Origin: a virus
Lineage: Duplodnaviria > Caudoviricetes
Direction: 5' to 3' (one strand)
Length of the DNA: 64,000 bases
IMG/VR virus record: IMGVR_UViG_3300021399_000155
Coordinates: 4,722-68,721 of that record
In this document: positions 1 to 64,000 of the stretch, in pieces
How the letters are laid out: every line of letters starts with the position of its first letter
Position numbering within the stretch: the stretch's first letter is position 1
Notes under the pieces: generated by a model
Database searches by the model: none
What the model saw: only the letters and a program-made list of their open reading frames with translations
What the model was told of the DNA's origin: nothing
Program-made: the position numbers and the translations under genes

Positions 1-63
1 ATTATGGATTTTTTGAAGGATAATAATCGTATGATAGGTAATATCATCGGAAAGGAGTAAGAC

Positions 64-561
64 TTGGTTGAAGTAATTCTAAACACTCAAGATTGGAACA
101 CTAATGCCCCGCAAATGTATATGTACAACCGGGGACAAGAGCTTCATATCATCGGCGATCTACCCGAGAATTGTGAAGCTCATTTCAGTTTTACGGATAA
201 CTATAATGACCGTACAAGTGATAGACCGATTACAAAGACAGAAGATGGCGGCATTGTTGAAATCCCGAACGTGATGTTTCAAGCAGACAACCTTCTGTCT
301 CATAAGAAATATAAGTTTTATATTTTCCTATATGATCTTGAAGATGAAGATTCGGCGCATACTTTCCACAGAATTAATGTCCCGGTTTTGGAAAGACCAT
401 TGCCGGACGGTTATGTTCCAGATGCCGAACTTCCAGATTTCATTCAGAAGATAAATGATTTAACGATCAGACTTGACGAAGCAGAGCAACGTTTGGCGGC
501 AATAAGTGAACTTGTTCGTGACAACTTAGTCTACTACGAACAAGAGGAGGTGACACCATGA
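64..561 (+). CDS. virion tail/baseplate accessory protein (BppU N-terminal-like)
   Basis: AGGAG RBS; resembles the short BppU-like proteins that precede tail fibres in Clostridia phages; overlaps the fibre start (ATGA). Confidence 0.5.
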   Translation: MVEVILNTQDWNTNAPQMYMYNRGQELHIIGDLPENCEAHFSFTDNYNDRTSDRPITKTEDGGIVEIPNVMFQADNLLSHKKYKFYIFLYDLEDEDSAHTFHRINVPVLERPLPDGYVPDAELPDFIQKINDLTIRLDEAEQRLAAISELVRDNLVYYEQEEVTP

Positions 562-3365
562 GCGAGATCGTAAAACGTTTAACAGACACAGACGGTAATG
601 TTATTATTCCTATCACTAAAGCGGCTAATGTTGAAACATCGGACAAAAGCAATGTTCAAGCAAAGCTTAACCAGTTAAATAATAGACTTACATCTGTTAA
701 TACAGATATTACAAATATAAATGAAAAGATAGATCAAAAATCGGCGGCGATTGACGAGCAACTTACATCTCTGGACGATAAGATTGACCGACAAGTTGAC
801 GCTATCAACAATTCCATTACCCAGAAAGAAACTGCTCTTAACAACACTATTGCGCAGAAAGAGAATGCTGTTAATCAGAAAATTGATGGTGTTAAGCAAG
901 ATGTTTCTGAGCTAAGTGCTCATGTAGATAATGAGGTCTCCCGCATTGATCAGACAATGGAATCCTTCTCCTCTTCTATCGACGATCTCGATGCAAAAGT
1001 TGACAGAGAGGTTGAGACTTTAAACTCTACAATCACGGAAGCAGTTAACGATCTTAACACGGCTATTGATGAAAAGGCGGCGGAGCTTACAGAAAGAATT
1101 GATGGTGTCAGTGCTTCTGTTGATGACTTAGAGGAAAAAGTGGATGAGCTAATCGAGCACCCGGAATTTGAGCTTGGTGATCGTATTGCTAAAGGAACTG
1201 GGGAATTATCAATTCTTTTGGGTAATATCTCTGAAAACAACGCTTCTGGCATGAACTCTATCGCAGAGGGGAATGCCACCATTGCGTCAAATAAATCACA
1301 ACATGTGTTCGGCGAATTTAATGATCCAGATCCCTCAGAAAATTCGGCGAATATCCGAGGCGAATACGTAGAGATCGTTGGTAACGGTACTGCTGATGAT
1401 GCTAGAAGCAATGCTCGTACTCTCGATTGGTCTGGAAATGAAACTCTTGCCGGAAAGCTTACTGTCGGTGCGGATCCTACCGAGAACATGGATGTAACAA
1501 CTAAACAATATGTTGACAACGGACTGTCAACGAAAGCCAATGCATCTGACTTAGCTGCAAAGGCAAATGCTTCTGATCTAACTTTAAAAGTTGACAAACC
1601 AACCGCTTCTCCTAACGGAACATCCGGGCAATTTCTTAAGACTAACGGAGACGGTACTACTACATGGGCAGATGTATCTACTGCTACTGATGCTCAGGTG
1701 GAAAATGCTGTTGGAGATTGGTTAACTGGTCATCCCGAAGCGACCACCACGGTTCAGGACGGAGCTATTACAAAGGCAAAACTGGACTCCAATCTTCAGT
1801 CGAAAGTAGACGATGTCGATAACTTAAAGAGCGATTTAAGTATCCTTGTAATCAACGAAATAATAACCGTTCCAACGTCAACATCGTATCATGCGTTTGC
1901 TTTTGTGTCTAATCATACTTATAGACTAGTTAATAACACGACAAGCAGTATGAACGCATATACTTTCACGGAAGCAAATTCGTCTGGTGCGGTCGTCGAA
2001 ACCATCATGCAGAATTGGGTGGCGAATGAAGTCATAATGTTTACACCTACACAGAACGCGCCTGCTTTCCGTATATATGCAAATGCCAGTGGAACCGTTA
2101 CAATAGAGGATATTTCGGTCGGCGTTCCCAAGCTGGAAGTAGATGTTTCCGAACTACAAGAAAAGTCCAGTAGAACTGTGTTCACTGACGGTGTAAGACA
2201 GGTTACGGAAGCAAATACGACTTTCTTTTCACAAAGCGCAAACTTATTTAACAAAGAAACTGTGCTTGATAACTATAACCTTACACAGAACGGCTCCGAT
2301 TTTTATGAGGCAACTGGTTATATGGTGACAGAGGAATACATTGATGTCCGCAATCTGAATAGCATAAAAGCATTGTCAATTTCTAACGGCACTGTTGTAG
2401 CCGCTTCTATCCAATATGTATTGTACGATGCTAATAAAACGGCATTAAATAAGCGCACAGTTACAAATGCCGTACTTGATACCAGCAATGCAAGCTATTT
2501 AAGGTTCGGGACATCACTTGGTCAAAAAGACGTACTGATGATTGTTCCCGGAGACACCGACGTGGCAGAATATATTCCATATGGATTTACATTCGATTAT
2601 GCCGAAGAAAATGAAGCGACACTTGTAAAAATCAATCCAACGGATGATGTCATTCAGAAGCTGTTGGATAACAAAGGGAAAGACATTTATTTCAGCGCCG
2701 GGGATTATGACATAATCGCACAGTATGAAGCACATTTTGGAAGTAATTACTTCACGAATTATACGTATTACACAAGCGGTGGTGATAACCTTGGTGCGGG
2801 ATTGCCTATATACAGAGGCACAAAAGTAACATTCTCACAAGGTGCTGTTTTTACAGCTAATTACACAGGAAGTAATAACCTTGTAAGGACTAACTTTTCC
2901 GCTTTTTGGTTACAAAGTGATGTAATTGTTGATGGTTTAAGATTATCGGTGACGGGCATAAGGAACTGCATTCATGATGATTTTGATAATACCTATAATG
3001 GTACTACGATCATTAAAAACTGCCATCTGACAGGGGATACCAACATCATTGCAGGCGGTCTTGGGGTACACGAAACAGTCATTATTGAGAATTGCTATAT
3101 CGAGAGAACAAGCGGATCTGCGACTTATGACTTTTCCTATCACAACAATGGCAATGAAGGCGCACAAAGCACTATAGTTGTTAAAGACAATTACCTTGCA
3201 AGGGGATTCAGCGTGAGATGGTATGGTGCAAGCACTCTTTTGACGGATGTACTTGTTAGCAATAATAGCATGATGAATGATGTTGACATACGCGCAGAGA
3301 ACTCAACTGCAACAATCGAAAACATCAATCTTAAATCATGGAACAACGAAATAAGAACAGCATAA
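558..3365 (+). CDS. tail fibre / receptor-binding protein (coiled coil, YadA-like repeats, C-terminal beta-helix)
   Basis: 935 aa; N-terminal heptad coiled coil; YadA-head-like ASGMNSIAEG; KQYVD neck; GQFLKTNGDG and VQDGAITKAKL fibre modules; pectin-lyase-like C-terminus (IYFSAGDYD, NCIHDD). Confidence 0.8.
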   Translation: MSEIVKRLTDTDGNVIIPITKAANVETSDKSNVQAKLNQLNNRLTSVNTDITNINEKIDQKSAAIDEQLTSLDDKIDRQVDAINNSITQKETALNNTIAQKENAVNQKIDGVKQDVSELSAHVDNEVSRIDQTMESFSSSIDDLDAKVDREVETLNSTITEAVNDLNTAIDEKAAELTERIDGVSASVDDLEEKVDELIEHPEFELGDRIAKGTGELSILLGNISENNASGMNSIAEGNATIASNKSQHVFGEFNDPDPSENSANIRGEYVEIVGNGTADDARSNARTLDWSGNETLAGKLTVGADPTENMDVTTKQYVDNGLSTKANASDLAAKANASDLTLKVDKPTASPNGTSGQFLKTNGDGTTTWADVSTATDAQVENAVGDWLTGHPEATTTVQDGAITKAKLDSNLQSKVDDVDNLKSDLSILVINEIITVPTSTSYHAFAFVSNHTYRLVNNTTSSMNAYTFTEANSSGAVVETIMQNWVANEVIMFTPTQNAPAFRIYANASGTVTIEDISVGVPKLEVDVSELQEKSSRTVFTDGVRQVTEANTTFFSQSANLFNKETVLDNYNLTQNGSDFYEATGYMVTEEYIDVRNLNSIKALSISNGTVVAASIQYVLYDANKTALNKRTVTNAVLDTSNASYLRFGTSLGQKDVLMIVPGDTDVAEYIPYGFTFDYAEENEATLVKINPTDDVIQKLLDNKGKDIYFSAGDYDIIAQYEAHFGSNYFTNYTYYTSGGDNLGAGLPIYRGTKVTFSQGAVFTANYTGSNNLVRTNFSAFWLQSDVIVDGLRLSVTGIRNCIHDDFDNTYNGTTIIKNCHLTGDTNIIAGGLGVHETVIIENCYIERTSGSATYDFSYHNNGNEGAQSTIVVKDNYLARGFSVRWYGASTLLTDVLVSNNSMMNDVDIRAENSTATIENINLKSWNNEIRTA

Positions 3366-3400
3366 GTATGTAATTCAAAGCATACCGTGAAGGAGATACT

Positions 3401-3481
3401 ATGCCAGAATATGTAGGATGGGCACTAATGATAGTATTTATGATATGCTTGTTTCTAAATGCTTTATTTCACCCTAGATGA
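3401..3481 (+). CDS. 26-aa single-pass membrane peptide MPEYVGWALMIVFMICLFLNALFHPR
   Basis: read by hand (below the ORF-track cutoff); AAGGAG RBS 5 nt upstream; hydrophobic core. Confidence 0.45.
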   Translation: MPEYVGWALMIVFMICLFLNALFHPR

Positions 3482-3508
3482 TTTAAAAGTAAGGTTTTCG
3501 GAAAAGGG

Positions 3509-3533
3509 AGAGGTTCGATTCCTCTAGCGGCGA
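3509..3533 (+). ncRNA. isolated tRNA T-arm-like hairpin
   Basis: AGAGG-TTCGATT-CCTCT: perfect 5-bp stem with a canonical T-loop; no matching acceptor 5' strand found. Confidence 0.35.
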
Positions 3534-3546
3534 ATTGCCATTTTGC

Positions 3547-3594
3547 AAGGCGCAAGGTAAGTCATAGGATGAAGGTTCGATTCCTTCCGCCTTA
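3547..3594 (+). ncRNA. mini-tRNA-like element (acceptor stem + T arm, no D or anticodon arm)
   Basis: AAGGCG/CGCCTT closing an 18-nt linker and GAAGG-TTCGATT-CCTTC. Confidence 0.45.
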
Positions 3595-3864
3595 TAATTT
3601 AAAGCACCAATTTAAGGGATCTGAGGGCTGTGACAACACCATCCCTCTCTCCGCTTTTATTACGACTGAATAGAGTATATATTACAAGCAAATAGTAGCA
3701 GATGAACGCCAACAACATCTATAAATAAACGGTGGTTGCGCTGATACGCCACAAGAGAGCTATCCGGCATTGCGGGATGTCGTAGGAAGTGTGTACAACT
3801 TCTTCCCGCAACTTATTTTAAAAATAAAGTATGATAGACTTATAACTATAACGGTGACATAATA

Positions 3865-3890
3865 AAGCCGGGGCGTTTCCTCCCCGGCTT
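3865..3890. terminator. probable bidirectional intrinsic terminator between convergent genes
   Basis: AAGCCGGGG-N8-CCCCGGCTT. Confidence 0.7.
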
Positions 3891-3896
3891 GTAATT

Positions 3897-4877
3897 TTAC
3901 AAATATCTTTGATAGTTGTTTTTTACATTATTTTCTTCGATGTATACATACGACATTGTTGTGTCGAGCTTTTCGTGGCCTAATAGATGAGCTACCTCTT
4001 GTATACTCATTCCATGGTCAATTAAATTTGTTGCCATGGTTTTTCTGAAACGATGTGGATGAACTTTTTCAACACCAGCAAGACAAGCAAGCTTTGATAG
4101 ATTGCGTCTGATTGATCCGGGTTTTAACCTCGTATTGATACGTGACAGAAATAGTGGCTCTAAGTTATCTTTGCGACTGTCAAGATATCTTCGGAGCAAC
4201 AGTGCTGTCACATCATCGAAGTAGATGATGCGTTCCTTGTTTCCTTTTCCTAACACAACGCCCTCTCTCTTTTCGAGGTTGATACTGTTACGATTGAGTG
4301 AACATACTTCGCTAATTCTACATCCGGTAGCTAACATGAAGCGCATGATTGCGCTATCTCTCTGATTGAAGCAATTCTCTTGAAGCTGTGTTAGCTCTAC
4401 ATTGGATAGAGGCTTTCGAACAACCTTCTTATGTTTGATTTTCGAAAGGTTTAGACACGGATTCCTTTCGATAAGCCCCTCTTTGTAAAGCCAATTAAAA
4501 AGAGAGGAGAAGATACTTCTTTCCCCGTCCAGTGTGCTGTCTTGAACACCTCTGCTCTTTTCGGCGGAGAAATATTGGCGTATGTGATAAACTGTAATTT
4601 TATCAATCGGTATCTTGGTATATTTTAATAGTTTTTTCACTATGTAATCATACCTTGCGATTGTTCCATCGGATTTTCCTTCCACCCGTTTTGCAGATAG
4701 GAAAGCATCGAATAAGTCGATGTTCATGTCATATTGACGTTCCTGTTCTTCCGCAATGCATTTGTCAATGTTCGTCATGAATACATCTATTGTTCTTTCG
4801 ACTTGTTCTTTTGTTAAGAAACATTCTAGTTCTTTTTGGAAACATTCTATTATAGTTTGTTTCAAGGCATCAGTCAT
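3897..4877 (-). CDS. tyrosine recombinase, XerC/D-like
   Basis: TGCRISE, GKGNKER, HPHRFR, LGHEKLDTTMSY: complete R-K-H-R-H-Y catalytic set. Confidence 0.9.
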   Translation of the reverse strand: MTDALKQTIIECFQKELECFLTKEQVERTIDVFMTNIDKCIAEEQERQYDMNIDLFDAFLSAKRVEGKSDGTIARYDYIVKKLLKYTKIPIDKITVYHIRQYFSAEKSRGVQDSTLDGERSIFSSLFNWLYKEGLIERNPCLNLSKIKHKKVVRKPLSNVELTQLQENCFNQRDSAIMRFMLATGCRISEVCSLNRNSINLEKREGVVLGKGNKERIIYFDDVTALLLRRYLDSRKDNLEPLFLSRINTRLKPGSIRRNLSKLACLAGVEKVHPHRFRKTMATNLIDHGMSIQEVAHLLGHEKLDTTMSYVYIEENNVKNNYQRYL

Positions 4878-4995
4878 CGCTTACCTCCAATCTTTATGAT
4901 GGGTTATAGGCTTCTATGATTGATTCTTCTCTGTCTTTTGCCTGTTTATGATTTCTGAGAGAATCAATTGGAAGATGGTAAGCAACTTGATCTAT

Positions 4996-5024
4996 GAGGT
5001 ACTTTTCGAAGTACCTCTTTTTTT
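4996..5024 (+). terminator. intrinsic terminator
   Basis: GAGGTACTT-TTCG-AAGTACCTC followed by T7. Confidence 0.75.
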
Positions 5025-5033
5025 ACGCCTTTA

Positions 5034-5062
5034 TTGACAGATGGTTCGCTTTTGCTTATACT
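5034..5062 (+). promoter_or_regulatory. sigma-A promoter of the XRE gene
   Basis: TTGACA-17 nt-TATACT. Confidence 0.8.
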
Positions 5063-5085
5063 TAACCGCAAGGAGAACGACAGAT

Positions 5086-5430
5086 ATGTTTAGTACGGTT
5101 ATTTGTGGTGCTGTTAGTAGGAAATTACAAGAACTTCGGGTAATATATGATGTGTCAATTGAAGAAGTTGCGTCCGATCTCGGGGTTTCAGCTTCTACTG
5201 TGAAGAACATTGAGGCCGGATTAGTTGCGCCTAACGATGAAGTATTATTCTACTATGCAAATAGGTTTGAAACGACTGTTGGGGAAATACTAGACCTTGC
5301 CCCGTCATCAAGCAGGGATATTGCGGTAAATTCTGAGATCAATAAAGTGCTGAGAGCATACACGACTCGTCAGAAAGAAAAGATATTGGTTGCCTTGAAA
5401 GCTGGCGCTGGCCTTTTAGAATTGTATTAA
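5086..5430 (+). CDS. XRE/Cro-CI family HTH regulator (candidate repressor)
   Basis: LQELRVIYDVSIEEVASDLGVSASTVKNIEAG HTH; AAGGAG RBS before ATG 5086; the only + strand gene beside attP/int. Confidence 0.85.
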   Translation: MFSTVICGAVSRKLQELRVIYDVSIEEVASDLGVSASTVKNIEAGLVAPNDEVLFYYANRFETTVGEILDLAPSSSRDIAVNSEINKVLRAYTTRQKEKILVALKAGAGLLELY

Positions 5431-5449
5431 ATTTGTACAATCTGATTCT

Positions 5450-5610
5450 TGATGTAATCGAAGTGATGTAAGATTGATGTAGGGGTTTGACGATGGCTAA
5501 ACCTCCATTCTATAAGGGTTTGCGGTGTTTGTTCACTTTCAAGTCCCATTTCCCGCAGTATTAAAGTCGCCTAAAATCAGGGTTTTCGCTCTGATGCAAG
5601 GGTGATGTAA
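5450..5610 (+). mobile_element. attP: tRNA-Leu 3'-end core (5538-5557) with five arm-type repeats
   Basis: core TTCAAGT-CCCAT-TTCCCGC-A has T-loop/T-stem/acceptor/discriminator geometry; TGATGYAR direct repeats at 5450, 5464, 5475, 5592 and 5603; adjoins the integrase stop. Confidence 0.8.
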
Positions 5611-6875
5611 CCACTTTGTGGTATAATTCCTTTTAGTGCCTCATCTACGAGCAAAGATTTGTCTCTGCCGGACTTGCGTGACCAGAGATAATACTTGTGA
5701 GTGGTTGAGGCATCTTCATGTCCTAACATCTTCTGGATATCCTCAATCGTGAAAAGCTGCGACTCGTTCAGGATGGACGCATATGTCTTCCTGATGCAGT
5801 GACAGCTTCTTTGTATAATCCCAAGCTCCTTGCAAATCTCTCTCATCCGGCGGTTTACAGCGTCTTTGTGGATCCGAACACCGTCCTTGACGAACAGATC
5901 GTCTCCTTTGCTAACCGTTGCCGCAATGATTTTCACTAAGCTCTTCGCCCCGGCACTAAGTGGAATTTCCCGGCGATCTCTTCCTTTCTTTAGGTAATCG
6001 ACCGTTCGGTAGCCATCTCTATGATTTTTTCCTTGATCGTCCATGCTTGTGTTTGCCACTTCCTGTCTCTGCACTACGAGAACATCTTCTTTAAAGTCCG
6101 AGATTTTAAGGGAAACAAGCTCTCCTACTCTAAGTCCCAAACTGAAGTTCAGGACAATTGCAAGGTAAGCGACTAGCCCGGTTTCCCGGTACTTCGAAAA
6201 ACACAAGTCTGTGATCTTTTCGACTTCCTCGTCCGTAAAGAACTCTTTTTCTTCTGGTCTGCTATCAGAACCGTAGACGCTCCGTGAGATCCCGTGAACT
6301 TGTCTCGCCGGGTTTGAAGTGATAATCCGGCTGTCGACTGCATAATCGAACAGGCCATTGATAACGCCTTTCAATGTCATGGCTCTCTTCTTGGTCAATC
6401 CGTATTCCCGGATCTTCTCGGCGTACCATTGCTTAATATCGGGTGGATAGATCTTTCGAACGTCTATCTGTGTGATCTTCTCTCCGGCATAATACTTGTT
6501 CCAGAGGAATTCATCGTAGATTACCGTTTGTCCATCCACGGAAGCTTTTCTCATGGCAATCCATTTCGGGTAGATGTTCTCTAGTGTTGGAACGTCTTTC
6601 TGCTTCTTCACATCCCCGCCAAGTTCGTATTCCATGAGCAGTTGTATGAGCCCCTCTTCGGAAGTCGATGACTTTTGTCTCCTCACCCCCTCTCGATCAT
6701 AGAAGTTACAATAGTACTTGCCCCTTCTATCTAAGCTGATTTTGTATTTTTTTAGTACAATATCACGCAGATTTCTCATAATGATCTCTACGCCATCGTC
6801 AACCGATACATCACTGCCGATTATACCACGGTCAAGACCGAAAGCATAGAGGATCATTTTCTTTTGGATCGTCAT
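5577..6875 (-). CDS. int: phage integrase (tyrosine recombinase)
   Basis: LGLRVGE, HCIRKT, LGHED, HKYY; N-terminal arm-binding-like segment; adjacent attP. Confidence 0.9.
   Translation of the reverse strand: MTIQKKMILYAFGLDRGIIGSDVSVDDGVEIIMRNLRDIVLKKYKISLDRRGKYYCNFYDREGVRRQKSSTSEEGLIQLLMEYELGGDVKKQKDVPTLENIYPKWIAMRKASVDGQTVIYDEFLWNKYYAGEKITQIDVRKIYPPDIKQWYAEKIREYGLTKKRAMTLKGVINGLFDYAVDSRIITSNPARQVHGISRSVYGSDSRPEEKEFFTDEEVEKITDLCFSKYRETGLVAYLAIVLNFSLGLRVGELVSLKISDFKEDVLVVQRQEVANTSMDDQGKNHRDGYRTVDYLKKGRDRREIPLSAGAKSLVKIIAATVSKGDDLFVKDGVRIHKDAVNRRMREICKELGIIQRSCHCIRKTYASILNESQLFTIEDIQKMLGHEDASTTHKYYLWSRKSGRDKSLLVDEALKGIIPQSGYITLASERKP
6739..6761. repeat. 23-bp direct repeat, copy 1 (ATTTTGTATTTTTTTAGTACAAT)
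   Basis: identical to 50595-50617; dyad TTGTAY-N7-RTACAA. Confidence 0.75.
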
Positions 6876-7210
6876 TCCTTCCCTTTCGGCAGTTTTTCTT
6901 CATCAATCTGCCAATCGGAATTCCATGCCCAAGCACAGTAACCCATACCGTCCGAATTGTCGATCTCGTCTGGGTAGGCCATAGCCATGATTCTGCCCCA
7001 CTCCCGGAAAGTAAAGTAAAGAACGGTGCCATCATTTAGTAGTGGAACACCATGTTTATAGTTTTGGTGAACTTCGCCGGAAAAGTGGTAGCCATTCTCT
7101 TTTAAAGCATCGGCTACAATCTTCATGCGTTCATAGTAATCAATATAGTTGTTTACTTCGTAATCGTCGTTCCATCCAACCCAGTCGGAGACATATATTT
7201 TTTCACTCAT
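6872..7210 (-). CDS. hypothetical protein
   Basis: GGAGG RBS; coupled to int start. Confidence 0.7.
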   Translation of the reverse strand: MSEKIYVSDWVGWNDDYEVNNYIDYYERMKIVADALKENGYHFSGEVHQNYKHGVPLLNDGTVLYFTFREWGRIMAMAYPDEIDNSDGMGYCAWAWNSDWQIDEEKLPKGKE

Positions 7211-7363
7211 ATTATGCCCTCCAATTATCCAAGATTACCTCAACGGCTTCATCGAAGGCATCAATGATCCGATTTGCCCGGTAATTATCTCCGTCACTAT
7301 GCAATTCGCTGTACACAACGTCCATAAATTCTTCCCTGACCTCTTCAAGTTCTTTCGGCGTCA

Positions 7364-7726
7364 TCATGATTCTCCTCCCCGAGGTAACCCGTTTAGATTA
7401 TACCAGTTAAGAATGTCTCTCACTTGTCTCCCGATCTTGTAACCATTTAAATCAGAATATGTGATGTACCTTTCTTTCGTAATTGGATCCAGAATTCGAA
7501 CTCCTTCTTTTGTTGGCTCAATTACAAGCGCTTTATGTCCATCCTTCGCAATCAGTTCTGTCCCGGTAACAGGCTTCTTAGCTTCGACGTTGTTCTGCCC
7601 TTTGATAATGTCGCAAGCATAATCATCAAGAACAAGAGTATTGAATCCTTCGATCCTATATAAAGTTCTTCTGTCCGTCTTAATAACCTCGCCGATCTTA
7701 ATGGTTAAAGTGTCTCCTACATTCAT
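7364..7726 (-). CDS. hypothetical protein
   Basis: operon packing, RBS. Confidence 0.65.
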   Translation of the reverse strand: MNVGDTLTIKIGEVIKTDRRTLYRIEGFNTLVLDDYACDIIKGQNNVEAKKPVTGTELIAKDGHKALVIEPTKEGVRILDPITKERYITYSDLNGYKIGRQVRDILNWYNLNGLPRGGES

Positions 7727-7729
7727 TCT

Positions 7730-7954
7730 TTATTCACCCCTCTTTTCGAACATTGGTTTATTCCATGAAGTAGATGACATATATGTCCCTTTTGTAAAAA
7801 CATATTCTTCATCATCTGCAACGCTTAAATATTTTTTCATATGCTTTGCTTCTTTTGTGTGCGATGTTTCGTGCTCTAAGTGATAAGAAATCCATTCCTT
7901 AATTTCTGCACCAAGAAACACCGTTCCCACAGGATAACTCAGGATATTTTTCAT
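7730..7954 (-). CDS. hypothetical protein
   Basis: operon packing, RBS. Confidence 0.6.
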   Translation of the reverse strand: MKNILSYPVGTVFLGAEIKEWISYHLEHETSHTKEAKHMKKYLSVADDEEYVFTKGTYMSSTSWNKPMFEKRGE

Positions 7955-8314
7955 TCGCCTTTCATCCTCTTTTCTGACTATTCAAACATCGGACAAATTT
8001 CGTTTTTATCTCTCAATGGTACTTTCGAAGCATCCAGTACTGTTCGTAATTTGACACTCATCATACTCATGCACCTTAAACGCATCTTCCGGGTAATACA
8101 TGCATAAGTCATGTTCACAATCATAATGTATGCAATTGCCGCAACATTCTTCCATTTTTTCACCTCCTTAAATGGTTCTTTAAATAGGTCAATCATCTTT
8201 TTCTGACTTGGCACATATTTTCCCAACAATATACCCGCACATAAAGATTACATTTCCAATCGCTAAATATATCATGCACATTCTATACGACCTACTTTAG
8301 ATTATATGTTTGCT

Positions 8315-8479
8315 TTAGAGTACAATCTTTTTTGGCTTTTGCGGAAGAATGCGTTTACCGCAATATTGGCACTTATCTTCGTGATAGTATCCACGTTTGC
8401 CGCAATACGGGCAAGCCGCACCTTCTGCTATTGTTCCCTTCCAGATTGTTTTCCATGTGGGTATGGCATCGTTCTTCAT
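8315..8479 (-). CDS. 54-aa double zinc-ribbon protein
   Basis: hand translation: ...AACPYCGKRGYYHEDKCQYCGKR...; ATGA overlap with the upstream ORF. Confidence 0.55.
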   Translation of the reverse strand: MKNDAIPTWKTIWKGTIAEGAACPYCGKRGYYHEDKCQYCGKRILPQKPKKIVL

Positions 8480-8643
8480 TCTGTCACCTGTGCTTTGGGT
8501 TGCTTTATGTTTGGACAGTTATCACCTTTGCTTTGTGTTTTGCGTTCTGCTTCTATTCGCCACTCAAGATACCTTAACACGCCATTCAACGTAGCTATAA
8601 CGTCTTTGTTTTTTTCATCGTAAAAATGATAATTCTTCTTCAT
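8476..8643 (-). CDS. hypothetical protein (55 aa, MKKNYHFYDE...)
   Basis: internal ATG of track ORF 8476..8847; the upstream part of that ORF overlaps the structured RNA element. Confidence 0.5.
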   Translation of the reverse strand: MKKNYHFYDEKNKDVIATLNGVLRYLEWRIEAERKTQSKGDNCPNIKQPKAQVTE

Positions 8644-8757
8644 AGTGTTTTTTCTGATAATTTTATAAATACCAAAGGTGAGGCACGACCTCCAATCCGC
8701 TCGCTCCGATTGCACTGCGGCGTAAGGACAGTTCACGTTGTTCTTCCCCTGTGCCCG

Positions 8758-8843
8758 CCGCCTGTGAGGACTTGAACCTCTAGTCAGTCCCCTTGGTAAA
8801 TGGTGTTTTAAATGCGGATGGACTTTCTCCATTAGGACAGCCG
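8758..8843 (-). ncRNA. degenerate tRNA-shaped RNA with a 29-nt anticodon-position loop
   Basis: CGGCTGT/ACAGGCG acceptor (6 of 7 bp); TCC-TAAT-GGA mini D arm; AGTCC/GGACT stem; GAGG-TTCAAGT-CCTC T arm. Confidence 0.4.
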
Positions 8844-9239
8844 CCAATTAAACCCTATCCATCTATTGATAGTGAAACCGCAATATGTACTATTATGTGA
8901 TGCATTAAGTTAATTTGTGAACGATTTCCATCGCAACAAGCAACGCAGATTTCCACCCTCGAATGTACTCATCATTTTCACTAATCGCTTTGTCTGCATC
9001 ATTAAAATACTCTTCGAGTTCTTTAATTGCTTCTTCTTTCGTCATGCTAATCGTTCCTTCGGTGTGGTGCTTTTAAGTTATTTGTACCCACTTTCTAATT
9101 GTTTCGTACAGTTCTTTGGTAATTTGCAGTAGTAGTATTCCTAGCCATTTCGGGATTTGAAATAGCACTTTTTCGCCTTTGACCAAATAATACTGATCGG
9201 CGATCCCCCTTGTGTTATGCCATACGCTAAACTTCCACA

Positions 9240-9623
9240 TCATATAAACCCCGCCTGTTCCGCTTTGTACTTTGCAAGCAGATCTTCGGCTATTTTAATG
9301 GCCCGGTCTTTGTCGTTCGCCATCGGATGCACAGTGTATTCAAGGTTACTCATGTTTGGCGGTACTTTAAACACGGTGTTTGCATCAGTATAAGCACTAT
9401 ATGTATTTCTAACCACATCTGGTTTCTTGTCGGAATAGAAATATACGTTCCACAGTGGCCTTTCGTATCCAGTGAATTCGTCAAGATTCCACGTCTCCGT
9501 CTTTGCTTGATACATATCATCGCTGTAAAGCTTTTCTATGACTCTGGCAACCTTGATGTCGAGCGTTGCTCCGACAATGTGATAATCACTGTAATCTCCT
9601 CTGGTTACAATGTAGACATTCAT
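9240..9623 (-). CDS. hypothetical protein (MNVYIVTRGDYSDY family)
   Basis: same N-terminal pattern as 37512..37847. Confidence 0.65.
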   Translation of the reverse strand: MNVYIVTRGDYSDYHIVGATLDIKVARVIEKLYSDDMYQAKTETWNLDEFTGYERPLWNVYFYSDKKPDVVRNTYSAYTDANTVFKVPPNMSNLEYTVHPMANDKDRAIKIAEDLLAKYKAEQAGFI

Positions 9624-9811
9624 TCTACTGGCTCCTCTTTCGTATTTAACCACTCATCAAGCTTCTTCTCACAGTCGTGGCAAAGATTGACTCGAATATA
9701 TCCATACATGTATGTTGACATTTTCTGAATGTAATAGCTGGGTAGAATTGTGTTCATGTTTGGGTCATAACGAATCTCGGCGCCGCATTTGTCACAGTAT
9801 GTCTTAATCAT
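9620..9811 (-). CDS. small zinc-finger protein
   Basis: YCDKCG ... LCHDC. Confidence 0.65.
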   Translation of the reverse strand: MIKTYCDKCGAEIRYDPNMNTILPSYYIQKMSTYMYGYIRVNLCHDCEKKLDEWLNTKEEPVE

Positions 9812-9972
9812 TTATTTCCTCCACTGGCCAAAGCTCCGGCAGCTATAATAGCAAGCGAGAGAGCCTGAACATCGTTTGACACAATAGTTCCATTTGAGCC
9901 AACCCAAACCATTAATGAACCCCAAAGAAAAACGCATAAGAGCGCATAAAATATATTTACAATCTTATTCAT
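9808..9972 (-). CDS. small two-TM membrane protein
   Basis: MNKIVNIFYALLCVFLWGSLMVWV; start at an internal ATG. Confidence 0.55.
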   Translation of the reverse strand: MNKIVNIFYALLCVFLWGSLMVWVGSNGTIVSNDVQALSLAIIAAGALASGGNK

Positions 9973-10231
9973 TTGCTCTCCCGTTCCACACATCTGCAAG
10001 TACATCTTCGGCAAACACAATGGACTTCTTTTCGTAATAGCCCTCATGCTCTGGTTCCTCCGCCGGGACATAACATTCCGCTTTCGATGTTGCATACATG
10101 GTCAGATTGCAATTAAAACATTTAATCGTAGCGTATGTAGCTTCTCTTTCTACCATCTGACCATTTTTAACAAGCTCAACAGTCAAGTTATTCTTCTTTC
10201 CGCAAAACGGGCATTCTCTTAACTCTTTCAT
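9965..10231 (-). CDS. Lar family restriction-alleviation protein
   Basis: MKELRECPFCG ... IKCFNC ... WNGRA. Confidence 0.7.
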   Translation of the reverse strand: MKELRECPFCGKKNNLTVELVKNGQMVEREATYATIKCFNCNLTMYATSKAECYVPAEEPEHEGYYEKKSIVFAEDVLADVWNGRANE

Positions 10232-10310
10232 CTATTCTCCTTATCTTAGTGCGATTAATATGGTTAGTAATGCAATTATCATGGTCATCACAAATATTTC
10301 GACATCTATT

Positions 10311-10511
10311 CTATTCTTCATAGCCATCCATTTTAGCCCCGCAAAACGGGCAATATGCGGACAAAACCTCTTCTCCTTCATAGTTGGCCAATGCGCAGTT
10401 GCCACAAGAACTACAAACATATTCGGCAACAGGATCGTAGCCGCCAGTTAGACTTACGTCCCACCCGGAAATATCACTCATCGTTAGTGTTTTCCAATAT
10501 GCTCTTACCAT
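10311..10511 (-). CDS. small zinc-ribbon protein
   Basis: CSSCG ... YCPFCGAKMDG. Confidence 0.65.
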   Translation of the reverse strand: MVRAYWKTLTMSDISGWDVSLTGGYDPVAEYVCSSCGNCALANYEGEEVLSAYCPFCGAKMDGYEE

Positions 10512-10831
10512 GTTACTGTTGTAACTCCCTCTTCTTGGTGCACGTTGAAGCCGTGTTTCTTCAAGTCCGTAATAACTTCCGGGATCGGGGGTTGGTTAAA
10601 CACGGCATATGCATTCCCGGCTTTTGCACGCTCACGGATCGTGCTATATGCTCTCCCTTTGGCACTCTTGACAAACTCTTTTGAGTGTTTTTCCAACATT
10701 TTCCGAGCATCCTTGTCGCTAATCGGGCTGGTTGTATCTTCCGGCCAAAAAGCCCACTTAAAAAATGCTACGAACGCCAAAGCTATCAAGGCACATACAA
10801 ACAATGCAATACATACTTCCAATACAATCAT
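10505..10831 (-). CDS. membrane-anchored hypothetical protein
   Basis: N-terminal TM helix from ATG 10831; GGAGG RBS. Confidence 0.6.
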   Translation of the reverse strand: MIVLEVCIALFVCALIALAFVAFFKWAFWPEDTTSPISDKDARKMLEKHSKEFVKSAKGRAYSTIRERAKAGNAYAVFNQPPIPEVITDLKKHGFNVHQEEGVTTVTW

Positions 10832-11817
10832 GAAACCACCTCTTCTAGTAAAACATTTCGGTTGATCTCCATTAGTAGGCGATTGATACCGCCCCAATCT
10901 GGTTCATCTGGTAATAATGTATTCTTCGCCGCAATCTCAAATTCGGAGCTGTAATAATCGAGAAGTATGTTGAACTCTTTGGTTGGAGTACATCCGTCCT
11001 CTTCCAGAAATTCGCCGTTCCGAATTGCCATGAGAAGATCGTGTTCGTCGTAACGATAGGTGTTTATTTCTCCCACATTCAAGATGTCCATACCCATCAT
11101 ATAAAGCCTAAGAAGGTGCATCATGTGTTTTGCAATCTTTCCGTGAGCTTCCGCCTTGTCGTTTCGTGTGCTTTTGCGGTAATCCTTATCTACGTTGATT
11201 AGCTCATTGTTCATTCCGATGATTCGGCTTAATTCCATCCCACGAAATGTCATGTTGCAGATTATTTCGTTGTTCTCGTTAAGTTCCGCCGAGAAGTCGT
11301 CAGAAAGAACATCTTTGTAACGAAATGCAAATCCGTCCATCAGCTTCTGGATAGACCTACATTCCATGTCGTTTAGATCGTCCTGTGTGCGTCCTTTCTT
11401 ATTAATAAGGCGATTTAGCTGGCTCTTTGCATAACCACCGAAAGTGTAGACTGCCCTCTTCGAAAGGAATAAATGTCTGTTCTTTACAAGCTTCTCACCA
11501 ACATCTGTTATTACGACGTAATCTTGACGCCTCAAACCGAGCATCTCAATAACATTTGGGTTGCAGTCGGCGGCAAGTTTTGCAAATTTGCGAAGAGAGT
11601 ACAGTACGGTATCTGTCTGACCGAACACTTTCTGCTCCCTGTCCTTAGAGATCCCAATCAGTTCATCTGGGCTATTCAGAAATATGCCACGAAGATCTAT
11701 GTCACTGGTTGCAATATTAGTCCCATAAGAATGGCTGCCACCTAAACCTACAAGAATGAGGCCGGGATAATTCCAGACCTCATCATACTCTTTGTTTTTC
11801 AGTTCTTCTAATGCCAT
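10828..11817 (-). CDS. DNA polymerase beta superfamily nucleotidyltransferase
   Basis: GGSHSYGTNIATSDIDLRG (GS-x-DxD motif). Confidence 0.8.
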   Translation of the reverse strand: MALEELKNKEYDEVWNYPGLILVGLGGSHSYGTNIATSDIDLRGIFLNSPDELIGISKDREQKVFGQTDTVLYSLRKFAKLAADCNPNVIEMLGLRRQDYVVITDVGEKLVKNRHLFLSKRAVYTFGGYAKSQLNRLINKKGRTQDDLNDMECRSIQKLMDGFAFRYKDVLSDDFSAELNENNEIICNMTFRGMELSRIIGMNNELINVDKDYRKSTRNDKAEAHGKIAKHMMHLLRLYMMGMDILNVGEINTYRYDEHDLLMAIRNGEFLEEDGCTPTKEFNILLDYYSSEFEIAAKNTLLPDEPDWGGINRLLMEINRNVLLEEVVS

Positions 11818-12272
11818 AGCTGATACCTCTTACCAATCAGATCCGCCGTTTCATCAGGCATTGGCTTAAAACCAATACATGTAAGCGTTCTACCAACACC
11901 ATATCTGTCAAATTCTTCTGGTTGAAGTTCTGTAAGGCAATTGTCTTTAATCAAGAAGTAATCGAAATCCTCTTTTAAGCCAAGATCATTTGCCATCTCA
12001 ACGGCTTTCATAAGTTGATTGCGGTTGTTGGCCTCCAAAATAACCTTAGTAAAGCTTCCGGCAATCCATTCCTCGTATAAGTCCTTGTCAATATCAAATG
12101 TCATTACCGTATAGCAATTACCGGGTTTGGGGTATACATTGGGAAATGGCCCAAAAGCGTGGTCTCGTATCATCTTTGACAAGAACGCCATGCTTGCATG
12201 GCTCACCTGAGCCGCAAATTTGCCAATTGACATGTCCAAATCCTTCCGGGCTATAATGATCTGCTTATACAT
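11808..12272 (-). CDS. peptidyl-tRNA hydrolase, Pth2 family
   Basis: KQIIIARKDLDMSIGKFAAQVSHAS ... TKVILE ... TLTCIGF. Confidence 0.85.
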   Translation of the reverse strand: MYKQIIIARKDLDMSIGKFAAQVSHASMAFLSKMIRDHAFGPFPNVYPKPGNCYTVMTFDIDKDLYEEWIAGSFTKVILEANNRNQLMKAVEMANDLGLKEDFDYFLIKDNCLTELQPEEFDRYGVGRTLTCIGFKPMPDETADLIGKRYQLWH

Positions 12273-12274
12273 GA

Positions 12275-12709
12275 TTACACCCCCGTGCTGCCAAATCCGC
12301 CCATTCCACGCTCTGTTTCATCAAGCTCGTCAACCTCTGTTAGTTCGTCTAGCAGATATGGATGGAAGACTACCTGAGCAATTCTATCTCCGTGATGAAC
12401 CTCGTATGATCTACCAGAATCGTTGTAAAGAGCCACTTTATATTCATCACGGTAGTCACGGTCTGCCACTCCCACGCAATTAGCCGGGCGTAATCCCTTC
12501 TTTGTGGCAAGTCCGCTCCTAGCATAGATCGCACCGAAATATCCGGCGGGAGGTACAATTGCGACACCCGTTCCAATCATCCGGCACTCTCCCGGCCAGA
12601 TCGTAATACTTCCTTCTGGGATACAAGCATATAAATCCCATCCGGCAGAATCCGGGCTTCCTTTTGTAGGAAGTGTTGCATACTCATCAATCTTCTTTAC
12701 TTTTATCAT
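12275..12709 (-). CDS. dut: trimeric dUTPase
   Basis: AGWDL, RSGLA, GVADRDYR, GDRIAQ, RGMGGFGSTG. Confidence 0.95.
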   Translation of the reverse strand: MIKVKKIDEYATLPTKGSPDSAGWDLYACIPEGSITIWPGECRMIGTGVAIVPPAGYFGAIYARSGLATKKGLRPANCVGVADRDYRDEYKVALYNDSGRSYEVHHGDRIAQVVFHPYLLDELTEVDELDETERGMGGFGSTGV

Positions 12710-12844
12710 TATTATCTTCCTTTCTACTCCATATCGGACACCATCCCCAATGAGGTCTATTTGTTTCTAGTGCATCACAAAAATGCAAATCTTCGTCCGA
12801 ATCATCTCCATTAAACCAGAGACAATTGCCACAATGCCGATCTC

Positions 12845-13048
12845 TCATTTCCATCCATCCGGGATCACAATATATGTTTTATCAATGTTATATGATGGAG
12901 CACTATCTGGTGAGAGATGGATATAGATATCGAAGTCGGAAATATTGTCAACATTCTCACCCACAATCTCTTCTACTCTATCAGATAACTCTTTTGCAAT
13001 TGTCTTTAATGAAGAAATATAATCATTACGATCAAATATCATCCTCAT
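12845..13048 (-). CDS. hypothetical protein
   Basis: operon packing. Confidence 0.55.
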   Translation of the reverse strand: MRMIFDRNDYISSLKTIAKELSDRVEEIVGENVDNISDFDIYIHLSPDSAPSYNIDKTYIVIPDGWK

Positions 13049-13271
13049 CCTCCTCTACTGTAACTATTACTGCTTCACCAATGTACTCAATGTCGTTATC
13101 AGACTGCATGGTAAAGATATAAGCAATTCCACCTTGCGGAACTTGAACTCCAACAAGATACTTTATATCGTCGCCACAAGGTTTAATCTTAGAGATTGGC
13201 CCAAGACAACCGCACCATTTGTGTTTTTCCGTAAACTGTACTACATCGTGGATTTTAAACATTTGTTTCAT
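13032..13271 (-). CDS. hypothetical protein (SH3-like)
   Basis: DVVQFTEKHKWCGCLG pattern; operon packing. Confidence 0.6.
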   Translation of the reverse strand: MKQMFKIHDVVQFTEKHKWCGCLGPISKIKPCGDDIKYLVGVQVPQGGIAYIFTMQSDNDIEYIGEAVIVTVEEDEDDI

Positions 13272-13611
13272 CCCTCTTCCATGTGATCTTATAATAGCTT
13301 ATTTGCAGTAGTTCAACTTGATATCCCTTATCTATTAACCTACTTATGGTATGCTGATAGGCGATATAGGTTCGAACTTCCGACCCTCCGTTGTCAACTG
13401 TTTGTCTGATAAGCTCATAAATGTTATCCAACTCATTGCGTTCCCGGCGTATCTTGTTTGTACGCTCACGTTTAATGGCTTTGATTGCGCTTATCTCATT
13501 ACTTGGGAATTCGTCTCTTAACCAAAAGAAAAATATTGTCACTCCGCTTCCAAGCATAAACCACATGGCAACCCATATAATAATCCATATCATCATTCTG
13601 ATTATATCCAT
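13255..13611 (-). CDS. membrane-anchored hypothetical protein
   Basis: N-terminal hydrophobic helix. Confidence 0.6.
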   Translation of the reverse strand: MDIIRMMIWIIIWVAMWFMLGSGVTIFFFWLRDEFPSNEISAIKAIKRERTNKIRRERNELDNIYELIRQTVDNGGSEVRTYIAYQHTISRLIDKGYQVELLQISYYKITWKRDETNV

Positions 13612-13896
13612 CTAGTATTTATTTTCTCCATAAGGGCAATAAAAATCATTTCCGTCACCGGGCATATCCTTCTCGCATTGACTGAAAAAAATATACTCAA
13701 CGCTACCATCATCAGAAAGCGCCCGTTTCCAGTGTTTGCAGTTTTTACATCTAACAACCATCTTAATATCTTTCCAGTCGCCACGAAGCGGAAGCATATT
13801 AACCATTGCTCTTTGCTCTGGGGTTAGATGGATGCCAAGAAATTCCTCTGCGAACTTACACGGATGATTCTTGTAATACTCGAAATCCTTCTTCAT
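13612..13896 (-). CDS. hypothetical protein
   Basis: YYKNHPCKFAEEFLGI + VVRCKNCKHW; operon packing. Confidence 0.6.
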   Translation of the reverse strand: MKKDFEYYKNHPCKFAEEFLGIHLTPEQRAMVNMLPLRGDWKDIKMVVRCKNCKHWKRALSDDGSVEYIFFSQCEKDMPGDGNDFYCPYGENKY

Positions 13897-14068
13897 TGAA
13901 TTGTCCTTTCAGTGGTTTAATTGACCACTTAGTTCGTTCGGAAAGCAACTTTGCAACGGACGGTTTGTACTGTTTGATAAACCTTCCGTTCACGACATAA
14001 TATTCTAGCTTTTCGTCCGCATTCCACGCATGTAACCATTCAAGATCTGTAAACTGCATCTTATCCAT
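13856..14068 (-). CDS. hypothetical protein
   Basis: internal ATG with GAGG RBS. Confidence 0.5.
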   Translation of the reverse strand: MDKMQFTDLEWLHAWNADEKLEYYVVNGRFIKQYKPSVAKLLSERTKWSIKPLKGQFNEEGFRVLQESSV

Positions 14069-14069
14069 A

Positions 14070-14282
14070 CTAATCCTCAATAAACAGAACACTTGTTCCG
14101 CATTCACATGTAACTTCCACATCTCCTTCTTCGTCGGTATGGAACCATTCCGGCTTACAATATCTGCAAAACACCTTTCCGCATTCGTGGCATTTTAAAA
14201 CCATCCACGTCTTATTTCCACAAACCGGGCAAGTGTTTCCTTCCAGAGGGAACGTAGGATATAAATAATCAATGTAACTCAT
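14070..14282 (-). CDS. small zinc-binding protein
   Basis: CPVCG, CHECG, CRYC, CECG. Confidence 0.6.
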   Translation of the reverse strand: MSYIDYLYPTFPLEGNTCPVCGNKTWMVLKCHECGKVFCRYCKPEWFHTDEEGDVEVTCECGTSVLFIED

Positions 14283-14520
14283 TTTCCCAGACGTAGAACT
14301 CCTTTTGTTCAATATCTTCTGTTCTATATTTTTTTCTCGCCCCGCAATTTGGGCAATAGTTGTAAAGATTGGTCACTTCTTGTTCGATACCCCAAGTGCC
14401 ATCTTCTCTTCTTTTACTATGAGAACAGCCATAGCGGAAGCCACACTGGCATTCGGCATAGATCATGATATCTCCGGCATACCGACTAAGTTCCCAAACG
14501 TGGTCAACTCCTCTTTTCAT
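14269..14520 (-). CDS. small zinc-ribbon protein
   Basis: ECQCG ... YCPNCGA. Confidence 0.6.
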   Translation of the reverse strand: MKRGVDHVWELSRYAGDIMIYAECQCGFRYGCSHSKRREDGTWGIEQEVTNLYNYCPNCGARKKYRTEDIEQKEFYVWENELH

Positions 14521-15077
14521 TTCCTCTCATCCCGCATAAAAGTAATCCGTTTGCAAAGTTAATAGATACGTTTGCTATTAGTAATACAAGCATCATTTTT
14601 TCATATACACTCATACGTTTCTTCTAAAAGAGGAGCCTTGTTATCGGCCCCTCCGTTCTCCTACCGAAATTTTTGCTTTAATCATCGTCATCTAATTTAT
14701 TGAAAATATATCTCCACACAAATGGAGAGATAATTGTCAATGCCCATCCGATAGATGCAAATATTTTAAGTTCATTCATATGAATTATAATCCACTTTAA
14801 ATCACAATTCGTCTATTTCTTTGCATAAGATATAGAGCATATACGTCCATGCAAAGGGTAAACATAAAAGACATATTGCTAACAGCATATCTTTAAATCT
14901 CCTGTATGTGGATTTATAATGTAATCATTCAATCGGGAATTTGACTATTTTATTATTGCACTTTGGACAGTACAAATCAGGCATAAAAGTTGTAACTTCT
15001 CGTATTGGCTTATATCTGTCATTCATCTGTTCACCTCTGTAAAGCGGCAAGTAACGCCTTTATGCTCATGGCTACGC

Positions 15078-15410
15078 TTACTGCCAAATCACTGTTTCAA
15101 CACGTAGCATTCCAGTTCCTGCAGATGAAGTGAAACCATCATCCGTATTAATCTCCTTTCCCTTCTTTTTCTTCTTTTTCTTCTTTTTCTCAAGAAGTTT
15201 TTTTAGTATTCCAGAATGCCTTGCACAATCATTTTTATGCTGTTCACATATCATTGCTTCACGCTCGCAAAAATCACATTCACCCCGACACTTGCGCTCA
15301 TACTCTTTGCATTTATCCCGTGTTGCACTAATCGCCGCAAACAAGCAGACATTAACAACCGTTAACACTGCAATCACTATCGCAATTATCAAACTCACAT
15401 CCATTAGCAT
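15078..15410 (-). CDS. membrane-anchored hypothetical protein with a poly-Lys tract
   Basis: N-terminal TM; 9-nt unit repeated 3 times encodes K9. Confidence 0.5.
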   Translation of the reverse strand: MLMDVSLIIAIVIAVLTVVNVCLFAAISATRDKCKEYERKCRGECDFCEREAMICEQHKNDCARHSGILKKLLEKKKKKKKKKGKEINTDDGFTSSAGTGMLRVETVIWQ

Positions 15411-15601
15411 ACACCTCCATATTTGAAATATCTTGATCCCACTTCCCGATAAGGAGATACAGGCCCCATTCCGCTATCGGATTGGTCACTGCCATTCTGC
15501 CAAGGAATTCCGCAAAGAAGATTTCTTTGTTTGTAGTATCTCGGATTGCCTTGACACGTAACAACAACTATCCAATCAAAGTTCTTGTCGCTCATTGCCA
15601 T
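15404..15601 (-). CDS. hypothetical protein
   Basis: AAGGAG RBS; operon packing. Confidence 0.5.
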   Translation of the reverse strand: MAMSDKNFDWIVVVTCQGNPRYYKQRNLLCGIPWQNGSDQSDSGMGPVSPYREVGSRYFKYGGVC

Positions 15602-15602
15602 A

Positions 15603-16184
15603 TCAATCTCCTTTATTACTTTTAAACTCAGAAAATCTTCTTACAAATTGTGCTCCAATCGCATTGCCAGCGATTGCTGTAATTATGAACAAGAACGCCT
15701 TAAAAGACCATTCATTCCCGGCGGCGAAATAGAACATATCTGCAATACAGTGCTCAAATCCGGCTAGAATGAAAACCATTACTCCCATAATGACACTAAT
15801 GATGCTCTTATTGTTGCGGTATCCGCTTACAGCAAGATACATACAAACGCCGCACCCCATAGCTCTTACGAATGTTTCCCATAACGGTTGAGATAATTTT
15901 ATTGTAATTAGAGTATCTAATGGAGCAATCCATGTGTGACATAACACCCCGGCGATCGTTGCCCCAATTAAGTTGAAATCTAACATCATGCATCCGTCAA
16001 TAAAGTCTTTTGGTTCTGCCCACGCTACCCATCCCGTGAATAGCCTATAGTTTCTAAGTAATACAGACAATAGGCCAAAAGAGAACAGAAATGCACCGAA
16101 CACTTTATTGTCAGACATTGAATACACTATTCCGCCAAAACCGATCATCATTCCGGCAAGAACAGCTTTGCTCATCTTTTCCAT
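15603..16184 (-). CDS. formate/nitrite transporter (FNT) family channel, short form
   Basis: AVLAGMMIGFGG, LFSFGL, LFTG, FILAGFEHCIADMFY, GNAIG. Confidence 0.85.
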   Translation of the reverse strand: MEKMSKAVLAGMMIGFGGIVYSMSDNKVFGAFLFSFGLLSVLLRNYRLFTGWVAWAEPKDFIDGCMMLDFNLIGATIAGVLCHTWIAPLDTLITIKLSQPLWETFVRAMGCGVCMYLAVSGYRNNKSIISVIMGVMVFILAGFEHCIADMFYFAAGNEWSFKAFLFIITAIAGNAIGAQFVRRFSEFKSNKGD

Positions 16185-16675
16185 AGCACGATTTCCCCGC
16201 TTCTTACACTTTCCGGCACGTCAATTACTCTCTGGTTAGAACTTCCACGGAGCGGAAGTGTATATGACTTTTTGTCGAGCTCAAATCTTCCGTCAATCAA
16301 CACATCAACAAAAGGGAGAAGCTTTATGGCATCTTCCGATAGCTCTTCAAGTTTGTATCCCGTCCATACGAAAATTTTGATTGTTGGATATACTTCTTTT
16401 ACTGATCTTACTAGCCTATACACAAAGTCAACGTTTTCGGGGCAAAGTGGTTCTCCGCCCAAGATGGATAAGTTCCTCTCTACCCCGTTTTCTCTTATAA
16501 GCCCAATCACAAAAGTGATCAGATCTTCGTCATTGGCTTCTATTCCTCCGTCATAATCCCAAGTATGTTGATTATGACATCCCGGGCAATGATGCGGACA
16601 TCCCTGACACCAAAAACTAACACAGACTTTTTGGCCGTTTACAACATCATTTCGAATAATTCCCGCATACTTCAT
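16172..16675 (-). CDS. nrdG: anaerobic RNR activating enzyme
   Basis: CPHHCPGC radical SAM motif; GGEPL; LRGSSNQR. Confidence 0.95.
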   Translation of the reverse strand: MKYAGIIRNDVVNGQKVCVSFWCQGCPHHCPGCHNQHTWDYDGGIEANDEDLITFVIGLIRENGVERNLSILGGEPLCPENVDFVYRLVRSVKEVYPTIKIFVWTGYKLEELSEDAIKLLPFVDVLIDGRFELDKKSYTLPLRGSSNQRVIDVPESVRSGEIVLWKR

Positions 16676-16685
16676 ACCTTAGCAC

Positions 16686-18935
16686 CTACTCATGCTTTAC
16701 TCTTTGCTCGACCTCTTTCTGCTTTCCATAGTTAAAATTATGGTAATCCGTAGAAAGATATCCAGTTACACGGCGAAGTCTTCGAATGTTGTCACTTCCG
16801 CACATGGGACAGCAGCCATCAATTTCATCCGTAAATCCACAATTCATACACATATCATTGGGAACGTTTACTGCAAAATATGGAATGTCATGATCCATCG
16901 CATAGTTTACAATCTGTTCAAGAGCATCAATGTTGTTCTTGACGCCACCATCAAGTTCTGTATATGTGATACATCCAGCAGATGAATATCCTGTTAGCTG
17001 ACTTTCAATATCGATTTTTTCGAACGGAGACATCTTCTTCCACACGGGAACGTGCATACTATTAGTAAAGAAATCTCGATCTGAAACATTTGGAATGACA
17101 CCATATGTTTCCTTAAACTTCTTCATAGCTGTATAACACAGATTTTCGGCGGGGGTAAAATATACGCCAAAATTAAGTTTGTATTCATTCTTAAATTCGG
17201 CACAACGATCTTTGAACAGCTTCTCAATCATTTTGGCAACCTCCATACCTTCTTCCGTGGTATGATCCTTGCCAATCAGTATTTGAAGAGTTTCCGCTAA
17301 CCCAAGCTGACCGATAGCAAGCGTTCCGTGTTTTAAGGCAGATCGAATACCTTCTTCCGGGATATATCCTGCCATCGTATTGTTCTCATACATAAACTGT
17401 GCGGCTTCTGGTGGTTGACTGCAAATCCACTCAAAACGCTCAATTAACTGATCTTTTGCTTCATGAATTTTTTGGTCTAAAATATCCATGAAGCAGGAAA
17501 TAGCCATGTCGCCTTTTGTCCATTCGTATTGCGTAACGCAAATATTTTCTTTGCTTGCTTGAGGTAATTGATCCCACAGCTTTTGTTTTGCCATCATGGC
17601 TAAGGTGGGCAGTATGATAGTCACCGGGCAAATGTTTCCACGGCCATCTTTAAGTTGACCAAAACCGTTGATGTCATACCCATTTACTGTCCTACATCCC
17701 ATCGTCGCCATATAGGTCTTGGGATCGTTTTCATCAAATCCTGCGTTTCCACTCCACTCTACGTTTGCATAATTCGGGTACAGCCTACGGGAAGTAGCCT
17801 TTAATGCTAACCTGTATAGATCATAATTCGGAGTTCCAGGTAATCCATTGACTTTCTTCCAATACTGGAAAATGCCGCAAGGAAAGATTGACGTTCTATG
17901 AAGTTTCCCAAGCCCTTCAATCAGCACTTCAAGTAACGCTTTGGTAACCATCCTACCTTCTTGAAGCGTACATGTTCCATAGTCTAAGCTTGAAAAAGGC
18001 AATTGATTGCCCGACCGACTTTGTAGTGTATTCAGGTTGTGATATAACGCTTCTACCGATTGATGTATTTCTCTCTCAAGCATATCCATGGCATATTGAT
18101 AAGGTTCTTGATTACTTATATAGAAATCGTCATCAATTGATAATTGACACATCTCATCCTTGCTTTTTGAAGGAGTCTCCTTATTGATGTACTTTAACCC
18201 ATCAATAAAATGTTTTGCAAAAGACTTTCTGACAAATGGAACCATCGTCCAATCCAAGTGTCCTGCCGCCACGCCGCCGAATTGGTTAAGTGATTGAATT
18301 TGCATGATTACAGCAAGTTGCTGAAATGCCGTGCTCACAGACTGTGGTGGTCTGACATCTGTTTGTTTAACCGTAAATCCCGTCTCGAATAAATCATCAA
18401 AAGGAATTGTTAAACAATTGTGATCTCCAACTGCATAGCTATCCAGATCATGAGTATAAATCATATTATTCTCGTGATTATTTCTAGCCATCTCAGACAT
18501 AAGATCATTTAACGCAACATCTTTTGTCACTTCGCTACATGCTGCCCCCATCCTTCCGCCAAACGTTCTTTCGTCCATATTGGCGTTTGCATTTTGTACA
18601 TCAGAAGCAGATAGCTTTGCCAACACTTTTTTTCTCAGAGAACTCTTTCTTGTTCTGTTTTTATTGCGCTCATCACGATAAATCACGTACAATCTGGCCA
18701 CGTCTTTTCTGTGGCTACCCATTAGCTTTTCTTCTACCTGATCCTGAATGGTTTCAACTTCTATTGTCTCCGGTGAGTTTTGTTCAATATATTTTGCAAT
18801 TTCAGACGCCTTTTCTTTTGCCGCCTGAGTGATTTCACCATCGGCGCTAACAAATGCTTTTAAAACGGCGTCTTTAATCTTGTCCCTATCGAAGGGAACT
18901 TTTCTTCCGTCTCTCTTTATGACAGAAATTCCCAA
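16686..18935 (-). CDS. nrdD: class III anaerobic ribonucleoside-triphosphate reductase
   Basis: N-terminal ATP cone (VIKRDGRKVPF); HNCL; CMNCG..CPMCG; glycyl-radical loop RRVTGYL. Confidence 0.95.
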   Translation of the reverse strand: MGISVIKRDGRKVPFDRDKIKDAVLKAFVSADGEITQAAKEKASEIAKYIEQNSPETIEVETIQDQVEEKLMGSHRKDVARLYVIYRDERNKNRTRKSSLRKKVLAKLSASDVQNANANMDERTFGGRMGAACSEVTKDVALNDLMSEMARNNHENNMIYTHDLDSYAVGDHNCLTIPFDDLFETGFTVKQTDVRPPQSVSTAFQQLAVIMQIQSLNQFGGVAAGHLDWTMVPFVRKSFAKHFIDGLKYINKETPSKSKDEMCQLSIDDDFYISNQEPYQYAMDMLEREIHQSVEALYHNLNTLQSRSGNQLPFSSLDYGTCTLQEGRMVTKALLEVLIEGLGKLHRTSIFPCGIFQYWKKVNGLPGTPNYDLYRLALKATSRRLYPNYANVEWSGNAGFDENDPKTYMATMGCRTVNGYDINGFGQLKDGRGNICPVTIILPTLAMMAKQKLWDQLPQASKENICVTQYEWTKGDMAISCFMDILDQKIHEAKDQLIERFEWICSQPPEAAQFMYENNTMAGYIPEEGIRSALKHGTLAIGQLGLAETLQILIGKDHTTEEGMEVAKMIEKLFKDRCAEFKNEYKLNFGVYFTPAENLCYTAMKKFKETYGVIPNVSDRDFFTNSMHVPVWKKMSPFEKIDIESQLTGYSSAGCITYTELDGGVKNNIDALEQIVNYAMDHDIPYFAVNVPNDMCMNCGFTDEIDGCCPMCGSDNIRRLRRVTGYLSTDYHNFNYGKQKEVEQRVKHE

Positions 18936-18939
18936 TTCG

Positions 18940-19515
18940 TTATCCCTCCTTAGTATATCTACATAATTCCCCGAGTATTTCCATTAATTCCTTCCAATCC
19001 TTACAGCGAAGCCCCGTCCAGTCCCGGTTCCAGCCTTTTTCTTCGCCATAACAAATCTTTATATCCGCATTAGATGTCCTTAGATTGTTCGAGTTATCGT
19101 CAACGATAATCCCGCCGGACATATCAACAGTTGACTTATCCTCACCACAAAGAGAAGTCAACTCGTAACATTGAATGTCCGTAAGATTATTCGATAGCCA
19201 GATCTTCTTTCCTTTTATGTTAGGACTATCTCCAATCGTACAAATTTTCAGATCGTACATCTCTCCTAGCTGTTCAATGAATTGCGGCTCAAAGCTTGGT
19301 ATTACATCAAGAGCATCGAAGAACCTACCCGTATTAAAATAATTACGCAGAGTATGCCTCGTAAGGAAGAATAATTCTTCAAAATCCCACGTATCTATCT
19401 CATCAGGCGAAATATCCTTATATTTGTTGTAAAGAAGATAGTCCTCACGATAAAGCTCACAAACGGCTTTCACCGTATCGGCAATAACGCCATCGAAATC
19501 TAAGAAAAGTTTCAT
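18940..19515 (-). CDS. HAD-family 5'(3')-deoxyribonucleotidase
   Basis: FLDFDGVIAD; IIVDD; WNRDW. Confidence 0.8.
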   Translation of the reverse strand: MKLFLDFDGVIADTVKAVCELYREDYLLYNKYKDISPDEIDTWDFEELFFLTRHTLRNYFNTGRFFDALDVIPSFEPQFIEQLGEMYDLKICTIGDSPNIKGKKIWLSNNLTDIQCYELTSLCGEDKSTVDMSGGIIVDDNSNNLRTSNADIKICYGEEKGWNRDWTGLRCKDWKELMEILGELCRYTKEG

Positions 19516-19844
19516 ATGTTCTCCATAATGAACGACTTACGTTCACCGTTTAACATTGCCATTACATCATCCGCCTCTTTAGTGCCAGCATAGATGTCAA
19601 CGACTCTTCCGATATACAGCTCCTTCAACCACATGACCAGACTACGATAGTCATCATGATCTCCGTGTACGACTACAGTGATTTGTTTTGCGGGATCCAA
19701 CGACACGACTCCCGCAAGATTCTTAGCATCTACAACGTGGTTTCCATCAGTTAGATCAACATCACAAGATAGCTTGCTTGCAGCATTTACTATCTTCTTG
19801 ACATCTTCTAGTGATTTCATATTGATAAGCATTTTCTCCATCAA
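19512..19844 (-). CDS. HPr-family protein (no His15; Ser46 position is Asn)
   Basis: DVKKIVNAASKLSCDVDL...VVDAKNLAGVVSLD aligns with the HPr motif DAKSIMG. Confidence 0.75.
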   Translation of the reverse strand: MMEKMLINMKSLEDVKKIVNAASKLSCDVDLTDGNHVVDAKNLAGVVSLDPAKQITVVVHGDHDDYRSLVMWLKELYIGRVVDIYAGTKEADDVMAMLNGERKSFIMENI

Positions 19845-19846
19845 TA

Positions 19847-20317
19847 TTACCTCTGGTTACAAAAATATACGCCTTCGATGAACAACTGTTCATCATCAGT
19901 GAGCGGTCTAGTGGCAAAGTAGACAGTTTCTGGAACCGTCCACGATGTCTCACCGTTCAGCACCGCTTGAATGTTGGCATAGACACGTTCGTCCGGCCTA
20001 GCTTCATCACGGTAACTCCACACCACAAACTGACCGCTTTCTGAAAGCACTCCGAGGACGGTATCTTCAAATCCCCAATGCTCCACCCTATTGAACACCA
20101 CTTCAATAACCGCTTGTTGGCAAGCATCGGTTTCGCCGCCGGATTCCAACCACACAACCCGGGCAAGCTCATATAATTCGTCCTCTGTAAGAGTTATTCC
20201 CCATCTATTTTGAATTGTCTCTTCTGTGACTTCGCCACTATCATGAACACTTTGCGGCGAAGTAATTATCATGAGAGACACTAAGATAGCAATTATAACT
20301 TTCTCAACTATTCCCAC
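19847..20317 (-). CDS. SleB-like cell wall hydrolase
   Basis: LARVVWLESGGE, AVIEVVFNRV, SGQF; N-terminal signal/anchor. Confidence 0.8.
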   Translation of the reverse strand: MGIVEKVIIAILVSLMIITSPQSVHDSGEVTEETIQNRWGITLTEDELYELARVVWLESGGETDACQQAVIEVVFNRVEHWGFEDTVLGVLSESGQFVVWSYRDEARPDERVYANIQAVLNGETSWTVPETVYFATRPLTDDEQLFIEGVYFCNQR

Positions 20318-20573
20318 ACAGCTCCCCTCCACAGGCAGCATAACCGGCAAGATCCACGAAGCTATCACCAGTTCCGCCGCCGTTCTTAATCCGGGAAATT
20401 TTGAGCAGAGCCATCATCATTGCAACATCGACAGTAGAAATCTCCCTATTAAGATAGGTGCTCCAAAAGTTGGCAATGATCTGAAAGTTAGATTCTGGCG
20501 ATCCATAATCTTGCTCTCTTTTCCCCATTACACATGTTTTGGCGGTATCTAATACTTCTTCCCTAGTCATCAC
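20304..20573 (-). CDS. DUF6378-like phage protein
   Basis: REQDYGSPESNFQIIANFW ... LLKISR ... DSFVDLAGYAA. Confidence 0.7.
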   Translation of the reverse strand: MMTREEVLDTAKTCVMGKREQDYGSPESNFQIIANFWSTYLNREISTVDVAMMMALLKISRIKNGGGTGDSFVDLAGYAACGGELCGNS

Positions 20574-20772
20574 TGTCCTCCCACATATTAAATAGTTTGT
20601 CTTTTACATCTTCCCACGGGACATCCGTATCTGTTCTGACAAGAACCTCATACCAATGTCTTTGGCAGTTATATGTAGAGCTATTTGCTTTTGCAGAACA
20701 TGGGTACGGACAGTTGTTACATGGCATCCAATGGGCAATTTCTTTTATAATCGGGGCAATATCATACTTCAT
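20563..20772 (-). CDS. hypothetical Cys-rich protein
   Basis: internal ATG; CNNCPYPC. Confidence 0.55.
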   Translation of the reverse strand: MKYDIAPIIKEIAHWMPCNNCPYPCSAKANSSTYNCQRHWYEVLVRTDTDVPWEDVKDKLFNMWEDSDD

Positions 20773-21394
20773 TTTTTTCTCCGATGATGAGTTCCTTTGC
20801 ATATGGAAGCGTCTCAATCCACTTGCAGAACTCTTCCGACCATTCGGACAGTGCGTGGTGCTTTCTAGCATGGTAGATGTTTTTCAGTGTTGCGTAGTTT
20901 GCGTCCCAAGTGAACCGATAATTGTATCCCATCGGCATAAGTGCTCTCATTTGGCGGAAGTACTTATAATCCTTTGTTTCATTGTATTTAACCCGAAGCT
21001 CGTTGATGCTGTTAATGAGGCTAATCCAAACGCCAGCCAGATCCTTGTCGCCGTCGCAAGTCGTAAAATCATCAATCGTGAAATCTCTCGATGCTCCCTT
21101 GTGCTGTAAGCTACCAGAGTTTCTAGTTGTTGCAACCTTGTAGGTGTCAAGTTCGGCATCAAAAAAAACAGGTGCCGTAATGTCGCACTGCACATGGATC
21201 ATTCTCATAAACTTTCCGTGATCCGTTCCGGCTTTAGAAAGTGTTGACATCAGCTTCAAGTTGTTCTCCCCGGCATGGAAGTAACCCTCATCATCATAGT
21301 AGCTATCGTCTCTATCGAAAGACAGCTTAGGATTCCTCATCCCCCTGATAGCTCCCTCAAATCCCCATACTTGTACATTTTCGATCTTCACCAT
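20762..21394 (-). CDS. ThyX-like (flavin-dependent thymidylate synthase fold) protein, divergent
   Basis: HGKFMRMIHVQCDITAP..ELDTYKV..NSGS...RALMPMGY..NYATL..IY..RK.HAL.EW pattern; the canonical RHR motif is absent. Confidence 0.5.
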   Translation of the reverse strand: MVKIENVQVWGFEGAIRGMRNPKLSFDRDDSYYDDEGYFHAGENNLKLMSTLSKAGTDHGKFMRMIHVQCDITAPVFFDAELDTYKVATTRNSGSLQHKGASRDFTIDDFTTCDGDKDLAGVWISLINSINELRVKYNETKDYKYFRQMRALMPMGYNYRFTWDANYATLKNIYHARKHHALSEWSEEFCKWIETLPYAKELIIGEKNEV

Positions 21395-21594
21395 GTCTTG
21401 TATTCCTCCGTCTCCAACTGGTGTCTCGCCCAGATGGCGAGCCCTTTCTTCATGTTCGCCTGGTAGTGAATCTTTCCACCGTCATATAAAGAGCAGTTTT
21501 TGCATCCAATGAGTGTGCAGCTAAACTCCTGTCTCCATTGTTCACGGCGATTATCATCTACAAACTTCCCGCAAGGAGCCATTCCTTCTTCCAT
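21388..21594 (-). CDS. hypothetical protein
   Basis: operon packing. Confidence 0.55.
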   Translation of the reverse strand: MEEGMAPCGKFVDDNRREQWRQEFSCTLIGCKNCSLYDGGKIHYQANMKKGLAIWARHQLETEEYKTW

Positions 21595-21983
21595 CAGTCA
21601 ATCCCCTTAATCTTTACGTCAGGAACGGTCAGTGGCATAAAGTCAAGCTCATAAGAATACTTATCAACGCCACACCCACTCAGATCCTCAACGACGTACA
21701 GTGTGTACCCATTCAGGTACACAAAATGCTTCTGATATGTTCCATCCGCAAGCTCGCAGATCACCTCTAACTCGTTGCTACTATTGTTCTTCAACGCAAA
21801 AGTTCCTGTCAGTTGCAGTAAAACTGTATCTGTTCTTGCATTTACAACGGTCAACCGACGTGTAATGTTAAAAGCATCTGCTTCTTGGCTTAAGTTGTAC
21901 TTCACCTTATCTGCCTCACGGCACCCGGCAAGGGCAAAGACTACCATCGCAATGATAGTCAGACTAATAATCAGCTTCTTCAT
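21594..21983 (-). CDS. phage lipoprotein
   Basis: MKKLII..FALAGC lipobox; EADKVKYNLSQEADAFNITRR family. Confidence 0.7.
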   Translation of the reverse strand: MKKLIISLTIIAMVVFALAGCREADKVKYNLSQEADAFNITRRLTVVNARTDTVLLQLTGTFALKNNSSNELEVICELADGTYQKHFVYLNGYTLYVVEDLSGCGVDKYSYELDFMPLTVPDVKIKGID

Positions 21984-22158
21984 AAAATTCCTCCAACTCC
22001 TTCTCACATCTCTCAATCTCCCGGTTGCTCTGATACTGACGGTTCTCCTCGCACCAAGAACACCCGCCATGATTACGACACGTCTTATCAATTGACTTAC
22101 TTCCCGTATATGGTTTCCGTTTCTCTTTTCCGTGTTTAATCGCTTTGTCAAGACTCAT
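21964..22158 (-). CDS. hypothetical protein
   Basis: MSLDKAIKHGKEKRKPY..CRNHGGCSWC, a common phage family. Confidence 0.65.
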   Translation of the reverse strand: MSLDKAIKHGKEKRKPYTGSKSIDKTCRNHGGCSWCEENRQYQSNREIERCEKELEEFYEEADY

Positions 22159-22405
22159 GACTAAACTCCGTAATCCCATCTTCTTTGAGCTTCTCTTTTA
22201 CCCATTTCAGTAAGAAAAGCTCATCCATACAATCATCTAATTTTTCTTCAAGCTCTTCGTTTTCACGTCTGAGCTTGAAGTATCTGGCACTTACCGTATT
22301 GGATATGAATGAGTGGATGATGTATCCAAACCCTACAAGAAGAGAAACTGCGCCAATCGCCGCAAAACAATAAATTAATAGCATTGCTCCTCCTACAATA
22401 TCCAT
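22148..22405 (-). CDS. membrane-anchored coiled-coil protein
   Basis: N-terminal TM. Confidence 0.55.
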   Translation of the reverse strand: MDIVGGAMLLIYCFAAIGAVSLLVGFGYIIHSFISNTVSARYFKLRRENEELEEKLDDCMDELFLLKWVKEKLKEDGITEFSHES

Positions 22406-23004
22406 CTAATTGTTGGTTCACCAACAAACCCTTTTTCCCACACATACCAAGCAGTACACATAGTAGTTACCCAAGACTTCCCGGTCTTAGGATTAACCTT
22501 TTGGTTTTCTGCCCAAGTTGGTGTTCGCTTTGTGTTGACGTAAATATATTTTGGCGGGTATTGTTTGAAAAATTCCTGTCTCTTAGTTCCTTCAAGGAAC
22601 TGTATCTTCAAGAAAAACGCCGCCTGACCACCATCTTTGAGTAGTTCCAGACTTTTGCGGATAAACTTCTCGGCCAACATGAATGGTGGATTAGTGATTA
22701 TCCCGTCAAATTTCTCATCTGTCTGCCAACTTATAAAGTCGTGAACAATCGTTCCCGGATACCCATAATCTTCAATATCAACTCCTACAACTTCACATCC
22801 ATAACTCTTTATTACATCCGCAATATTCCCCGTTGCGACACAAGGTTCAAGATAACGCCCCCAAGGAATAAGTTCGCCGCAGTGTCTCTTGATGAATTTT
22901 CTGACCGCTTCCGGGTTCGTGGTATAGAAATCCTTAGATACTCGTCCATTTGCCGGATTTCCGCCAGCAATATTAGATCCTGTGATACCCATTAAAGCCA
23001 CCAT
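22393..23004 (-). CDS. orphan amino-DNA methyltransferase (N6A/N4C)
   Basis: motif I EPCVATG; motif IV ITNPPF; FLKIQFLEG. Confidence 0.85.
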   Translation of the reverse strand: MVALMGITGSNIAGGNPANGRVSKDFYTTNPEAVRKFIKRHCGELIPWGRYLEPCVATGNIADVIKSYGCEVVGVDIEDYGYPGTIVHDFISWQTDEKFDGIITNPPFMLAEKFIRKSLELLKDGGQAAFFLKIQFLEGTKRQEFFKQYPPKYIYVNTKRTPTWAENQKVNPKTGKSWVTTMCTAWYVWEKGFVGEPTIRWIL

Positions 23005-23225
23005 GAGATAGATGTGTAATACTTTCCGCCAACCATCTGATCTTCAATCCTATAGTCCGCCTTAATAAGCGCTTCGGAGGCATCCGGCGTTAGCTCTCCG
23101 CCATAGACACAAGAATACATCCCATTTCGGGCGGCAACTCGAATACATTCTTCAATTTCTTCTAACTGTTTTGTACTAAAGTCGTTATCCTTTGAAAGCT
23201 TAAAAGCTTCGGCTGCTTTAATCAT
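22992..23225 (-). CDS. hypothetical protein
   Basis: operon packing. Confidence 0.55.
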   Translation of the reverse strand: MIKAAEAFKLSKDNDFSTKQLEEIEECIRVAARNGMYSCVYGGELTPDASEALIKADYRIEDQMVGGKYYTSISWWL

Positions 23226-24130
23226 GAACTTGCCCCCTTATCTGCTTCGTGAATAAGCATTATATCTTTATACATTTTCTCCCCGAAGATCCTCATATAC
23301 TTCTCATGAACCTTCTCCGTCTTCCATGTAAACGGAAGCATGTGGTATGCTACAAGCGCCGATGTATACAGCGTATCGTCCCCCATATTGAAGAACAATG
23401 TTTCATAAGCGCCAACATTTTCATGATGATAGTAATGGGCGTCTTCGGTTACTTCACCTTTTGCGTTTGTAAAACTACGAACGAATGGTTTACCGATATC
23501 ATGTAACAATGCCGCCATTCTCACTCGACTGTTGTTTGTTTCATTGCATACGTCATGGTATACCTTCATCAAATGATTACCCAAGGTCTTTGTGTGATGT
23601 GAATTACACTGATCATAAGAACAGAAGAAGGAAACAATTGGAAGAATTCCTCCGTATGTAAAAGCCCATTCATTAACAATCCGAATTTCGTCCCATCCCT
23701 CAAAATAATATGGCGTCTGAAACTTCTCACGCATATTTCTGATTACCTCTTTGGGGACGTTGCGAGTTCTGCTTTCATTCTGTTTAAGGCATTCGGTATA
23801 CGGAGTTGCCATGATAATGCATCGTTTCTTACATGCAATTCCTTTGTCTGTTAAAGTTTTTAAGAACTTCCGGCGACGCTTTGAATTCAGATTAGTTGCG
23901 TCATAAATTACATTAAGACCATCGGATAAAAGCTTATGTACCCTCTTGTGTAACTCATTGAATACAATTTCGTTCTTTCCTTGTTCATTTTCATCTCCGA
24001 ACAATTCGAGACGGATACTGTCAGATGAGAGAATAAATGTATTGCTCTCTTTATCCGACAGCTCTTTTGCATAATAACTTTTCCCGCTCCCGGGAAGCCC
24101 AACCATCATCGTAAATGTCGGCAAACTCAT
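23222..24130 (-). CDS. P-loop (AAA_33) polynucleotide kinase fused to an HD phosphohydrolase
   Basis: GLPGSGKS, IYDATN; C-terminal H...LLHDIGKP...HENVG. Confidence 0.8.
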   Translation of the reverse strand: MSLPTFTMMVGLPGSGKSYYAKELSDKESNTFILSSDSIRLELFGDENEQGKNEIVFNELHKRVHKLLSDGLNVIYDATNLNSKRRRKFLKTLTDKGIACKKRCIIMATPYTECLKQNESRTRNVPKEVIRNMREKFQTPYYFEGWDEIRIVNEWAFTYGGILPIVSFFCSYDQCNSHHTKTLGNHLMKVYHDVCNETNNSRVRMAALLHDIGKPFVRSFTNAKGEVTEDAHYYHHENVGAYETLFFNMGDDTLYTSALVAYHMLPFTWKTEKVHEKYMRIFGEKMYKDIMLIHEADKGASS

Positions 24131-24313
24131 AACAACCTATCCTTTCAGTCAATCAGACCCGTTGCAAACACAACAACTAGCGCAAGTACAAGGCTCCCCC
24201 AAATCGGGGAAAGAACGGCTAACCATGGCCAGTCGATTACTCCACATAGCTTCAAGACGATAAAAGCAATGCTTAAAAGATCCATAAACGTAATACTCAC
24301 TTTATTTTTCACA

Positions 24314-25090
24314 TCAAAACCCCTCTGCTAATGTCCTAAATGGTTCCCTAGTAATATTCTCTTTTGCCCACCGAAGATAATCGCTGTCACGTTCTTTTAC
24401 TTCGGGAATTGTCATACCCTTATACTTTCCAAAGTCAATCTTATAATCTTCCAGAGTCGGCTGTGCCACTTCGGTGATAGTTCCCGTTTCTACCTGAGAA
24501 AGAATGTCCTTTAGTTCTTGCGGAATGATCCAGTCTATATCTACTCTCGATGAGAGAATGTCACATTCGTGGATTAATTCCTCTGCATAGTTCTTTGGTT
24601 CAGGAAGAACAACTTTACTTCTGTTAGATGTAGTCCATTCCCCGGAATGAGCGGCACACATATCTGCAATGAATGTCTTTTCTTCTTGTGTCAAATCATG
24701 TTTTACTTCTGTCTTTTTAACCCATTCGGCAGCGAGAACTGGATGGTCGTGAACGGTATAAGCAGACCCATTCCAGCCGCATTTTATGGCATCGTGGAAG
24801 AATGGTACGCACCTCATGCAATCCCTCGTGTATGGATTAGCGAACTTCTCCTTGATATGTTTCAGTCGCAGCAAGTGTTCAAGAATCGATGAAAACATAT
24901 ACTCATGATAGATCTGGCCATACTTCTGGCATTGTGTCTTGTTGTGATACTTTCCAGTCGTAGATGACGGCATAGTAAAGATATAGTCCGGGATGTTCTC
25001 ACACATATCTAGGAAGTAATCCCGAACTCTGTCTGTTTCGAATTTGTCGGCGGCAAGCTTGAATACCGCCCTTTTCAGTTCAGGTGTCAT
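24314..25090 (-). CDS. HD-domain phosphohydrolase with a C-terminal FGKYKG domain
   Basis: SSTGKYH, FHDAIKCG, AHSG, CDILSS; DFGKYKGMTI. Confidence 0.7.
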   Translation of the reverse strand: MTPELKRAVFKLAADKFETDRVRDYFLDMCENIPDYIFTMPSSTTGKYHNKTQCQKYGQIYHEYMFSSILEHLLRLKHIKEKFANPYTRDCMRCVPFFHDAIKCGWNGSAYTVHDHPVLAAEWVKKTEVKHDLTQEEKTFIADMCAAHSGEWTTSNRSKVVLPEPKNYAEELIHECDILSSRVDIDWIIPQELKDILSQVETGTITEVAQPTLEDYKIDFGKYKGMTIPEVKERDSDYLRWAKENITREPFRTLAEGF

Positions 25091-25099
25091 ATAAATCTC

Positions 25100-25627
25100 C
25101 TATTTTAAGTATTCTCTTAGGTAATAAGTGAAGTATCCACGGATAAAGAAACCGCTGTACTTCCGATCTTTAACAAAGAACATCGGGATGTCATACCGAT
25201 GCCAAAGGGTATGAACTTTTGCCCAATAAGCCTTATTGTTGTATTTTGTGTCGTAGTTTCCATTAACCAGATCCTCATAAGAAGCGTTCTCTATGAGCAG
25301 AACCTTTCTAGGCGGCGCCAAAGCGAACTCTTTCTCAATCCGATCTCTTTCTTGGGTTAGATTACCACTTAGCTCTTCCAAACTGCCTTTCCGCTCAATC
25401 ATGATCTCGTTATCAAAATATAGATCCCTCTGAATGGAAAGCTCTGGATTTTCTGGGACAAAGAACGAGTAATCCCCATAATCCAGAGCCTTCTTTTTCC
25501 ACGGAATTCCGGCTTTGTCGAAGTAGTTTGTTATGTGATCGTTAACTTGTTCTCTCGTATCAACGAGAATTGTCATGGAACGGATAATATCATCGAATTC
25601 CCGTTCGGTATATTTATATCTACTCAA
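25100..25627 (-). CDS. ERCC4/XPF-domain nuclease (probable resolvase)
   Basis: ILVDTREQ, LDYGDY, IERKGSLEEL. Confidence 0.85.
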   Translation of the reverse strand: MSRYKYTEREFDDIIRSMTILVDTREQVNDHITNYFDKAGIPWKKKALDYGDYSFFVPENPELSIQRDLYFDNEIMIERKGSLEELSGNLTQERDRIEKEFALAPPRKVLLIENASYEDLVNGNYDTKYNNKAYWAKVHTLWHRYDIPMFFVKDRKYSGFFIRGYFTYYLREYLK

Positions 25628-25644
25628 ACCAAAGCATCGTCTCC

Positions 25645-28600
25645 TTATAAATCATAAATTTTTGTGTAATCTGTAATCCACCAATTAAACTCACCCGGAA
25701 CATCTTCCCACTCTCCGTTTGCGTTTTTCTTTTGTTTTGGTCTCTTAACACATTGCTTCATGTATAAAACGTCACCATTCTCAAAAGGTAGCTGTTGAAA
25801 ACTCACCGTATAAGATTTATCCCTCTTGTTCAGCCTAGAATGAACCTTAACCTCGCATGTTCCACCAGTTCTAAGATTGTAAGCCTGAAATTTTGGAGAA
25901 TATGTAGTGTCGAGTGCAGTAACACAGATATGCCTGTTGTCTTTAATATCTGGGTTAACATAATCGACGTATCCTAAATGGTTAATCTGATATTTCAATC
26001 TTTCAGACAAGGAGCATGGTCTAACATCCGAATTTTCCAACAAGTATTTAAGCACCCCCGGAACATACAATCCGTCGAATTTTCCATAAATTATTTTTGT
26101 TGCAAACTTATATTGATCTTCTTCCGACACGCAGTATTCCTTGATGAATTTGTTAAAGTTAATTCCGATAACTGTTTTAACTAGCGTCCCATATTCATCT
26201 CTTGCGTGCTTATATTTGGGACAGTTTCTCAATGCTTCTTGATAGTCAATATTCTTTAAAGCGCAATAGCCATCGAAATCCATATCCTCAACCCTTGTAA
26301 TACTTTCATTCTCTGAAAATCTACGAAGAATGTCTTCTGGGATTCCTAGTTTTTGTGCGGCATCCTTCTTAATGCCTTGTTTCCCAGATAACTGCTGGAA
26401 CATTTCGTTGATGTAAAGAAGCTTGTTTATTTCTCCATATTTCTTAAAAAAGTCAATCTTAATCAATATGTCGATTTGTCTTGAATTAACAGACGTATAT
26501 TGTTTCATGTAATATAAAATGTCAACAAAATCGTTTAGCGGTTTGTCATACATCTGTGATATCTCATTTGCAACCGCATCTGTCATAAACTTCAAAGATC
26601 CAATACCCTTGTAAATTGCGTTTTCTTCTTTGTTGCAATAGTATCCAGCCCTTGAATATCCGAATTCTGGCGGTTTAAATTTAATCCCAAGGCTTTTAGC
26701 ATAAAGGGTATCTTCACGAGTACGATCTTCTTTGTCTGCTACAATATTAAGCGCCGTTGTTATAAACTCTAACGGATAATATGTCCTCAACCAAGCACAC
26801 GCATACCCTTCATACGAATACGGCTGCGAATGGTTCAAAGAAAACAAATACGAACTAGCATCTTCAATGACCTGAATAAAAGCAACAATGTCTTTTTCAG
26901 ACTTTTCTTCATCAATCCCGTACATATCCTTCATAGTCTTGATGAAACCAGGTATATAATGTTTTTTATCATCTGTCATATACCCACCGTCTTTTATGAT
27001 AGGAATATATTTGTCTGTTCCAGTCTTCTTTGCAAATCCACGCCGAACAATATCTGCTTCACCCATTGTAAAACCGCAATATTGATGTAGGAATGAGATT
27101 ATTTGTTCCTGAAACGTCAGGAATCCAAACGTACTTGATAAGAAATCGTCTATTGGCTTAGAACCAGTTTTCCTTATTACTCCATTTGCCAAGTCGTCCC
27201 TATACGAAGCTCCCGCTGGACGTATTGCGCTATTTCCAATAGAAAGGAGTGTCATTCTATCAACATTCTTGTTTACTGTTTTAAACTTTTTTATGTTTTC
27301 ATCAGATAATAGTTTTTTTATATAGTCACTTCCGACATTACTATTCCACTGAAAGCATTCGATTGTGTTTTCGCGCATTGCATTCCAGACATTTTCATCC
27401 GTAATATCAAGATTATCAGGCGTTACTCTCGGGATTCCCGCCAATTTACAGGTTTCATTGATAAGCTCAATGGTATCTAATTTAAGCAAATCGAGCTTCA
27501 CATAATTAAGGCTATCCACTTCCTTCATGTTGAGCTGACTAACCCTATAATTGGATGTTGCAGTAGAACAAACGCCAATCTTGTCGTTAAATTCAAATCC
27601 GCACACAATTGTTCCGCACGGATGGCTCCCAATGGAAACAATAGTTCCCTTTACCAGATCTACATATTTAAAGAGCAACGGATATTTTTCTCGAACACTT
27701 TTCGTCCGCTCTTCGCTGTCCATCGCATCACAAATATCCCCTACTTCACTTAACGGGATTCCCAATGCTCTTCCAACATCACGAATAGCACCTTTATCAG
27801 CAATTGTGTTAAATGTTATAATGTCTGAGCAATATAATCCATGACGATTAAAAATATAGTTCTTAACATCTTCGATTCTTGACGGCGGGAAGTCTGTGTC
27901 GATATCAGAAAGAGAAACTCTTTCCACATTCATAAAACGATCAAAGTTTAGTTTATGCTTAATGCTATCCATTTCTGTTATGCCTAGTAGCCAAGCAATT
28001 ACACTACCATTGACCGAGCCACGACCATACCCGACCTGAATATCTTGAGTTTTACACCACGAAATAATGTCGTCCATCAATAGCATGAAGTCAATCGCTT
28101 GATTATGTACATATGCTTTCATTTCATACTCGATTCTATCAAGATATTCCTGATAGTTCGGATATTTATCGACTCCACGCCATTTAATGCCGTCTTCAAT
28201 CTTTTTACGAAACGTCTCCTCTGGATTTTGCCAAAGGTGAGGATACTTGTATGATCTGTCGATTGTGAACTCCTCAATCATGTCTGCCAAAACATTTGTG
28301 TTGTTAATTGCGGTATGAACAACATCCATAGGAAGAGACTTTTGCTTCTCGTAGGCTTCCACAAGTTCTTCGTAACTCTTAAAGGTAAGATCCCACGCCT
28401 GTTCTTCGGCAAAATTCACATTCTTCGCTTTTTGCAATATTGCTCTACCTTCCAAATGCTCATCGTTCAGCGCATGGGTATCAGTTCCGGCAATTAACGG
28501 AACACAGATCGACTTGCTAAGCTCGTATAAGTATTTGTTATACTTAATCTGGTCTTCAACCATATGATGCTGTATTTCAAGAAAGCAACGATGTTTGTTG

Positions 28601-29088
28601 TTCCATAAGAAACTAATAAAGCGATCTCTCGCCGTATCCGTTCCCTTGTTCAGGATTCCACCGAGGCATGCGGTTGACACTATAATATTGTCGGAAGTAT
28701 TCTCCAATTCTTCCAACGTAATGCGTGGAACATAATAAAAATGACCATCCTGACGATTAAAAGAGTTGGAAACTAAGGTGTTTAACTCCAAAACACCATC
28801 ATAGTTCTTGGCAATCAGGACGCAATGATAGTTGTCCCTGACCTTTTCATAAAGTGTTTCCGTCACATAAGCCTCGATTCCATGGATATATTTCATTCCA
28901 GCTTTCTCGATTTCTTCTTTCTTATGCAACCATGAGAAAACACTGCCGTGTTCAGTAAAACACATTGCTTTCATGCCAAGTTCTTTTGCCCGGGCTATAT
29001 ATTGTTTGTAATCAGTAATACTGTCAACGTTCGTTACACCATTTGAAAACATCGAATGAAGATGGATTACTGTGTAATTCTCTCCCAT
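25645..29088 (-). CDS. dnaE: DNA polymerase III alpha subunit (family C)
   Basis: PHP domain HLHS..TEHG; GRGS..GS; catalytic SDIDTDF; SHPCG; LFSLNHS. Confidence 0.95.
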   Translation of the reverse strand: MGENYTVIHLHSMFSNGVTNVDSITDYKQYIARAKELGMKAMCFTEHGSVFSWLHKKEEIEKAGMKYIHGIEAYVTETLYEKVRDNYHCVLIAKNYDGVLELNTLVSNSFNRQDGHFYYVPRITLEELENTSDNIIVSTACLGGILNKGTDTARDRFISFLWNNKHRCFLEIQHHMVEDQIKYNKYLYELSKSICVPLIAGTDTHALNDEHLEGRAILQKAKNVNFAEEQAWDLTFKSYEELVEAYEKQKSLPMDVVHTAINNTNVLADMIEEFTIDRSYKYPHLWQNPEETFRKKIEDGIKWRGVDKYPNYQEYLDRIEYEMKAYVHNQAIDFMLLMDDIISWCKTQDIQVGYGRGSVNGSVIAWLLGITEMDSIKHKLNFDRFMNVERVSLSDIDTDFPPSRIEDVKNYIFNRHGLYCSDIITFNTIADKGAIRDVGRALGIPLSEVGDICDAMDSEERTKSVREKYPLLFKYVDLVKGTIVSIGSHPCGTIVCGFEFNDKIGVCSTATSNYRVSQLNMKEVDSLNYVKLDLLKLDTIELINETCKLAGIPRVTPDNLDITDENVWNAMRENTIECFQWNSNVGSDYIKKLLSDENIKKFKTVNKNVDRMTLLSIGNSAIRPAGASYRDDLANGVIRKTGSKPIDDFLSSTFGFLTFQEQIISFLHQYCGFTMGEADIVRRGFAKKTGTDKYIPIIKDGGYMTDDKKHYIPGFIKTMKDMYGIDEEKSEKDIVAFIQVIEDASSYLFSLNHSQPYSYEGYACAWLRTYYPLEFITTALNIVADKEDRTREDTLYAKSLGIKFKPPEFGYSRAGYYCNKEENAIYKGIGSLKFMTDAVANEISQMYDKPLNDFVDILYYMKQYTSVNSRQIDILIKIDFFKKYGEINKLLYINEMFQQLSGKQGIKKDAAQKLGIPEDILRRFSENESITRVEDMDFDGYCALKNIDYQEALRNCPKYKHARDEYGTLVKTVIGINFNKFIKEYCVSEEDQYKFATKIIYGKFDGLYVPGVLKYLLENSDVRPCSLSERLKYQINHLGYVDYVNPDIKDNRHICVTALDTTYSPKFQAYNLRTGGTCEVKVHSRLNKRDKSYTVSFQQLPFENGDVLYMKQCVKRPKQKKNANGEWEDVPGEFNWWITDYTKIYDL

Positions 29089-30002
29089 GGTTTTACCCTC
29101 ACGTATTTAAACTTTTTCTTTATGATATCAAGATCTTTAGGAATATTAGCAGCGATCATCTCATCGCATTTCTTAGTGCCATCTCCAACGGTGTGTATAT
29201 ATCTTTCATCTGTACATAAACGGCTCATTATGCCGTATGACTCAAGCTTCGCGATGTATTCTTGTTTCTCATCAAGCGACCATTCAGCAAGACATATTTC
29301 CCAATTGCTACGTGATCTCGATCCGTCATCCAAAATATGTAATGACAAACCGAAATCATCTAAGAACTGTATTTTTTCGCTTCTACTCATATCTCTAATA
29401 GTGGCAAATTCAGAAACTTCTCTTGTGGTCATTCTATAGCTAGCCGTTGCCGAACATTCTTTTCCGTTTATCTTTTTAACGCACGGCGGTTTATACGTTG
29501 GCTCTTTTAAATTAATATTCTTTAACGTCTCATATTTGTACATCAAATATTCTTTTTCATCTTCGGCATGACTTTCTATATATACAGGAACATCCTTTGG
29601 TATATGACCATCACCAAGCGTTCCAGCAATCACCAACATTCTTTGCTTTTCTGTCAGTTTTATCATGTCTTTAATTGTTCTATTGCTTATCCCGTGTTTT
29701 TCACGGAGCCATTTTTCTATCGTTCTTGTTTTGTACCCGTTTTCTTCCGCAATTTCTCTTGCTGTTTTATGTTCAATAACGGCTTTTTGATACAGCCAGT
29801 CATAATCTTGATACGGTGCCAAAAAATTCGCATTGTTGTTTCTAATAATACTTTTTGTTAAACCAATCCTTTGCGCTCTTGCCGCCACACCGCCATAGGT
29901 TCTTCCAAGTATTGATGCAATCTCAGTAATTGACGAATGATTGTTATATTTTTCTGTCAACAAAGCGTCTTCTTCTGGTGTCCAGTTCTTACCACCCGCC
30001 AT
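29067..30002 (-). CDS. free-standing two-motif LAGLIDADG homing endonuclease with N-terminal HTH domains
   Basis: LVIAGTLGDG and LSLHILDDG; WTPEEDALL Myb/HTH-like N-terminus; GGAGG RBS before ATG 30002. Confidence 0.8.
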   Translation of the reverse strand: MAGGKNWTPEEDALLTEKYNNHSSITEIASILGRTYGGVAARAQRIGLTKSIIRNNNANFLAPYQDYDWLYQKAVIEHKTAREIAEENGYKTRTIEKWLREKHGISNRTIKDMIKLTEKQRMLVIAGTLGDGHIPKDVPVYIESHAEDEKEYLMYKYETLKNINLKEPTYKPPCVKKINGKECSATASYRMTTREVSEFATIRDMSRSEKIQFLDDFGLSLHILDDGSRSRSNWEICLAEWSLDEKQEYIAKLESYGIMSRLCTDERYIHTVGDGTKKCDEMIAANIPKDLDIIKKKFKYVRVKPWERITQ

Positions 30003-30816
30003 ATGTATCTTCCTCCTGTTCAGGATCTTCTTTATGATAAGAAAGTTCACAATGATCTCTCATTCCGCACATATAATCACAGTAGAACCTATCATACTTT
30101 TCTTCCCACTCTGCTTCCGTTTTTATGGCTTTCAATGTATCCTTTGCCCACTTTATAGCTTCTTCGTATTCATCCTTATTCCACGGAATTACGATCTGTC
30201 TTTGATCCCTAAACATATTCCATTGCAGATAATCAACACGCTTGTATTGCTCTTTTACGGCCTTAGAATACAGATATAATTGCCGTTTGAATTCTAGGAA
30301 GTGAGCCTCGTCCGTCTTGCTAATCTTCCCGCTCTTCAATAACTTTAATGAAGCAGACTTATGGTCAAGGATTGTAATCTCCTTTGTTTCTTTATCCCTA
30401 AGCAAAAGATCAATGTATCCTATGAATGGAACTTTGCCTATCTTGAACTCAACCCTTTTCTCAATTCCAAGGATGTCATACTTTTCAAGCATCAAATCTA
30501 TGTTTTCGAAGTAACTCAGCCCGGCTTGATAATATGATTCCCGGAGATCCTTATATGCGTTATATGGGAATCTTTCGGTAACGTATTCGTCAAAGTGCTC
30601 CTTATACCAATCGACAACATCGAACAAAGACAGTTCGCCCTTCTCATATTTCTCATTGCCGACATGAACCAATGTTCCAAACTGCGAGAACGCATTGTCC
30701 CTGCTCTCCTCGCAGTCGATGTAATGCATCTTCCATTCCTTTTTGCAGTTATAAAAACTGTTGAGCCGGGAAAAGCTCCAAATCATCTGGTCTATGATAA
30801 AGCTATAGTCACTCAT
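29989..30816 (-). CDS. PD-(D/E)XK RecB/Cas4-like exonuclease
   Basis: SFSRLNSFYNC, GYIDLL..ILDHKS, QLYLY, CDYMC..C. Confidence 0.85.
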   Translation of the reverse strand: MSDYSFIIDQMIWSFSRLNSFYNCKKEWKMHYIDCEESRDNAFSQFGTLVHVGNEKYEKGELSLFDVVDWYKEHFDEYVTERFPYNAYKDLRESYYQAGLSYFENIDLMLEKYDILGIEKRVEFKIGKVPFIGYIDLLLRDKETKEITILDHKSASLKLLKSGKISKTDEAHFLEFKRQLYLYSKAVKEQYKRVDYLQWNMFRDQRQIVIPWNKDEYEEAIKWAKDTLKAIKTEAEWEEKYDRFYCDYMCGMRDHCELSYHKEDPEQEEDTYGGW

Positions 30817-31033
30817 CTTCTTCCTCTCTGTATGGTTCCGGCAGAGGACACCACGCAATAGGATCGCAATTATGAACCTTAGCTCCTACTTTCCACCAAC
30901 AGTTTGGATACACTTCTCCGTAAGACGCTATATAAATTCCCCCTCTTTTACCACAGCAAAGAACCTTTTTCCCACTTTCCGGCAATCTTTTCTTACAAGG
31001 GATCCAAATATAATGGATTTCATATTCGCTCAT
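30809..31033 (-). CDS. DUF551-like small phage protein
   Basis: WIPCKKRLPE ... IAWCPLPEPY. Confidence 0.7.
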   Translation of the reverse strand: MSEYEIHYIWIPCKKRLPESGKKVLCCGKRGGIYIASYGEVYPNCWWKVGAKVHNCDPIAWCPLPEPYREEEDE

Positions 31034-31035
31034 AT

Positions 31036-32037
31036 TTACAACCTAATCCTTTCATCGTATAATTGTTTCCAAATATCCCGTCCTTTGTCACAAGGCGACA
31101 TCTTCTCATCAAGTAGTTTGTTCTTGTCAATTACGGCATAAACATTTGTGAACCGCCGAAGTAGTGATGTGCAATCTCGGATTTTCTTTAAGCAGACATC
31201 CTGATCGAACGCAATCACAACCTCTTTTATCCTTAACCTTAACAGCAACTTTACTTGTTCATCGTTCAACCACGAAGTCTCTGACGCAAGCCAAGCCTTT
31301 TCACCCCATCCTTCTACCTTCATTCCAGACTTGATCCCCTCAAAGATAACAACCCTGTTTTGCCGCCGGATTTCAGGCTCATTCTCTTTCATCCCAACAA
31401 AGTAATCAACCTTTCCAATTTTGGTATAGTTCATATACTTCTGGATGTTCATTTCTTTGTAGTTCTTAAACCTAGTTCTGCCCTTTACTCCTATTAGATT
31501 TCCATCACTGTCATAAACCGGGTAAACAATCCTGTTGCCCCTTTTATCAATCCTAATGCCATACTTTTTCATGATGTCTGGACGAATTCCTTCTTCGACC
31601 CATTCTTCTGGGATGTCATCTATAAACTTATCCATCGTGTTTGCCGGAAGAATTTCTCGGACATTGTTTTGAGATTGTTCAATCGCAGATTGTACATTCT
31701 GTTTGATTGATTTATAGAAGATAACAGCATCACACTTTTGCAGAGATCCAAGATCAGTTCCTGTCATGTCGCTCACTTTTTGCAACGCATCACGAAAGCT
31801 CATTCCCTCAATCTTGGTCATCCATTGAAGAACGGATCCGCCAACACCACAACTTAGGCAATGGAACACATTCTTGGAAGGTGTTATGAACAGTGACGGA
31901 GTAATATCTGTGTGCAGCGGACAGTTTGTTGCGTAGGTATCATGCCCCCTCTTTTTGAAATCAAAAGAACGAGAAGCATATTCAAGCAGATCAATATTAG
32001 ACACAAGCTCGTATAAGCTTTCTCGATCGTATTGCAT
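31036..32037 (-). CDS. dnaG: DNA primase (CHC2 zinc finger + TOPRIM)
   Basis: CPLHTDITPS..FHCLSCG; IFEGIKS; IAFDQD. Confidence 0.9.
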   Translation of the reverse strand: MQYDRESLYELVSNIDLLEYASRSFDFKKRGHDTYATNCPLHTDITPSLFITPSKNVFHCLSCGVGGSVLQWMTKIEGMSFRDALQKVSDMTGTDLGSLQKCDAVIFYKSIKQNVQSAIEQSQNNVREILPANTMDKFIDDIPEEWVEEGIRPDIMKKYGIRIDKRGNRIVYPVYDSDGNLIGVKGRTRFKNYKEMNIQKYMNYTKIGKVDYFVGMKENEPEIRRQNRVVIFEGIKSGMKVEGWGEKAWLASETSWLNDEQVKLLLRLRIKEVVIAFDQDVCLKKIRDCTSLLRRFTNVYAVIDKNKLLDEKMSPCDKGRDIWKQLYDERIRL

Positions 32038-32053
32038 AACTTCTCGTCCTCTC

Positions 32054-33418
32054 TTACTTGCCGTCAAACGGCGTTTCGATTATTTTATGTTGTTGTGCTT
32101 CCTTGATCCTCATCCGTCCTTGGTCAAAGGCGGCATCTACATACTCGACATCCTTCTCATGAGATGGCCCATTTCTGTTAATCTCAATCGACATCTTAAA
32201 GTTCCCACATTCCTGGCCATCCCTAGCTACTTCTTCCGGCGTTTTTTCTTCCCAAACTGCTCTTGCTGTACAGTAGCGATCAATCTTGTCGGAACCAGCA
32301 ACTGTATTTTCACGACTAAGTTGAACCCCCGCAATCCCGGCAATATCCAACTCCCCGGCGCAATTGTTCTTCAAGAAAGATGTCAGATCTCCCAAGATGT
32401 TTGAGTTCATCCCAGAATCCCCGGCATCACACTTAATGTAGTCATAAATGAATACTTCAAGATTCGCCTTATACTTCAAAATTTTTAAAATAGAGTACGT
32501 CTCATCCTTTGTTGGAGCCGGAGTGTAGAAATGATAGAACGGTTTCTTCTTTACCCATTCAATTGCCTTACGAACATACTGTTCGTCTTCATGTGTGTAG
32601 GCTCCCGTCCTGATCTTGTTTACTGTTAATCCTGTCAGGTTTGCAATGATACGCTCTAAAACCGCCCGGGAAGACATCTCTGTGTCGATGTAACAAACAG
32701 GAATGTTCTTTTTCATCATGTCAATGGCAGTATTTTGAAAAAATGCGCTCTTACCCTTTTTCATTCGAGCAGAGAGGACAAACAGCTCTCCTCGCTCATA
32801 AGTTACATAGTCATTCAGTGACGGGAAAATCGTTGGAATGCCATAATATCCATTATCCGTCCTTCTGCTCTCGATCTCTCCCCATAACTCATCAACCTTC
32901 TCTCCGAAAGTCACGATCTCTTGGCTCGTCAAATATCGTTCCGTCAGTTTACTGATATCTGAGTTCACCTTTACGTTCAGATCATCAAGCTTAATCTCTT
33001 CGTCAAAACATTCGGAACCAATTTTGCCAGAAAGGCGGTATAGGTCACGTCTGAAAGCAAGCTCAACCACTCTGTTTGTCAGTAACTTATACTCTTCTAA
33101 TGTTCCTCTGGCGGCGTAAGAAGCCAATGAAATGAACTCATTCAGGTTGACAATATTATGGTTCTGTATTGTTCTCTTAACTGCGACATTTGAGTTGATC
33201 ATGTTGGTCAGATTAAGAGCATCGATGTTCTCAACCCCGGCTTTCGTGAGTTCTTGTAACGCCCAATACAAACATCCGTTCTCGATATTGTAGAAGTATC
33301 CGGGCTTTAAATAGTCGCTGTGCAAGATAAAGTCAGGATGGTAGAGCAACGTCGCAATGACTCCGGCTTCCGCTTGATTGTCACTCAAGACTGCAATATC
33401 TCTCTCCAATAGAAACAC
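32054..33418 (-). CDS. dnaB: DnaB-like replicative helicase
   Basis: ARMKKGKS Walker A; IDTEMS; IYDYIK; VQLSR; NRNG. Confidence 0.9.
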   Translation of the reverse strand: MFLLERDIAVLSDNQAEAGVIATLLYHPDFILHSDYLKPGYFYNIENGCLYWALQELTKAGVENIDALNLTNMINSNVAVKRTIQNHNIVNLNEFISLASYAARGTLEEYKLLTNRVVELAFRRDLYRLSGKIGSECFDEEIKLDDLNVKVNSDISKLTERYLTSQEIVTFGEKVDELWGEIESRRTDNGYYGIPTIFPSLNDYVTYERGELFVLSARMKKGKSAFFQNTAIDMMKKNIPVCYIDTEMSSRAVLERIIANLTGLTVNKIRTGAYTHEDEQYVRKAIEWVKKKPFYHFYTPAPTKDETYSILKILKYKANLEVFIYDYIKCDAGDSGMNSNILGDLTSFLKNNCAGELDIAGIAGVQLSRENTVAGSDKIDRYCTARAVWEEKTPEEVARDGQECGNFKMSIEINRNGPSHEKDVEYVDAAFDQGRMRIKEAQQHKIIETPFDGK

Positions 33419-33469
33419 CTCCCAGTTCGACTATTCTCCAAAGAACTCTTGAACAGTTGTGCTGTGAGA

Positions 33470-33934
33470 TCATTTCAGGATATCCCCGAACGACTTCTGT
33501 TTCGTTGGTTTAAAACTGTAATCTTGAGTTTCTATTTCGTCGATGATTTCGACTTTCGGCTTTGGCGCAGCTTTTTGAGCTTTTCGATCATATTCTTCTT
33601 GCCATTCAACATTCTCGGCAACTCTATAAAGCCCTTGTGGATACCGCAAATTCCATTTGTGATCTATACACCAGTTAATCCCATAAAGTAACTTCCCACT
33701 GTCAAAACCATGATCAAAAATGATTATGTTGAGCACGCTCCTAAGTGTTGCAAAGACAACATTAGGATTACACTTTGTAGCAAATACATCTATAATTTCC
33801 TCAATGTTACGCTTTGTTCTCAGACAATCCGGGTGATAGTAAAAGCCTTTCTTTTCTTCGATTGCTTCTTCAACAGGCATATACTTACTCTTGTGTAAGC
33901 ACCGCCCGAATCTACACATTACAGTCTTTTCCAT
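33470..33934 (-). CDS. hypothetical zinc-binding protein (possible helicase loader)
   Basis: CRFGRC..YHPDC; lies directly upstream of the helicase. Confidence 0.55.
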   Translation of the reverse strand: MEKTVMCRFGRCLHKSKYMPVEEAIEEKKGFYYHPDCLRTKRNIEEIIDVFATKCNPNVVFATLRSVLNIIIFDHGFDSGKLLYGINWCIDHKWNLRYPQGLYRVAENVEWQEEYDRKAQKAAPKPKVEIIDEIETQDYSFKPTKQKSFGDILK

Positions 33935-33937
33935 TTT

Positions 33938-33964
33938 AAAAAAGGGCAGGAATTTCACCTGCCC
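33938..33964 (-). terminator. intrinsic terminator after ssb
   Basis: GGGCAGG-N7-CCTGCCC + T6. Confidence 0.6.
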
Positions 33965-33979
33965 CATTCCCCCTTATCT

Positions 33980-34396
33980 TTAATTGAAGGGCAATCCTTC
34001 GTCTTCTGTTCCAGCTGGAACATTCATCCAACTATCATTGGAATGAGATGGCTGAGAAGTCTGTCCACCCTGATTAGCGTTTTTACTGTCGCAGAACTCA
34101 ACACGATCTGCAATTACGTCAGTCGTGTAAACTCTCTGTCCATCCTTCTCATAAGAACCAGTCTGAATTCTTCCTTCCAGACCAATCTTTGACCCCTTCT
34201 GGAAATACTTTCCAATAAACTCGGCGGTCTTTCCGAAAGCAACGCAGCTAATAAAATCGGCGGTGGGCTGATTACTGTTGGGATCTTTCTTTACATTACG
34301 GTCAACTGCAACAGTAAAACGAGCAATCTGAGTTTCTCCGGCAGTTCTAGTGTCTACATCTCTTGATAAACGTCCAATTAATACTACACGATTCAT
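33980..34396 (-). CDS. ssb: single-stranded DNA-binding protein
   Basis: MNRVVLIGRL, ADFISCVAFGKTAE, acidic LPFN tail. Confidence 0.95.
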   Translation of the reverse strand: MNRVVLIGRLSRDVDTRTAGETQIARFTVAVDRNVKKDPNSNQPTADFISCVAFGKTAEFIGKYFQKGSKIGLEGRIQTGSYEKDGQRVYTTDVIADRVEFCDSKNANQGGQTSQPSHSNDSWMNVPAGTEDEGLPFN

Positions 34397-34411
34397 ATAT
34401 TATTCTCCTTC

Positions 34412-35347
34412 TTACGCCTTAAGCGCCTTTACTTCCTTTAACATTTCAGCGGCCTGAGCCGGATCCTTCACTGCTTTCGGGTTCCCGTTTGCAGAATACT
34501 TCTTAAGTGTTGCCATCAGGTCTGCATTCTTGGTGCCACCAAGCTCATTACAAAGATTGATGATCTCAGCATGGATAGCATCGAGATTAGATGTAACTGC
34601 CGTGGCTTCCACTTTATTTCGGTCAATAGGTGTATAAGTGTCACCACTATTCGCCCACTTAATGATCTTTACCCCGTCCTTTTCATCAAGAACCTTCGGC
34701 CCAAGATTCTCAAATAAATGTGTATTATCCTTTTCAACTTCAGCGGCGTTAGTTTTCTGATCGAGAAGGAATGTGCAAGTAAATTCGTACTCAAACCCAT
34801 CTCTCTGCTTCGCACCTACACCAAGTTTCTGAACTGTTGCCTTACCACGATCGTCTTTTACCATCTCATACTGATCTTTACCTCTCATCGTTGCAATTAC
34901 ATGGATTGGACTATCTGCAATTGCATTAATGAACCTCTGATGGCGAGGGGTTATGGACTTCCAATTCTGATACTGTCCGCCAGCTTGCTGATGTAGCTCA
35001 AGACAACCACCTTTTCCTTCCCATTCATGAGATGAGGAATCGATGATGAGAATTCCGTATCCTTCCTGAACCGCAAAGTCGATCAATTCAACATACTTTT
35101 CCGGGTTATGCGGAGCTTCGATGTCTACAATGTCGTAGTTAAACTCATTTGCGTAATAATAACCACGCTTGGCTTCTGTGTTCGCCAGAAGAATACGAGC
35201 TTCCTTTCCAGTCTGCTTCTTAATCTCATCCGCCATGCCAGTTGCAAGACGAAGAGAAGTATAGGTCTTTCCGCCGCCGGATGGAGCCATAAGCGCAATC
35301 TTCACAAAAATCTGTTCTCTTACTGCTTTCTTTACCTGAAAAGCCAA
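34412..35347 (-). CDS. Sak4-like AAA recombinase (AAA_24)
   Basis: APSGGGKT, IIDSSSHEW, MRGK, FEYEF; adjacent to ssb. Confidence 0.85.
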   Translation of the reverse strand: MAFQVKKAVREQIFVKIALMAPSGGGKTYTSLRLATGMADEIKKQTGKEARILLANTEAKRGYYYANEFNYDIVDIEAPHNPEKYVELIDFAVQEGYGILIIDSSSHEWEGKGGCLELHQQAGGQYQNWKSITPRHQRFINAIADSPIHVIATMRGKDQYEMVKDDRGKATVQKLGVGAKQRDGFEYEFTCTFLLDQKTNAAEVEKDNTHLFENLGPKVLDEKDGVKIIKWANSGDTYTPIDRNKVEATAVTSNLDAIHAEIINLCNELGGTKNADLMATLKKYSANGNPKAVKDPAQAAEMLKEVKALKA

Positions 35348-35515
35348 TTCCTTTTCCTCCTATAATATATAAGTGATATCTATATAAATGACATTTCGTC
35401 AGAAAGTTGGAAGTGCATCAACTATATTCGTACTATCCACTCGCAATCGAGCCACCGTATCATATAACCTTCTTTAATCCTGTAAATTCTCGGGGTGATA
35501 TTGAATAAGAACCCT

Positions 35516-35944
35516 TTAATTCTTTGTAGCATCTCCAATAACCTCATAGGCATCTTTGGCGGCTAAGTAATGCTCTGCAAGTAGTTTTTCGAGGTGCTCC
35601 ACCGTCTTTTTAAGAAGGGAAATTGCTCTCTCATAACACTTGGCAGATTGCATATGATAACGGTAATCAGCCTTTGCGGTGGCAAGCTCCTTGCCAAAAT
35701 CGACACTAAATGTGTCAACGTCCATGCACTTTGCAACGCCGACCATCTTATATTCTTCGCCCCATCCAAACGGAGCTGTTCTGTTGTTGGCTTCGTACAT
35801 TGCTCTATCAGCAACAACACCAATGCTTGTTTTGCAATCCATATATTCAGTATAAAGGTTTCCACGTTCAGGAAACAGGATTGCGGCAACTGTCTTCTTC
35901 TCAGGATTCACTGATATCTTCGGATTTCTCGGCTTTCTTATCAT
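35516..35944 (-). CDS. hypothetical protein
   Basis: GVAKCMDVDTFSVDFGKELA pattern. Confidence 0.65.
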   Translation of the reverse strand: MIRKPRNPKISVNPEKKTVAAILFPERGNLYTEYMDCKTSIGVVADRAMYEANNRTAPFGWGEEYKMVGVAKCMDVDTFSVDFGKELATAKADYRYHMQSAKCYERAISLLKKTVEHLEKLLAEHYLAAKDAYEVIGDATKN

Positions 35945-36128
35945 CTTTCTTTCCTTTCTCTCTTGTTTTAATAAATGGATCTTCAAAAGGGCGTTTCATG
36001 AGACGCTCATATAGGCGATCCTTCTGAAACTGGCTCTTTTTCTCTACCACACTACGTATTCCTCTACACAATTTTTCGTCATTCGACAATTCCTTCTTCA
36101 TCAACTGCCTCCTCTTCACTAAGATCAT
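35901..36128 (-). CDS. hypothetical basic protein
   Basis: operon packing; start uncertain. Confidence 0.4.
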   Translation of the reverse strand: MILVKRRQLMKKELSNDEKLCRGIRSVVEKKSQFQKDRLYERLMKRPFEDPFIKTREKGKKDDKKAEKSEDISES

Positions 36129-37374
36129 CTATATTTAACAAAGACTCAAGGTAGTCAGCATCTCCGTCATGATATTTAATGAGATACTCATTAGAAACTG
36201 CCTTAAATGACTTTGTAGCATCTTTGTTTCTGAATACTACGCCCTCTCTCATTCCGCCGTCGATTACACTAGGATCTCCGGCAGCATAATTGAGGACTTC
36301 TCTTACAGTGTCTGGTAAAGTAATATCCACACCGACAACTGGAACACAAGGGATATTGTATTTCTTAAGTTCTTCTGTCATCTCGATTGGATTAAAACGC
36401 TTACGTGTTCCATCCATGTAACCGTAGATCAGATTGAAAGCTCTAAAATCTATATCTGGAATGTATTTTCTTGACATGATCTTGTAACCGAACGTTTCAC
36501 CCTGAATAGTTACAAAGCTAAGTTCAGGATGTTTTTCAAGGATGTCTTTCAGAACATTTTCGGCGTTGTACTTAATCGCCATCTTCCAATATACATTCTC
36601 GTCATAATAACATTTTCTGTCCGGCGTCCTCATTACTACGTTCCGGGAACAGACACGGAAATCAAACTTCCGGCCACTTCGTTTCATCGTGAACGTGGTT
36701 GACGTTCCATCTATCTTTTCCGTTGCAATCCACTTAGTCGCTTTGTCAGTTAAAATCTGAGGACAATTTTGGATCCTCTCCTCGTCGGTTTTACTAACCC
36801 AATCAGGCCAACCCTTCTTCCGATCCTTCTTTCTACCAAAGAAAACAAAAAGGAGCTTTCTTCCCCACTCTCTCTTCATTAACCATCGAAAAGGCTGATG
36901 TTTTAACAGCTTTCCATTTCTACGAGCCATGAGATTATACTTGTCAGGCGACGCCGCTTTTCGCTTTCTGTCCACTACATTATAGTAGGTAATCCCAATG
37001 ACTTTTGTCATGTCGTCACCTTCACTATATTCTTCGCCGTTTGCCATGATAACTCGACTGCCATCAGGATATTCAACAACTTCATATCCAAAATCTTTGG
37101 GGGACATAAGAAGTCCCTGAGAGAGAACGGTTCCCTTGCAGAGCTTTTGTGTTTTTACTTTATAGCCATATTTTTCCATGAAAGCGAACGGTTCAGTCGC
37201 CGGGACTAATGAGTCAATCTCGATGTAGATCCCAAGATCGCCGGGCTTAAACTGTCCTTTTGATGTAACAGTTGTCCATCCAAGGACGTGAGTTAACTCA
37301 ATCCTGTCATATCCGGGAATTGATTCTATCTCACCGACTATTACTACATGTGCTAATTTTCTCTCCTCTTCCAC
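36079..37374 (-). CDS. RNA ligase, Rnl2/DRB0094 family
   Basis: N-terminal OB fold; TEKIDGTS (motif I); QGETFG; EGVVFR; FKAVSNEYL; AAGGAGG RBS before GTG. Confidence 0.9.
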   Translation of the reverse strand: MEEERKLAHVVIVGEIESIPGYDRIELTHVLGWTTVTSKGQFKPGDLGIYIEIDSLVPATEPFAFMEKYGYKVKTQKLCKGTVLSQGLLMSPKDFGYEVVEYPDGSRVIMANGEEYSEGDDMTKVIGITYYNVVDRKRKAASPDKYNLMARRNGKLLKHQPFRWLMKREWGRKLLFVFFGRKKDRKKGWPDWVSKTDEERIQNCPQILTDKATKWIATEKIDGTSTTFTMKRSGRKFDFRVCSRNVVMRTPDRKCYYDENVYWKMAIKYNAENVLKDILEKHPELSFVTIQGETFGYKIMSRKYIPDIDFRAFNLIYGYMDGTRKRFNPIEMTEELKKYNIPCVPVVGVDITLPDTVREVLNYAAGDPSVIDGGMREGVVFRNKDATKSFKAVSNEYLIKYHDGDADYLESLLNIDDLSEEEAVDEEGIVE

Positions 37375-37511
37375 TTTAGTCCTCCTTTTTAACGGCAACT
37401 ATCATCTGATAAAGCTTTGCCAATTCCAGAACCTCGTCAATTCTATCCTTGTAGTTTTCATAGAGAACTTTAAATCGTTCTAGTTCTTCTGGTGTTACGT
37501 TATCATTCATC

Positions 37512-37847
37512 TCATTCGTATAGAGCTAAAAGCTCTTTCTGCCTTTCCGTTGCAAGCTTGATTGCTTCCTGTTCTGTTTTTGCTCGAACAAAGATCGTTC
37601 CCTCAAAAGAATAGTCTTCGTTACACCAATTTGGATCTTCTTGTCTAATCTCTCTGACTCGCAACCTGTCGAATTGCACGCAATATAACAACTTTTTGTC
37701 TTCGAATTCGGCCAGATCCTCTGTGTCAAATTCTTCTACATATCCCTTGTAGTACTTTGCAAGGATGTTAGCCCTTTTCTTTTCTGTTCTAACTGCTACA
37801 ACTTCACGATCCGAATATTCTCCACGTTCTACAACATATACTTTCAT
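37512..37847 (-). CDS. hypothetical protein (MKVYVVERGEYSD family)
   Basis: paralogous N-terminus to 9240..9623. Confidence 0.65.
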   Translation of the reverse strand: MKVYVVERGEYSDREVVAVRTEKKRANILAKYYKGYVEEFDTEDLAEFEDKKLLYCVQFDRLRVREIRQEDPNWCNEDYSFEGTIFVRAKTEQEAIKLATERQKELLALYE

Positions 37848-37862
37848 TTTTCTCCTTTATGA

Positions 37863-37935
37863 CGACCATGGGAGGAATCGAACCTACCGATTTCCGCCTT
37901 TCGTGGCGGCGCCTTAACCTCTTGGCTACATGGTC
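37863..37935 (-). tRNA. tRNA-like gene with an aberrant 6-nt anticodon loop (undetermined/pseudo)
   Basis: GACCATG/CATGGTC; GCC-AAGAGGTTAA-GGC; CCGCC-ACGAAA-GGCGG; GTAGG-TTCGATT-CCTCC. Confidence 0.65.
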
Positions 37936-38020
37936 TGTGCCCTCGTCGGGCAAGTTCTGCTAAGACATTGCGCAATGTTCGCAGTTTCTGTTGCTTGATC
38001 AGGACAACATACACTGCTAA

Positions 38021-38092
38021 CTGCCCCTGTTCGATTCGGACGAACGCATACAGGAGTCAAAGTCCTGGGCCTTACCGCTTGGCTAAGGGGCA
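38021..38092 (-). tRNA. tRNA-Gln(TTG)
   Basis: TGCCCCT/AGGGGCA + G73; CAGGA-CTTTGAC-TCCTG; variant T-loop TCCGAAT. Confidence 0.9.
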
Positions 38093-38094
38093 AT

Positions 38095-38245
38095 GGTGAG
38101 TTTAAGGTCGCTCAACCGCACATCCCGCATGTTTGGCCTGACGTTTCGCCTAGATCCTTTCATTACAGTTTGCGCATACCATAACTAATCAGTCCTATAT
38201 CTGCTACTTTGTCACTGGGCTTGCGGATATTTGCTCTCAGCCCCG
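38095..38245 (-). ncRNA. structured non-coding spacer in the tRNA island
   Basis: no ORF; hairpins, e.g. GGTTGAG..CTCACC ending in CCA. Confidence 0.35.
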
Positions 38246-38247
38246 CA

Positions 38248-38333
38248 TCGGAACGACAAGATTTGCACTTGTGCCTCTGGTGGTATGGGCGAACCATTGC
38301 CCCCAGTGTCTTAGTCTACTTGACCACATTCCG
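38248..38333 (-). tRNA. tRNA-Pro-like gene with a 30-nt expanded anticodon arm
   Basis: C1:G72 and A73 (CGGAATG/CGTTCCG-A); GTC/GAC D arm; ACAAG-TGCAAAT-CTTGT; arm CTGG-GGGC-AATGGTTC-GCCC-ATACCA-CCAG. Confidence 0.6.
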
Positions 38334-38334
38334 A

Positions 38335-38541
38335 TATGCACCATATCCCCAAAGGTGCGCCCTACTTCCGCATTGCCAGACCGCTGCGTTTTCAGATTTC
38401 TCACTCGACTGGCTTTCTGGATGCCAACAGGAGGAGGATTCGTCTTACCTCTCGCGTCATTTACACGAACGTCATGTAAATAGGTTGAGGCTTTCAGGAG
38501 ACTGCAAGCCTATCTGGTTTAACGTGGGAAGATACCACGGC
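38335..38541 (-). ncRNA. ~200-nt multi-hairpin non-coding RNA candidate
   Basis: GTGG/CCAC, AGGCTT/AAGCCT, ATTTACA/TGTAAAT, GAGG/CCTC and GCACC/GGTGC stems. Confidence 0.4.
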
Positions 38542-38542
38542 A

Positions 38543-38621
38543 TTGGAACGGCAGGAATCGAACCTGCATCGGGGCTTCCTCGGCCGCCATATTCCCTGCT
38601 CTACCATTGAGCTACGTTCTA
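38543..38621 (-). tRNA. tRNA-like gene with a 26-nt expanded anticodon arm
   Basis: TAGAACG/CGTTCCA; GCTC-AATGGTA-GAGC; GCAGG-TTCGATT-CCTGC; arm GGGAATATGGCGGCCGAGGAAGCCCC. Confidence 0.6.
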
Positions 38622-38725
38622 AGAAGTTCTGCCGTTATGTTTAACTCGGGACGGCTGAACGAGTTCGCCCGATCCTTTATTCCTTTTTGAGTGGTGATGA
38701 ATAAATGGTAAGAACGTCCACCACG

Positions 38726-38797
38726 AGCCGCCAAAGGGACTTGAACCCATAACCTACGCATTACAGGTGCGTTGCGCTGCCATTGCGCTATGACGGC
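38726..38797 (-). tRNA. tRNA-Thr(TGT), C33 variant
   Basis: GCCGTCA/TGGCGGC; ACGCA-CCTGTAA-TGCGT; ATGGG-TTCAAGT-CCCTT. Confidence 0.88.
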
Positions 38798-38800
38798 AAA

Positions 38801-38873
38801 TGCGAGAGAAGGGAGTCGAACCCCTCGCAACCACTTTATAAGAATGGCCCCATCCCCGCTTGGGTACTCTCGC
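38801..38873 (-). tRNA. tRNA-Ile(TAT)
   Basis: GCGAGAG/CTCTCGC-A; CCATT-CTTATAA-AGTGG; AGGGG-TTCGACT-CCCTT. Confidence 0.85.
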
Positions 38874-38886
38874 AAAAATAAGGTTA

Positions 38887-39321
38887 TTATTGTTCTGAAT
38901 TTATATTTAACACCCTTTCGATTGTACAATCGACATCCATACGTATATTCATGTTTTGATTGTTTTTGGCCTTATCGTGGCGAATTTTTATTGATGTATT
39001 CGGCGCTTCTTCAACCGGTATCATGTATGCCTCTTTAAAATGTATCGAATACAAAACAAAATAATCTATTTCATTTTTTGTATAATAACTTACCACATTT
39101 CTTTTCCTATTAATTCTTGTTTTTTTAATGTTAAATACTGTAACTTTATTATTGGTATCGGCGGATGTTTTGATTTGTACCTTATAAAGAGAACCATTAA
39201 CGTCTATAATAATGTCATAAGGTGAATTGTCTCCAAACGGAATAGATACTGTAATCCCACGTTTTTCGAATTCAAAGATTACTCCCGCTTCCCCAATTAT
39301 TCCTTGATCTTTTGTTCTCAT
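38887..39321 (-). CDS. PD-(D/E)XK endonuclease of the group-I-intron-associated (I-Ssp6803I-like) family, free-standing
   Basis: GIIGEAGVIFEF..G..VSIPFGDNSPYDIIID...KVQIKT. Confidence 0.8.
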   Translation of the reverse strand: MRTKDQGIIGEAGVIFEFEKRGITVSIPFGDNSPYDIIIDVNGSLYKVQIKTSADTNNKVTVFNIKKTRINRKRNVVSYYTKNEIDYFVLYSIHFKEAYMIPVEEAPNTSIKIRHDKAKNNQNMNIRMDVDCTIERVLNINSEQ

Positions 39322-39504
39322 ATTATTGCCTTGTTGTTGCTATGCTCGGTCAATTGTTCACAAACAGACGTAACCGAACTAGGTTATATCAGGCGAATGC
39401 CTCTCGGCATCCGCCATATATAAAAGAAAAGGAGAGAAACACATGAGCTTAACAACGCTCACATCTATATATTCTATTTCTGTTACAGATTATCTCTTCT
39501 GTGA

Positions 39505-39597
39505 CTAATCTAAGTATTCTTCGTCGCTGTAATCCTCATCATCATCGTCATCTACGTCTATGTCAGTTTTTGGTTCTTCGTCATAATAATCACTCAT
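39505..39597 (-). CDS. 30-aa hyper-acidic peptide MSDYYDEEPKTDIDVDDDDDEDYSDEEYLD
   Basis: hand translation; ATG overlaps the stop of the PurA-like gene; 17 of 30 residues are D/E. Confidence 0.45.
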   Translation of the reverse strand: MSDYYDEEPKTDIDVDDDDDEDYSDEEYLD

Positions 39598-40717
39598 TAT
39601 TTATAGCCATCACTTTCTCATTGCGAACTTCACTTGATGAAACGTACACATTCTTGAAACCATCAGCCCCAACAAGATAAGGACTAGCCGGAACTTCATT
39701 GGCGTGAGTTATAAACAAAGATTTCTTTCGATTTCCGGCGTCCATCTTAACCCTCTGCAATATGTCAAGGCCAAGCTTTCCGTATCTCATACTGCCTTGG
39801 TATTCATTAGGGACATTTGTTTTATCATCAAAAGTTCCAATATCTTTTTCCTCAAAATCCCCGGCTCCGTGTCTAGTCAGGTATGTTCTTGTCACATAGA
39901 TTGGTTCTGTTTGCATGCCAAGTATTTCTTCGATCTCTTTTACATACTTCAAACCAGTGTTCGATGGTGTAGTATGTACATTGTCTTTGTCTTCACTTAA
40001 AAGAAGCCCTTGTCCATTTTCTGTTATCACGCTGTCATACTTTTTGAGCATACGATAATCAGAAACGCAAGATAGCTCCCTCATTCTGTTAAACGCAATA
40101 ACATAGTCTTTGTAAAGATCGGGGGAAACGATGATGTCCATCCACTTATTGTAGATTTCATTCGTTATCTCGCCTGAACGATGATGCTTAATCAGATTGT
40201 CTACAAAGTTTTCTTTTCTCTTTGCGAGTTCCCAATTGATGTCTACAATTTCACCAAATCGTAAATATTCCGTACTCTGTCGATATCCATTGACCGTTTC
40301 CCAGATGCCCATACCACAACTTCCGTGCCGATTTTCCCCACGACTTTCTTCAAGCATCTTGTTCATAATGATCTCATACGGGGTCGTTACACGACAGTTT
40401 GCGCTTACGAAGATTTTCCCTATCTCTACATCGGAAAGCTCTTTTAATTCCGCACAAAATGACATCGGTTCAACAATAAAATGCGGGGAAAGATAAGTAT
40501 CGGCCCCGGCGAATGTGCCGGAACCGAAATGATGAAATACGTGTCTTCTACCATCTGGCAGAACAACGGTATGCCCTCTTTGTGCACCGCCGTTCATGCA
40601 TACGACAATTGTTTTATATCCATCATTGATGTCTTTTGCAGCGAAGTAATCTGTAACAAGACCTTTTCCTTCATCTCCATAATTTGCACCAATAACAGAT
40701 CTCAGCTTTTTTACCAT
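39590..40717 (-). CDS. divergent adenylosuccinate synthetase (PurA)-like protein
   Basis: GANYGDEGKG, NGGAQRGHT, ENGQGLLL, TTPSNTG, TRTYLTRHGAG. Confidence 0.85.
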   Translation of the reverse strand: MVKKLRSVIGANYGDEGKGLVTDYFAAKDINDGYKTIVVCMNGGAQRGHTVVLPDGRRHVFHHFGSGTFAGADTYLSPHFIVEPMSFCAELKELSDVEIGKIFVSANCRVTTPYEIIMNKMLEESRGENRHGSCGMGIWETVNGYRQSTEYLRFGEIVDINWELAKRKENFVDNLIKHHRSGEITNEIYNKWMDIIVSPDLYKDYVIAFNRMRELSCVSDYRMLKKYDSVITENGQGLLLSEDKDNVHTTPSNTGLKYVKEIEEILGMQTEPIYVTRTYLTRHGAGDFEEKDIGTFDDKTNVPNEYQGSMRYGKLGLDILQRVKMDAGNRKKSLFITHANEVPASPYLVGADGFKNVYVSSSEVRNEKVMAINNE

Positions 40718-41562
40718 GAAATTTCTCCACTATTGGCTGTTTCACTTCCACCGAAACTTCTCTTAACAATTTCGACAATCGTATCTGCAATAGCGTTTAT
40801 ATTGCTCTGGTAATAATGGTCTCCAATAATGCTCTCAAAGCTTTCCTTTTTCTCGTCCATATGATTATCCCATCGACCTCCATGTTTTACGTCTATGTGA
40901 TATATCTCATATTTCTCTTTGGCGACATCATATAGTTCTTTTGTTCCGACATCCACTTGTAATGGGTCTCCTACCTTACTAGCAAGAACACTAGCTGAAA
41001 GATATGGATTCAACATTTCGTCGCCAATCGTAATGATTACACCCTTCTGATCTCTCTGCCAGCAATCAAGCTTCGTATGATAGCATCCCATGTACCATGC
41101 CGCCGTGTAACTCTCGTAACTGTTTACTCCTCCGCCGAATTCAAACCACACCTTATCCAGATGTTCTGCAATTCTCACATCGGACTCAAATTGCGAAATC
41201 TGAATTGGAGCATGATCGTAAGCAAGATCGCCAATCCCCATAACACAGAATTCGATATCCGTGAATTCCTTATAAAGATCCGTCATGATAGTATTGAGCT
41301 TACTTGCTACTTCAACACCCGCTTGTCCCATAGAACCAGTCACATCAATTGCCACAATAACAGGCTTCGTGTTCGGATGCTCTTCTGTATCGAGACATTC
41401 CCTTATTACATTCTTAGGATCCATCGTCGGATCGAGGCTATACGACTTAAAAATCTGTGCATTATCAAGGCCATCAATCGTTCCAGAAGCAGATAGATTG
41501 ACTGCTTTCGATGAGACCGTGTAATCCGCAAAACTAGTAGTTGTCCAATACCCACCGCCCAT
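40711..41562 (-). CDS. vWA-domain protein
   Basis: MIDAS motif IDVTGSMG; ITIGDE. Confidence 0.8.
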   Translation of the reverse strand: MGGGYWTTTSFADYTVSSKAVNLSASGTIDGLDNAQIFKSYSLDPTMDPKNVIRECLDTEEHPNTKPVIVAIDVTGSMGQAGVEVASKLNTIMTDLYKEFTDIEFCVMGIGDLAYDHAPIQISQFESDVRIAEHLDKVWFEFGGGVNSYESYTAAWYMGCYHTKLDCWQRDQKGVIITIGDEMLNPYLSASVLASKVGDPLQVDVGTKELYDVAKEKYEIYHIDVKHGGRWDNHMDEKKESFESIIGDHYYQSNINAIADTIVEIVKRSFGGSETANSGEISW

Positions 41563-42155
41563 TACTCAGCTTCCTCCTTTTCTTCAACATCTTCCTCTTC
41601 GTCGAATACACCGCCGAAGATATCCCCGAAGAAGTTATTGTCGCCGCCATTCATCATCATAAGTGGAAGTAACGCATTCATTCCGCTATTTCCGCCGTTA
41701 CCCTTCATTAGTTCAGACATCATCATGTACTTCATAATTCCGTCAAATCCCTTTTTTCCACCAAAGACACTGTTCCCAAACATAGAAACGATCTTCCCAT
41801 AGAAATAGGTATTGCCCATAAAGACATGCCTTTCTGGAACGATTGTCTCAATGGTACTATCCTCATAATTCAGCACAGTAATCTGATTCTTTCCAACTTC
41901 CGTTACACACTTGGGTTTTCCGGCAGCAATGATGATGTCACCAACCGCAACTTTGTTGGTCGGAATGATGAAGAACAGATCCTCTCCAATGTCCATTGCG
42001 AGATTGCTACAATTAGTTAGCTTCCCAGTTTTTACGTTATAAGTCTTGTAACCATTGCTTGTCTTAATGGCAATTCCGCCATTCATAGAAATCCGACACA
42101 TTCCCTTTGCAATCTTGCCGAACATTCCGTTAAACATATTCGTCGTATCAAACAT
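41562..42155 (-). CDS. hypothetical protein of the vWA/PurA-like module
   Basis: coupled to vWA; Met/Gly-rich C-terminus with an acidic tail. Confidence 0.7.
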   Translation of the reverse strand: MFDTTNMFNGMFGKIAKGMCRISMNGGIAIKTSNGYKTYNVKTGKLTNCSNLAMDIGEDLFFIIPTNKVAVGDIIIAAGKPKCVTEVGKNQITVLNYEDSTIETIVPERHVFMGNTYFYGKIVSMFGNSVFGGKKGFDGIMKYMMMSELMKGNGGNSGMNALLPLMMMNGGDNNFFGDIFGGVFDEEEDVEEKEEAE

Positions 42156-42579
42156 TTGTTTCACCGTTCCTTTCTCGTTCTTCTTCTTCGATAAAATCAA
42201 TCAGTTCTTTTGTGGTGTAACGGTTAATGGTATCCATATGGATTGCGGTTAGAAGACCGCAAGCATAATATCCTTTGTCTGATGGGATATAATCATGATA
42301 CCTACCTTCCGGCGGCTCTTTCTGAAAACCAACATAAACTTCTAGCTCATTTGTGTCTTTGTTCATGATATATCCGTATTCGCAGAACAAAGAATCTAAA
42401 ATAAAGTCATCGTCTCTTTCTCTTGGGTTGCTAATGATCGGTTCGATCCAGTTAGTTTCGCATCCCTTTAGGTAATTTATAAAAGCTTCTCCTAATCCTT
42501 CCGGGTACGAATCATAATGATTGTAATAAAGTCTGTCTTTCCCGTTCTCATGGAACCCGAACGTTCCCCGTGTACTCAC
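42148..42579 (-). CDS. conserved phage protein (MSTR...HxDxYP family)
   Basis: STRGTFG...YNHYDSYPEGLG; GTG start with GGAGG RBS. Confidence 0.65.
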   Translation of the reverse strand: MSTRGTFGFHENGKDRLYYNHYDSYPEGLGEAFINYLKGCETNWIEPIISNPRERDDDFILDSLFCEYGYIMNKDTNELEVYVGFQKEPPEGRYHDYIPSDKGYYACGLLTAIHMDTINRYTTKELIDFIEEEERERNGETNV

Positions 42580-43223
42580 GCATTTGCCCTCCAATCTTCC
42601 CTCGGTTTATTAAGTTCCCCATTCTTTTCTTTCTCGATCCACTCGTCTAATGTGAGTGGAACATAGTCTGAAAACATACAAAAGCAGTTGATGATGTTTA
42701 CGGGAGGGGCAATCGGTTCATCACTCCCTCTCGTATATCTTTTGTAGTTTCTGATAAATTCCTTTGCTTGTTCTAAAACTGTAATGTCTTGTGTGTTATG
42801 AATATGTCCATGAAGCATATACACTTTAGGATTTCCGTCTTGATCCCGCCGGAATTGTCCGTTATAACACAGAATTGGATAATGACACAGGACGACCTTT
42901 CTTCCATTGTCATTCATCTCATGATATCCGCCAACAAACTTGAACAGCGACTGGTCAAAGCGACCGTCTTTGATATATCTGTCATGATTCCCAACAATTA
43001 AATACTTCTTCCCTTTTAACTGCTTTACCACTTCTGTTGTTTCTTCATAGTTACCGAAACTAAGATCGCCCAAAATAACTACTTCGTCATTCTTATGGAC
43101 TCGCTTGTTCCATTGATCAATCATATAATCGTTCATAGCTTCCACGCTAGGGAAGCCACGATTATCCATTCTCGTATTTACCCCGGCGTGGAAAAAGTGA
43201 TTATCTGCTATGTAATACCTCAT
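42576..43223 (-). CDS. calcineurin-like metallophosphoesterase
   Basis: IADNHFFH, LGD, GNHD, CHYP, HGHIH. Confidence 0.9.
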   Translation of the reverse strand: MRYYIADNHFFHAGVNTRMDNRGFPSVEAMNDYMIDQWNKRVHKNDEVVILGDLSFGNYEETTEVVKQLKGKKYLIVGNHDRYIKDGRFDQSLFKFVGGYHEMNDNGRKVVLCHYPILCYNGQFRRDQDGNPKVYMLHGHIHNTQDITVLEQAKEFIRNYKRYTRGSDEPIAPPVNIINCFCMFSDYVPLTLDEWIEKEKNGELNKPREDWRANA

Positions 43224-43507
43224 AGTCTTATCACCTGATTTTCGAACTTCTTATAGGCGTCAAGATACCATTCATCCTTATCTCCATTGTACGTGACCTC
43301 ATAGTACATCCCATCAGGAAGCGAGGTGGAAATCAGATATTTGCAGTTCTGTAACACCTTACACTTCCAAACAATGTAAACTTCGTAGAATGGAAGCTTA
43401 TCAGATTTATCAAGGTGTTCTTTTGCATACTGAGTTGCGATCATAATGGCTCTATCATCCATAACATCCACATACTGAGTTACGATCATAATATCTCTAT
43501 CATCCAT
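43220..43507 (-). CDS. DUF6275-like protein
   Basis: IVWKCKVLQNCKYLISTSLPDGMYYEVTYNGDK. Confidence 0.75.
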   Translation of the reverse strand: MDDRDIMIVTQYVDVMDDRAIMIATQYAKEHLDKSDKLPFYEVYIVWKCKVLQNCKYLISTSLPDGMYYEVTYNGDKDEWYLDAYKKFENQVIRL

Positions 43508-43688
43508 AACATTCTTCTCCTATACTATTTAACTTATCAATTATTTTCTCTTCATATTTCGGGTCTACCCATGTTGTATTTCTGATTGCATCAAGCAACA
43601 TTTGCTTTGCAATTTCTTGTGCGGGGCGTCCCGCCATCTCTGGATGCAATTTCAGATAACTTTTAATGTCGGCATCATAATTGCTCAT
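43500..43688 (-). CDS. hypothetical protein
   Basis: operon packing. Confidence 0.55.
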   Translation of the reverse strand: MSNYDADIKSYLKLHPEMAGRPAQEIAKQMLLDAIRNTTWVDPKYEEKIIDKLNSIGEECYG

Positions 43689-44571
43689 TACGAATTACCT
43701 TAAACATATCATCTACGTTGTCCATGAGCGGATATCTCTTATCAAACGGAGCAGTTGAACTCCGGGCAAACTGCCGATTGACCATGTCAACATAGTAAGT
43801 GAATGTTCCGTCATCCCCGGCATAGAACTCTTCCCATCTTTCCGGCGAAATCTTATCTTTAATATGTAACTGTTCGATAGCCAGATTGTCGAAGCTTAAC
43901 ACCTTTACTCCATTTAACAACCTGAACAGATTGTGTTCCAAAAACGCCTGATTTGCTATAATCTTGTCCTTATTGGCTTCCTTATATGAGACTCCACGGC
44001 GCAGTTCCTTGTAGCCAAGAATTAGGACTTTTAGGTCGTTGCCAATCAGTTTCTCTATTTGCCATGGTGTCAGAACGCCGTTAATAGTATGGACGACTGC
44101 ATTGGGAAACTCTGAAAGTCTGGCAAACAATTCATCTGTTACGGCTACAAGAGAAACGCCAATCCCATAAATCAGCTTTCTTTTTTCTAGATCGTGTAGT
44201 AGATCTATATTGTTAAGAAAGTGGCGTTGATTAACGGTAATGTTAGGGATCACCTGTTTTTCTTTGAGCTTTTCGAGGAACGGAATGAGATCGGGATGTT
44301 CAAAGACATTTCCTCCGCCCAAGGCAGCTTCCGTAAATGGATGAAGAGTGTCAATGAACTTCTCATTCATGATGTCCCCTAGCTTACCATCTGGTGTACT
44401 ACCCTCATGGCACATGGCACACCCACCATCACAACGGTCACAAATCTTGATATCCATATTTTCCGCAAATTCCGGGCGAAACTCGTCGTCTTCTGTTTCT
44501 CTTATCTTCGTTCCATCCTCATAAATCTGCGTATGAACATTTCCGTTCATGTATTCGCCAAGCAGTTCCAT
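43675..44571 (-). CDS. radical SAM protein
   Basis: CDGGCAMCHE (CxxxCxxC); ALGGGN; NITVNQ. Confidence 0.9.
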   Translation of the reverse strand: MELLGEYMNGNVHTQIYEDGTKIRETEDDEFRPEFAENMDIKICDRCDGGCAMCHEGSTPDGKLGDIMNEKFIDTLHPFTEAALGGGNVFEHPDLIPFLEKLKEKQVIPNITVNQRHFLNNIDLLHDLEKRKLIYGIGVSLVAVTDELFARLSEFPNAVVHTINGVLTPWQIEKLIGNDLKVLILGYKELRRGVSYKEANKDKIIANQAFLEHNLFRLLNGVKVLSFDNLAIEQLHIKDKISPERWEEFYAGDDGTFTYYVDMVNRQFARSSTAPFDKRYPLMDNVDDMFKVIRNEQL

Positions 44572-44583
44572 TCCACACCTCCA

Positions 44584-44874
44584 TCAATCATGCCCGTAAT
44601 AACCAAAAGCAATAATTTCTTCTCCGCCCGGGGTTACGTAATTCTCTTTGAATGTTTCGTAACACTCATCCTGCACATCATCGAAGAACTCTTCCGGGCT
44701 ATACACAGCATCTGCTTCATCCACCATTCCCGGCTTATCAAGCTTCCTAAGCCACCTATTGAACACAAGCTCACCGTTTTCCCATTTATCCCACTCGTCC
44801 TTGGTGCAAATTGTTAAACTGTGAACACTACTACTGTTTGTTTCGAATACACTCGTTCTAATCTGCCTCTTCAT
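44584..44874 (-). CDS. ETNSSS-motif protein, paralogue 1
   Basis: MKRQIRTSVFETNSSSVHSLTI. Confidence 0.75.
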   Translation of the reverse strand: MKRQIRTSVFETNSSSVHSLTICTKDEWDKWENGELVFNRWLRKLDKPGMVDEADAVYSPEEFFDDVQDECYETFKENYVTPGGEEIIAFGYYGHD

Positions 44875-45553
44875 TCGCTCCATTCCTCCATTCATAAGTA
44901 TCAAAAGGCTCTTCGTCAGGCGGATACTCTCTCTCTATCTTATCAAGATTAATCAGACCGCTTCTCTTAACGTCGCCCCATGCACCATATTCGTCTCCAT
45001 CAATGATTACGACATACTTCCTATTAGTAAGGAATTCTTTTAAAGAAATCCCTTCTCCCTTTAGAAATCCCTGAAGTAATCCGACGGATTGATGATCGAC
45101 ACCTCCGTAATCTTTACCAACAACTCTTGCCTTTGGAATTGGCTTTTTCTTTTCGCCATTTTTTACATAGAAAAGCCCGTCGCCATACCACTCTGGTTTA
45201 ACCTCGTTTCCATCTTCGTCGTAGTAATATGTTTTCTGCTCTTCACCAAATCGAACTGTTTTTACTTCTGGAAGAATTTCTCTTATAATAGGAAGAAACT
45301 CTGTCTCGAATTGCTCATCTGACGTACACAAGGAAGCAATTGCATAACGTAATTTGTCGTAGAAGCTTGTCAAGATCTCGAATGGGACTCTGTCAAAATA
45401 CAAATTCCAAATCATACTTAAAGCGCCATCGTGAATGTAGATATTCTCGGATTCTTTCTTTGGATCGACATATTCGTCTTCCTTCTTAATAACGAGGCTG
45501 TGCATGGAACTACTGTTGGTTTCGAAACATGATCTCCTTATCTGTCTTTTCAT
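44858..45553 (-). CDS. ETNSSS-motif protein, paralogue 2
   Basis: MKRQIRRSCFETNSSSMHSLVI; DHQS. Confidence 0.8.
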   Translation of the reverse strand: MKRQIRRSCFETNSSSMHSLVIKKEDEYVDPKKESENIYIHDGALSMIWNLYFDRVPFEILTSFYDKLRYAIASLCTSDEQFETEFLPIIREILPEVKTVRFGEEQKTYYYDEDGNEVKPEWYGDGLFYVKNGEKKKPIPKARVVGKDYGGVDHQSVGLLQGFLKGEGISLKEFLTNRKYVVIIDGDEYGAWGDVKRSGLINLDKIEREYPPDEEPFDTYEWRNGANEEAD

Positions 45554-45562
45554 TCTTCCTCC

Positions 45563-46045
45563 TTAATCTCTTGAACACTTCAACCCAACATAATCGTTCC
45601 AGATGAAATCAATGACGGCATCTTTATCATAAAGGTCAATAATGCAATCGCTATCATAATTAGGAACAGATTGATGGTCGATGTACGGTGCTTTCTCATC
45701 ATCATAAAGATCTATCTTATTATTCCACACAACCCTTACACCTTTGCACTCTGGCAAATACTCTTTTACGGCATCTTCAAGCAGTCCCCACGAATAACTT
45801 TCATACATGTCTGTTAAATCTGAATCCCAATGTCCGGTAATGTACCAAATTGCGGTTGCAAGATAAGACAGTTTCTCTTGCTGAGTAGTAAACCTTCCAT
45901 CGCAACCAAACACACCAAATTTAGTTTGCAGATATCCATCCTTCATCTTGATCTTGTTTGGTCTACGTCCACTACTATCGATTGTTAAAGAATGAACACT
46001 ACTACTATTAGTCTCGAACACGCTGTTTCTCTTCTGATGTTTCAT
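45563..46045 (-). CDS. ETNSSS-motif protein, paralogue 3
   Basis: MKHQKRNSVFETNSSSVHSLTI; DHQS. Confidence 0.8.
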   Translation of the reverse strand: MKHQKRNSVFETNSSSVHSLTIDSSGRRPNKIKMKDGYLQTKFGVFGCDGRFTTQQEKLSYLATAIWYITGHWDSDLTDMYESYSWGLLEDAVKEYLPECKGVRVVWNNKIDLYDDEKAPYIDHQSVPNYDSDCIIDLYDKDAVIDFIWNDYVGLKCSRD

Positions 46046-46453
46046 TAAATCTTCCTCCTTTTGCAACAAAGTATCCGATTAGAAAACCAACCATAATCAT
46101 CGCCATAATTCCAAATGGTGTCATAAACCCGCTTGATACCGAAAAAGCAGATGTAACCATTATGAAGATCAGCATCATGTAAAGTATTACAACCATCCAA
46201 TCCTCCTTCCCTTTGCTTCTACACACATCTTCCAGATTGTATAGTAAAAGTCTTTTTCTTCCTCTTCTGAAACATCGTACTTACATGTCTCACAGTTTCC
46301 ATCACATTTTGCAACGCAACAGTTGTACCCCTTTGCCGCCATCCTCTGTATTTCGTTAATCTTCATCGAATTCCCTTTCGCTTGTTAAGGCCAATACACA
46401 ATACGCAACTGATAAAATAATTGCACACATAATCAGGGCAACGATGACTGATA

Positions 46454-46642
46454 TCATGACAATTCCTCCCCGAAGTACTGTCTTAACAATTCTATGAATT
46501 TATCTTCTTCTAAGAAAAACGGATCTCTGTTATACCAACGGAAAAAGTTGCTCATTAACTGACCGAAGCGCCAATCCGGGACTTTCTTCCAAACCTCTCC
46601 AACTTCCTCTAAAAACTTATTGATTCTCTTAGGATCTCTCAT
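46454..46642 (-). CDS. conserved small phage protein (MRDPKRI family)
   Basis: MRDPKRI...WKKVPDWRFGQL. Confidence 0.7.
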   Translation of the reverse strand: MRDPKRINKFLEEVGEVWKKVPDWRFGQLMSNFFRWYNRDPFFLEEDKFIELLRQYFGEELS

Positions 46643-46943
46643 ATTTATATCTCCTCAAATTCCTCAAATAATAAACGCTGTTTTTTGTAGTGAATACAAT
46701 ATAATCATCGTCCCACCGATCGATGGAAACGATCTTTGATGTCTCGCACATATGGATCCATGGATCGTCTATTTCGTACCATTCGCCATCTTTACTCGTG
46801 TAGTAAAACATGATTGCGCAAAGGCCAATTTGGAACCTCTCCCACATCATCTTTACAAGACGCCCGATCCTGTTCTTCGATCTAATATCAGTTTTTCTTT
46901 TCCCGGTTGTCGCATCCAAGATATCTACAATCTGATACATCAC
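46629..46943 (-). CDS. hypothetical protein
   Basis: operon packing. Confidence 0.6.
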   Translation of the reverse strand: MMYQIVDILDATTGKRKTDIRSKNRIGRLVKMMWERFQIGLCAIMFYYTSKDGEWYEIDDPWIHMCETSKIVSIDRWDDDYIVFTTKNSVYYLRNLRRYKYERS

Positions 46944-46946
46944 CCA

Positions 46947-47555
46947 TTACCCCTTCATTCTTAAGTGAACATTGTCAAAGTACTTATAGTCGTATTTTCG
47001 GTTTCCGTTGGCAAGTGTCTCCCATTCCGCCGAATTTACCTTGTCGGAAGTGATCATCGAAAGAACATACATTTCGTCTTTGATCTTTCGGCGTTCTCGG
47101 CGCAGATCCCTTATGATGGCATATACTTTGTAGCCGCCCGGAGTGTTGTAGTTGTGACCAAATTCGATTGCGTGAAGGACTTCGCTTATCTTTCTGTCGA
47201 TTACTGAAAGCTGTTCGCTCAGTTCCTTTTGTCTTTCATCCGAATGTTTTCTGATCTCGGAGTACTTTGAGGCGATTTCCATGATGCTGTTCATGTCCGG
47301 CGCTACAAGTTTTACCTTCGGATTTTGATCTACAACAGTTGCCCTCTCTGTTTTCCTTGTAGAAACCAGAGCAATGTGATATGCTCCCGAAAGATGTTTT
47401 TTCATTGAACTAAGCAATGTCCTTGCTCTCTTTTCAGAAAAATGATCCGCCATTTCTTCGCCGGGCGCCGTTACATACTTCCCTGCTCCATTTCGGTAAA
47501 CGAAATTTTTGCCATCTGTAATACAGTACCGCTTGTAATCGTTCATCGTTTCCAT
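46947..47555 (-). CDS. hypothetical coiled-coil protein
   Basis: LHAIE..GYKVY..IRDLRRERRKIKDE pattern; AAGGAG RBS. Confidence 0.65.
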   Translation of the reverse strand: METMNDYKRYCITDGKNFVYRNGAGKYVTAPGEEMADHFSEKRARTLLSSMKKHLSGAYHIALVSTRKTERATVVDQNPKVKLVAPDMNSIMEIASKYSEIRKHSDERQKELSEQLSVIDRKISEVLHAIEFGHNYNTPGGYKVYAIIRDLRRERRKIKDEMYVLSMITSDKVNSAEWETLANGNRKYDYKYFDNVHLRMKG

Positions 47556-47596
47556 CTCCTTTTACCTTGATACTTCTATATTCTCTATCCTTGCGG

Positions 47597-47626
47597 AAAG
47601 AAAACCCTCTGCTTTTACACAGAGGG
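47597..47626 (-). terminator. intrinsic terminator after the sigma-DUF262 gene
   Basis: CCCTCTG-N8-CAGAGGG followed by TTTTCTTT. Confidence 0.65.
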
Positions 47627-47638
47627 ATTTGTGCTTAT

Positions 47639-49888
47639 CTAGGCACTTCTATATGAGGGAGAGTGGCTAAGTTCATCCATATATGAGATATATTCTGCCA
47701 AGCTGTCGTTCATCTTATTTCGGTTGCCGATGATATCTCTTGTAAACGGACGATTTGTTTCGAAGTTTTCGGCATATCCTTTTACCCACGAATCGAATTC
47801 GATGCCGTACATCATATTCTTGTTTGCGTAATCGTAAGTTCCAACAATCGCCGGGATATTGTATTCGGAGTAGAAGTCGTTCGGCAATTTCACTTCCAAC
47901 GAATGAAGAGACATATCTTCCAGATGTTCTAACACATCTGTCTCTACCCCCTTAAGAGCAAGGCTGTAATCTGTCAGGTTGTCCTGAATGTTCTTATCAG
48001 ACAAATCCGTCTGGCCAGCGCAGATCATGAGGCTTTGCATTGCAATCCTTACAAGATTGTTATCCGTAATGGAAGGAAGTACATTTGCCACGAACTCGCT
48101 ATGGGCAAACTTGTCAATGTAATCTTCCGCATCGGCGCTTACATCGAACTCTTCTACAACTTCTTCCTTTTTAATATGGAAGAAGTCGTACATCAGAGTT
48201 TCTAAGATACTAAGCTTTGCAGCAACGACAGATTTGTCTTTGGATGCCTTACTACAAAGATCAAGGAACGACGTTCCATCGATTTCCTTTGAGATCAGGT
48301 TCTCCCGGAACTCGATCATGAAATCGACGAATTTTTCGTCATCGTCAATGCCAAGATCTTCGAACTTCTTGAATGTTGCGAACCAGAGAAATGTATCTCT
48401 GGAAGTGAACATGTCCTTAACGCCTTCGGTGCCAATGTCGGAAATCCGATTCATAACTTCTTCAAGTCCATCGAATTCCCTTGCGGTTGCGTTTACCTTG
48501 AGGTATTCAGCCGCCGCCGGGCCTTTCTTCCAATCAGACAAGAAGTACATTGCCATCACACTTTCAATGATGATCCTGTCGATAGTTCCGTTCGAGTACT
48601 CTGCTCTTGTGTAGCTTCCACACTCTTCTTTGAAGAATGGAAGGTTTGCCATTCCCTTTACGATCTGTGCAAATTCTCTACCCAAGTGAGCAATTCCCTT
48701 CTGGCTTACCGTCATCGGACGAGCCTGATTGAAGCGAAGGATGTGATACTCGACTTCCTCATCATCACAGTTAAGATAAAGGTCAACGCCAACCGAATAG
48801 TTGTCGATGAGCTCCTTAAGTTCTTCTGGAAGCTGTTCGTAGCTCTTCTTCCTTACGTCGAATTCGGCGTCCTCTACAAGAGGAAATCCGTTCCTAACCA
48901 CCTGATTTCCGTTCTCGTCAAGAACCGGCTTTTTATAATGAATGATCGGTCTTTTCGCATTCTTGCTAATCTTAAACTCGTTGTCCCGGTACGAAGTAAT
49001 TGTCGTCGCCCTCTGCTTTCCGTCAATAAGCCACTGTACCGTTGAACCATCCTTAGTCTGCTCTGCAAGGATGATAGAAGGAAACGTGTATCCGTGAAGC
49101 ATCGTGACAATCAGATCGCTCTTTGTCTGTGCGTTCCATTGATCACTCTGTCTTTGCTGTGGATGATTTACGTTAATGCGATTTGCCTTAATGGCTTTGC
49201 CGATTGCTTCCGCACTGTACTGGGTGACCTTAGACGTTTCGCTTGTAGTAGTAGTCGTATTCATCATAGGTAGCGTTTCCTCCTTTGTAACAATCATATT
49301 CTTTGTCAGAATTCTTTTCCTGTCGCTCATCCGTATACTCTCCATATAATGAGCGAGTTCCGAATCGGTCAGATGCAACCGTAACCGAATCTCTTCTTTG
49401 GAAGACTTGCCAAGCATCATCATTACGATATCCCTTTCGGTTTTGGTTAAGCTTTCCATATAAAGTTGAGCGTTCGATTTCTCCTGTTCTTGTGTGTAAT
49501 TGCGGATTGCGGTATCCTCTACGTTAAAGGTAGAAGGTACAAGATCTCCACGGCTTACGTCACCGTCTTCGTCAACTGTTTCATCAAGAGATACAGTCAG
49601 TATTGTTCCTCCGCCACGTTTCAGACGGTTCTTTGCTGTAATGTAACTCTTAATCTTGTTGCTCAGACACTGAACAAGATAAGTCTGAAATTTGGCAATC
49701 TTCGGATCCCAGTTACACGCCGTGCTCAGAAACACGTCTGTTGCGATCCCGTAGAGATCATCCATCTCCGTTTCACTTAACCCGTTGAAGCGATTCTTCT
49801 CTACAACGTATCTTACGAGCCTATGCAGTTCCTTAGCTTCGTTGCCGTAGTAGTGTTCCAATTCCTCGTTAGAAATCTTAATGTCCAT
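47639..49888 (-). CDS. sigma-70-like (SigH/ComX-type) factor fused to a DUF262/ParB-like domain
   Basis: region 2 DDLY..WDPKIAKFQTY..NKIKSY..NRLKR; SLD; region 4 HTH; then HPQQR..W, FPSIIL, LIDGKQR. Confidence 0.75.
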   Translation of the reverse strand: MDIKISNEELEHYYGNEAKELHRLVRYVVEKNRFNGLSETEMDDLYGIATDVFLSTACNWDPKIAKFQTYLVQCLSNKIKSYITAKNRLKRGGGTILTVSLDETVDEDGDVSRGDLVPSTFNVEDTAIRNYTQEQEKSNAQLYMESLTKTERDIVMMMLGKSSKEEIRLRLHLTDSELAHYMESIRMSDRKRILTKNMIVTKEETLPMMNTTTTTSETSKVTQYSAEAIGKAIKANRINVNHPQQRQSDQWNAQTKSDLIVTMLHGYTFPSIILAEQTKDGSTVQWLIDGKQRATTITSYRDNEFKISKNAKRPIIHYKKPVLDENGNQVVRNGFPLVEDAEFDVRKKSYEQLPEELKELIDNYSVGVDLYLNCDDEEVEYHILRFNQARPMTVSQKGIAHLGREFAQIVKGMANLPFFKEECGSYTRAEYSNGTIDRIIIESVMAMYFLSDWKKGPAAAEYLKVNATAREFDGLEEVMNRISDIGTEGVKDMFTSRDTFLWFATFKKFEDLGIDDDEKFVDFMIEFRENLISKEIDGTSFLDLCSKASKDKSVVAAKLSILETLMYDFFHIKKEEVVEEFDVSADAEDYIDKFAHSEFVANVLPSITDNNLVRIAMQSLMICAGQTDLSDKNIQDNLTDYSLALKGVETDVLEHLEDMSLHSLEVKLPNDFYSEYNIPAIVGTYDYANKNMMYGIEFDSWVKGYAENFETNRPFTRDIIGNRNKMNDSLAEYISYMDELSHSPSYRSA

Positions 49889-50152
49889 GCGTTTCCCTCA
49901 CTGAATCGAACAATATTTTCTAACTTCTCTTTCCCTTAATTGCAGCACAAATACAATTCTGTGGTCGAAAAGTAGCCGTCCAGAGGACGGATTCCATGTG
50001 GGTTAATCGGGGATGTTGTTGACAACGCAACTATGAAATGATATTCTGACAAGAGAGTGGGCACACCTATCCGCTCTACTGTCTCCCCGGACTTGTTTGG
50101 CGACTGCCGGGGAGATTTCTCTTTCTTCATTTCTCTTCCCTTTTCGCTCCCT

Positions 50153-50181
50153 ATTCTATCGAACGAGCGTTCGAATGTCAA
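50153..50181 (-). promoter_or_regulatory. sigma-A promoter with a LexA (SOS) box filling the spacer
   Basis: TTGACA(50181-50176)-TTCGAACGCTCGTTCGA-TAGAAT(50158-50153); CGAAC-N4-GTTCG. Confidence 0.85.
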
Positions 50182-50321
50182 GAGAGTGTCATTTTTCTTT
50201 AACAACCACAAAACTCATATGAATTATAAGGTTACGACATATTGCACAATCATTTTTGTAACATTTACCGACATGTTTCGTCACATGTTGTCGGTTTATC
50301 GCGACATCTCATGCGCATCAC

Positions 50322-50543
50322 CTACCTTTCTATGTATTCCTTTCCCAATATCTTGCGAGTTTTATGATAGCAGTCAATAAGCCTGTTATTTGCTTTAGTC
50401 TGACCGTTGGTGTCGTTCAAAGCTCCTTTGCATTGTGGTGTTAGAAGCTTCGACAAAGCCAGCAAGATCACCTCCTGATTTTCCAAAATGCGTTCTTCGA
50501 TTTTTGTTTTCTGTTTTATCCTATTCTCAATGTTCTCCGTCAT
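50322..50543 (-). CDS. hypothetical protein
   Basis: GAGGAG RBS. Confidence 0.6.
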   Translation of the reverse strand: MTENIENRIKQKTKIEERILENQEVILLALSKLLTPQCKGALNDTNGQTKANNRLIDCYHKTRKILGKEYIER

Positions 50544-50594
50544 TTACACTCCTCATAAGTAATATGTCCAATTTCTTTCGAAATCAGCAAAATA

Positions 50595-50617
50595 ATTTTG
50601 TATTTTTTTAGTACAAT
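50595..50617. repeat. 23-bp direct repeat, copy 2
   Basis: identical to 6739-6761; intergenic. Confidence 0.75.
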
Positions 50618-50626
50618 TTTCCCTTT

Positions 50627-50661
50627 AAAAAAAGCTACCCGATTTCTCATCGGATAGCTCT
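50627..50661 (-). terminator. intrinsic terminator
   Basis: AGCTATCCGAT-GAGAA-ATCGGGTAGCT + T7. Confidence 0.7.
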
Positions 50662-50838
50662 TGGCTTGCTTTATTCTACCGTTAAAGCTACGACGTTCCG
50701 TCGTACCTTTGAAAACTTATTCTGTATTTCCTTTGTTGCCTAACCTCTACTTGCTCTCTTATTGTGTTTCCCTTGACTTTCTTGTCAACCGCTACAAGAC
50801 CCTATTCTCTTCTTTATCGACAAAAAAGTGTGCTGTGA

Positions 50839-51015
50839 TCACACTTCTATATCCAAGTCTTCCCACGCATATTCATCCTTGTCAAAGATAACCGTGGAAC
50901 CTGTTTCGTCATCGACGCGACCGTCTGCTAACCAAATTGCTTCGTCGAGAGTGAGCGATCTATTTGTCACGATTTCGGCTACAACTTTCCCAGTGCTTTT
51001 CTGAATAATTTTCAT
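50839..51015 (-). CDS. hypothetical protein
   Basis: internal ATG with RBS. Confidence 0.55.
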   Translation of the reverse strand: MKIIQKSTGKVVAEIVTNRSLTLDEAIWLADGRVDDETGSTVIFDKDEYAWEDLDIEV

Positions 51016-51197
51016 TTTATAATCTCCCTTCAATTCCAATCTTCACAGGTGTCATCATCTTCTACGGTTACTTCATGATCATGCCCATCTGCCATGCAAT
51101 GCAATTTGTCTTCATCATCTACAAAAGAATTTGATCAAGTAAAACATGTCTTCTCGATGCAATTTGTGTAAAACATAGATACCACTTCCTTCCTATT

Positions 51198-51220
51198 AAA
51201 AAGAGCCGCAATTGCGGCTC
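51198..51220 (-). terminator. intrinsic terminator
   Basis: GAGCCGC-AATT-GCGGCTC + T5. Confidence 0.7.
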
Positions 51221-51496
51221 CTAAATCATATCTATTTCGCTTACAACATCGTCAAGATCGTACTCATCATCTCCATCTATGATTGACTGCAACATGTCTA
51301 TCGCATTATTGAGACAGTCGATTGCTTCTTGACTCTCTTCTCCACGCATCGAGTATTGTAGATTTTCCGGCATTGAGTCGAAGGCGTATTCTTCGTCATC
51401 CAGAATACTTTGGAGTTCCTCAATCATTTCTTTCATGTTGCTTTCGCTTAATAGCATGGACACATTAAAAATTCTTTTTCTTCTTACTTTATTCAT
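51221..51496 (-). CDS. conserved phage protein
   Basis: MNKVRRKRI...DEEYAFDSMPENLQYS.RGEE. Confidence 0.7.
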   Translation of the reverse strand: MNKVRRKRIFNVSMLLSESNMKEMIEELQSILDDEEYAFDSMPENLQYSMRGEESQEAIDCLNNAIDMLQSIIDGDDEYDLDDVVSEIDMI

Positions 51497-51507
51497 TATA
51501 TTTCTCC

Positions 51508-52239
51508 CTAGACATATTTCACAAACAGTAGTTTTTCATTATACAAATATTCATTATAGACGCTTGCTCTAATGCTCTTAAAATTCTTACTACTTTTTTC
51601 GCTTTCAGTCCACTCTCTTTTACTGTATCCTTTTGAATTAAAAGGAAAACTATTTTTACTTTCCTCGACCGCTTTCTGTTCTAACATATTATACTCATCT
51701 TCTGTTACCCAAATTCCGTCTGCCCCTGGTACATTTTTAATACAATAAAAGTGGCGATTATCTCTGTATGGAAATTTCGGTTCTCTTTCCCCCATTCTCC
51801 ACCAGCCGGGATGTGTAGCTCTGTATTCCAGAACTAATTTCTCTTCTTCTTTATTATACACTCTTCCAGAAGATTCGTTGTAGATGAATCCACTATCTGT
51901 GATGTATTTTTCATCAATCACACCCTTCCAGTTACCAGATTTTAAGAAAATCACCCAATCTTTCCATGACCCAAACGTAGAAAGTGATAGCCATATCAGA
52001 CTGAATATAACGGATTTCGTAATGGTGATCGTATAATCAGGCCATCCCATTCCAAAAATCATTATAATTGAAATAGGTAACCCTAGTCTACAATAATTAA
52101 GCAACTGTGACGGTGACACACACCATATATAAGGCCATTTCATTTTGGGCCACAACGATCTGTCAAAATTAATTTCATAATCATCCGACAGCATATCGTC
52201 TATTTTTTTATCAATTTCGTAGTATTCATAATTAGACAT
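51508..52239 (-). CDS. membrane protein
   Basis: two hydrophobic segments near the N-terminus. Confidence 0.6.
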   Translation of the reverse strand: MSNYEYYEIDKKIDDMLSDDYEINFDRSLWPKMKWPYIWCVSPSQLLNYCRLGLPISIIMIFGMGWPDYTITITKSVIFSLIWLSLSTFGSWKDWVIFLKSGNWKGVIDEKYITDSGFIYNESSGRVYNKEEEKLVLEYRATHPGWWRMGEREPKFPYRDNRHFYCIKNVPGADGIWVTEDEYNMLEQKAVEESKNSFPFNSKGYSKREWTESEKSSKNFKSIRASVYNEYLYNEKLLFVKYV

Positions 52240-52255
52240 GTGCCAATCTCCCTTC

Positions 52256-53224
52256 TTAAAAATCCATCAACTTTGCAGCCTTTTCGGCGGCACCGTTATC
52301 TTGAACGATATACAACTGTGTGGTTTCTACGGATGCATGTCCCATTCTGTCTTGAACAAACCGAATGTCTTTGGTCTTGTCATACAATATTGTTCCATAT
52401 GCAGCTCTCAATTTGTGTGGAGACAACCGTTTTCCAATTGCTTTCTCTGTATATGACTGTACTAAATATGCAACACTTCTTGAAACCAACCTATCTCCCT
52501 CGCACGAAATAAACAATGAATTTGTTGTTTTTCCCTTTTTATACTTATCTCGAACGGATAACCAATCTTTAATTGCGATCATGGTTTTGCTTCCAAGCAT
52601 ATGAACATGCATCTTATTTCCCTTATCAACCACAGTCAGTGTGCTTTTCTCAAAGTCAATATCTTCAATGTTTATCTCACAAAGAGCCGTTTCTCTAATT
52701 CCGGTTGATATAAAGACTCTAAGAATTGCGACATCTCTATAACGTTGAACCTCTTGCTTCTCCGTTTTTCTCGGTGTATTTGCGACTTCAAGTATCTTTT
52801 GTAAATCATTTTCTGTTAAGTAAACACGTTTGATATTATCTTTTTGTCTTGCTCTTCGAATAAAAAGCATTGGATTGTCTTCTCTCCATTTCTTTTTGAC
52901 CGCATAATCAAAGTACTTATTAAGAACAGAATAAGTTAATTGTCTGTATGAAAAGCTTGTGGATACCACTTCTCCGTTAACTTCTTTTGTTTCTATACTT
53001 TTCATATAACGTTGGACATCAACATCTGTAATATCACTCATTGTTTTTGGGTTGTTAACAAACCGTAAGAACAATCTCATAGACGTAAGATACTGAACGC
53101 AACTTTTAGGTTCCATTGACACCGCAAGATTATAGTACCATTCCTGAATTTCTTTTGGCATTTCCTTCGCTAACGCCTCTGCCATCTTGCTGTTCTTGAT
53201 ATCATGTTCCAATCTCCCTTTCAT
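52256..53224 (-). CDS. tyrosine recombinase, XerC/D-like
   Basis: STGIRETAL, DKGNK, SPHKLR, MGHAS, TQLY: complete catalytic set. Confidence 0.9.
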   Translation of the reverse strand: MKGRLEHDIKNSKMAEALAKEMPKEIQEWYYNLAVSMEPKSCVQYLTSMRLFLRFVNNPKTMSDITDVDVQRYMKSIETKEVNGEVVSTSFSYRQLTYSVLNKYFDYAVKKKWREDNPMLFIRRARQKDNIKRVYLTENDLQKILEVANTPRKTEKQEVQRYRDVAILRVFISTGIRETALCEINIEDIDFEKSTLTVVDKGNKMHVHMLGSKTMIAIKDWLSVRDKYKKGKTTNSLFISCEGDRLVSRSVAYLVQSYTEKAIGKRLSPHKLRAAYGTILYDKTKDIRFVQDRMGHASVETTQLYIVQDNGAAEKAAKLMDF

Positions 53225-53277
53225 AATTACCTCCTAATTCTATTCTATCTCGATCCTTCGTTTGTAGCAACACTTTC

Positions 53278-53667
53278 CTACAAGTCAAAGCACACTCTGT
53301 GATACACAAAGAACCTTCCTTGTCGTTTGTAAACCTTATACCACCCGGTAAACGGTCTACCCGTACAGTCATACTGTGAGTTCCCACAATCTAATCTCAT
53401 GTTTTCCTCAAAGTACTTTATCGCTTTCTCTTCACTTCTTATTTCCATTGGTAACGGAACTAGAACGATAAACCCATCAAGCCCATAGTCCTTTACTAGA
53501 CGCTCTTCTGTTTCCATTCGCTTGTTGTATTCCCTTATGTCTCTCTTGACGCTTATCAAATACTCTCTTGCCTTGCCGACATCCCCATAATTGTGTTCGT
53601 TCAATGTCTGCTCAATAAATCTTTCCATGAGATACTGACGTTTCAGTTCTTCCTGGTTTCTGATCAT
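53278..53667 (-). CDS. hypothetical protein
   Basis: YDCTGRPFT pattern. Confidence 0.65.
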   Translation of the reverse strand: MIRNQEELKRQYLMERFIEQTLNEHNYGDVGKAREYLISVKRDIREYNKRMETEERLVKDYGLDGFIVLVPLPMEIRSEEKAIKYFEENMRLDCGNSQYDCTGRPFTGWYKVYKRQGRFFVYHRVCFDL

Positions 53668-53685
53668 TGTCTCATCTCCCTTCTG

Positions 53686-53967
53686 TTATGCATTTCCGTT
53701 CTCTACAAATTCAGATGGCGGAACTTCACCATATGGTTCATAGTCCCGCCATTTCTTAATAAACTGTACCTTTTCTTCTGTCCACGACTTATCCGCATTC
53801 CAAGCCTCTACGCAATCCCACCAGATTGCCTTGGTGGTTGCCACGCCTTTGCTGTCTCCGTTGCCTATCCAATAGTCCATGCAACTGTTGAAATATTTTT
53901 CGATCTCGCTCATTAAACTTCCTCTGCTTCCGTTAAGAACCACTCTACCCGATCGCCGTTTTCCCAC
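53686..53967 (-). CDS. hypothetical protein
   Basis: operon packing; start uncertain. Confidence 0.5.
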   Translation of the reverse strand: MGKRRSGRVVLNGSRGSLMSEIEKYFNSCMDYWIGNGDSKGVATTKAIWWDCVEAWNADKSWTEEKVQFIKKWRDYEPYGEVPPSEFVENGNA

Positions 53968-54155
53968 GACAAGATTGCGTAGTCTGGTTCGTGAAATGTT
54001 AACTCTTCGTCTACATCATCCCCATTTTCTGCAATCTCTTCATTATAATAATCTTCCCAATCCTTTTGGAGGATACGTTCTCCTTCAAGAATTCCTTTAA
54101 CAATCCACGATTTCCTTTCAGGATCAAAGTTCATAATTCTTACAACAGTCCACAT
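53913..54155 (-). CDS. hypothetical acidic protein
   Basis: GGAGG RBS. Confidence 0.55.
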   Translation of the reverse strand: MWTVVRIMNFDPERKSWIVKGILEGERILQKDWEDYYNEEIAENGDDVDEELTFHEPDYAILSWENGDRVEWFLTEAEEV

Positions 54156-54215
54156 TATTTAAGCACCTCCGTAATATGTTTCACACCCAATATTATTACC
54201 ATAACTTTTACTTTT

Positions 54216-54512
54216 TTATACCACACCTCCCGTAGTACTTGCTCTGCCTGTTGTTGCCATCGGAATTTGCCCGGAATTTCTGGCAAGAAGAATATCTACA
54301 TAAGATAACCATCTTGTCAGTTCCATTTCTCCCTGCCAGTTTCTGTGTTTGAACGAAACAACAATTCCATGTGGATAAACTCCTTTAATTGTTCCGTGCT
54401 TTCTTACGACAACGCACTCCGTAGTTTCCTTCCATACGGCAGTATCAAACGTGAATTTGTGTCCAACAGTCATTCCCTTACGAATTCCCTCAAGATCCTT
54501 TACCTTAAGCAT
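54216..54512 (-). CDS. hypothetical protein
   Basis: internal ATG with RBS. Confidence 0.55.
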   Translation of the reverse strand: MLKVKDLEGIRKGMTVGHKFTFDTAVWKETTECVVVRKHGTIKGVYPHGIVVSFKHRNWQGEMELTRWLSYVDILLARNSGQIPMATTGRASTTGGVV

Positions 54513-54534
54513 ATTTCCTACAATCCTTTCTTCT

Positions 54535-55029
54535 TTACAGTACAATGAACTTACCTCCGCATTTTCCGCATCTATAGGCGTCTGGATTTCTCGTAAACTT
54601 GCTTGCTCTTTCCCTTGTTACAATGCTTCCACAGTGTTTGCACATAAACCTATACTTGGCAGCCGCCCTGATTGGTTCTGCAATTCCCTTTTCTTCGGTC
54701 GATGTACATCTCTTAATGTTGTACCCGTAAGCCTTGTTGACCATTTCCCCATATCTCTTCCAGCGTTCTCCGTGGTTCTGACATCCCTCACAAGTGTGCA
54801 ACAACTCATGCATTACGGTATCCATAAGAGCCATTTTGCTTACATCTGCTTCGAGAAGCCTCTTGTTGATCGTAATAAGCGATCCAAATCTTGTGTAGCG
54901 ACAACAGCCCCATCGTTTTGTAACTCTCTTGGAGGCTTCGATTGTAAACACATTCCCATACGGGATCTTTAATGCATCGCACTGTTTCATGCATTCATTC
55001 AGGGCTTCTCTTAAGATTTTGTTTTCCAT
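54535..55029 (-). CDS. SprT-like zinc metalloprotease
   Basis: RWGCC, HELLH, HGERWK, C-terminal CKHCG..CGKCGG. Confidence 0.85.
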   Translation of the reverse strand: MENKILREALNECMKQCDALKIPYGNVFTIEASKRVTKRWGCCRYTRFGSLITINKRLLEADVSKMALMDTVMHELLHTCEGCQNHGERWKRYGEMVNKAYGYNIKRCTSTEEKGIAEPIRAAAKYRFMCKHCGSIVTRERASKFTRNPDAYRCGKCGGKFIVL

Positions 55030-55355
55030 TAGGCATTTACCTCCATAACCTCTTCCATGAACTCAGCCAATGTCATTGTTCTCTCATCAAAGGGGCTGCC
55101 ATTCCACGAAAGCTTTCCCCTCATATATACCCCGTCTTTTGTATACGTGCCGCTTTCCGTAGAAATATAAGGTCTTAAACGAAATCTCGTATCTTTAACT
55201 TTGGGTTCTTCGACAACCTCTGCTTCTGCGATTATGAATTTAACATCGGTTCCCTTTGGCTTAAAAGCAATCCAAACTCCCGGATACTCGACATTACAAT
55301 AATTTTCTCCAACAATAATCGTTCCAATGCTAGTTGATACTTCAATCTTACTCAT
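55029..55355 (-). CDS. hypothetical protein
   Basis: operon packing. Confidence 0.55.
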   Translation of the reverse strand: MSKIEVSTSIGTIIVGENYCNVEYPGVWIAFKPKGTDVKFIIAEAEVVEEPKVKDTRFRLRPYISTESGTYTKDGVYMRGKLSWNGSPFDERTMTLAEFMEEVMEVNA

Positions 55356-55525
55356 CCTTATGCACCTCCCTTATCTTGACGCCAAGTCCGTATTTCTTTT
55401 GCAAAATCGGACGAATTTGTGTGCGGCTGATACAGCGGACAACCTCCTTCTTCTCGCCGTGTATTGTTGTGAAGCTGACTACAAAGTTCCTTTGCATTGG
55501 TTCGTAAATCATTCGACCACCTCCC

Positions 55526-56194
55526 TTAGTGTTCAGAGAGCAGGATCTGCTCACCTTCGTGTACTGTCCAACAACCACACCCCGTCTTTGCGCAATCAGA
55601 GCAGTTTCCACCGCACCACTTTGCGCCATCAGAGGCGGTCGTCGTTCCGTTACGGAAGATGATGTGTGCCTCCGGCAGCTCATATGGATTTGGCATTTCC
55701 AGCCCCGGCCATGCACTGAAAAGGATGTGTAAGTTTTCAGGAAGTTTAGTTCCCTTGTCGAGTTCCGCATTGACAATCTCGTACTGCTTGGTGAAGCAGA
55801 GGATTTCGCAGTGCGGATTTCTCTTAGCAACGTCAATCATCCTAGAGAAATATTCTCCGTTCGGGATGTCACCGCTGACATGAAATCTAAAAAATCGAGA
55901 CAACATAATCGCCGCCTCGACTTCTCTCCAATACTGTTCGGGATCATTTAACAAGATCCGCAAGTTTCTCTTGTAGGCATTCGCCGTATTGTCTCTCCTT
56001 GCCGCCATTCTCCGTGCATAGCACTTCTTGTAGCAAGGAGCGTCTGGTCTACAAGTACTACAAGCCGGGGTAGAAACGCTCTGGATCTTACCCATTTTGG
56101 AATTTCCTCTACTAATACTGACGTGTTCCATAGTTACCTCCTTAGCAGTGTTGATGGTGTTGAGTGCTACATTATTGATCTTTGCCATATTCAT
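55526..56194 (-). CDS. GP88-like (radical-SAM-related) protein
   Basis: NSKMG..S.PACSTC....CYKKCYA; FRFHVSGDI; CFTK. Confidence 0.7.
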   Translation of the reverse strand: MNMAKINNVALNTINTAKEVTMEHVSISRGNSKMGKIQSVSTPACSTCRPDAPCYKKCYARRMAARRDNTANAYKRNLRILLNDPEQYWREVEAAIMLSRFFRFHVSGDIPNGEYFSRMIDVAKRNPHCEILCFTKQYEIVNAELDKGTKLPENLHILFSAWPGLEMPNPYELPEAHIIFRNGTTTASDGAKWCGGNCSDCAKTGCGCWTVHEGEQILLSEH

Positions 56195-56709
56195 GCTCTC
56201 CTTTTCTCAAAAGCGGTTTTGTACTTTGCGTAAGCGCCGATTTCGTCATATCCTTCTGACCGTAAAATCTCTCTCCTTTCATTCTCAGTCAGCTTGCGGA
56301 CAATCTTGATATCCGATGTGATACTCCAAGTTCCCTTTCCGGCTTCCCGGAAGAAGTAATACCCGTTTTCCGGGATCTTATCGGGGAAACACTTGCCCGG
56401 AAGTTTTGCAACTTCGTCGTTGTAGTCGTTAGTTGCGTTGTATTCGACCAAGCACCACACTCGGTGCCCGGTTTTCCACCTAGACTTATAGCAACCAACT
56501 TCGCTTCCGTCATATCCCTTAAGCCATGGAGCATCTGGGATACTTCCGATGTGCCATCCCCCTCTTTTCGCAAATCCCTTGGTCGGAATGTACTCAGCGT
56601 GTAACCATTCACCTGTCTTCGTTTCCTTTTTTGCTCCAATAAAAAGCGGGAACAGTTTCCCGTTCCCGTTCTCTTCAAAGAGCTTGTATCCAGTTTTTGT
56701 TACCATCAT
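56191..56709 (-). CDS. conserved phage protein
   Basis: GKLFPLFI...GFAKRGGWH..PDAPWL. Confidence 0.65.
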   Translation of the reverse strand: MMVTKTGYKLFEENGNGKLFPLFIGAKKETKTGEWLHAEYIPTKGFAKRGGWHIGSIPDAPWLKGYDGSEVGCYKSRWKTGHRVWCLVEYNATNDYNDEVAKLPGKCFPDKIPENGYYFFREAGKGTWSITSDIKIVRKLTENERREILRSEGYDEIGAYAKYKTAFEKRRA

Positions 56710-57584
56710 TCACTTTCCTTTCCGTTGAGAATAAACTCAACTGCTTTCTGAGCCTTTCCGGCGGCGGATACTACAAAACGATTGTCGTTCTTAAGTACCC
56801 TCAACCAACTCTGAATGTAGGCGGCGCTGTTTCTGTCTGTCTTTTCCGTTTCAATACCTACGTGGTTGAGAAGGAATGCACTTCCCATCTCGGCGACCAG
56901 CTCTTCTTTGCTGTAATCGGCACTTCCGAAGGGGGCGAGCTTGGTTCCCCTTTCGAAACGATCTAAGCGAGTCCAATGCCCGGTGCTATGAACCATCTCG
57001 TGAAACAGGGTTGCATAGAAGTCGTTTGCGTTCTTGTACTGCCGGATTTGCGGAACATGGATATAATCCATCATCGGTGAGTAATACGCCTTGTTCGTCG
57101 TTTCCTCTTCGATCCTGATCTTTTCCCTTACGGAATAATCATTTTTGATCTTTTCGGCAGCTTCAATCGGATTGGTTTCCTTTAACTCTGCCTTGTCAAG
57201 AGGCTCGACGCCTTCAACCTGACTGATATGAAAAACGGGCAGATACCGTAAGATCGGAATGGTTACCTTCTCTTTCACGACATCGCCCGTTTCCTTGTCA
57301 ACCCTTTCTCTTTCGCCTACCGAAATCTTCCAGAAGACGACAAACTCACTTTTCTCTCCCTTCTTAATCTTACCGCCGAGATTACTCCACTGCTTGAAGC
57401 TTGCCCATTCACCCGGCTTGCTTAACAAGCACTGGTTGAGGAGGCTGTAAGACTTCTTGCTTACCCGGTTGAACGCTCCTCCGTCAATCCCGGCAACACC
57501 TGACCACGGTCTTTCCCACGGGATAATCCCGTTTTCCATCATCTTGATGAACTTGTCGGTAATCATTTCATAAACGTTTGCCAT
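56706..57584 (-). CDS. ardC: ArdC-like antirestriction ssDNA-binding protein (zincin domain)
   Basis: PWERPW, YSLLN, SFKQW..LGG.IKKGEK, TLFHEMVHSTGH..RL.R, EELVAE. Confidence 0.85.
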   Translation of the reverse strand: MANVYEMITDKFIKMMENGIIPWERPWSGVAGIDGGAFNRVSKKSYSLLNQCLLSKPGEWASFKQWSNLGGKIKKGEKSEFVVFWKISVGERERVDKETGDVVKEKVTIPILRYLPVFHISQVEGVEPLDKAELKETNPIEAAEKIKNDYSVREKIRIEEETTNKAYYSPMMDYIHVPQIRQYKNANDFYATLFHEMVHSTGHWTRLDRFERGTKLAPFGSADYSKEELVAEMGSAFLLNHVGIETEKTDRNSAAYIQSWLRVLKNDNRFVVSAAGKAQKAVEFILNGKESE

Positions 57585-57610
57585 AGTGTGATCTCCTTTC
57601 GCTTAATAAA

Positions 57611-57976
57611 TCAACCAAAGTTAAACTGTGGTTTCTGTTTTCGTTCCAACATCTTCCGGCATAACCGCTTTGTGTCTTCGTTCCAATGTTTGATCCTATT
57701 GGTGTTGTGTCCATCGGAGAAGATGATTGTTTCATCATTCTTAATCATGTGAACCCAATAGTGTTTGTTCTCTTCCCTCATGCAATTCACATCCATTGCA
57801 CTCGGGCCATCTTTCCAGATCCAGCTATCAGGGTTCGGAATGCTGATCTTGTCTTCGTATTTTCCCTTACACTTTGCAAAGAACCAATCCTGAAAATCTT
57901 TCAAGCTGTAAAAGCTCTTCCCCCTTTCCTTTCTGCAATAATCGTTTGTGTACTCTTCAAAATAAACCCAATACAT
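57611..57976 (-). CDS. hypothetical protein
   Basis: GGAGG RBS. Confidence 0.6.
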   Translation of the reverse strand: MYWVYFEEYTNDYCRKERGKSFYSLKDFQDWFFAKCKGKYEDKISIPNPDSWIWKDGPSAMDVNCMREENKHYWVHMIKNDETIIFSDGHNTNRIKHWNEDTKRLCRKMLERKQKPQFNFG

Positions 57977-57987
57977 ATAAGACCTCC

Positions 57988-58308
57988 TTAATGTACAAAT
58001 GTGAAGTTGAGTTTCTCTTTGATCCGTTGTCGCTCACAAATCCACGAAACGAAGAACCCGCAAAGATAAGGGTCTTTCTTACCCACATTCAATAAGAGTT
58101 CATTTGCTTCATCGTCTCCAATGATCTTGCAGATGTAATCATACAAACTGCAATAATCATCATATGACATCGTGATGTCAATTGATCTCATTGTGTTAAC
58201 GTACCTTTCAAAGTCATAAGGACTGTCCCCGGAAGACCTGACCGTTTCCATCTCCTTTCCATAGTCTTCATAGATCGTGCCAGCATAATTGATGCCGTCA
58301 AACATCAT
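57988..58308 (-). CDS. hypothetical protein
   Basis: operon packing. Confidence 0.6.
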   Translation of the reverse strand: MMFDGINYAGTIYEDYGKEMETVRSSGDSPYDFERYVNTMRSIDITMSYDDYCSLYDYICKIIGDDEANELLLNVGKKDPYLCGFFVSWICERQRIKEKLNFTFVH

Positions 58309-58718
58309 CTAATCACCTCCTTTTCGTATTCGTACCAAATCCCGTTTACCTTGTAACGCAATGCCTTGCAGTCTTTCGCAGAGTAAGACGGCGTACACAA
58401 CTCTTTGATTGTGATAGTCGCGAACCAATCACAAATGTCTATTGGATCCGCATAAGTCCCCTTAGAAATCGTCATTTCCTTATCTGTCTCGAACTCAACA
58501 AGGATTTCATCTTTGCTTACGATCCCGGTTAAGAAGTCAAGACACATTTCCGGGTTCCATTCGTATGTTTTCTCACCTGAAACAAACCGTACTATCTCTG
58601 GCAAAAAGCAAACACCAACAGACGTTGTCTTACATCCATTATGTTCTTTTCCGATGATTTCCTTTCCGGCGGAATACAAATCAAATTCATTTTTACTCAT
58701 GTATCTATATATTTTCAT
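58305..58718 (-). CDS. hypothetical protein
   Basis: MKIYRYMS..E..GVCF pattern. Confidence 0.65.
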   Translation of the reverse strand: MKIYRYMSKNEFDLYSAGKEIIGKEHNGCKTTSVGVCFLPEIVRFVSGEKTYEWNPEMCLDFLTGIVSKDEILVEFETDKEMTISKGTYADPIDICDWFATITIKELCTPSYSAKDCKALRYKVNGIWYEYEKEVIR

Positions 58719-58727
58719 TGTTCCTCC

Positions 58728-59417
58728 TTATAATTCGTTTGCAATGTCAGTTAAAATTTCAAAGTGAGAAGTTATTTGGTAATTTGTTTTTACATAGTCT
58801 TCCAGAAATGTTTGTTTTACTGCGTTTATATTTGATTTTGTTGTCGGTTTCCCGGCCTTCTCTAAAGCCTTTATAACATCATGATCCGTCCAGACCTCAG
58901 TGTAAAACGGCTTGTTGCTAACAAATATCTTATTCCATTCGTTTCTGGCTTCGTCATTTTTCTTTGCTACTTCAAGAAATCTCTTATTAATTTCCCCGGA
59001 ATACTGTTCAACAAAACTCTTTTCCATTGTGGAAATGGCTAATTCCTTATTATTTATAAGCATCTTCACTATTTCGTAATTTCCAGTCTGTTTAATGTAT
59101 TCTAGATTAGCCAATGTACTATATCCATTAGGTAAATCCACGATTGGATTTCTTGTACCGTTTTCTTTGTCAAATCCAATTTGAAGTTCGTATCCATTGA
59201 ACAAGATCCCGGTATCCATTAAGAAACGTCTATTTCTAAACACTTCCCCGTCGCTATAAAACACATCTCTTATTGGTTTGATGGCTTCTTTAAATTTCTC
59301 CAATTCAATCTCGTAATAATCATCAATATCTTTCAACATATCTTCCGTTTCTTTATTGATGCGGTTTATCTCTTCCTTTACCTTATTAGCTTCTTCAATA
59401 ATATTATTAATGTTCAT
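58728..59417 (-). CDS. hypothetical coiled-coil protein
   Basis: internal ATG with RBS. Confidence 0.6.
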   Translation of the reverse strand: MNINNIIEEANKVKEEINRINKETEDMLKDIDDYYEIELEKFKEAIKPIRDVFYSDGEVFRNRRFLMDTGILFNGYELQIGFDKENGTRNPIVDLPNGYSTLANLEYIKQTGNYEIVKMLINNKELAISTMEKSFVEQYSGEINKRFLEVAKKNDEARNEWNKIFVSNKPFYTEVWTDHDVIKALEKAGKPTTKSNINAVKQTFLEDYVKTNYQITSHFEILTDIANEL

Positions 59418-59433
59418 CGTATTATTTCCTTTC

Positions 59434-59634
59434 TTATTCAACGCAAACACCTTCATACAAAGCACACCACGACGGTCTCTTCTTCATGTTCTTTTCAGTT
59501 AGCTTTCCATCATGTTTCCCTCGTGGGATGATACAATAGTGAACCTCATAACTCTCCATGCTTCCGTCATAAAGTCCCGGATAAACTTTGTGGAACGGAC
59601 AATCATAACAATTCTTATAGAACAAGCGGATCAT
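59434..59634 (-). CDS. small Cys-rich protein
   Basis: NCYDCPF..HYC..RPSWC. Confidence 0.55.
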   Translation of the reverse strand: MIRLFYKNCYDCPFHKVYPGLYDGSMESYEVHYCIIPRGKHDGKLTEKNMKKRPSWCALYEGVCVE

Positions 59635-60803
59635 TGTACCACCTCCTTTCCATATTCTCTTTCTACAAAGGGATTGAACCAATTCAGGAACTGCTCTTTG
59701 CAAACGAAGTCGATCACTTCTGTTCTCTTAACTCTTGTATGGTTTCCATATCCCTTAGCTTCCCGGAATTTCTGATCTGCTTCTTTCATGTCAAACCCCG
59801 TTTCCTTCTTGAAGCAAGAGATGATATGGTTGTACATATGGTTTCCGTAAACAGATGGATCATTTCTCTTCTTGGCAACCGTTCTAACAATTCCCTTAAC
59901 ATCATTCATACTTTCTGCCGGATAATGATAGGGAATCTCAATCTTCTCAAATTCCCCGGCAATATCACAAACAGTGTTTACGAAAATGTTCTGCCAATTC
60001 GGTTTCTGTTCGAGGTTAAAGGCTAATTCAAGGTTTCCATCCACCGGGAAGCGGTCGTTCTCCCTTAAGAAGTTTGTACGTTCATCTGCCCAAGAAACGC
60101 CGTAGACCTGATGTAACTTGTTACAAGCTACCTTAATGACGGCATTGCGATCATAGCCATCAAGCATTGCGACAAGATCCTTTTTCCATTTCTTGTATTC
60201 TTCTGGGACAAGAGACCTATCAATGTTTCGCCTTGTAATTTTGGTACTCGGTGCTTTAACTTCAACTTTTGGTACTTCAACTTTTGGTGTTTCAACTTTC
60301 GCTTCAATCTTTGGTTCTTCTACTTTCGCTTTAAGAGAGGCCACGGTGTTGGCAAGATCATTGATAGAAGCAACAAGTTTGTTCTGCATTTCGACGGTTT
60401 CCTTTAAGGTGTTTATGATTGCAAGCAGAACTTCTTCGTTTCCGTTCTTTGCGGCGACTTCTTTCTTTTGTGTTTCAAAGTAGAAATCAACCAATCGGCG
60501 CTGAACTTCCCATGCTGTGTCGTCATTGAACATCTTGACAAGCATCAAATAGCCGGATTTTGTAATCAGGTTTACCTTGATATTTGGTCTCCCTTTGATG
60601 ACGTTTCCCGCCATCAATTCTTTCATTGTTACCTGATAGTAATCTTTGCCAAGGACAAACCGTGACTTGTTACTGTTGAACCGGGCGGAAGCGGTTCCTC
60701 TCTTTCTGCCGTGAACCCGGTCTACATCAGAGAGCTTCATTACCCTTTCGCCGTTCATTTCAATTACGGGGACATTCACATCATTAATCATCACATTCTG
60801 CAT
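59631..60803 (-). CDS. ORF6N-domain DNA-binding protein (antirepressor-like)
   Basis: GERVMKLSDVDRVH..FNSNKSRFVLGKDY..LITKSGYLMLVKMFNDDTAWEVQRRLVDFYF. Confidence 0.85.
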   Translation of the reverse strand: MQNVMINDVNVPVIEMNGERVMKLSDVDRVHGRKRGTASARFNSNKSRFVLGKDYYQVTMKELMAGNVIKGRPNIKVNLITKSGYLMLVKMFNDDTAWEVQRRLVDFYFETQKKEVAAKNGNEEVLLAIINTLKETVEMQNKLVASINDLANTVASLKAKVEEPKIEAKVETPKVEVPKVEVKAPSTKITRRNIDRSLVPEEYKKWKKDLVAMLDGYDRNAVIKVACNKLHQVYGVSWADERTNFLRENDRFPVDGNLELAFNLEQKPNWQNIFVNTVCDIAGEFEKIEIPYHYPAESMNDVKGIVRTVAKKRNDPSVYGNHMYNHIISCFKKETGFDMKEADQKFREAKGYGNHTRVKRTEVIDFVCKEQFLNWFNPFVEREYGKEVVQ

Positions 60804-60822
60804 ATCTGCTCATTTCCTTTCT

Positions 60823-61029
60823 TTAGCAATTAGGGATATAACTATCACCATCTATAACGCCCTTGCGTTCAAAGAGGTCTTCCAGAACATCCGTGAATTC
60901 TATTTCGTCCGCGTTGTCAAACTCCTCTTCTGTCATGTCTAAGCTATCTAAAACAGCCTGAAACTCTCTGTCCGTTAACTTGCAGCTCATACCAACTCGT
61001 GCCCAAATCTCTCTACCCATAGTTTTCAA
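60823..61029 (-). CDS. hypothetical protein
   Basis: operon packing. Confidence 0.55.
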   Translation of the reverse strand: MKTMGREIWARVGMSCKLTDREFQAVLDSLDMTEEEFDNADEIEFTDVLEDLFERKGVIDGDSYIPNC

Positions 61030-61195
61030 TCTCCTTTCTCAATCTCTTTTCAACCATCTTGTTAATGTCTTTGTTGACGCTTACCACATGTCCAGAAATC
61101 GGATGAACATAAATAAAGTGACTACCTTTGGAACGTGTCCTTCGGTAGCCCATAGCTTCGAGTTCTTTTGTGAACTCTAAGAATTCTTTCTTCAT
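61013..61195 (-). CDS. HicA-like dsRBD-fold protein (no HicB partner)
   Basis: LEAMGYRRTRSKGSHFIYVHP. Confidence 0.75.
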   Translation of the reverse strand: MKKEFLEFTKELEAMGYRRTRSKGSHFIYVHPISGHVVSVNKDINKMVEKRLRKEIENYG

Positions 61196-61222
61196 TTCAC
61201 TTACACTCCTCTCTCACCTCCT

Positions 61223-62299
61223 TTATGCAGGATAGATTTCGATATCTCCAAAGCGCATGTCGTCGTGATCCATCAGGAAAATTCCGGCGGCTTCCGCTAA
61301 CGAATGCGCTTCCACATCCTGACACATGTATTTCCCTGTCTCGGCATCACACCACAAAACTTCATAAATGTCCTTTGGCTTTTCTGTTTCCTTTGCCTTG
61401 TAATATCCCTGATAATAATCGCTGTAATAGTCATCATCATCCCAACCATAGTCGTAGTACCCATAATTTGTACTTCCCCTAGAGTAACCATACTTTTTCG
61501 GAACATATTCGAACTGTTCCACATTGCTGAGATCTTCAATCAGTTTTTCTGTTACATCGAAAGTGTGCCACATCTCTTCGAGGATTACGTATTCATTCAG
61601 ATGATGTTCGTTGTAGTATCCACAACTTAAGTTGACAGCGGCGACTCCGGCGGTCGGGGCTAAGTTACTGATGTCTGAGCAAGTTCCGTATGCTTCCTCA
61701 TATCCTGTGACCTCTTCGATGTACTTTACAAAGTCTCTGTTGTCGCAACTATAGAAAACACAATCGTTTGCGTTCCGGCGGTCTAACTGAATAAGATATT
61801 TCATTTTACTAAGATCATTGACATGCTTTGTGTAAACGAAATTTTCGCTTCCAACACATCCGATCTCTTCATCTTCACAGAACAGCACATACGGCTTATA
61901 TCCCTTTGCAATCAACTGCAAGATGATGAAGATACCACAGCGATCATCACCGCCGATTCCCTGTGGAGAACTAATCTTATGATTTCCGTTCTTCATTTCC
62001 AGTTCATAGAAATCCTTTACGGGTTCATCATGAACCGTATCCATATGAGCGGTTAACAGCACCGGGATTTCGCCGGGAGCATAGAGGAAACCGTCTTCGT
62101 TATACATCACCTCATATCCCTCACTCCGTAACCGTCTGCAAAGATAACTCTTCATTTCCTTTTGTGTTTTCCGGCAAAGTTTGACAAAGCTCTTCAAACA
62201 AGTCTTGTTCTTCACTCCCTCATACACAAAGTCGGCGGCTGTTTCCTTTTTGTAGATCGTGGTGTAGCTTCTATTCGTAGTATTCTTTAATTCTCCCAT
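61223..62299 (-). CDS. M28/M20-family zinc peptidase-like protein
   Basis: TAHMDTVH, GGDDRCG, DEEIG, QLDRR, YYNEH. Confidence 0.8.
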   Translation of the reverse strand: MGELKNTTNRSYTTIYKKETAADFVYEGVKNKTCLKSFVKLCRKTQKEMKSYLCRRLRSEGYEVMYNEDGFLYAPGEIPVLLTAHMDTVHDEPVKDFYELEMKNGNHKISSPQGIGGDDRCGIFIILQLIAKGYKPYVLFCEDEEIGCVGSENFVYTKHVNDLSKMKYLIQLDRRNANDCVFYSCDNRDFVKYIEEVTGYEEAYGTCSDISNLAPTAGVAAVNLSCGYYNEHHLNEYVILEEMWHTFDVTEKLIEDLSNVEQFEYVPKKYGYSRGSTNYGYYDYGWDDDDYYSDYYQGYYKAKETEKPKDIYEVLWCDAETGKYMCQDVEAHSLAEAAGIFLMDHDDMRFGDIEIYPA

Positions 62300-62303
62300 A
62301 TGC

Positions 62304-63512
62304 TTATTCCTCCTCTTCTTCGTCTTCTACGTTTTCGTAACAACTTCTACATTCAATAGCTTTCTCGTAATTGGTAAGACTTCCACAATTCGGGCAATGG
62401 TGCCGTGAACCAATTACTACCGGGTCATGTTCCATTCCCTTGATGCGATTTACGTTGCAATCTTCAAAATGTGTGTAGTCTGTGAAATGACAACCCTTTG
62501 TGTGAGTTGCATTCGCACAGGCCAGCGTTCCGATTTCCGTTTCTTCCCACTCGGTTTCCTTGGGGAAAAGATGTTCCATTACAATTTCCCGGAATTCCTT
62601 ATATAGATCGGTCGCACCGTCTTTCGACTTCGGATAAACACGTCCCTGAATAAGTGTATTTCCGTTGAAGTGGAAGAGATTTCTGTAAATCTTTCCTTCA
62701 AGTTCCGGCGTATTTCCGTTGTAGTCTCCCTTAAGGATGTAGAAAATGAACGTCGTTCCATCCTCTAAGTAACTACCAACACCACCACTTGACAGGCCAC
62801 GGTAGATATAATCTCCGCCGTATTTTCGCTTGTTCTTTTTATCAATGGTCATACATGTTGTCCACGTATTCCCGAATGACATTGTTAAGTAATCTACGGG
62901 ATTAATGCTTATCACGATGGTTGCCTTAAATCTTCCCGGCGAAAGGGCGTCTGTAATATTTGCATATCCTTTGTTGTACCACGGTGTCTTATCATATCCG
63001 GTTGCCTTACAAAGTTTGCCAATGACACGAGTTGCCTTCTGACCAACGTGAACCCTAAGTTCCGGGTAAAACCCATTCAGGATTTCGGCGGAATTTGCGT
63101 CAATTTCTCTTGCATAGTTCCAGTAACAAGTCAGCCAATCGGCAGCCTTAAACGGTTTGATTTTTTCGGGATCTTCGAAAATCATTCCCCAAAGGTACTG
63201 ATTCTTTTCATAACTCCCTTCGTATGCCCATGAGTCAACCCGGTTAAACTCTTCTACTTTATCTCCCATGTAACATCTCCAATCATTGAAGAAATCACTC
63301 ACGACCTCCTTTTCAATTTGCCGTGGAAGATTCTCTTTGAAGACGATCTGGTATCTGCCGTTATAATCTTTGTTTCCCTCAAACAGACTGATCAGGTTTG
63401 CCTTTTTCTTTTCCCATGAGTTCAACTCACACCCCACGCCGTAGGGCGTAGGGTTGTAATCGTAAGTTTCAAGCACATCCATCATTTCCCTAACAAGTTC
63501 GTCTCTTGTCAT
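62304..63512 (-). CDS. conserved phage protein (DYLTMS..WTTCM family) with a C-terminal zinc ribbon
   Basis: ISINPVDYLTMSFGNTWTTCM; IQGRVYP; CPNCG..CRSC. Confidence 0.7.
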   Translation of the reverse strand: MTRDELVREMMDVLETYDYNPTPYGVGCELNSWEKKKANLISLFEGNKDYNGRYQIVFKENLPRQIEKEVVSDFFNDWRCYMGDKVEEFNRVDSWAYEGSYEKNQYLWGMIFEDPEKIKPFKAADWLTCYWNYAREIDANSAEILNGFYPELRVHVGQKATRVIGKLCKATGYDKTPWYNKGYANITDALSPGRFKATIVISINPVDYLTMSFGNTWTTCMTIDKKNKRKYGGDYIYRGLSSGGVGSYLEDGTTFIFYILKGDYNGNTPELEGKIYRNLFHFNGNTLIQGRVYPKSKDGATDLYKEFREIVMEHLFPKETEWEETEIGTLACANATHTKGCHFTDYTHFEDCNVNRIKGMEHDPVVIGSRHHCPNCGSLTNYEKAIECRSCYENVEDEEEEE

Positions 63513-64000
63513 GCTCCTACCTCCTCTTCTTCATCCTCTCGAATAATGTTTCCGTCTTCATCGTATCCCTCATCAAGCATGTTGCTTAAAGACCTGAAAT
63601 ATCTTCCGTCTTCTGTTGTATAGACATCATTGATGCTCATCCAATCCGTGTTCCATCTTTCAGGATCTTCTACCTGAACGAATTCACCGGAATATTCCAG
63701 AGCGTCATCGCAGACAGTTCCGTATCTAGAAATGTACGTAAATTCATAATCACAAGTTCTTTCCCATCTGGCGTGGTAATCACACCACTCTACGCAATCC
63801 CGGCAATAATACTCACCGTCAATTTCGATTTCTTCGTCACGGTCAATAAGACAACCGCAATCGTTGCAATAATGTTTCTCTTCCCGGCAATCGGAACAGC
63901 ACAGCCAGTCGCTTTCCTCATGTTCCTCACCACAATTCGGGCAGATAGGATCATGTCCTACGTAGATGGTTTCATAGTCAAGTACGCCGTTTCCTTTCCA
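63509..64000 (-). CDS. partial Cys-rich protein (5' end outside the window), probable paralogue of the next gene
   Basis: hand translation: ..VGHDPICPNCGEEH..CCSDC..YCNDCG..YCRDC..; ATGA overlap with 62304..63512. Confidence 0.7.
   Translation of the reverse strand, partial: WKGNGVLDYETIYVGHDPICPNCGEEHEESDWLCCSDCREEKHYCNDCGCLIDRDEEIEIDGEYYCRDCVEWCDYHARWERTCDYEFTYISRYGTVCDDALEYSGEFVQVEDPERWNTDWMSINDVYTTEDGRYFRSLSNMLDEGYDEDGNIIREDEEEEVGA

Follow-up and report, generated by a model that had tools for sequence, protein, structure and literature searches.

The gene described here is a tRNA-shaped element of 79 nt on the minus strand (read 38621 to 38543) of a 64,000-nt stretch of phage DNA, referred to as the window, which belongs to an IMG/VR virus record of 68.7 kb with a rated completeness of about 43%. 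It is one unit of a minus-strand array with the order tRNA-Ile(UAU), tRNA-Thr(UGU), a 103-nt spacer, the element, a module of ~208 nt, the tRNA-like element at 38333–38248, a module of ~150 nt, tRNA-Gln(UUG), and a tRNA with a 6-nt loop. The array is bordered upstream by a PD-(D/E)XK gene and downstream by a 111-aa ORF and an RNA ligase. The parts of the element and its nearest neighbors are as follows.

38543–38621, minus strand: the whole tRNA-shaped RNA gene, a member of "subfamily a" (RF00005, 45.1 bits; our own model R1, 107.5 bits)
38615–38621, minus strand: 5' strand of the acceptor stem, UAGAACG, pairing with 38544–38550, with an A2·C71 mismatch in the window copy
38598–38612, minus strand: D arm, GCUC-AAUGGUA-GAGC, with G18 G19
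38571–38596, minus strand: remodelled anticodon arm of 26 nt, GGGAAUAUGGCGGCCGAGGAAGCCCC, identical in the window copy, L043, L044, and L045
38585–38593, minus strand: 9-nt bulge (or end of a linker), AAUAUGGCG, in which only the seventh base varies (alignment A4)
38576–38582, minus strand: 7-nt loop CGAGGAA, invariant, with G at the U33 position; the closing G–C pair 38584/38574 is U–A in L035
38551–38567, minus strand: T arm, GCAGG-UUCGAUU-CCUGC
38544–38550, minus strand: 3' strand of the acceptor stem, CGUUCCA
38543, minus strand: discriminator A73, with no encoded CCA (UGC comes next); A in six of seven homologues
38622–38724, minus strand: upstream spacer, the 5' 49 nt of which are 90–92% identical in L002, L024, and L027
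38335–38542, minus strand: ORF-free RNA module of ~208 nt, beginning directly after the element and 76–96% identical in eight loci
36079–37398, minus strand: RNA ligase (PF09414 and a PHA02142 OB domain), 1.1 kb downstream of the element

Under the Rfam tRNA model (RF00005), the gathering score of which is 29, the element reaches 45.1 bits (E = 2.2e-6 over the window as a whole), and the likeness to tRNA is real and well beyond chance. A 7-bp acceptor stem, a D arm with G18 G19, and a T arm with UUCRA are all present, and the parts follow one another in the order acceptor, U8 A9, D arm, A26, the 26 nt GGGAAUAUGGCGGCCGAGGAAGCCCC, GAU, T arm, and discriminator A. The sequence and arms are as an earlier note on this DNA had described them; the gene lies on the minus strand. 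The departure from an ordinary tRNA is found in the anticodon arm, which is 26 nt long as compared with the normal 17; in the RF00005 alignment 11 model positions of this arm are replaced by 19 nt, and the canonical 7-nt loop (U33, purine 37) on a stem of 5 bp is missing. The element was overlooked by ARAGORN in default mode and, when introns were allowed, was called a "tRNA-Pro(agg)" in which two stem pairs are mismatched and an intron of 10 nt is assumed.

The earlier note had grouped this gene with four others as tRNA-shaped RNAs altered in the anticodon arm. The grouping holds in part: the RNA at 37863–37935 is matched by the Rfam tRNA model and has a 6-nt anticodon loop, whereas nothing tRNA-like lies at 8758 and the elements at 38248 and 3547 score low, R1 giving 23.8 bits for 38248–38333 and 23.7 bits for 3546–3595. 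Rfam returned no tRNA match at E ≤ 1 over 3300–9100, the region containing the 3547 and 8758 elements. The acceptor stem of the 38248 element is the same as that of the 38543–38621 element apart from one wobble, and the inserts of the two are unrelated, as the note had stated.

Six further distinct versions of the element were found in eight other contigs, which come from viromes and metagenomes of animal guts and from one Eubacterium MAG, so that the family, with the window copy included, comprises seven distinct sequences in nine contigs. The other versions are those of a 38.9-kb phage with terminal repeats (L035), a 64.7-kb phage (L043, identical to L048), a 129-kb contig (L044), L045 and the identical L047, a 30.3-kb phage rated complete (L051), and a 101-kb contig of the Eubacterium sp. 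MAG from goat jejunum (L042). A further candidate, L046, was rejected as a chance match within a coding region. The centre of this subfamily, "a," has the consensus GGGAAUAUGNCGNNCGAGGAANNCCM, to which the window copy conforms, and sits in a tRNA chassis of the CGGAACG type. With a covariance model of our own (R1), the window copy scored 107.5 bits and the seven members 94.7–108.6 bits, as compared with at most 61.6 bits for other relatives on the chassis and about 32 or less (21–32 bits) for ordinary tRNAs.

The chassis itself (CGGAACG/CGUUCCG acceptor and GCAGG T arm) is common to many phage tRNA-like RNAs and to phage tRNA-Ile(UAU) genes. A scan of IMG/VR with the T arm and the 3' acceptor strand returned 28 contigs; about 10 of these have ordinary tRNAs on the same body, mostly tRNA-Ile(UAU), and the rest share the 5' half CGGAACGUAGCUCA...GAGC and carry mutually unrelated middles that measure from 24 nt up to over 100 nt. 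A metagenome scan with a first pattern, which required both arm junctions, produced no matches, and a second pattern produced four loci, the rejected L046 among them. The tip pattern was absent from 400 further bacterial genomes belonging to the same order as the Eubacterium MAG, a blastn search of the whole array against GenBank phages matched the tRNA-Gln and tRNA-Thr only and left the element unmatched, and no description of the family was found in the literature searched.

Alignment of the seven distinct sequences (A4) revealed that 95.9% of the stem cells are paired, as compared with 30–50% when the partners were slid by 1–3 columns, and the covariation score of the alignment was reached by none of 500 shuffles. 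Five pairs have changed on both sides and are still paired (six cells). In the acceptor stem, pair 1–72 occurs as C–G, U–A, and G–C, with C·A in L035, and pair 6–67 changes from C–G to U–A; in the D arm, pair 13–22 changes from C–G to U–A in L042; in the T arm, pair 49–65 is G–C, G·U, or A–U; and one pair of the remodelled arm, at columns 39–49, changes from G–C to U–A. Changes on both sides are thus found in every helix, and since the seven sequences are close relatives (mean column identity 92%), the covariation rests on few events. Six of the 26 columns of the centre are variable and 20 of the 54 columns of the body, and by this comparison the remodelled arm appears no less conserved than the handle, the contrast of the two regions being statistically not firm. 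The bulge AAUAUGNCG and the loop CGAGGAA are constant across the seven sequences apart from N. The four sequences with an identical centre include three whose bodies differ from that of the window copy at 6–9 places, and part of the constancy of the centre could be explained by recent horizontal spread.

Two near-equivalent folds can be drawn for the 26-nt centre. In the first, which the earlier note had proposed as a 5-bp stem and a 7-nt loop interrupted by a 9-nt insert, GGG and GC pair with GC and CCC around the loop CGAGGAA, leaving a 9-nt bulge on the 5' side. In the second, which was preferred by both RNAfold and RNAalifold, G35-(N36)-G38-G39-C40 is paired with GCCCC and a 9-nt linker is left. 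Among the seven homologues, 32 of 35 cells are paired in the first drawing and 30 of 35 in the second; pair 40–48 is broken in two of the seven sequences and pair 27–52 in one. This comparison, together with the G–C to U–A change at columns 39–49, slightly favors the drawing in the note, which is to be read as one of two folds and not as the only one. The hexamer CGGCCG has become CGUACG in L035 by a double change that keeps it a palindrome, and this could reflect pairing between two molecules of the element, a point that one sequence cannot decide.

The surroundings of the element differ from carrier to carrier. The unit immediately upstream is the 103-nt spacer in the window, a 208-nt module in L035, a 150-nt module in L042, L043, and L045, and a tRNA-like unit in L044, and the genes beside the element encode PolA and SSB (L042/L043), a Rep protein (L035), ORFs without Pfam domains (L051), or the ligase (window). 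In the 14-kb locus around the element of the complete 30.3-kb phage, ARAGORN found no tRNA gene and R1 gave no other strong match. An all-against-all comparison of proteins from five carrier records, that of the window being only ~43% complete, found as shared families only endolysins, in four of the five, and integrases or NrdD, in three. These endolysins contain GH25, CHAP, LysM, and choline-binding repeats, and their domains point to Gram-positive hosts. The ordinary tRNAs of the window have acceptor and T arms that differ from those of the element, which argues against a local origin of the element from a tRNA already present. The element is an inherited or transferred module common to at least five phage backbones (gut Firmicutes phages). 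The suggestion in the earlier note that it arose independently is therefore misleading, the same module being present on at least five backbones and its chassis being common to many phage tRNA-like RNAs.

It has been considered whether the enlarged arm could be an intermediate in the maturation of a decoding tRNA, from which an insert of 9–10 nt would be cut out and the ends resealed by the phage ligase and kinase, yielding a tRNA-Pro(AGG)-like adaptor; the earlier note had likewise raised an enzyme-spliced tRNA co-located with an RNA ligase. The intron-tolerant call of ARAGORN agrees with such a product, removal of the bulge gives a perfect GGGGC/GCCCC stem with a 7-nt loop in four of the seven sequences, and the window encodes a kinase-HD protein and RlaP in addition to the ligase, which together with tRNAs form the usual phage kit for RNA repair against tRNA damage (PMC7824862). 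Enumeration of all contiguous excisions in the seven sequences, however, yielded no arm with the universal U33, and G33 always stayed. The best excision (bulge out) produces GGGGC-CGAGGAA-GCCCC with G33 and a variable region of just 2–3 nt, and leaves one mismatch in the stem of L035 and of L051 and at least two in that of L042. The supposed intron is conserved as much as the supposed exons and, at 9 nt, is too short for a bulge-helix-bulge motif, for which a 4-bp helix and two 3-nt bulges would be needed. Moreover, PF09414 and RtcB ligases are absent from the three carrier phages rated 100% complete, and the splicing endonuclease domain PF01974 is absent from all five carrier records. The ligase adjoins a tRNA-like array in the window and in L032, and in record G404 the element and a PF09414 ligase are ~2 kb apart, whereas the closest relatives of the window ligase (L006–L008) have no tRNA genes within 6 kb. 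Because complete carriers are without a PF09414 or RtcB ligase and relatives of the ligase are without tRNAs, the adjacency of element and ligase is attributed to ordinary phage clustering of tRNA and RNA-repair genes and not to a requirement. A34 is unusual in bacteria outside tRNA-Arg, and G72, which is needed by bacterial ProRS, is not kept, pair 1–72 being C–G, U–A, G–C, or C·A. It is almost certain that the element decodes nothing and is no spliced tRNA, and decoding after maturation is regarded as extremely improbable. A tRNA with a group I intron was rejected on the size of the insert (9 nt as compared with ~200 nt or more) and the absence of any Rfam intron match in the window; a tmRNA was rejected on the absence of an ARAGORN call, on pair 3–70 being G3–C70 and not G3·U70, and on the 23-codon frame from an AUG in the bulge, which is not conserved in L035 or L042.

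The alternative that the element is a decaying pseudogene, derived from a duplicated phage tRNA by an insertion in the anticodon arm and now drifting, is consistent with the A2·C71 mismatch of the window copy, the lack of a default ARAGORN call, and four metatranscriptome runs in which contigs were found over the neighboring module and none over 38543–38621, small word shares in these runs being traced to the tRNA-Gln and the neighboring module. Drift is difficult to reconcile with an insert that recurs in all seven sequences, over five or more backbones, and whose bulge and loop are invariant, with the compensatory changes seen in each of the four helices, with a first acceptor pair that is restored as U1–A72 in the window copy where L035 has C1·A72, or with the retention of the element while it moved among contexts, and decay is considered very unlikely. 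The same compensatory changes bear on a function at the level of DNA, as an operator, a recombination site, or an att site in which the CGGCCG/CGTACG hexamer would be a protein-binding palindrome. Such a role would account for the double change that keeps the palindrome in L035, and for the ends of the chassis, which are identical 23–26-mers repeated within and between arrays whose module order is shuffled among phages. The changes, however, preserve base pairs of the RNA in helices remote from the palindrome, the whole cloverleaf has been retained and not just the 3' half as in tRNA att sites, and the integrases of the window lie ~32 kb away, which leaves this alternative scarcely credible. 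A more serious contender is that the tRNA shape acts purely as punctuation, a cutting signal for RNase P and RNase Z that frees and stabilizes the flanking RNAs (the modules of ~208 and ~150 nt, or mRNAs), with a middle that has no role, much as tRNAs punctuate mitochondrial transcripts or as plant t-elements do. In keeping with this, the element has a conserved ORF-free module on at least one side in six of the seven contexts, the element of L051 lies between same-strand ORFs, within the array the minus strand has no predicted promoter or terminator, and contigs from RNA libraries of four studies span 38339–38541 in the 208-nt module and stop close to the edges of the tRNA-like units on either side, although such contigs cannot show RNA ends. 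Yet cutting needs just the acceptor–T stack and the elbow (PMC4919913), so the middle should drift, whereas it is the stems that change, the bulge and loop being invariant. Punctuation as the sole role is thus judged decidedly unlikely, and roles in punctuation and in binding through the tip may be compatible.

Collectively, these data indicate that the element is very probably a conserved, functional, non-decoding tRNA-shaped RNA. The non-decoding tRNA mimic that the earlier note had offered as one of its readings gains support from the conservation, the compensatory changes, and the near-invariant remodelled tip; the enzyme-spliced tRNA, its other reading, does not stand. We propose that the element would be transcribed within the minus-strand operon that holds the tRNA array, that its 5' end would be cut by host RNase P and its 3' end by RNase Z or exonucleases, and that the excised RNA would receive CCA, fold into an L, and accumulate. 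Such processing and accumulation are expected because RNase P, RNase Z, and CCA enzymes gauge distance along the acceptor–T stack, starting at the elbow (PMC4919913), and these parts are kept here, and because E. coli processes engineered tRNAs that carry a substitute for the anticodon arm, and these are stable in it (PMC3753655). With less confidence, the fixed tip would be the working end of the molecule and would bind one specific partner, which is most likely host-encoded since the carriers share no protein family but endolysins. The best guess for this putative partner is a protein that grips the tRNA body and acts on the anticodon loop, either an anticodon nuclease of a defense or toxin system or a modification enzyme, which the element would occupy as an uncleavable competitor. 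The element is found in company with replacement tRNAs and, in some of the phages, with enzymes of RNA repair. The chain as a whole, from a conserved tRNA-shaped RNA through excision and CCA tailing by the host to a tip that serves as a decoy for a host partner, is plausible, and we lean slightly toward it; the decoy step by itself is a conjecture about a putative partner and is held to be doubtful.

Other roles for the tip were also considered. Matches to the tip as an antisense sequence in the Eubacterium MAG were no commoner than those of a reversed control. The GGA motifs as CsrA sites, and the likeness of CGAGGAAG to RNase P P4, SRP, and the sarcin-ricin loop, were seen by eye only, lie within chance, and were rejected. 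A broader proposal, which we rate as unlikely, is that gut Firmicutes phages carry modular "tRNA-scaffolded aptamers" with a common chassis, through which host enzymes would process and stabilize the RNA, and interchangeable tips (26 nt here, 40–100 nt elsewhere), each directed against a different tRNA-gripping host factor such as an anticodon nuclease of a defense system, the units being traded among unrelated phages like anti-defense genes. In a rarer variant of this toolkit, flipping out of the bulge might leave a 5-bp stem and a 7-nt loop, so that an RNA that is never charged poses as an uncharged tRNA to T-box leaders of the host.

In design, the element would be a natural "tRNA scaffold" with an aptamer-like tip. 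Its closest described kin are RNA C (species 1, 139 nt) and RNA D (species 2, 119 nt) of phage T4, small stable RNAs from the T4 tRNA cluster (NC_000866: 70908–71171), and it is thus of a kind known since T4 but never explained. Like the element, RNA C lies inside a phage tRNA array and has a tRNA-like acceptor and T arm (CCGGG-UUCGAAU-CCCGG) and no usable anticodon arm; its acceptor, CGGAACG/CGUUUCG, is the chassis stem of the family save for G3·U70, with six of seven pairs identical. It differs in having no canonical D arm, a 50-nt 5' extension, 60 nt of additional length, and a proteobacterial host in place of a Firmicute. R1 scored T4 rnaC at 24.7 bits, within the 21–32 bits of ordinary tRNAs, which points to generic tRNA-likeness more than to a specific homology. 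The string CGAGGAA also occurs in the 5' part of rnaC and is treated as chance. T5-type phage tRNAs reportedly escape host anticodon nucleases through altered anticodon loops; they share with the element the arena and the use of the anticodon arm, but they decode and carry point changes, whereas the element has nine extra bases and G33.

The closest system in design is the engineered tRNA scaffold of Ponchon and Dardel (PMC3753655), in which the acceptor, T, and D arms are kept, the anticodon stem-loop is swapped, and the product is precisely processed and protected from decay; that scaffold is man-made, whereas the element is natural and conserved, with a fixed 26-nt tip. The YrlA-type Y RNAs (PMC4201824; RF02553) are likewise non-coding, with a tRNA-like domain that is a substrate for RNase P and for CCA addition; phages encode some of them, and they have been suggested to act as decoys for an anticodon nuclease (PMC7790460). 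They are, however, encoded beside Ro60 and bound through a long stem of their own ends, and their tRNA-like part is permuted, unlike the ordinary tRNA topology of the element; TROVE/Ro60 is absent from the five carrier records, and the Rfam YrlA model (RF02553) found no match in the window. Plant mitochondrial t-elements and the MALAT1 mascRNA (PMC4919913) are also tRNA-shaped and non-decoding and are cut by RNase P and RNase Z from longer transcripts, but their middle is not known to carry a conserved module, whereas the tip is the most constant part of the element.

For annotation, these findings mean that such genes either escape tRNA finders or are wrongly labelled by them as tRNA-Pro with an intron. 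The tRNA genes of phages are usually seen as helpers in codon usage or as spares against tRNA-cutting defenses. The family described here suggests that phage arrays also hold RNAs that keep just those parts of a tRNA gripped by the host, with a fixed, selected tip in place of the anticodon. As a well delimited family of 79-nt RNAs that moves between unrelated phages, it offers a compact handle for finding the partner. If the partner were a defense nuclease or a tRNA enzyme, the element would represent a new class of RNA-based counter-defense and a natural precedent for the tRNA scaffold.

Three stretches between the tRNA and tRNA-like units of the array have counterparts at other loci (L numbers) among those compared:

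Window 38335-38542, minus strand: ~208-nt module with no ORF, placed between the (a) element (the tRNA-shaped RNA gene with a remodelled anticodon arm) and the next tRNA-like unit.
Window 38094-38246, minus strand: ~150-nt module, both ends of which are kept in L042, L043/L048, and L045/L047.
Window 38674-38722, minus strand: 49-nt part of the spacer following tRNA-Thr, with 90-92% identity to L002, L024, and L027.

The ~208-nt module shows 76-96% identity across eight loci (L024, L027, L040, L035, L033, L041, L042, and L044) and, in every one of these as well as in the window, is flanked by tRNA or tRNA-like units. Window positions 38339-38541 are covered by RNA-library contigs of 204-226 nt from four metatranscriptome studies, with the middle part of the module being variable among these contigs. 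The module is probably a separate structured RNA. The ~150-nt module terminates at its 3′ end in a hairpin and then ACCAU, just short of where the next tRNA-like unit starts, and in L042, L043/L048, and L045/L047 it is the (a) element that follows immediately. The counterparts of the 49-nt spacer stretch in L002, L024, and L027 likewise come after a tRNA-like 3′ end.

The tRNA body of the (a) element family, with its CGGAACG acceptor and GCAGG T arm, also carries other inserts (first three entries), and its acceptor stem has a near match in phage T4 (last entry):

L040:9175-9325, plus strand: ~150-nt tRNA-like RNA with a ~100-nt insert.
L024:1342-1493, L029:4033-4182, L030, and L039: further copies of such RNAs.
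L002:223-312, L024:1628-1717, and L027:4973-5062: second family of anticodon-arm replacements (tips).
L049:2909-3047, minus strand: phage T4 rnaC.

The ~100-nt central insert, which gives rise to the ~150-nt RNAs, is kept in several phages. The middle of the second tip family comprises 41 nt (UUUGACGGUAAACAACAAG....UCGUCACCUACUUGUGAU) and contains two complementary 5-bp pairs, UGACG/CGUCA and ACAAG/CUUGU, an arrangement that could form a pseudoknot; L002 and L024 differ at just 4 nt in this middle, and a T stem G-C pair is replaced by A-U. In T4 RNA C, the acceptor stem of the tRNA-like 3′ part is CGGAACG/CGUUUCG, which matches that of the (a) element family except for a G3.U70 wobble. G3.U70 is the alanine-identity pair, and the same pair is used by tmRNA.

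Three other tRNA-shaped genes or possible fragments were found:

Window 37863-37935, minus strand: tRNA-shaped gene, Rfam 45.6 bits.
Window 3546-3595, plus strand: weak 50-nt match to R1, the covariance model of the (a) element family (23.7 bits, E about 4e-4), near integrase genes.
L045:1343-1415, minus strand: 72-nt ARAGORN call, "tRNA-SeC(tca)", within the array of this metagenome contig.

The gene at 37863-37935 has a GC-rich, 5-bp anticodon stem closed by a loop of just 6 nt (ACGAAA), to which ARAGORN could assign no anticodon. The stretch at 3546-3595 gave no Rfam tRNA match at E ≤ 1 and may be a tRNA fragment or an att-type remnant. The L045 gene probably encodes a suppressor tRNA for opal (UGA) codons, a hint that stop codons may be recoded in this phage.

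Follow-up and report, generated by a model that had tools for sequence, protein, structure and literature searches.

What unites three tandem phage proteins, whose N-termini share a serine-rich peptide, with the radical SAM enzyme encoded directly after them? The question is raised by a locus in the window, the whole stretch of 64,000 nucleotides of record IMGVR_UViG_3300021399_000155 that was analysed here and from whose first letter all coordinates are counted.

Organization of the locus

The module consists of four genes on the minus strand. F160 (45563–46045) encodes a tagged protein of 160 amino acids, the short form of a family termed AB, and is followed by F231 (44858–45553), the 231-residue A form of the same family, by F96 (44584–44874), a tagged protein of 96 residues belonging to a second family, C, and by the gene for the radical SAM enzyme (43675–44571), which has 298 residues and contains the sequence CDGGCAMC. 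F160, F231 and F96 are translationally coupled, with the CxxxCxxC protein next in line. A GGAGG-type ribosome-binding site precedes each of the four genes, the intergenic spacers measure 9 and 12 nt, F231 overlaps F96 by 17 nt, and no terminator-like site was found on the minus strand when positions 47605–42000 were scanned. Longer alternative TTG starts for F160 and F96 were returned by ORF calling, but the ATG starts are preferred because they place the shared motif at the offset that is fixed in the family. The original prediction of three proteins starting with MK(R/H)Q..FETNSSSxHSL beside a CxxxCxxC enzyme was thus confirmed, on the minus strand.

The genes surrounding the module, in the window as well as in the Microcystis phage Ma-LMM01, belong to replication and nucleotide metabolism and are not structural. 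Genes of RNA repair, namely RNA ligase, AAA_33 plus HD and metallophosphatase, lie near some copies of the module.

The N-terminal tag

The shared peptide, hereafter the tag, has the ten-residue consensus [FYW]-E-[TS]-N-S-S-S-x-H-[SA] and starts at residue 9–10 in all 190 of the 190 tagged ORFs from the first 80 loci and the window. In F160 it reads MKHQKRNSVFETNSSSVHSL, and residues M1, K2, Q4, R6, S8, F10, E11, T12, N13, S14, S15, S16, H18, S19, L20 and I22 are common to the N-termini of all three proteins. Any two of the three proteins have 16–19 of their first 22 residues in common, while the corresponding coding segments (codons 1–22; minus-strand positions 45980–46045 in F160, 45488–45553 in F231 and 44809–44874 in F96, the last of these overlapping the final codons of F231) agree at only 34–49 of 66 nucleotides. 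About half of the identical residues, 9–10 per pair, use different codons, including switches between TCN and AGY serine codons. Since identical residues so often differ in their synonymous codons, selection must act on the peptide; judged from these sequences, the tag is kept by purifying selection, and recent gene conversion and chance are dismissed as explanations. At two loci (L002 and L003) the phenylalanine is replaced by tryptophan in all three tags together, on both scaffolds. An apparent C-terminal 'ETNS' in some homologues of the enzyme (L072 type) was rejected as a shifted-frame reading of the start of the next gene, ATGAAACAAAT.

The internal proteins of phage T4, which have a common N-terminal sequence, offer a parallel for tandem paralogues that share nothing but an N-terminal peptide, and the tag might be a signal for capsid targeting, secretion or degradation, with the enzyme gene as a mere neighbour. 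This is exceedingly improbable, as inspection of the sequence revealed no hydrophobic signal-peptide core in the tag, the module is situated among genes of replication and nucleotide metabolism both here and in Ma-LMM01, and its linkage to the enzyme holds across very different phages and in fused proteins (see below).

Two families of tagged proteins

F160 and F231 are homologous along their entire length and fall into the same sequence cluster (cluster 0). Both contain the KLxY and DHQS motifs originally noted: EKLSY and IDHQS follow the tag in F160, and F231 displays a GRxPF-like motif, DKLRY, VDHQS and IIDGDEY. The C-terminus of F160, ..LKCSRD, recurs at the end of the second half of P0294. 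Outside the tag, one tyrosine and two aspartates are invariant in the AB family, with conservation at D153/H154 and D185/D187/E188; with an invariant tyrosine and aspartates of their own, the AB proteins resemble enzymes or ligand-binding proteins. The relatives of F231 number 580 in a word index and 2299 representative clusters (50% identity) at E ≤ 1e-3. F96 belongs to a separate cluster (cluster 1; 117 unique members, median length 132 residues), in which the distal motifs of AB are absent. In F96 the tag is followed by xKWxxGEL and the protein ends in ..IIAFGYYGHD, the terminal motif of the family being ..YG[YH]D. Profile comparison detects no relationship between the AB and C bodies (hhalign probability 0.1%). 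The earlier description of proteins that diverge after the tag, as variable effectors, is not supported in that form, given that the bodies form two conserved families and that of F96 has its own C-terminal motif.

No match to the tagged proteins was obtained in Pfam, NCBIfam or PADLOC. Among the PHROGs, F160 and F96 match phrog_28997 weakly (E of 0.002–0.006) and F231 matches none. The clusters recovered from the ESM Atlas were all viral and named 'hypothetical protein'. An AlphaFold2 model of F231 (pLDDT 87) has a confidently predicted body, with residues 1–13 below 50 and the motif preceding the first strand; the low values over the tag may only be a consequence of the alignment being shallow (37 sequences). 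A Foldseek search of this model against the PDB gave nothing at E ≤ 0.001, the best hit of a wide VIA search (Z = 2.5) covered a β-hairpin insert only, and the sole match in BFVD is an uncharacterized member of the same family. The lack of a structural match for the F231 model does not prove a new fold. Searching PDB sequences with a profile of the tagged family produced only noise (SAUGI, E of 0.17). Readings of the motif as flavodoxin-like or PIN-like were abandoned, since it lies before strand 1 of the model and searches matched no such fold.

The invariant polar residues outside the tag imply that the tag could belong to the active site of the AB proteins themselves. The motif would then be a catalytic or a metal- or phosphate-binding loop in which its glutamate, asparagine, serines and histidine work together with the distal D-H and D-x-D residues, and the radical SAM enzyme would merely take part in the same pathway, acting on a small molecule or nucleic acid. 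Conservation of D153/H154 and D185/D187/E188, the RNA-repair genes close to some copies and the occurrence of intact-motif genes with no enzyme nearby (L021 and L131; see below) are all in keeping with such a role. It is nevertheless rather unlikely: the C family carries the tag on a body that lacks the AB distal motifs and has no detectable relationship to that of AB, the tag is a loose N-terminal tail in the model and its distance from Met1 is fixed in both families. The same tag at the same offset on two bodies without detectable relationship is better accommodated by a portable recognition or modification signal than by an active site embedded in a fold.

The original prediction also offered self-cleavage. 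Asn-Ser and Ser-Ser pairs with a nearby histidine resemble self-cleavage sites in general, and the position of the tag at the extreme N-terminus would suit the release of an N-terminal nucleophile or the formation of a pyruvoyl group, with no involvement of the radical SAM enzyme. The analysis lent this option no support and it appears very improbable, because a single site would have to operate on two unrelated scaffolds and the near-obligate linkage and fusion to the enzyme would go unexplained; in addition, neither an Ntn-hydrolase nor a pyruvoyl fold was found for the F231 model by Foldseek or VIA (best Z of 2.5), which is weak evidence.

The radical SAM enzyme

The CxxxCxxC cluster motif of the enzyme is formed by C47, C51 and C54, and 28 of 29 aligned homologues retain it; L059, the one that does not, has a disrupted N-terminus. 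The equivalent of the SAM motif is GGGN, and the N-terminus folds into a three-stranded sheet of 35 residues with an invariant NGN (N9 and N11). Residues 31–277 align with positions 5–272 of the 288 in phrog_16999 ('Fe-S oxidoreductase') with an E value of 1.2e-38. The window enzyme scores 16.7 bits against Pfam PF04055 (cut-off 29.5), the fused homologue P0470 reaches 37.4 bits and many homologues carry a precomputed PF04055 match. A score of 15.1 bits against HxsC, the maturase of the His-Xaa-Ser system (TIGR03977), is far under the NCBIfam cut-off of 267.9. Neither the sequence nor its profile gave a significant match among PDB sequences.

The predicted structure (pLDDT 91) displays the partial TIM barrel of radical SAM proteins and matches SuiB, CteB, DesII, PqqE, BlsE, EpeE and SkfB with a Foldseek probability of 1.00. 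Since peptide maturases and the small-molecule enzymes DesII, BlsE, AbmM and BtrN match it at similar scores, the fold is silent as to whether the substrate is a protein. No cysteine is conserved beyond CxxxCxxC and several complete homologues have just three, so that the cysteines of SPASM or twitch auxiliary clusters are lacking; a winged-helix RRE was likewise not recognized and the enzyme matched no RRE family. The chemistries named in the original prediction, formylglycine formation as in anSME and SPASM-type cross-linking, fit poorly with an enzyme from which the defining auxiliary-cluster domain is missing.

The family is large, with more than 6700 clusters at 90% identity, and in many homologues inteins occupy the cluster motif and the SAM motif. 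Conservation of CxxxCxxC and the inteins in catalytic motifs show that the enzyme is clearly under selection, and the latter suggest a gene that is widespread and strongly conserved. Fusion to an AAA_33 kinase plus HD domain is seen in some homologues. A further candidate fusion, of FtsH and half of the enzyme (P0461), was set aside as a likely chimeric assembly.

Genomic linkage and distribution

Among loci found through a tagged protein, the enzyme gene lies next to the tagged gene in 77 of 80 from viruses and in 53 of 64 from genome contigs, the exceptions being mostly at contig ends. Conversely, searching from the enzyme side yielded 79 newly fetched loci, each with a tagged gene, and 47 of 48 enzyme clusters (≤70% identity) have a neighbour of the tagged family. 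Two intact tags stand without a matching enzyme, one (L021) in a 114-kb viral record that is 74% complete and the other (L131) in a MAG. The association anticipated in the original prediction is near-obligate in both directions. A single enzyme gene is accompanied by one to six tagged genes, elsewhere usually in the order A-C-rSAM with C as the last tagged gene before the enzyme, and in at least two lineages (P0374; P0470/P0472) an N-terminal tagged domain is naturally fused to a C-terminal enzyme. There is no third conserved neighbour, as no other family occurs in more than four of the 48 enzyme clusters. Near-obligate co-occurrence, fusions and the want of a third conserved partner support, at the level of gene context, the view that the radical SAM gene and its tagged neighbours operate as a single functional unit.

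A unit of this kind may also be built from partners and not from substrates. The tagged proteins would be interchangeable subunits, each docked by its tag onto one catalytic subunit, their differing bodies bringing or selecting a third substrate, be it a nucleic acid, a nucleotide, a sugar or a host protein. Fusion in two lineages is typical of stable partners, and the several paralogues for each enzyme, the resemblance of the invariant tyrosine and two aspartates of AB to ligand-binding or catalytic sites, the equal proximity of the enzyme fold to the sugar-nucleotide enzymes DesII and BlsE and to peptide maturases, and the additional fusions to an AAA_33 kinase plus HD domain all agree with this arrangement. 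It is not obvious, however, why a peptide that merely docks should keep N-S-S-S-x-H invariant; the neighbourhoods contain no third conserved gene and no obvious shared substrate pathway, and specificity subunits docked by a tag are, to our knowledge, without precedent among radical SAM enzymes. We consider this arrangement unlikely, though deserving of serious attention.

On the evidence of the sequence searches, the pairing of tagged genes with the enzyme recurs in thousands of phages. Its hosts include phages of Lachnospiraceae and gut Firmicutes, Lak megaphages of 540 kb and a cultured cyanophage, together with a few contexts of bacterial appearance. In the cultured phage, Ma-LMM01, the module consists of gp130 and gp128. 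With blastn, the region matched none of the cultured phages searched, and the sequencing runs listed for it are DNA metagenomes of animal gut only, with no RNA.

Proposed function

The preferred reading is of a self-contained phage module in which one divergent radical SAM enzyme would serve a set of clients bearing the N-terminal tag. The enzyme would recognize the exposed tag and bind it in or close to the [4Fe-4S]/SAM site, where a residue of the serine-rich stretch would be modified by 5′-deoxyadenosyl radical chemistry; this modification would mature the clients, with F160 and F231 representing the AB type and F96 a small, second kind. Several tagged genes per enzyme resemble the multiple precursors served by one maturase. 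That the enzyme binds and modifies the tag is, in our estimation, evenly balanced between true and false, as we infer binding, modification and chemistry alike from context. Because an auxiliary cluster is lacking, our guess favours a redox-neutral or SAM-consuming change, such as epimerization, rearrangement, adduct formation or radical installation, over an oxidation of the anSME type.

Some observations speak against modification of the tag. The enzyme is devoid of the SPASM or twitch cysteines of the maturases that it most resembles, fusions of an enzyme to its substrate are unusual and would suit a stable partner at least equally well, and intact tags occur in L021 and L131 without the enzyme.

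No paper was found on the tag motif or on the Fe-S oxidoreductase of Ma-LMM01, and the main text of the Ma-LMM01 transcriptome study does not mention gp128 or gp130 (PMC5780444). The statement in the original prediction that the motif has no characterized function agrees with the papers and family libraries consulted. As neither the papers nor the family libraries searched yielded the pairing, the module is probably an undescribed protein-modification system. More tentatively, and with somewhat less than even confidence, it may represent a new and very common class of radical SAM-dependent protein maturation in phages, in which a portable tag is covalently altered by a single-cluster enzyme without SPASM, creating an unknown modification or cofactor that activates enzymes of novel fold during infection. 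Phages keep the module tightly coupled, and its tagged proteins have neither a Pfam family nor an informative name. If the tag is modified, the module would offer a new radical SAM protein chemistry in which auxiliary clusters are not needed, and would give initial access to the function of a family whose model found no counterpart among known folds.

Comparison with known systems

Structurally, the enzyme model comes closest to the radical SAM maturases of RiPPs and proteins, including SuiB/SuiA, CteB, PqqE/PqqA, SkfB, EpeE and ChlB (Foldseek E values of 4e-6 to 2e-3, TM of about 0.4–0.55). As in RiPP systems, one enzyme gene lies beside one to several genes with a common conserved terminal peptide. 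Unlike those maturases, the phage enzyme has no SPASM or twitch cysteines and no recognized winged-helix RRE, and its partners are folded proteins of 95–250 residues from conserved families, not precursors with short hypervariable core peptides.

The proposed modification of a serine-containing motif near the N-terminus of a client follows the logic of anSME and AtsB, whose clients are sulfatases, enzymes that then use the installed modification. The (C/S)xPxR motif of sulfatases is, however, absent, FETNSSSxHS having no proline or arginine in register; the phage enzyme lacks the two auxiliary clusters that define anSME, and the clients do not have the alkaline phosphatase fold.

A third parallel is with the activases of glycyl-radical enzymes and GrcA, where the radical SAM enzyme is small, has a single cluster and acts on folded clients of a large and a small type, as is proposed here. 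The aromatic-Gly-aromatic motif kept at the C-terminus of the C family is a further point of resemblance. No family match to a glycyl-radical enzyme or activase was found in Pfam or NCBIfam; F160 and F231 lack the RVxG[FWY] loop, the ..YG[YH]D of the C family has no Arg-Val context, there is no ten-stranded barrel, and the conserved element is N-terminal, rich in serine and free of glycine.

The closest counterparts are other phage modules. In Lak-A2 the enzyme gene is followed by at least four tagged genes, and in Ma-LMM01 the same module comprises gp130, with the N-terminus MLSIQVRQGVFETNSSSTHS, and gp128 ('Fe-S oxidoreductase'), which is 39% identical to the window enzyme. Both differ from the window in gene order and copy number, and their products bear no annotation beyond hypothetical protein or Fe-S oxidoreductase.

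The module and its surroundings in the window

The source viral record spans 68.7 kb, with an estimated completeness of 43% (CheckV). Within the window, four consecutive minus-strand genes encode three proteins that share an N-terminal peptide around FETNSSSxHS, hereafter the tag, followed by a radical SAM enzyme: F160 (160 aa; 45563–46045), F231 (231 aa; 44858–45553), F96 (96 aa; 44584–44874) and the 298-residue enzyme (43675–44571). Each gene is preceded by a GGAGG-type ribosome-binding site, with spacers of 9 and 12 nt and a 17-nt overlap between F231 and F96. Just downstream of a sigma/DUF262 gene that is itself upstream of the module, a bidirectional terminator-like hairpin (CCCTCTG..CAGAGGG; 47626–47605) probably marks where a long minus-strand operon containing the module starts; no further terminator-like hairpin was found on the minus strand between 47605 and 42000. 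Given the ribosome-binding sites, the short spacers, the overlap and the absence of an intervening minus-strand terminator, the four genes are most likely to be co-transcribed and translationally coupled.

Downstream of the enzyme lie genes for a DUF6275 protein (43220–43507; E = 7e-29) and a calcineurin-like phosphoesterase (42576–43223), the other neighbours being small unknown proteins; these surroundings are not a structural-gene region. A metallophosphoesterase also recurs near the module in the related loci L040, L042, L050, L069, L078, L079 and L131.

The tag peptide

The common N-terminal motif of the three proteins is real: residues M1, K2, Q4, R6, S8, F10, E11, T12, N13, S14, S15, S16, H18, S19, L20 and I22 are identical, with 16–19 identities over the first 22 residues in pairwise comparisons. 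Nine or ten of the identical residues are encoded by differing codons, including TCN–AGY serine switches, and only 34–49 of the 66 nucleotides are identical between pairs, a pattern that reflects long-standing selection on the peptide and not gene conversion.

In every one of 190 tagged ORFs, gathered from the window and the 80 related loci collected first, the motif begins at position 9 or 10 counted from Met1; the consensus is MK+QIR+xV-[FYW]-E-[TS]-N-S-S-S-x-H-[SA]; the Glu, Asn, Ser-Ser-Ser and His positions are invariant in this set, and rare SST and SSA variants occur in later loci. Autoprocessing of the tagged proteins, the second option of the original prediction, and a role of the tag as a targeting signal are both minor possibilities.

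In L001, L002 and L003, every tagged gene of both body families carries WETNSSS in place of FETNSSS and lacks the preceding basic residues, and the enzyme forms a separate clade with an insertion (in L002 and L003 it occupies 7041–7970, with the tagged genes upstream). Tag and enzyme may co-vary in these phages.

Two body families behind one tag

The bodies of the tagged proteins had been described as diverging after the motif. When 350 unique tagged proteins, collected across all loci, were stripped of their first 28 residues and clustered, they instead fell into two large, conserved families. The first, AB (184 proteins, median 194 aa), includes F160 and F231 and is characterized outside the tag by a G(R/E)xxF/GW turn, a KxxY helix, a (V/I)DH motif and a strand ending in (T/D)G(N/D)(D)(N/E); Tyr70, Asp153 and Asp187 (F231 numbering) do not vary across a diverse AB tail alignment. 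The second, C (117 proteins, median 132 aa), includes F96 and displays xKWxxGEL after the tag and TTPSGExhVAFGYYG[YH]D at the extreme C-terminus. Profile–profile comparison of the AB and C tail alignments returned a probability of 0.1%, and the tag therefore sits on two scaffolds without detectable relationship. That the motif forms part of the proteins' own active site is improbable, since the C family possesses the tag but none of the distal AB motifs. The commonest gene order is A-C-enzyme, where A is the F231-like form of AB, followed by the A-A-C-enzyme order of the window, in a ranking whose counts are inflated by contigs fetched twice.

The predicted structure of F231, confident overall (pLDDT 87, pTM 0.83), has its first strand beginning at residue 17, with residues 1–13 modelled at pLDDT below 50. 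Neither Foldseek nor an exhaustive VIA search matched it to a known fold (best Z 2.5, on an inserted hairpin), and the sole return from BFVD was a member of its own family; for a predicted model, this falls short of proving a new fold.

Linkage of the tag to the enzyme

Of the 80 viral loci retrieved with F231, 77 carry the enzyme, in nearly every case immediately downstream of a set of one to six tagged genes, and two of the three remaining loci stop at a contig edge. In genome bins of bacteria and archaea, 53 of 64 loci have the enzyme adjacent (five of the other 11 stop at a contig edge). Conversely, each of the 79 new viral loci retrieved with the enzyme contained a tagged ORF. When enzymes were grouped into 48 clusters (≤70% identity), 47 had a same-strand neighbour of a tagged family no more than 5 kb away, and no non-tagged family occurred in more than 4 of the 48; a stricter motif scan found tagged neighbours in 45/47, missing L087, with an FETNSSA variant, and L149, with only 1.5 kb of flank per side.

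Genuine enzyme-less tagged genes exist: L021 retains an intact tag and no enzyme in a 114-kb record (74% complete), and L131 is a tagged gene in a MAG that gave no match to the enzyme. Three further MAGs encode the enzyme on a contig other than that of the tagged gene. Independence of the motif family from the enzyme, which would have spoken against the original prediction, is thus rare, and the evidence shows a two-part module whose components travel together among unrelated phage genomes. In one phage group (L072:7560–9053), genes for four tandem paralogous small membrane proteins (118–138 aa) intervene between the tagged genes and the enzyme; the tagged genes are spread across 6 kb, one of them after the enzyme.

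F231 has 580 word-indexed relatives, and its tagged-family profile matched 2299 representative clusters at E ≤ 1e-3 and 272 at E ≤ 1e-30 among 1.84 billion representatives, the 2299 carrying neither a Pfam domain nor an informative name. The enzyme has over 6700 relatives when clustered at 90%, usually 60–77% identical, and is thus much better conserved than the tagged proteins. Among deposited phage genomes, every one of the 15 Lak megaphage records encodes it (49–50% identity), as do nine records from Microcystis phage Ma-LMM01 and its MaMV cyanophage relatives (39% identity), where the annotation reads 'Fe-S oxidoreductase' or 'hypothetical protein'. In Ma-LMM01, a cultured phage, gp130 starts MLSIQVRQGVFETNSSSTHS, two genes ahead of gp128; in Lak-A2, at least four tagged genes come after the enzyme.

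The module is also seen in bacterial-looking contexts. In L087 (9971–11488), the variant tagged gene and the enzyme lie between addA-like helicase-nuclease and spoIIIAA-like genes; in a Christensenellaceae MAG, the enzyme (L149:1501–2376) follows araA- and araD-like genes, and a 286-residue tagged protein is encoded on a separate contig (L142:2038–2898).

Proposed role of the tag and fusion proteins

The portability of the motif, its fixed N-terminal offset, its two unrelated scaffolds, the several clients per enzyme, the loosely modelled tail of F231, the lack of a conserved third partner and the joint F-to-W change of all three tags, on both scaffolds, in L002 and L003 make it the likeliest reading, at about even odds, that the tag is both a handle for client binding and the site of modification. 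The enzyme would grip its clients through the N-terminal tag and would then modify that same tag.

The main rival, in which the tag serves only to bring different partner subunits to the enzyme as a docking element, is rather unlikely; fusion proteins fit it at least as well as they fit modification. In P0374 (575 aa), a linker of about seven residues connects an A-type tagged domain with the enzyme (34% identity, E = 4e-47), and in P0470 and P0472 (609–610 aa) a second, unrelated-looking tagged domain precedes the enzyme in the same order, the tag remaining at the free N-terminus in all of these.

In two other clusters (P0436 and P0437), an AAA_33 (KTI12/zeta-like) kinase and an HD domain are fused to the enzyme. 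In the enzyme-less L021 (8388–12352), genes for a T4-type RNA ligase, an AAA_33+HD protein and a metallophosphatase lie 2–5 kb downstream of the tagged gene. Such arrangements hint weakly at a tie to RNA end-healing genes, as these families are present in only 3–4 of the 48 diverse loci.

The enzyme and its relation to known systems

The enzyme is a genuine but highly divergent single-cluster radical SAM enzyme. Its conserved motifs are CxxxCxxC (Cys47, Cys51 and Cys54) and GGG[ND], no cysteine is conserved outside the former, and entire homologues contain as few as three cysteines; Asn9 and Asn11, in a predicted N-terminal three-stranded sheet, are invariant. Inteins of the LAGLIDADG/Hint type interrupt about 85 of the 90 homologues of greater length; one insertion site is the third cysteine of the cluster motif (Hint from residue 54 in P0383) and another is the GGG SAM motif (L111:3629–5704; ..ELA|CLKGDS...THN|CGGGNPL). 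Inteins tend to occupy conserved, functionally important sites. The gene is seemingly disrupted in two relatives: in L059 (9271–11588) the N-terminal part is replaced and a second fragment lies about 1.3 kb upstream, and in L141 (11639–12549) it is broken into two overlapping ORFs.

Sequence searches against solved structures gave no significant match. Structural comparison of the AF2 model (pLDDT 91) pairs it at probability 1.00 with radical SAM enzymes of solved structure, among them the peptide and protein maturases SuiB, CteB, PqqE, SkfB, EpeE and ChlB and, equally, the small-molecule enzymes DesII, BlsE, AbmM and BtrN.

The tagged proteins and the radical SAM enzyme constitute a widespread, uncharacterized and directly testable module. 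The original observation is confirmed and its interpretation partly supported; for the anSME and SPASM routes proposed as the chemistry, the defining domain is missing from this enzyme.
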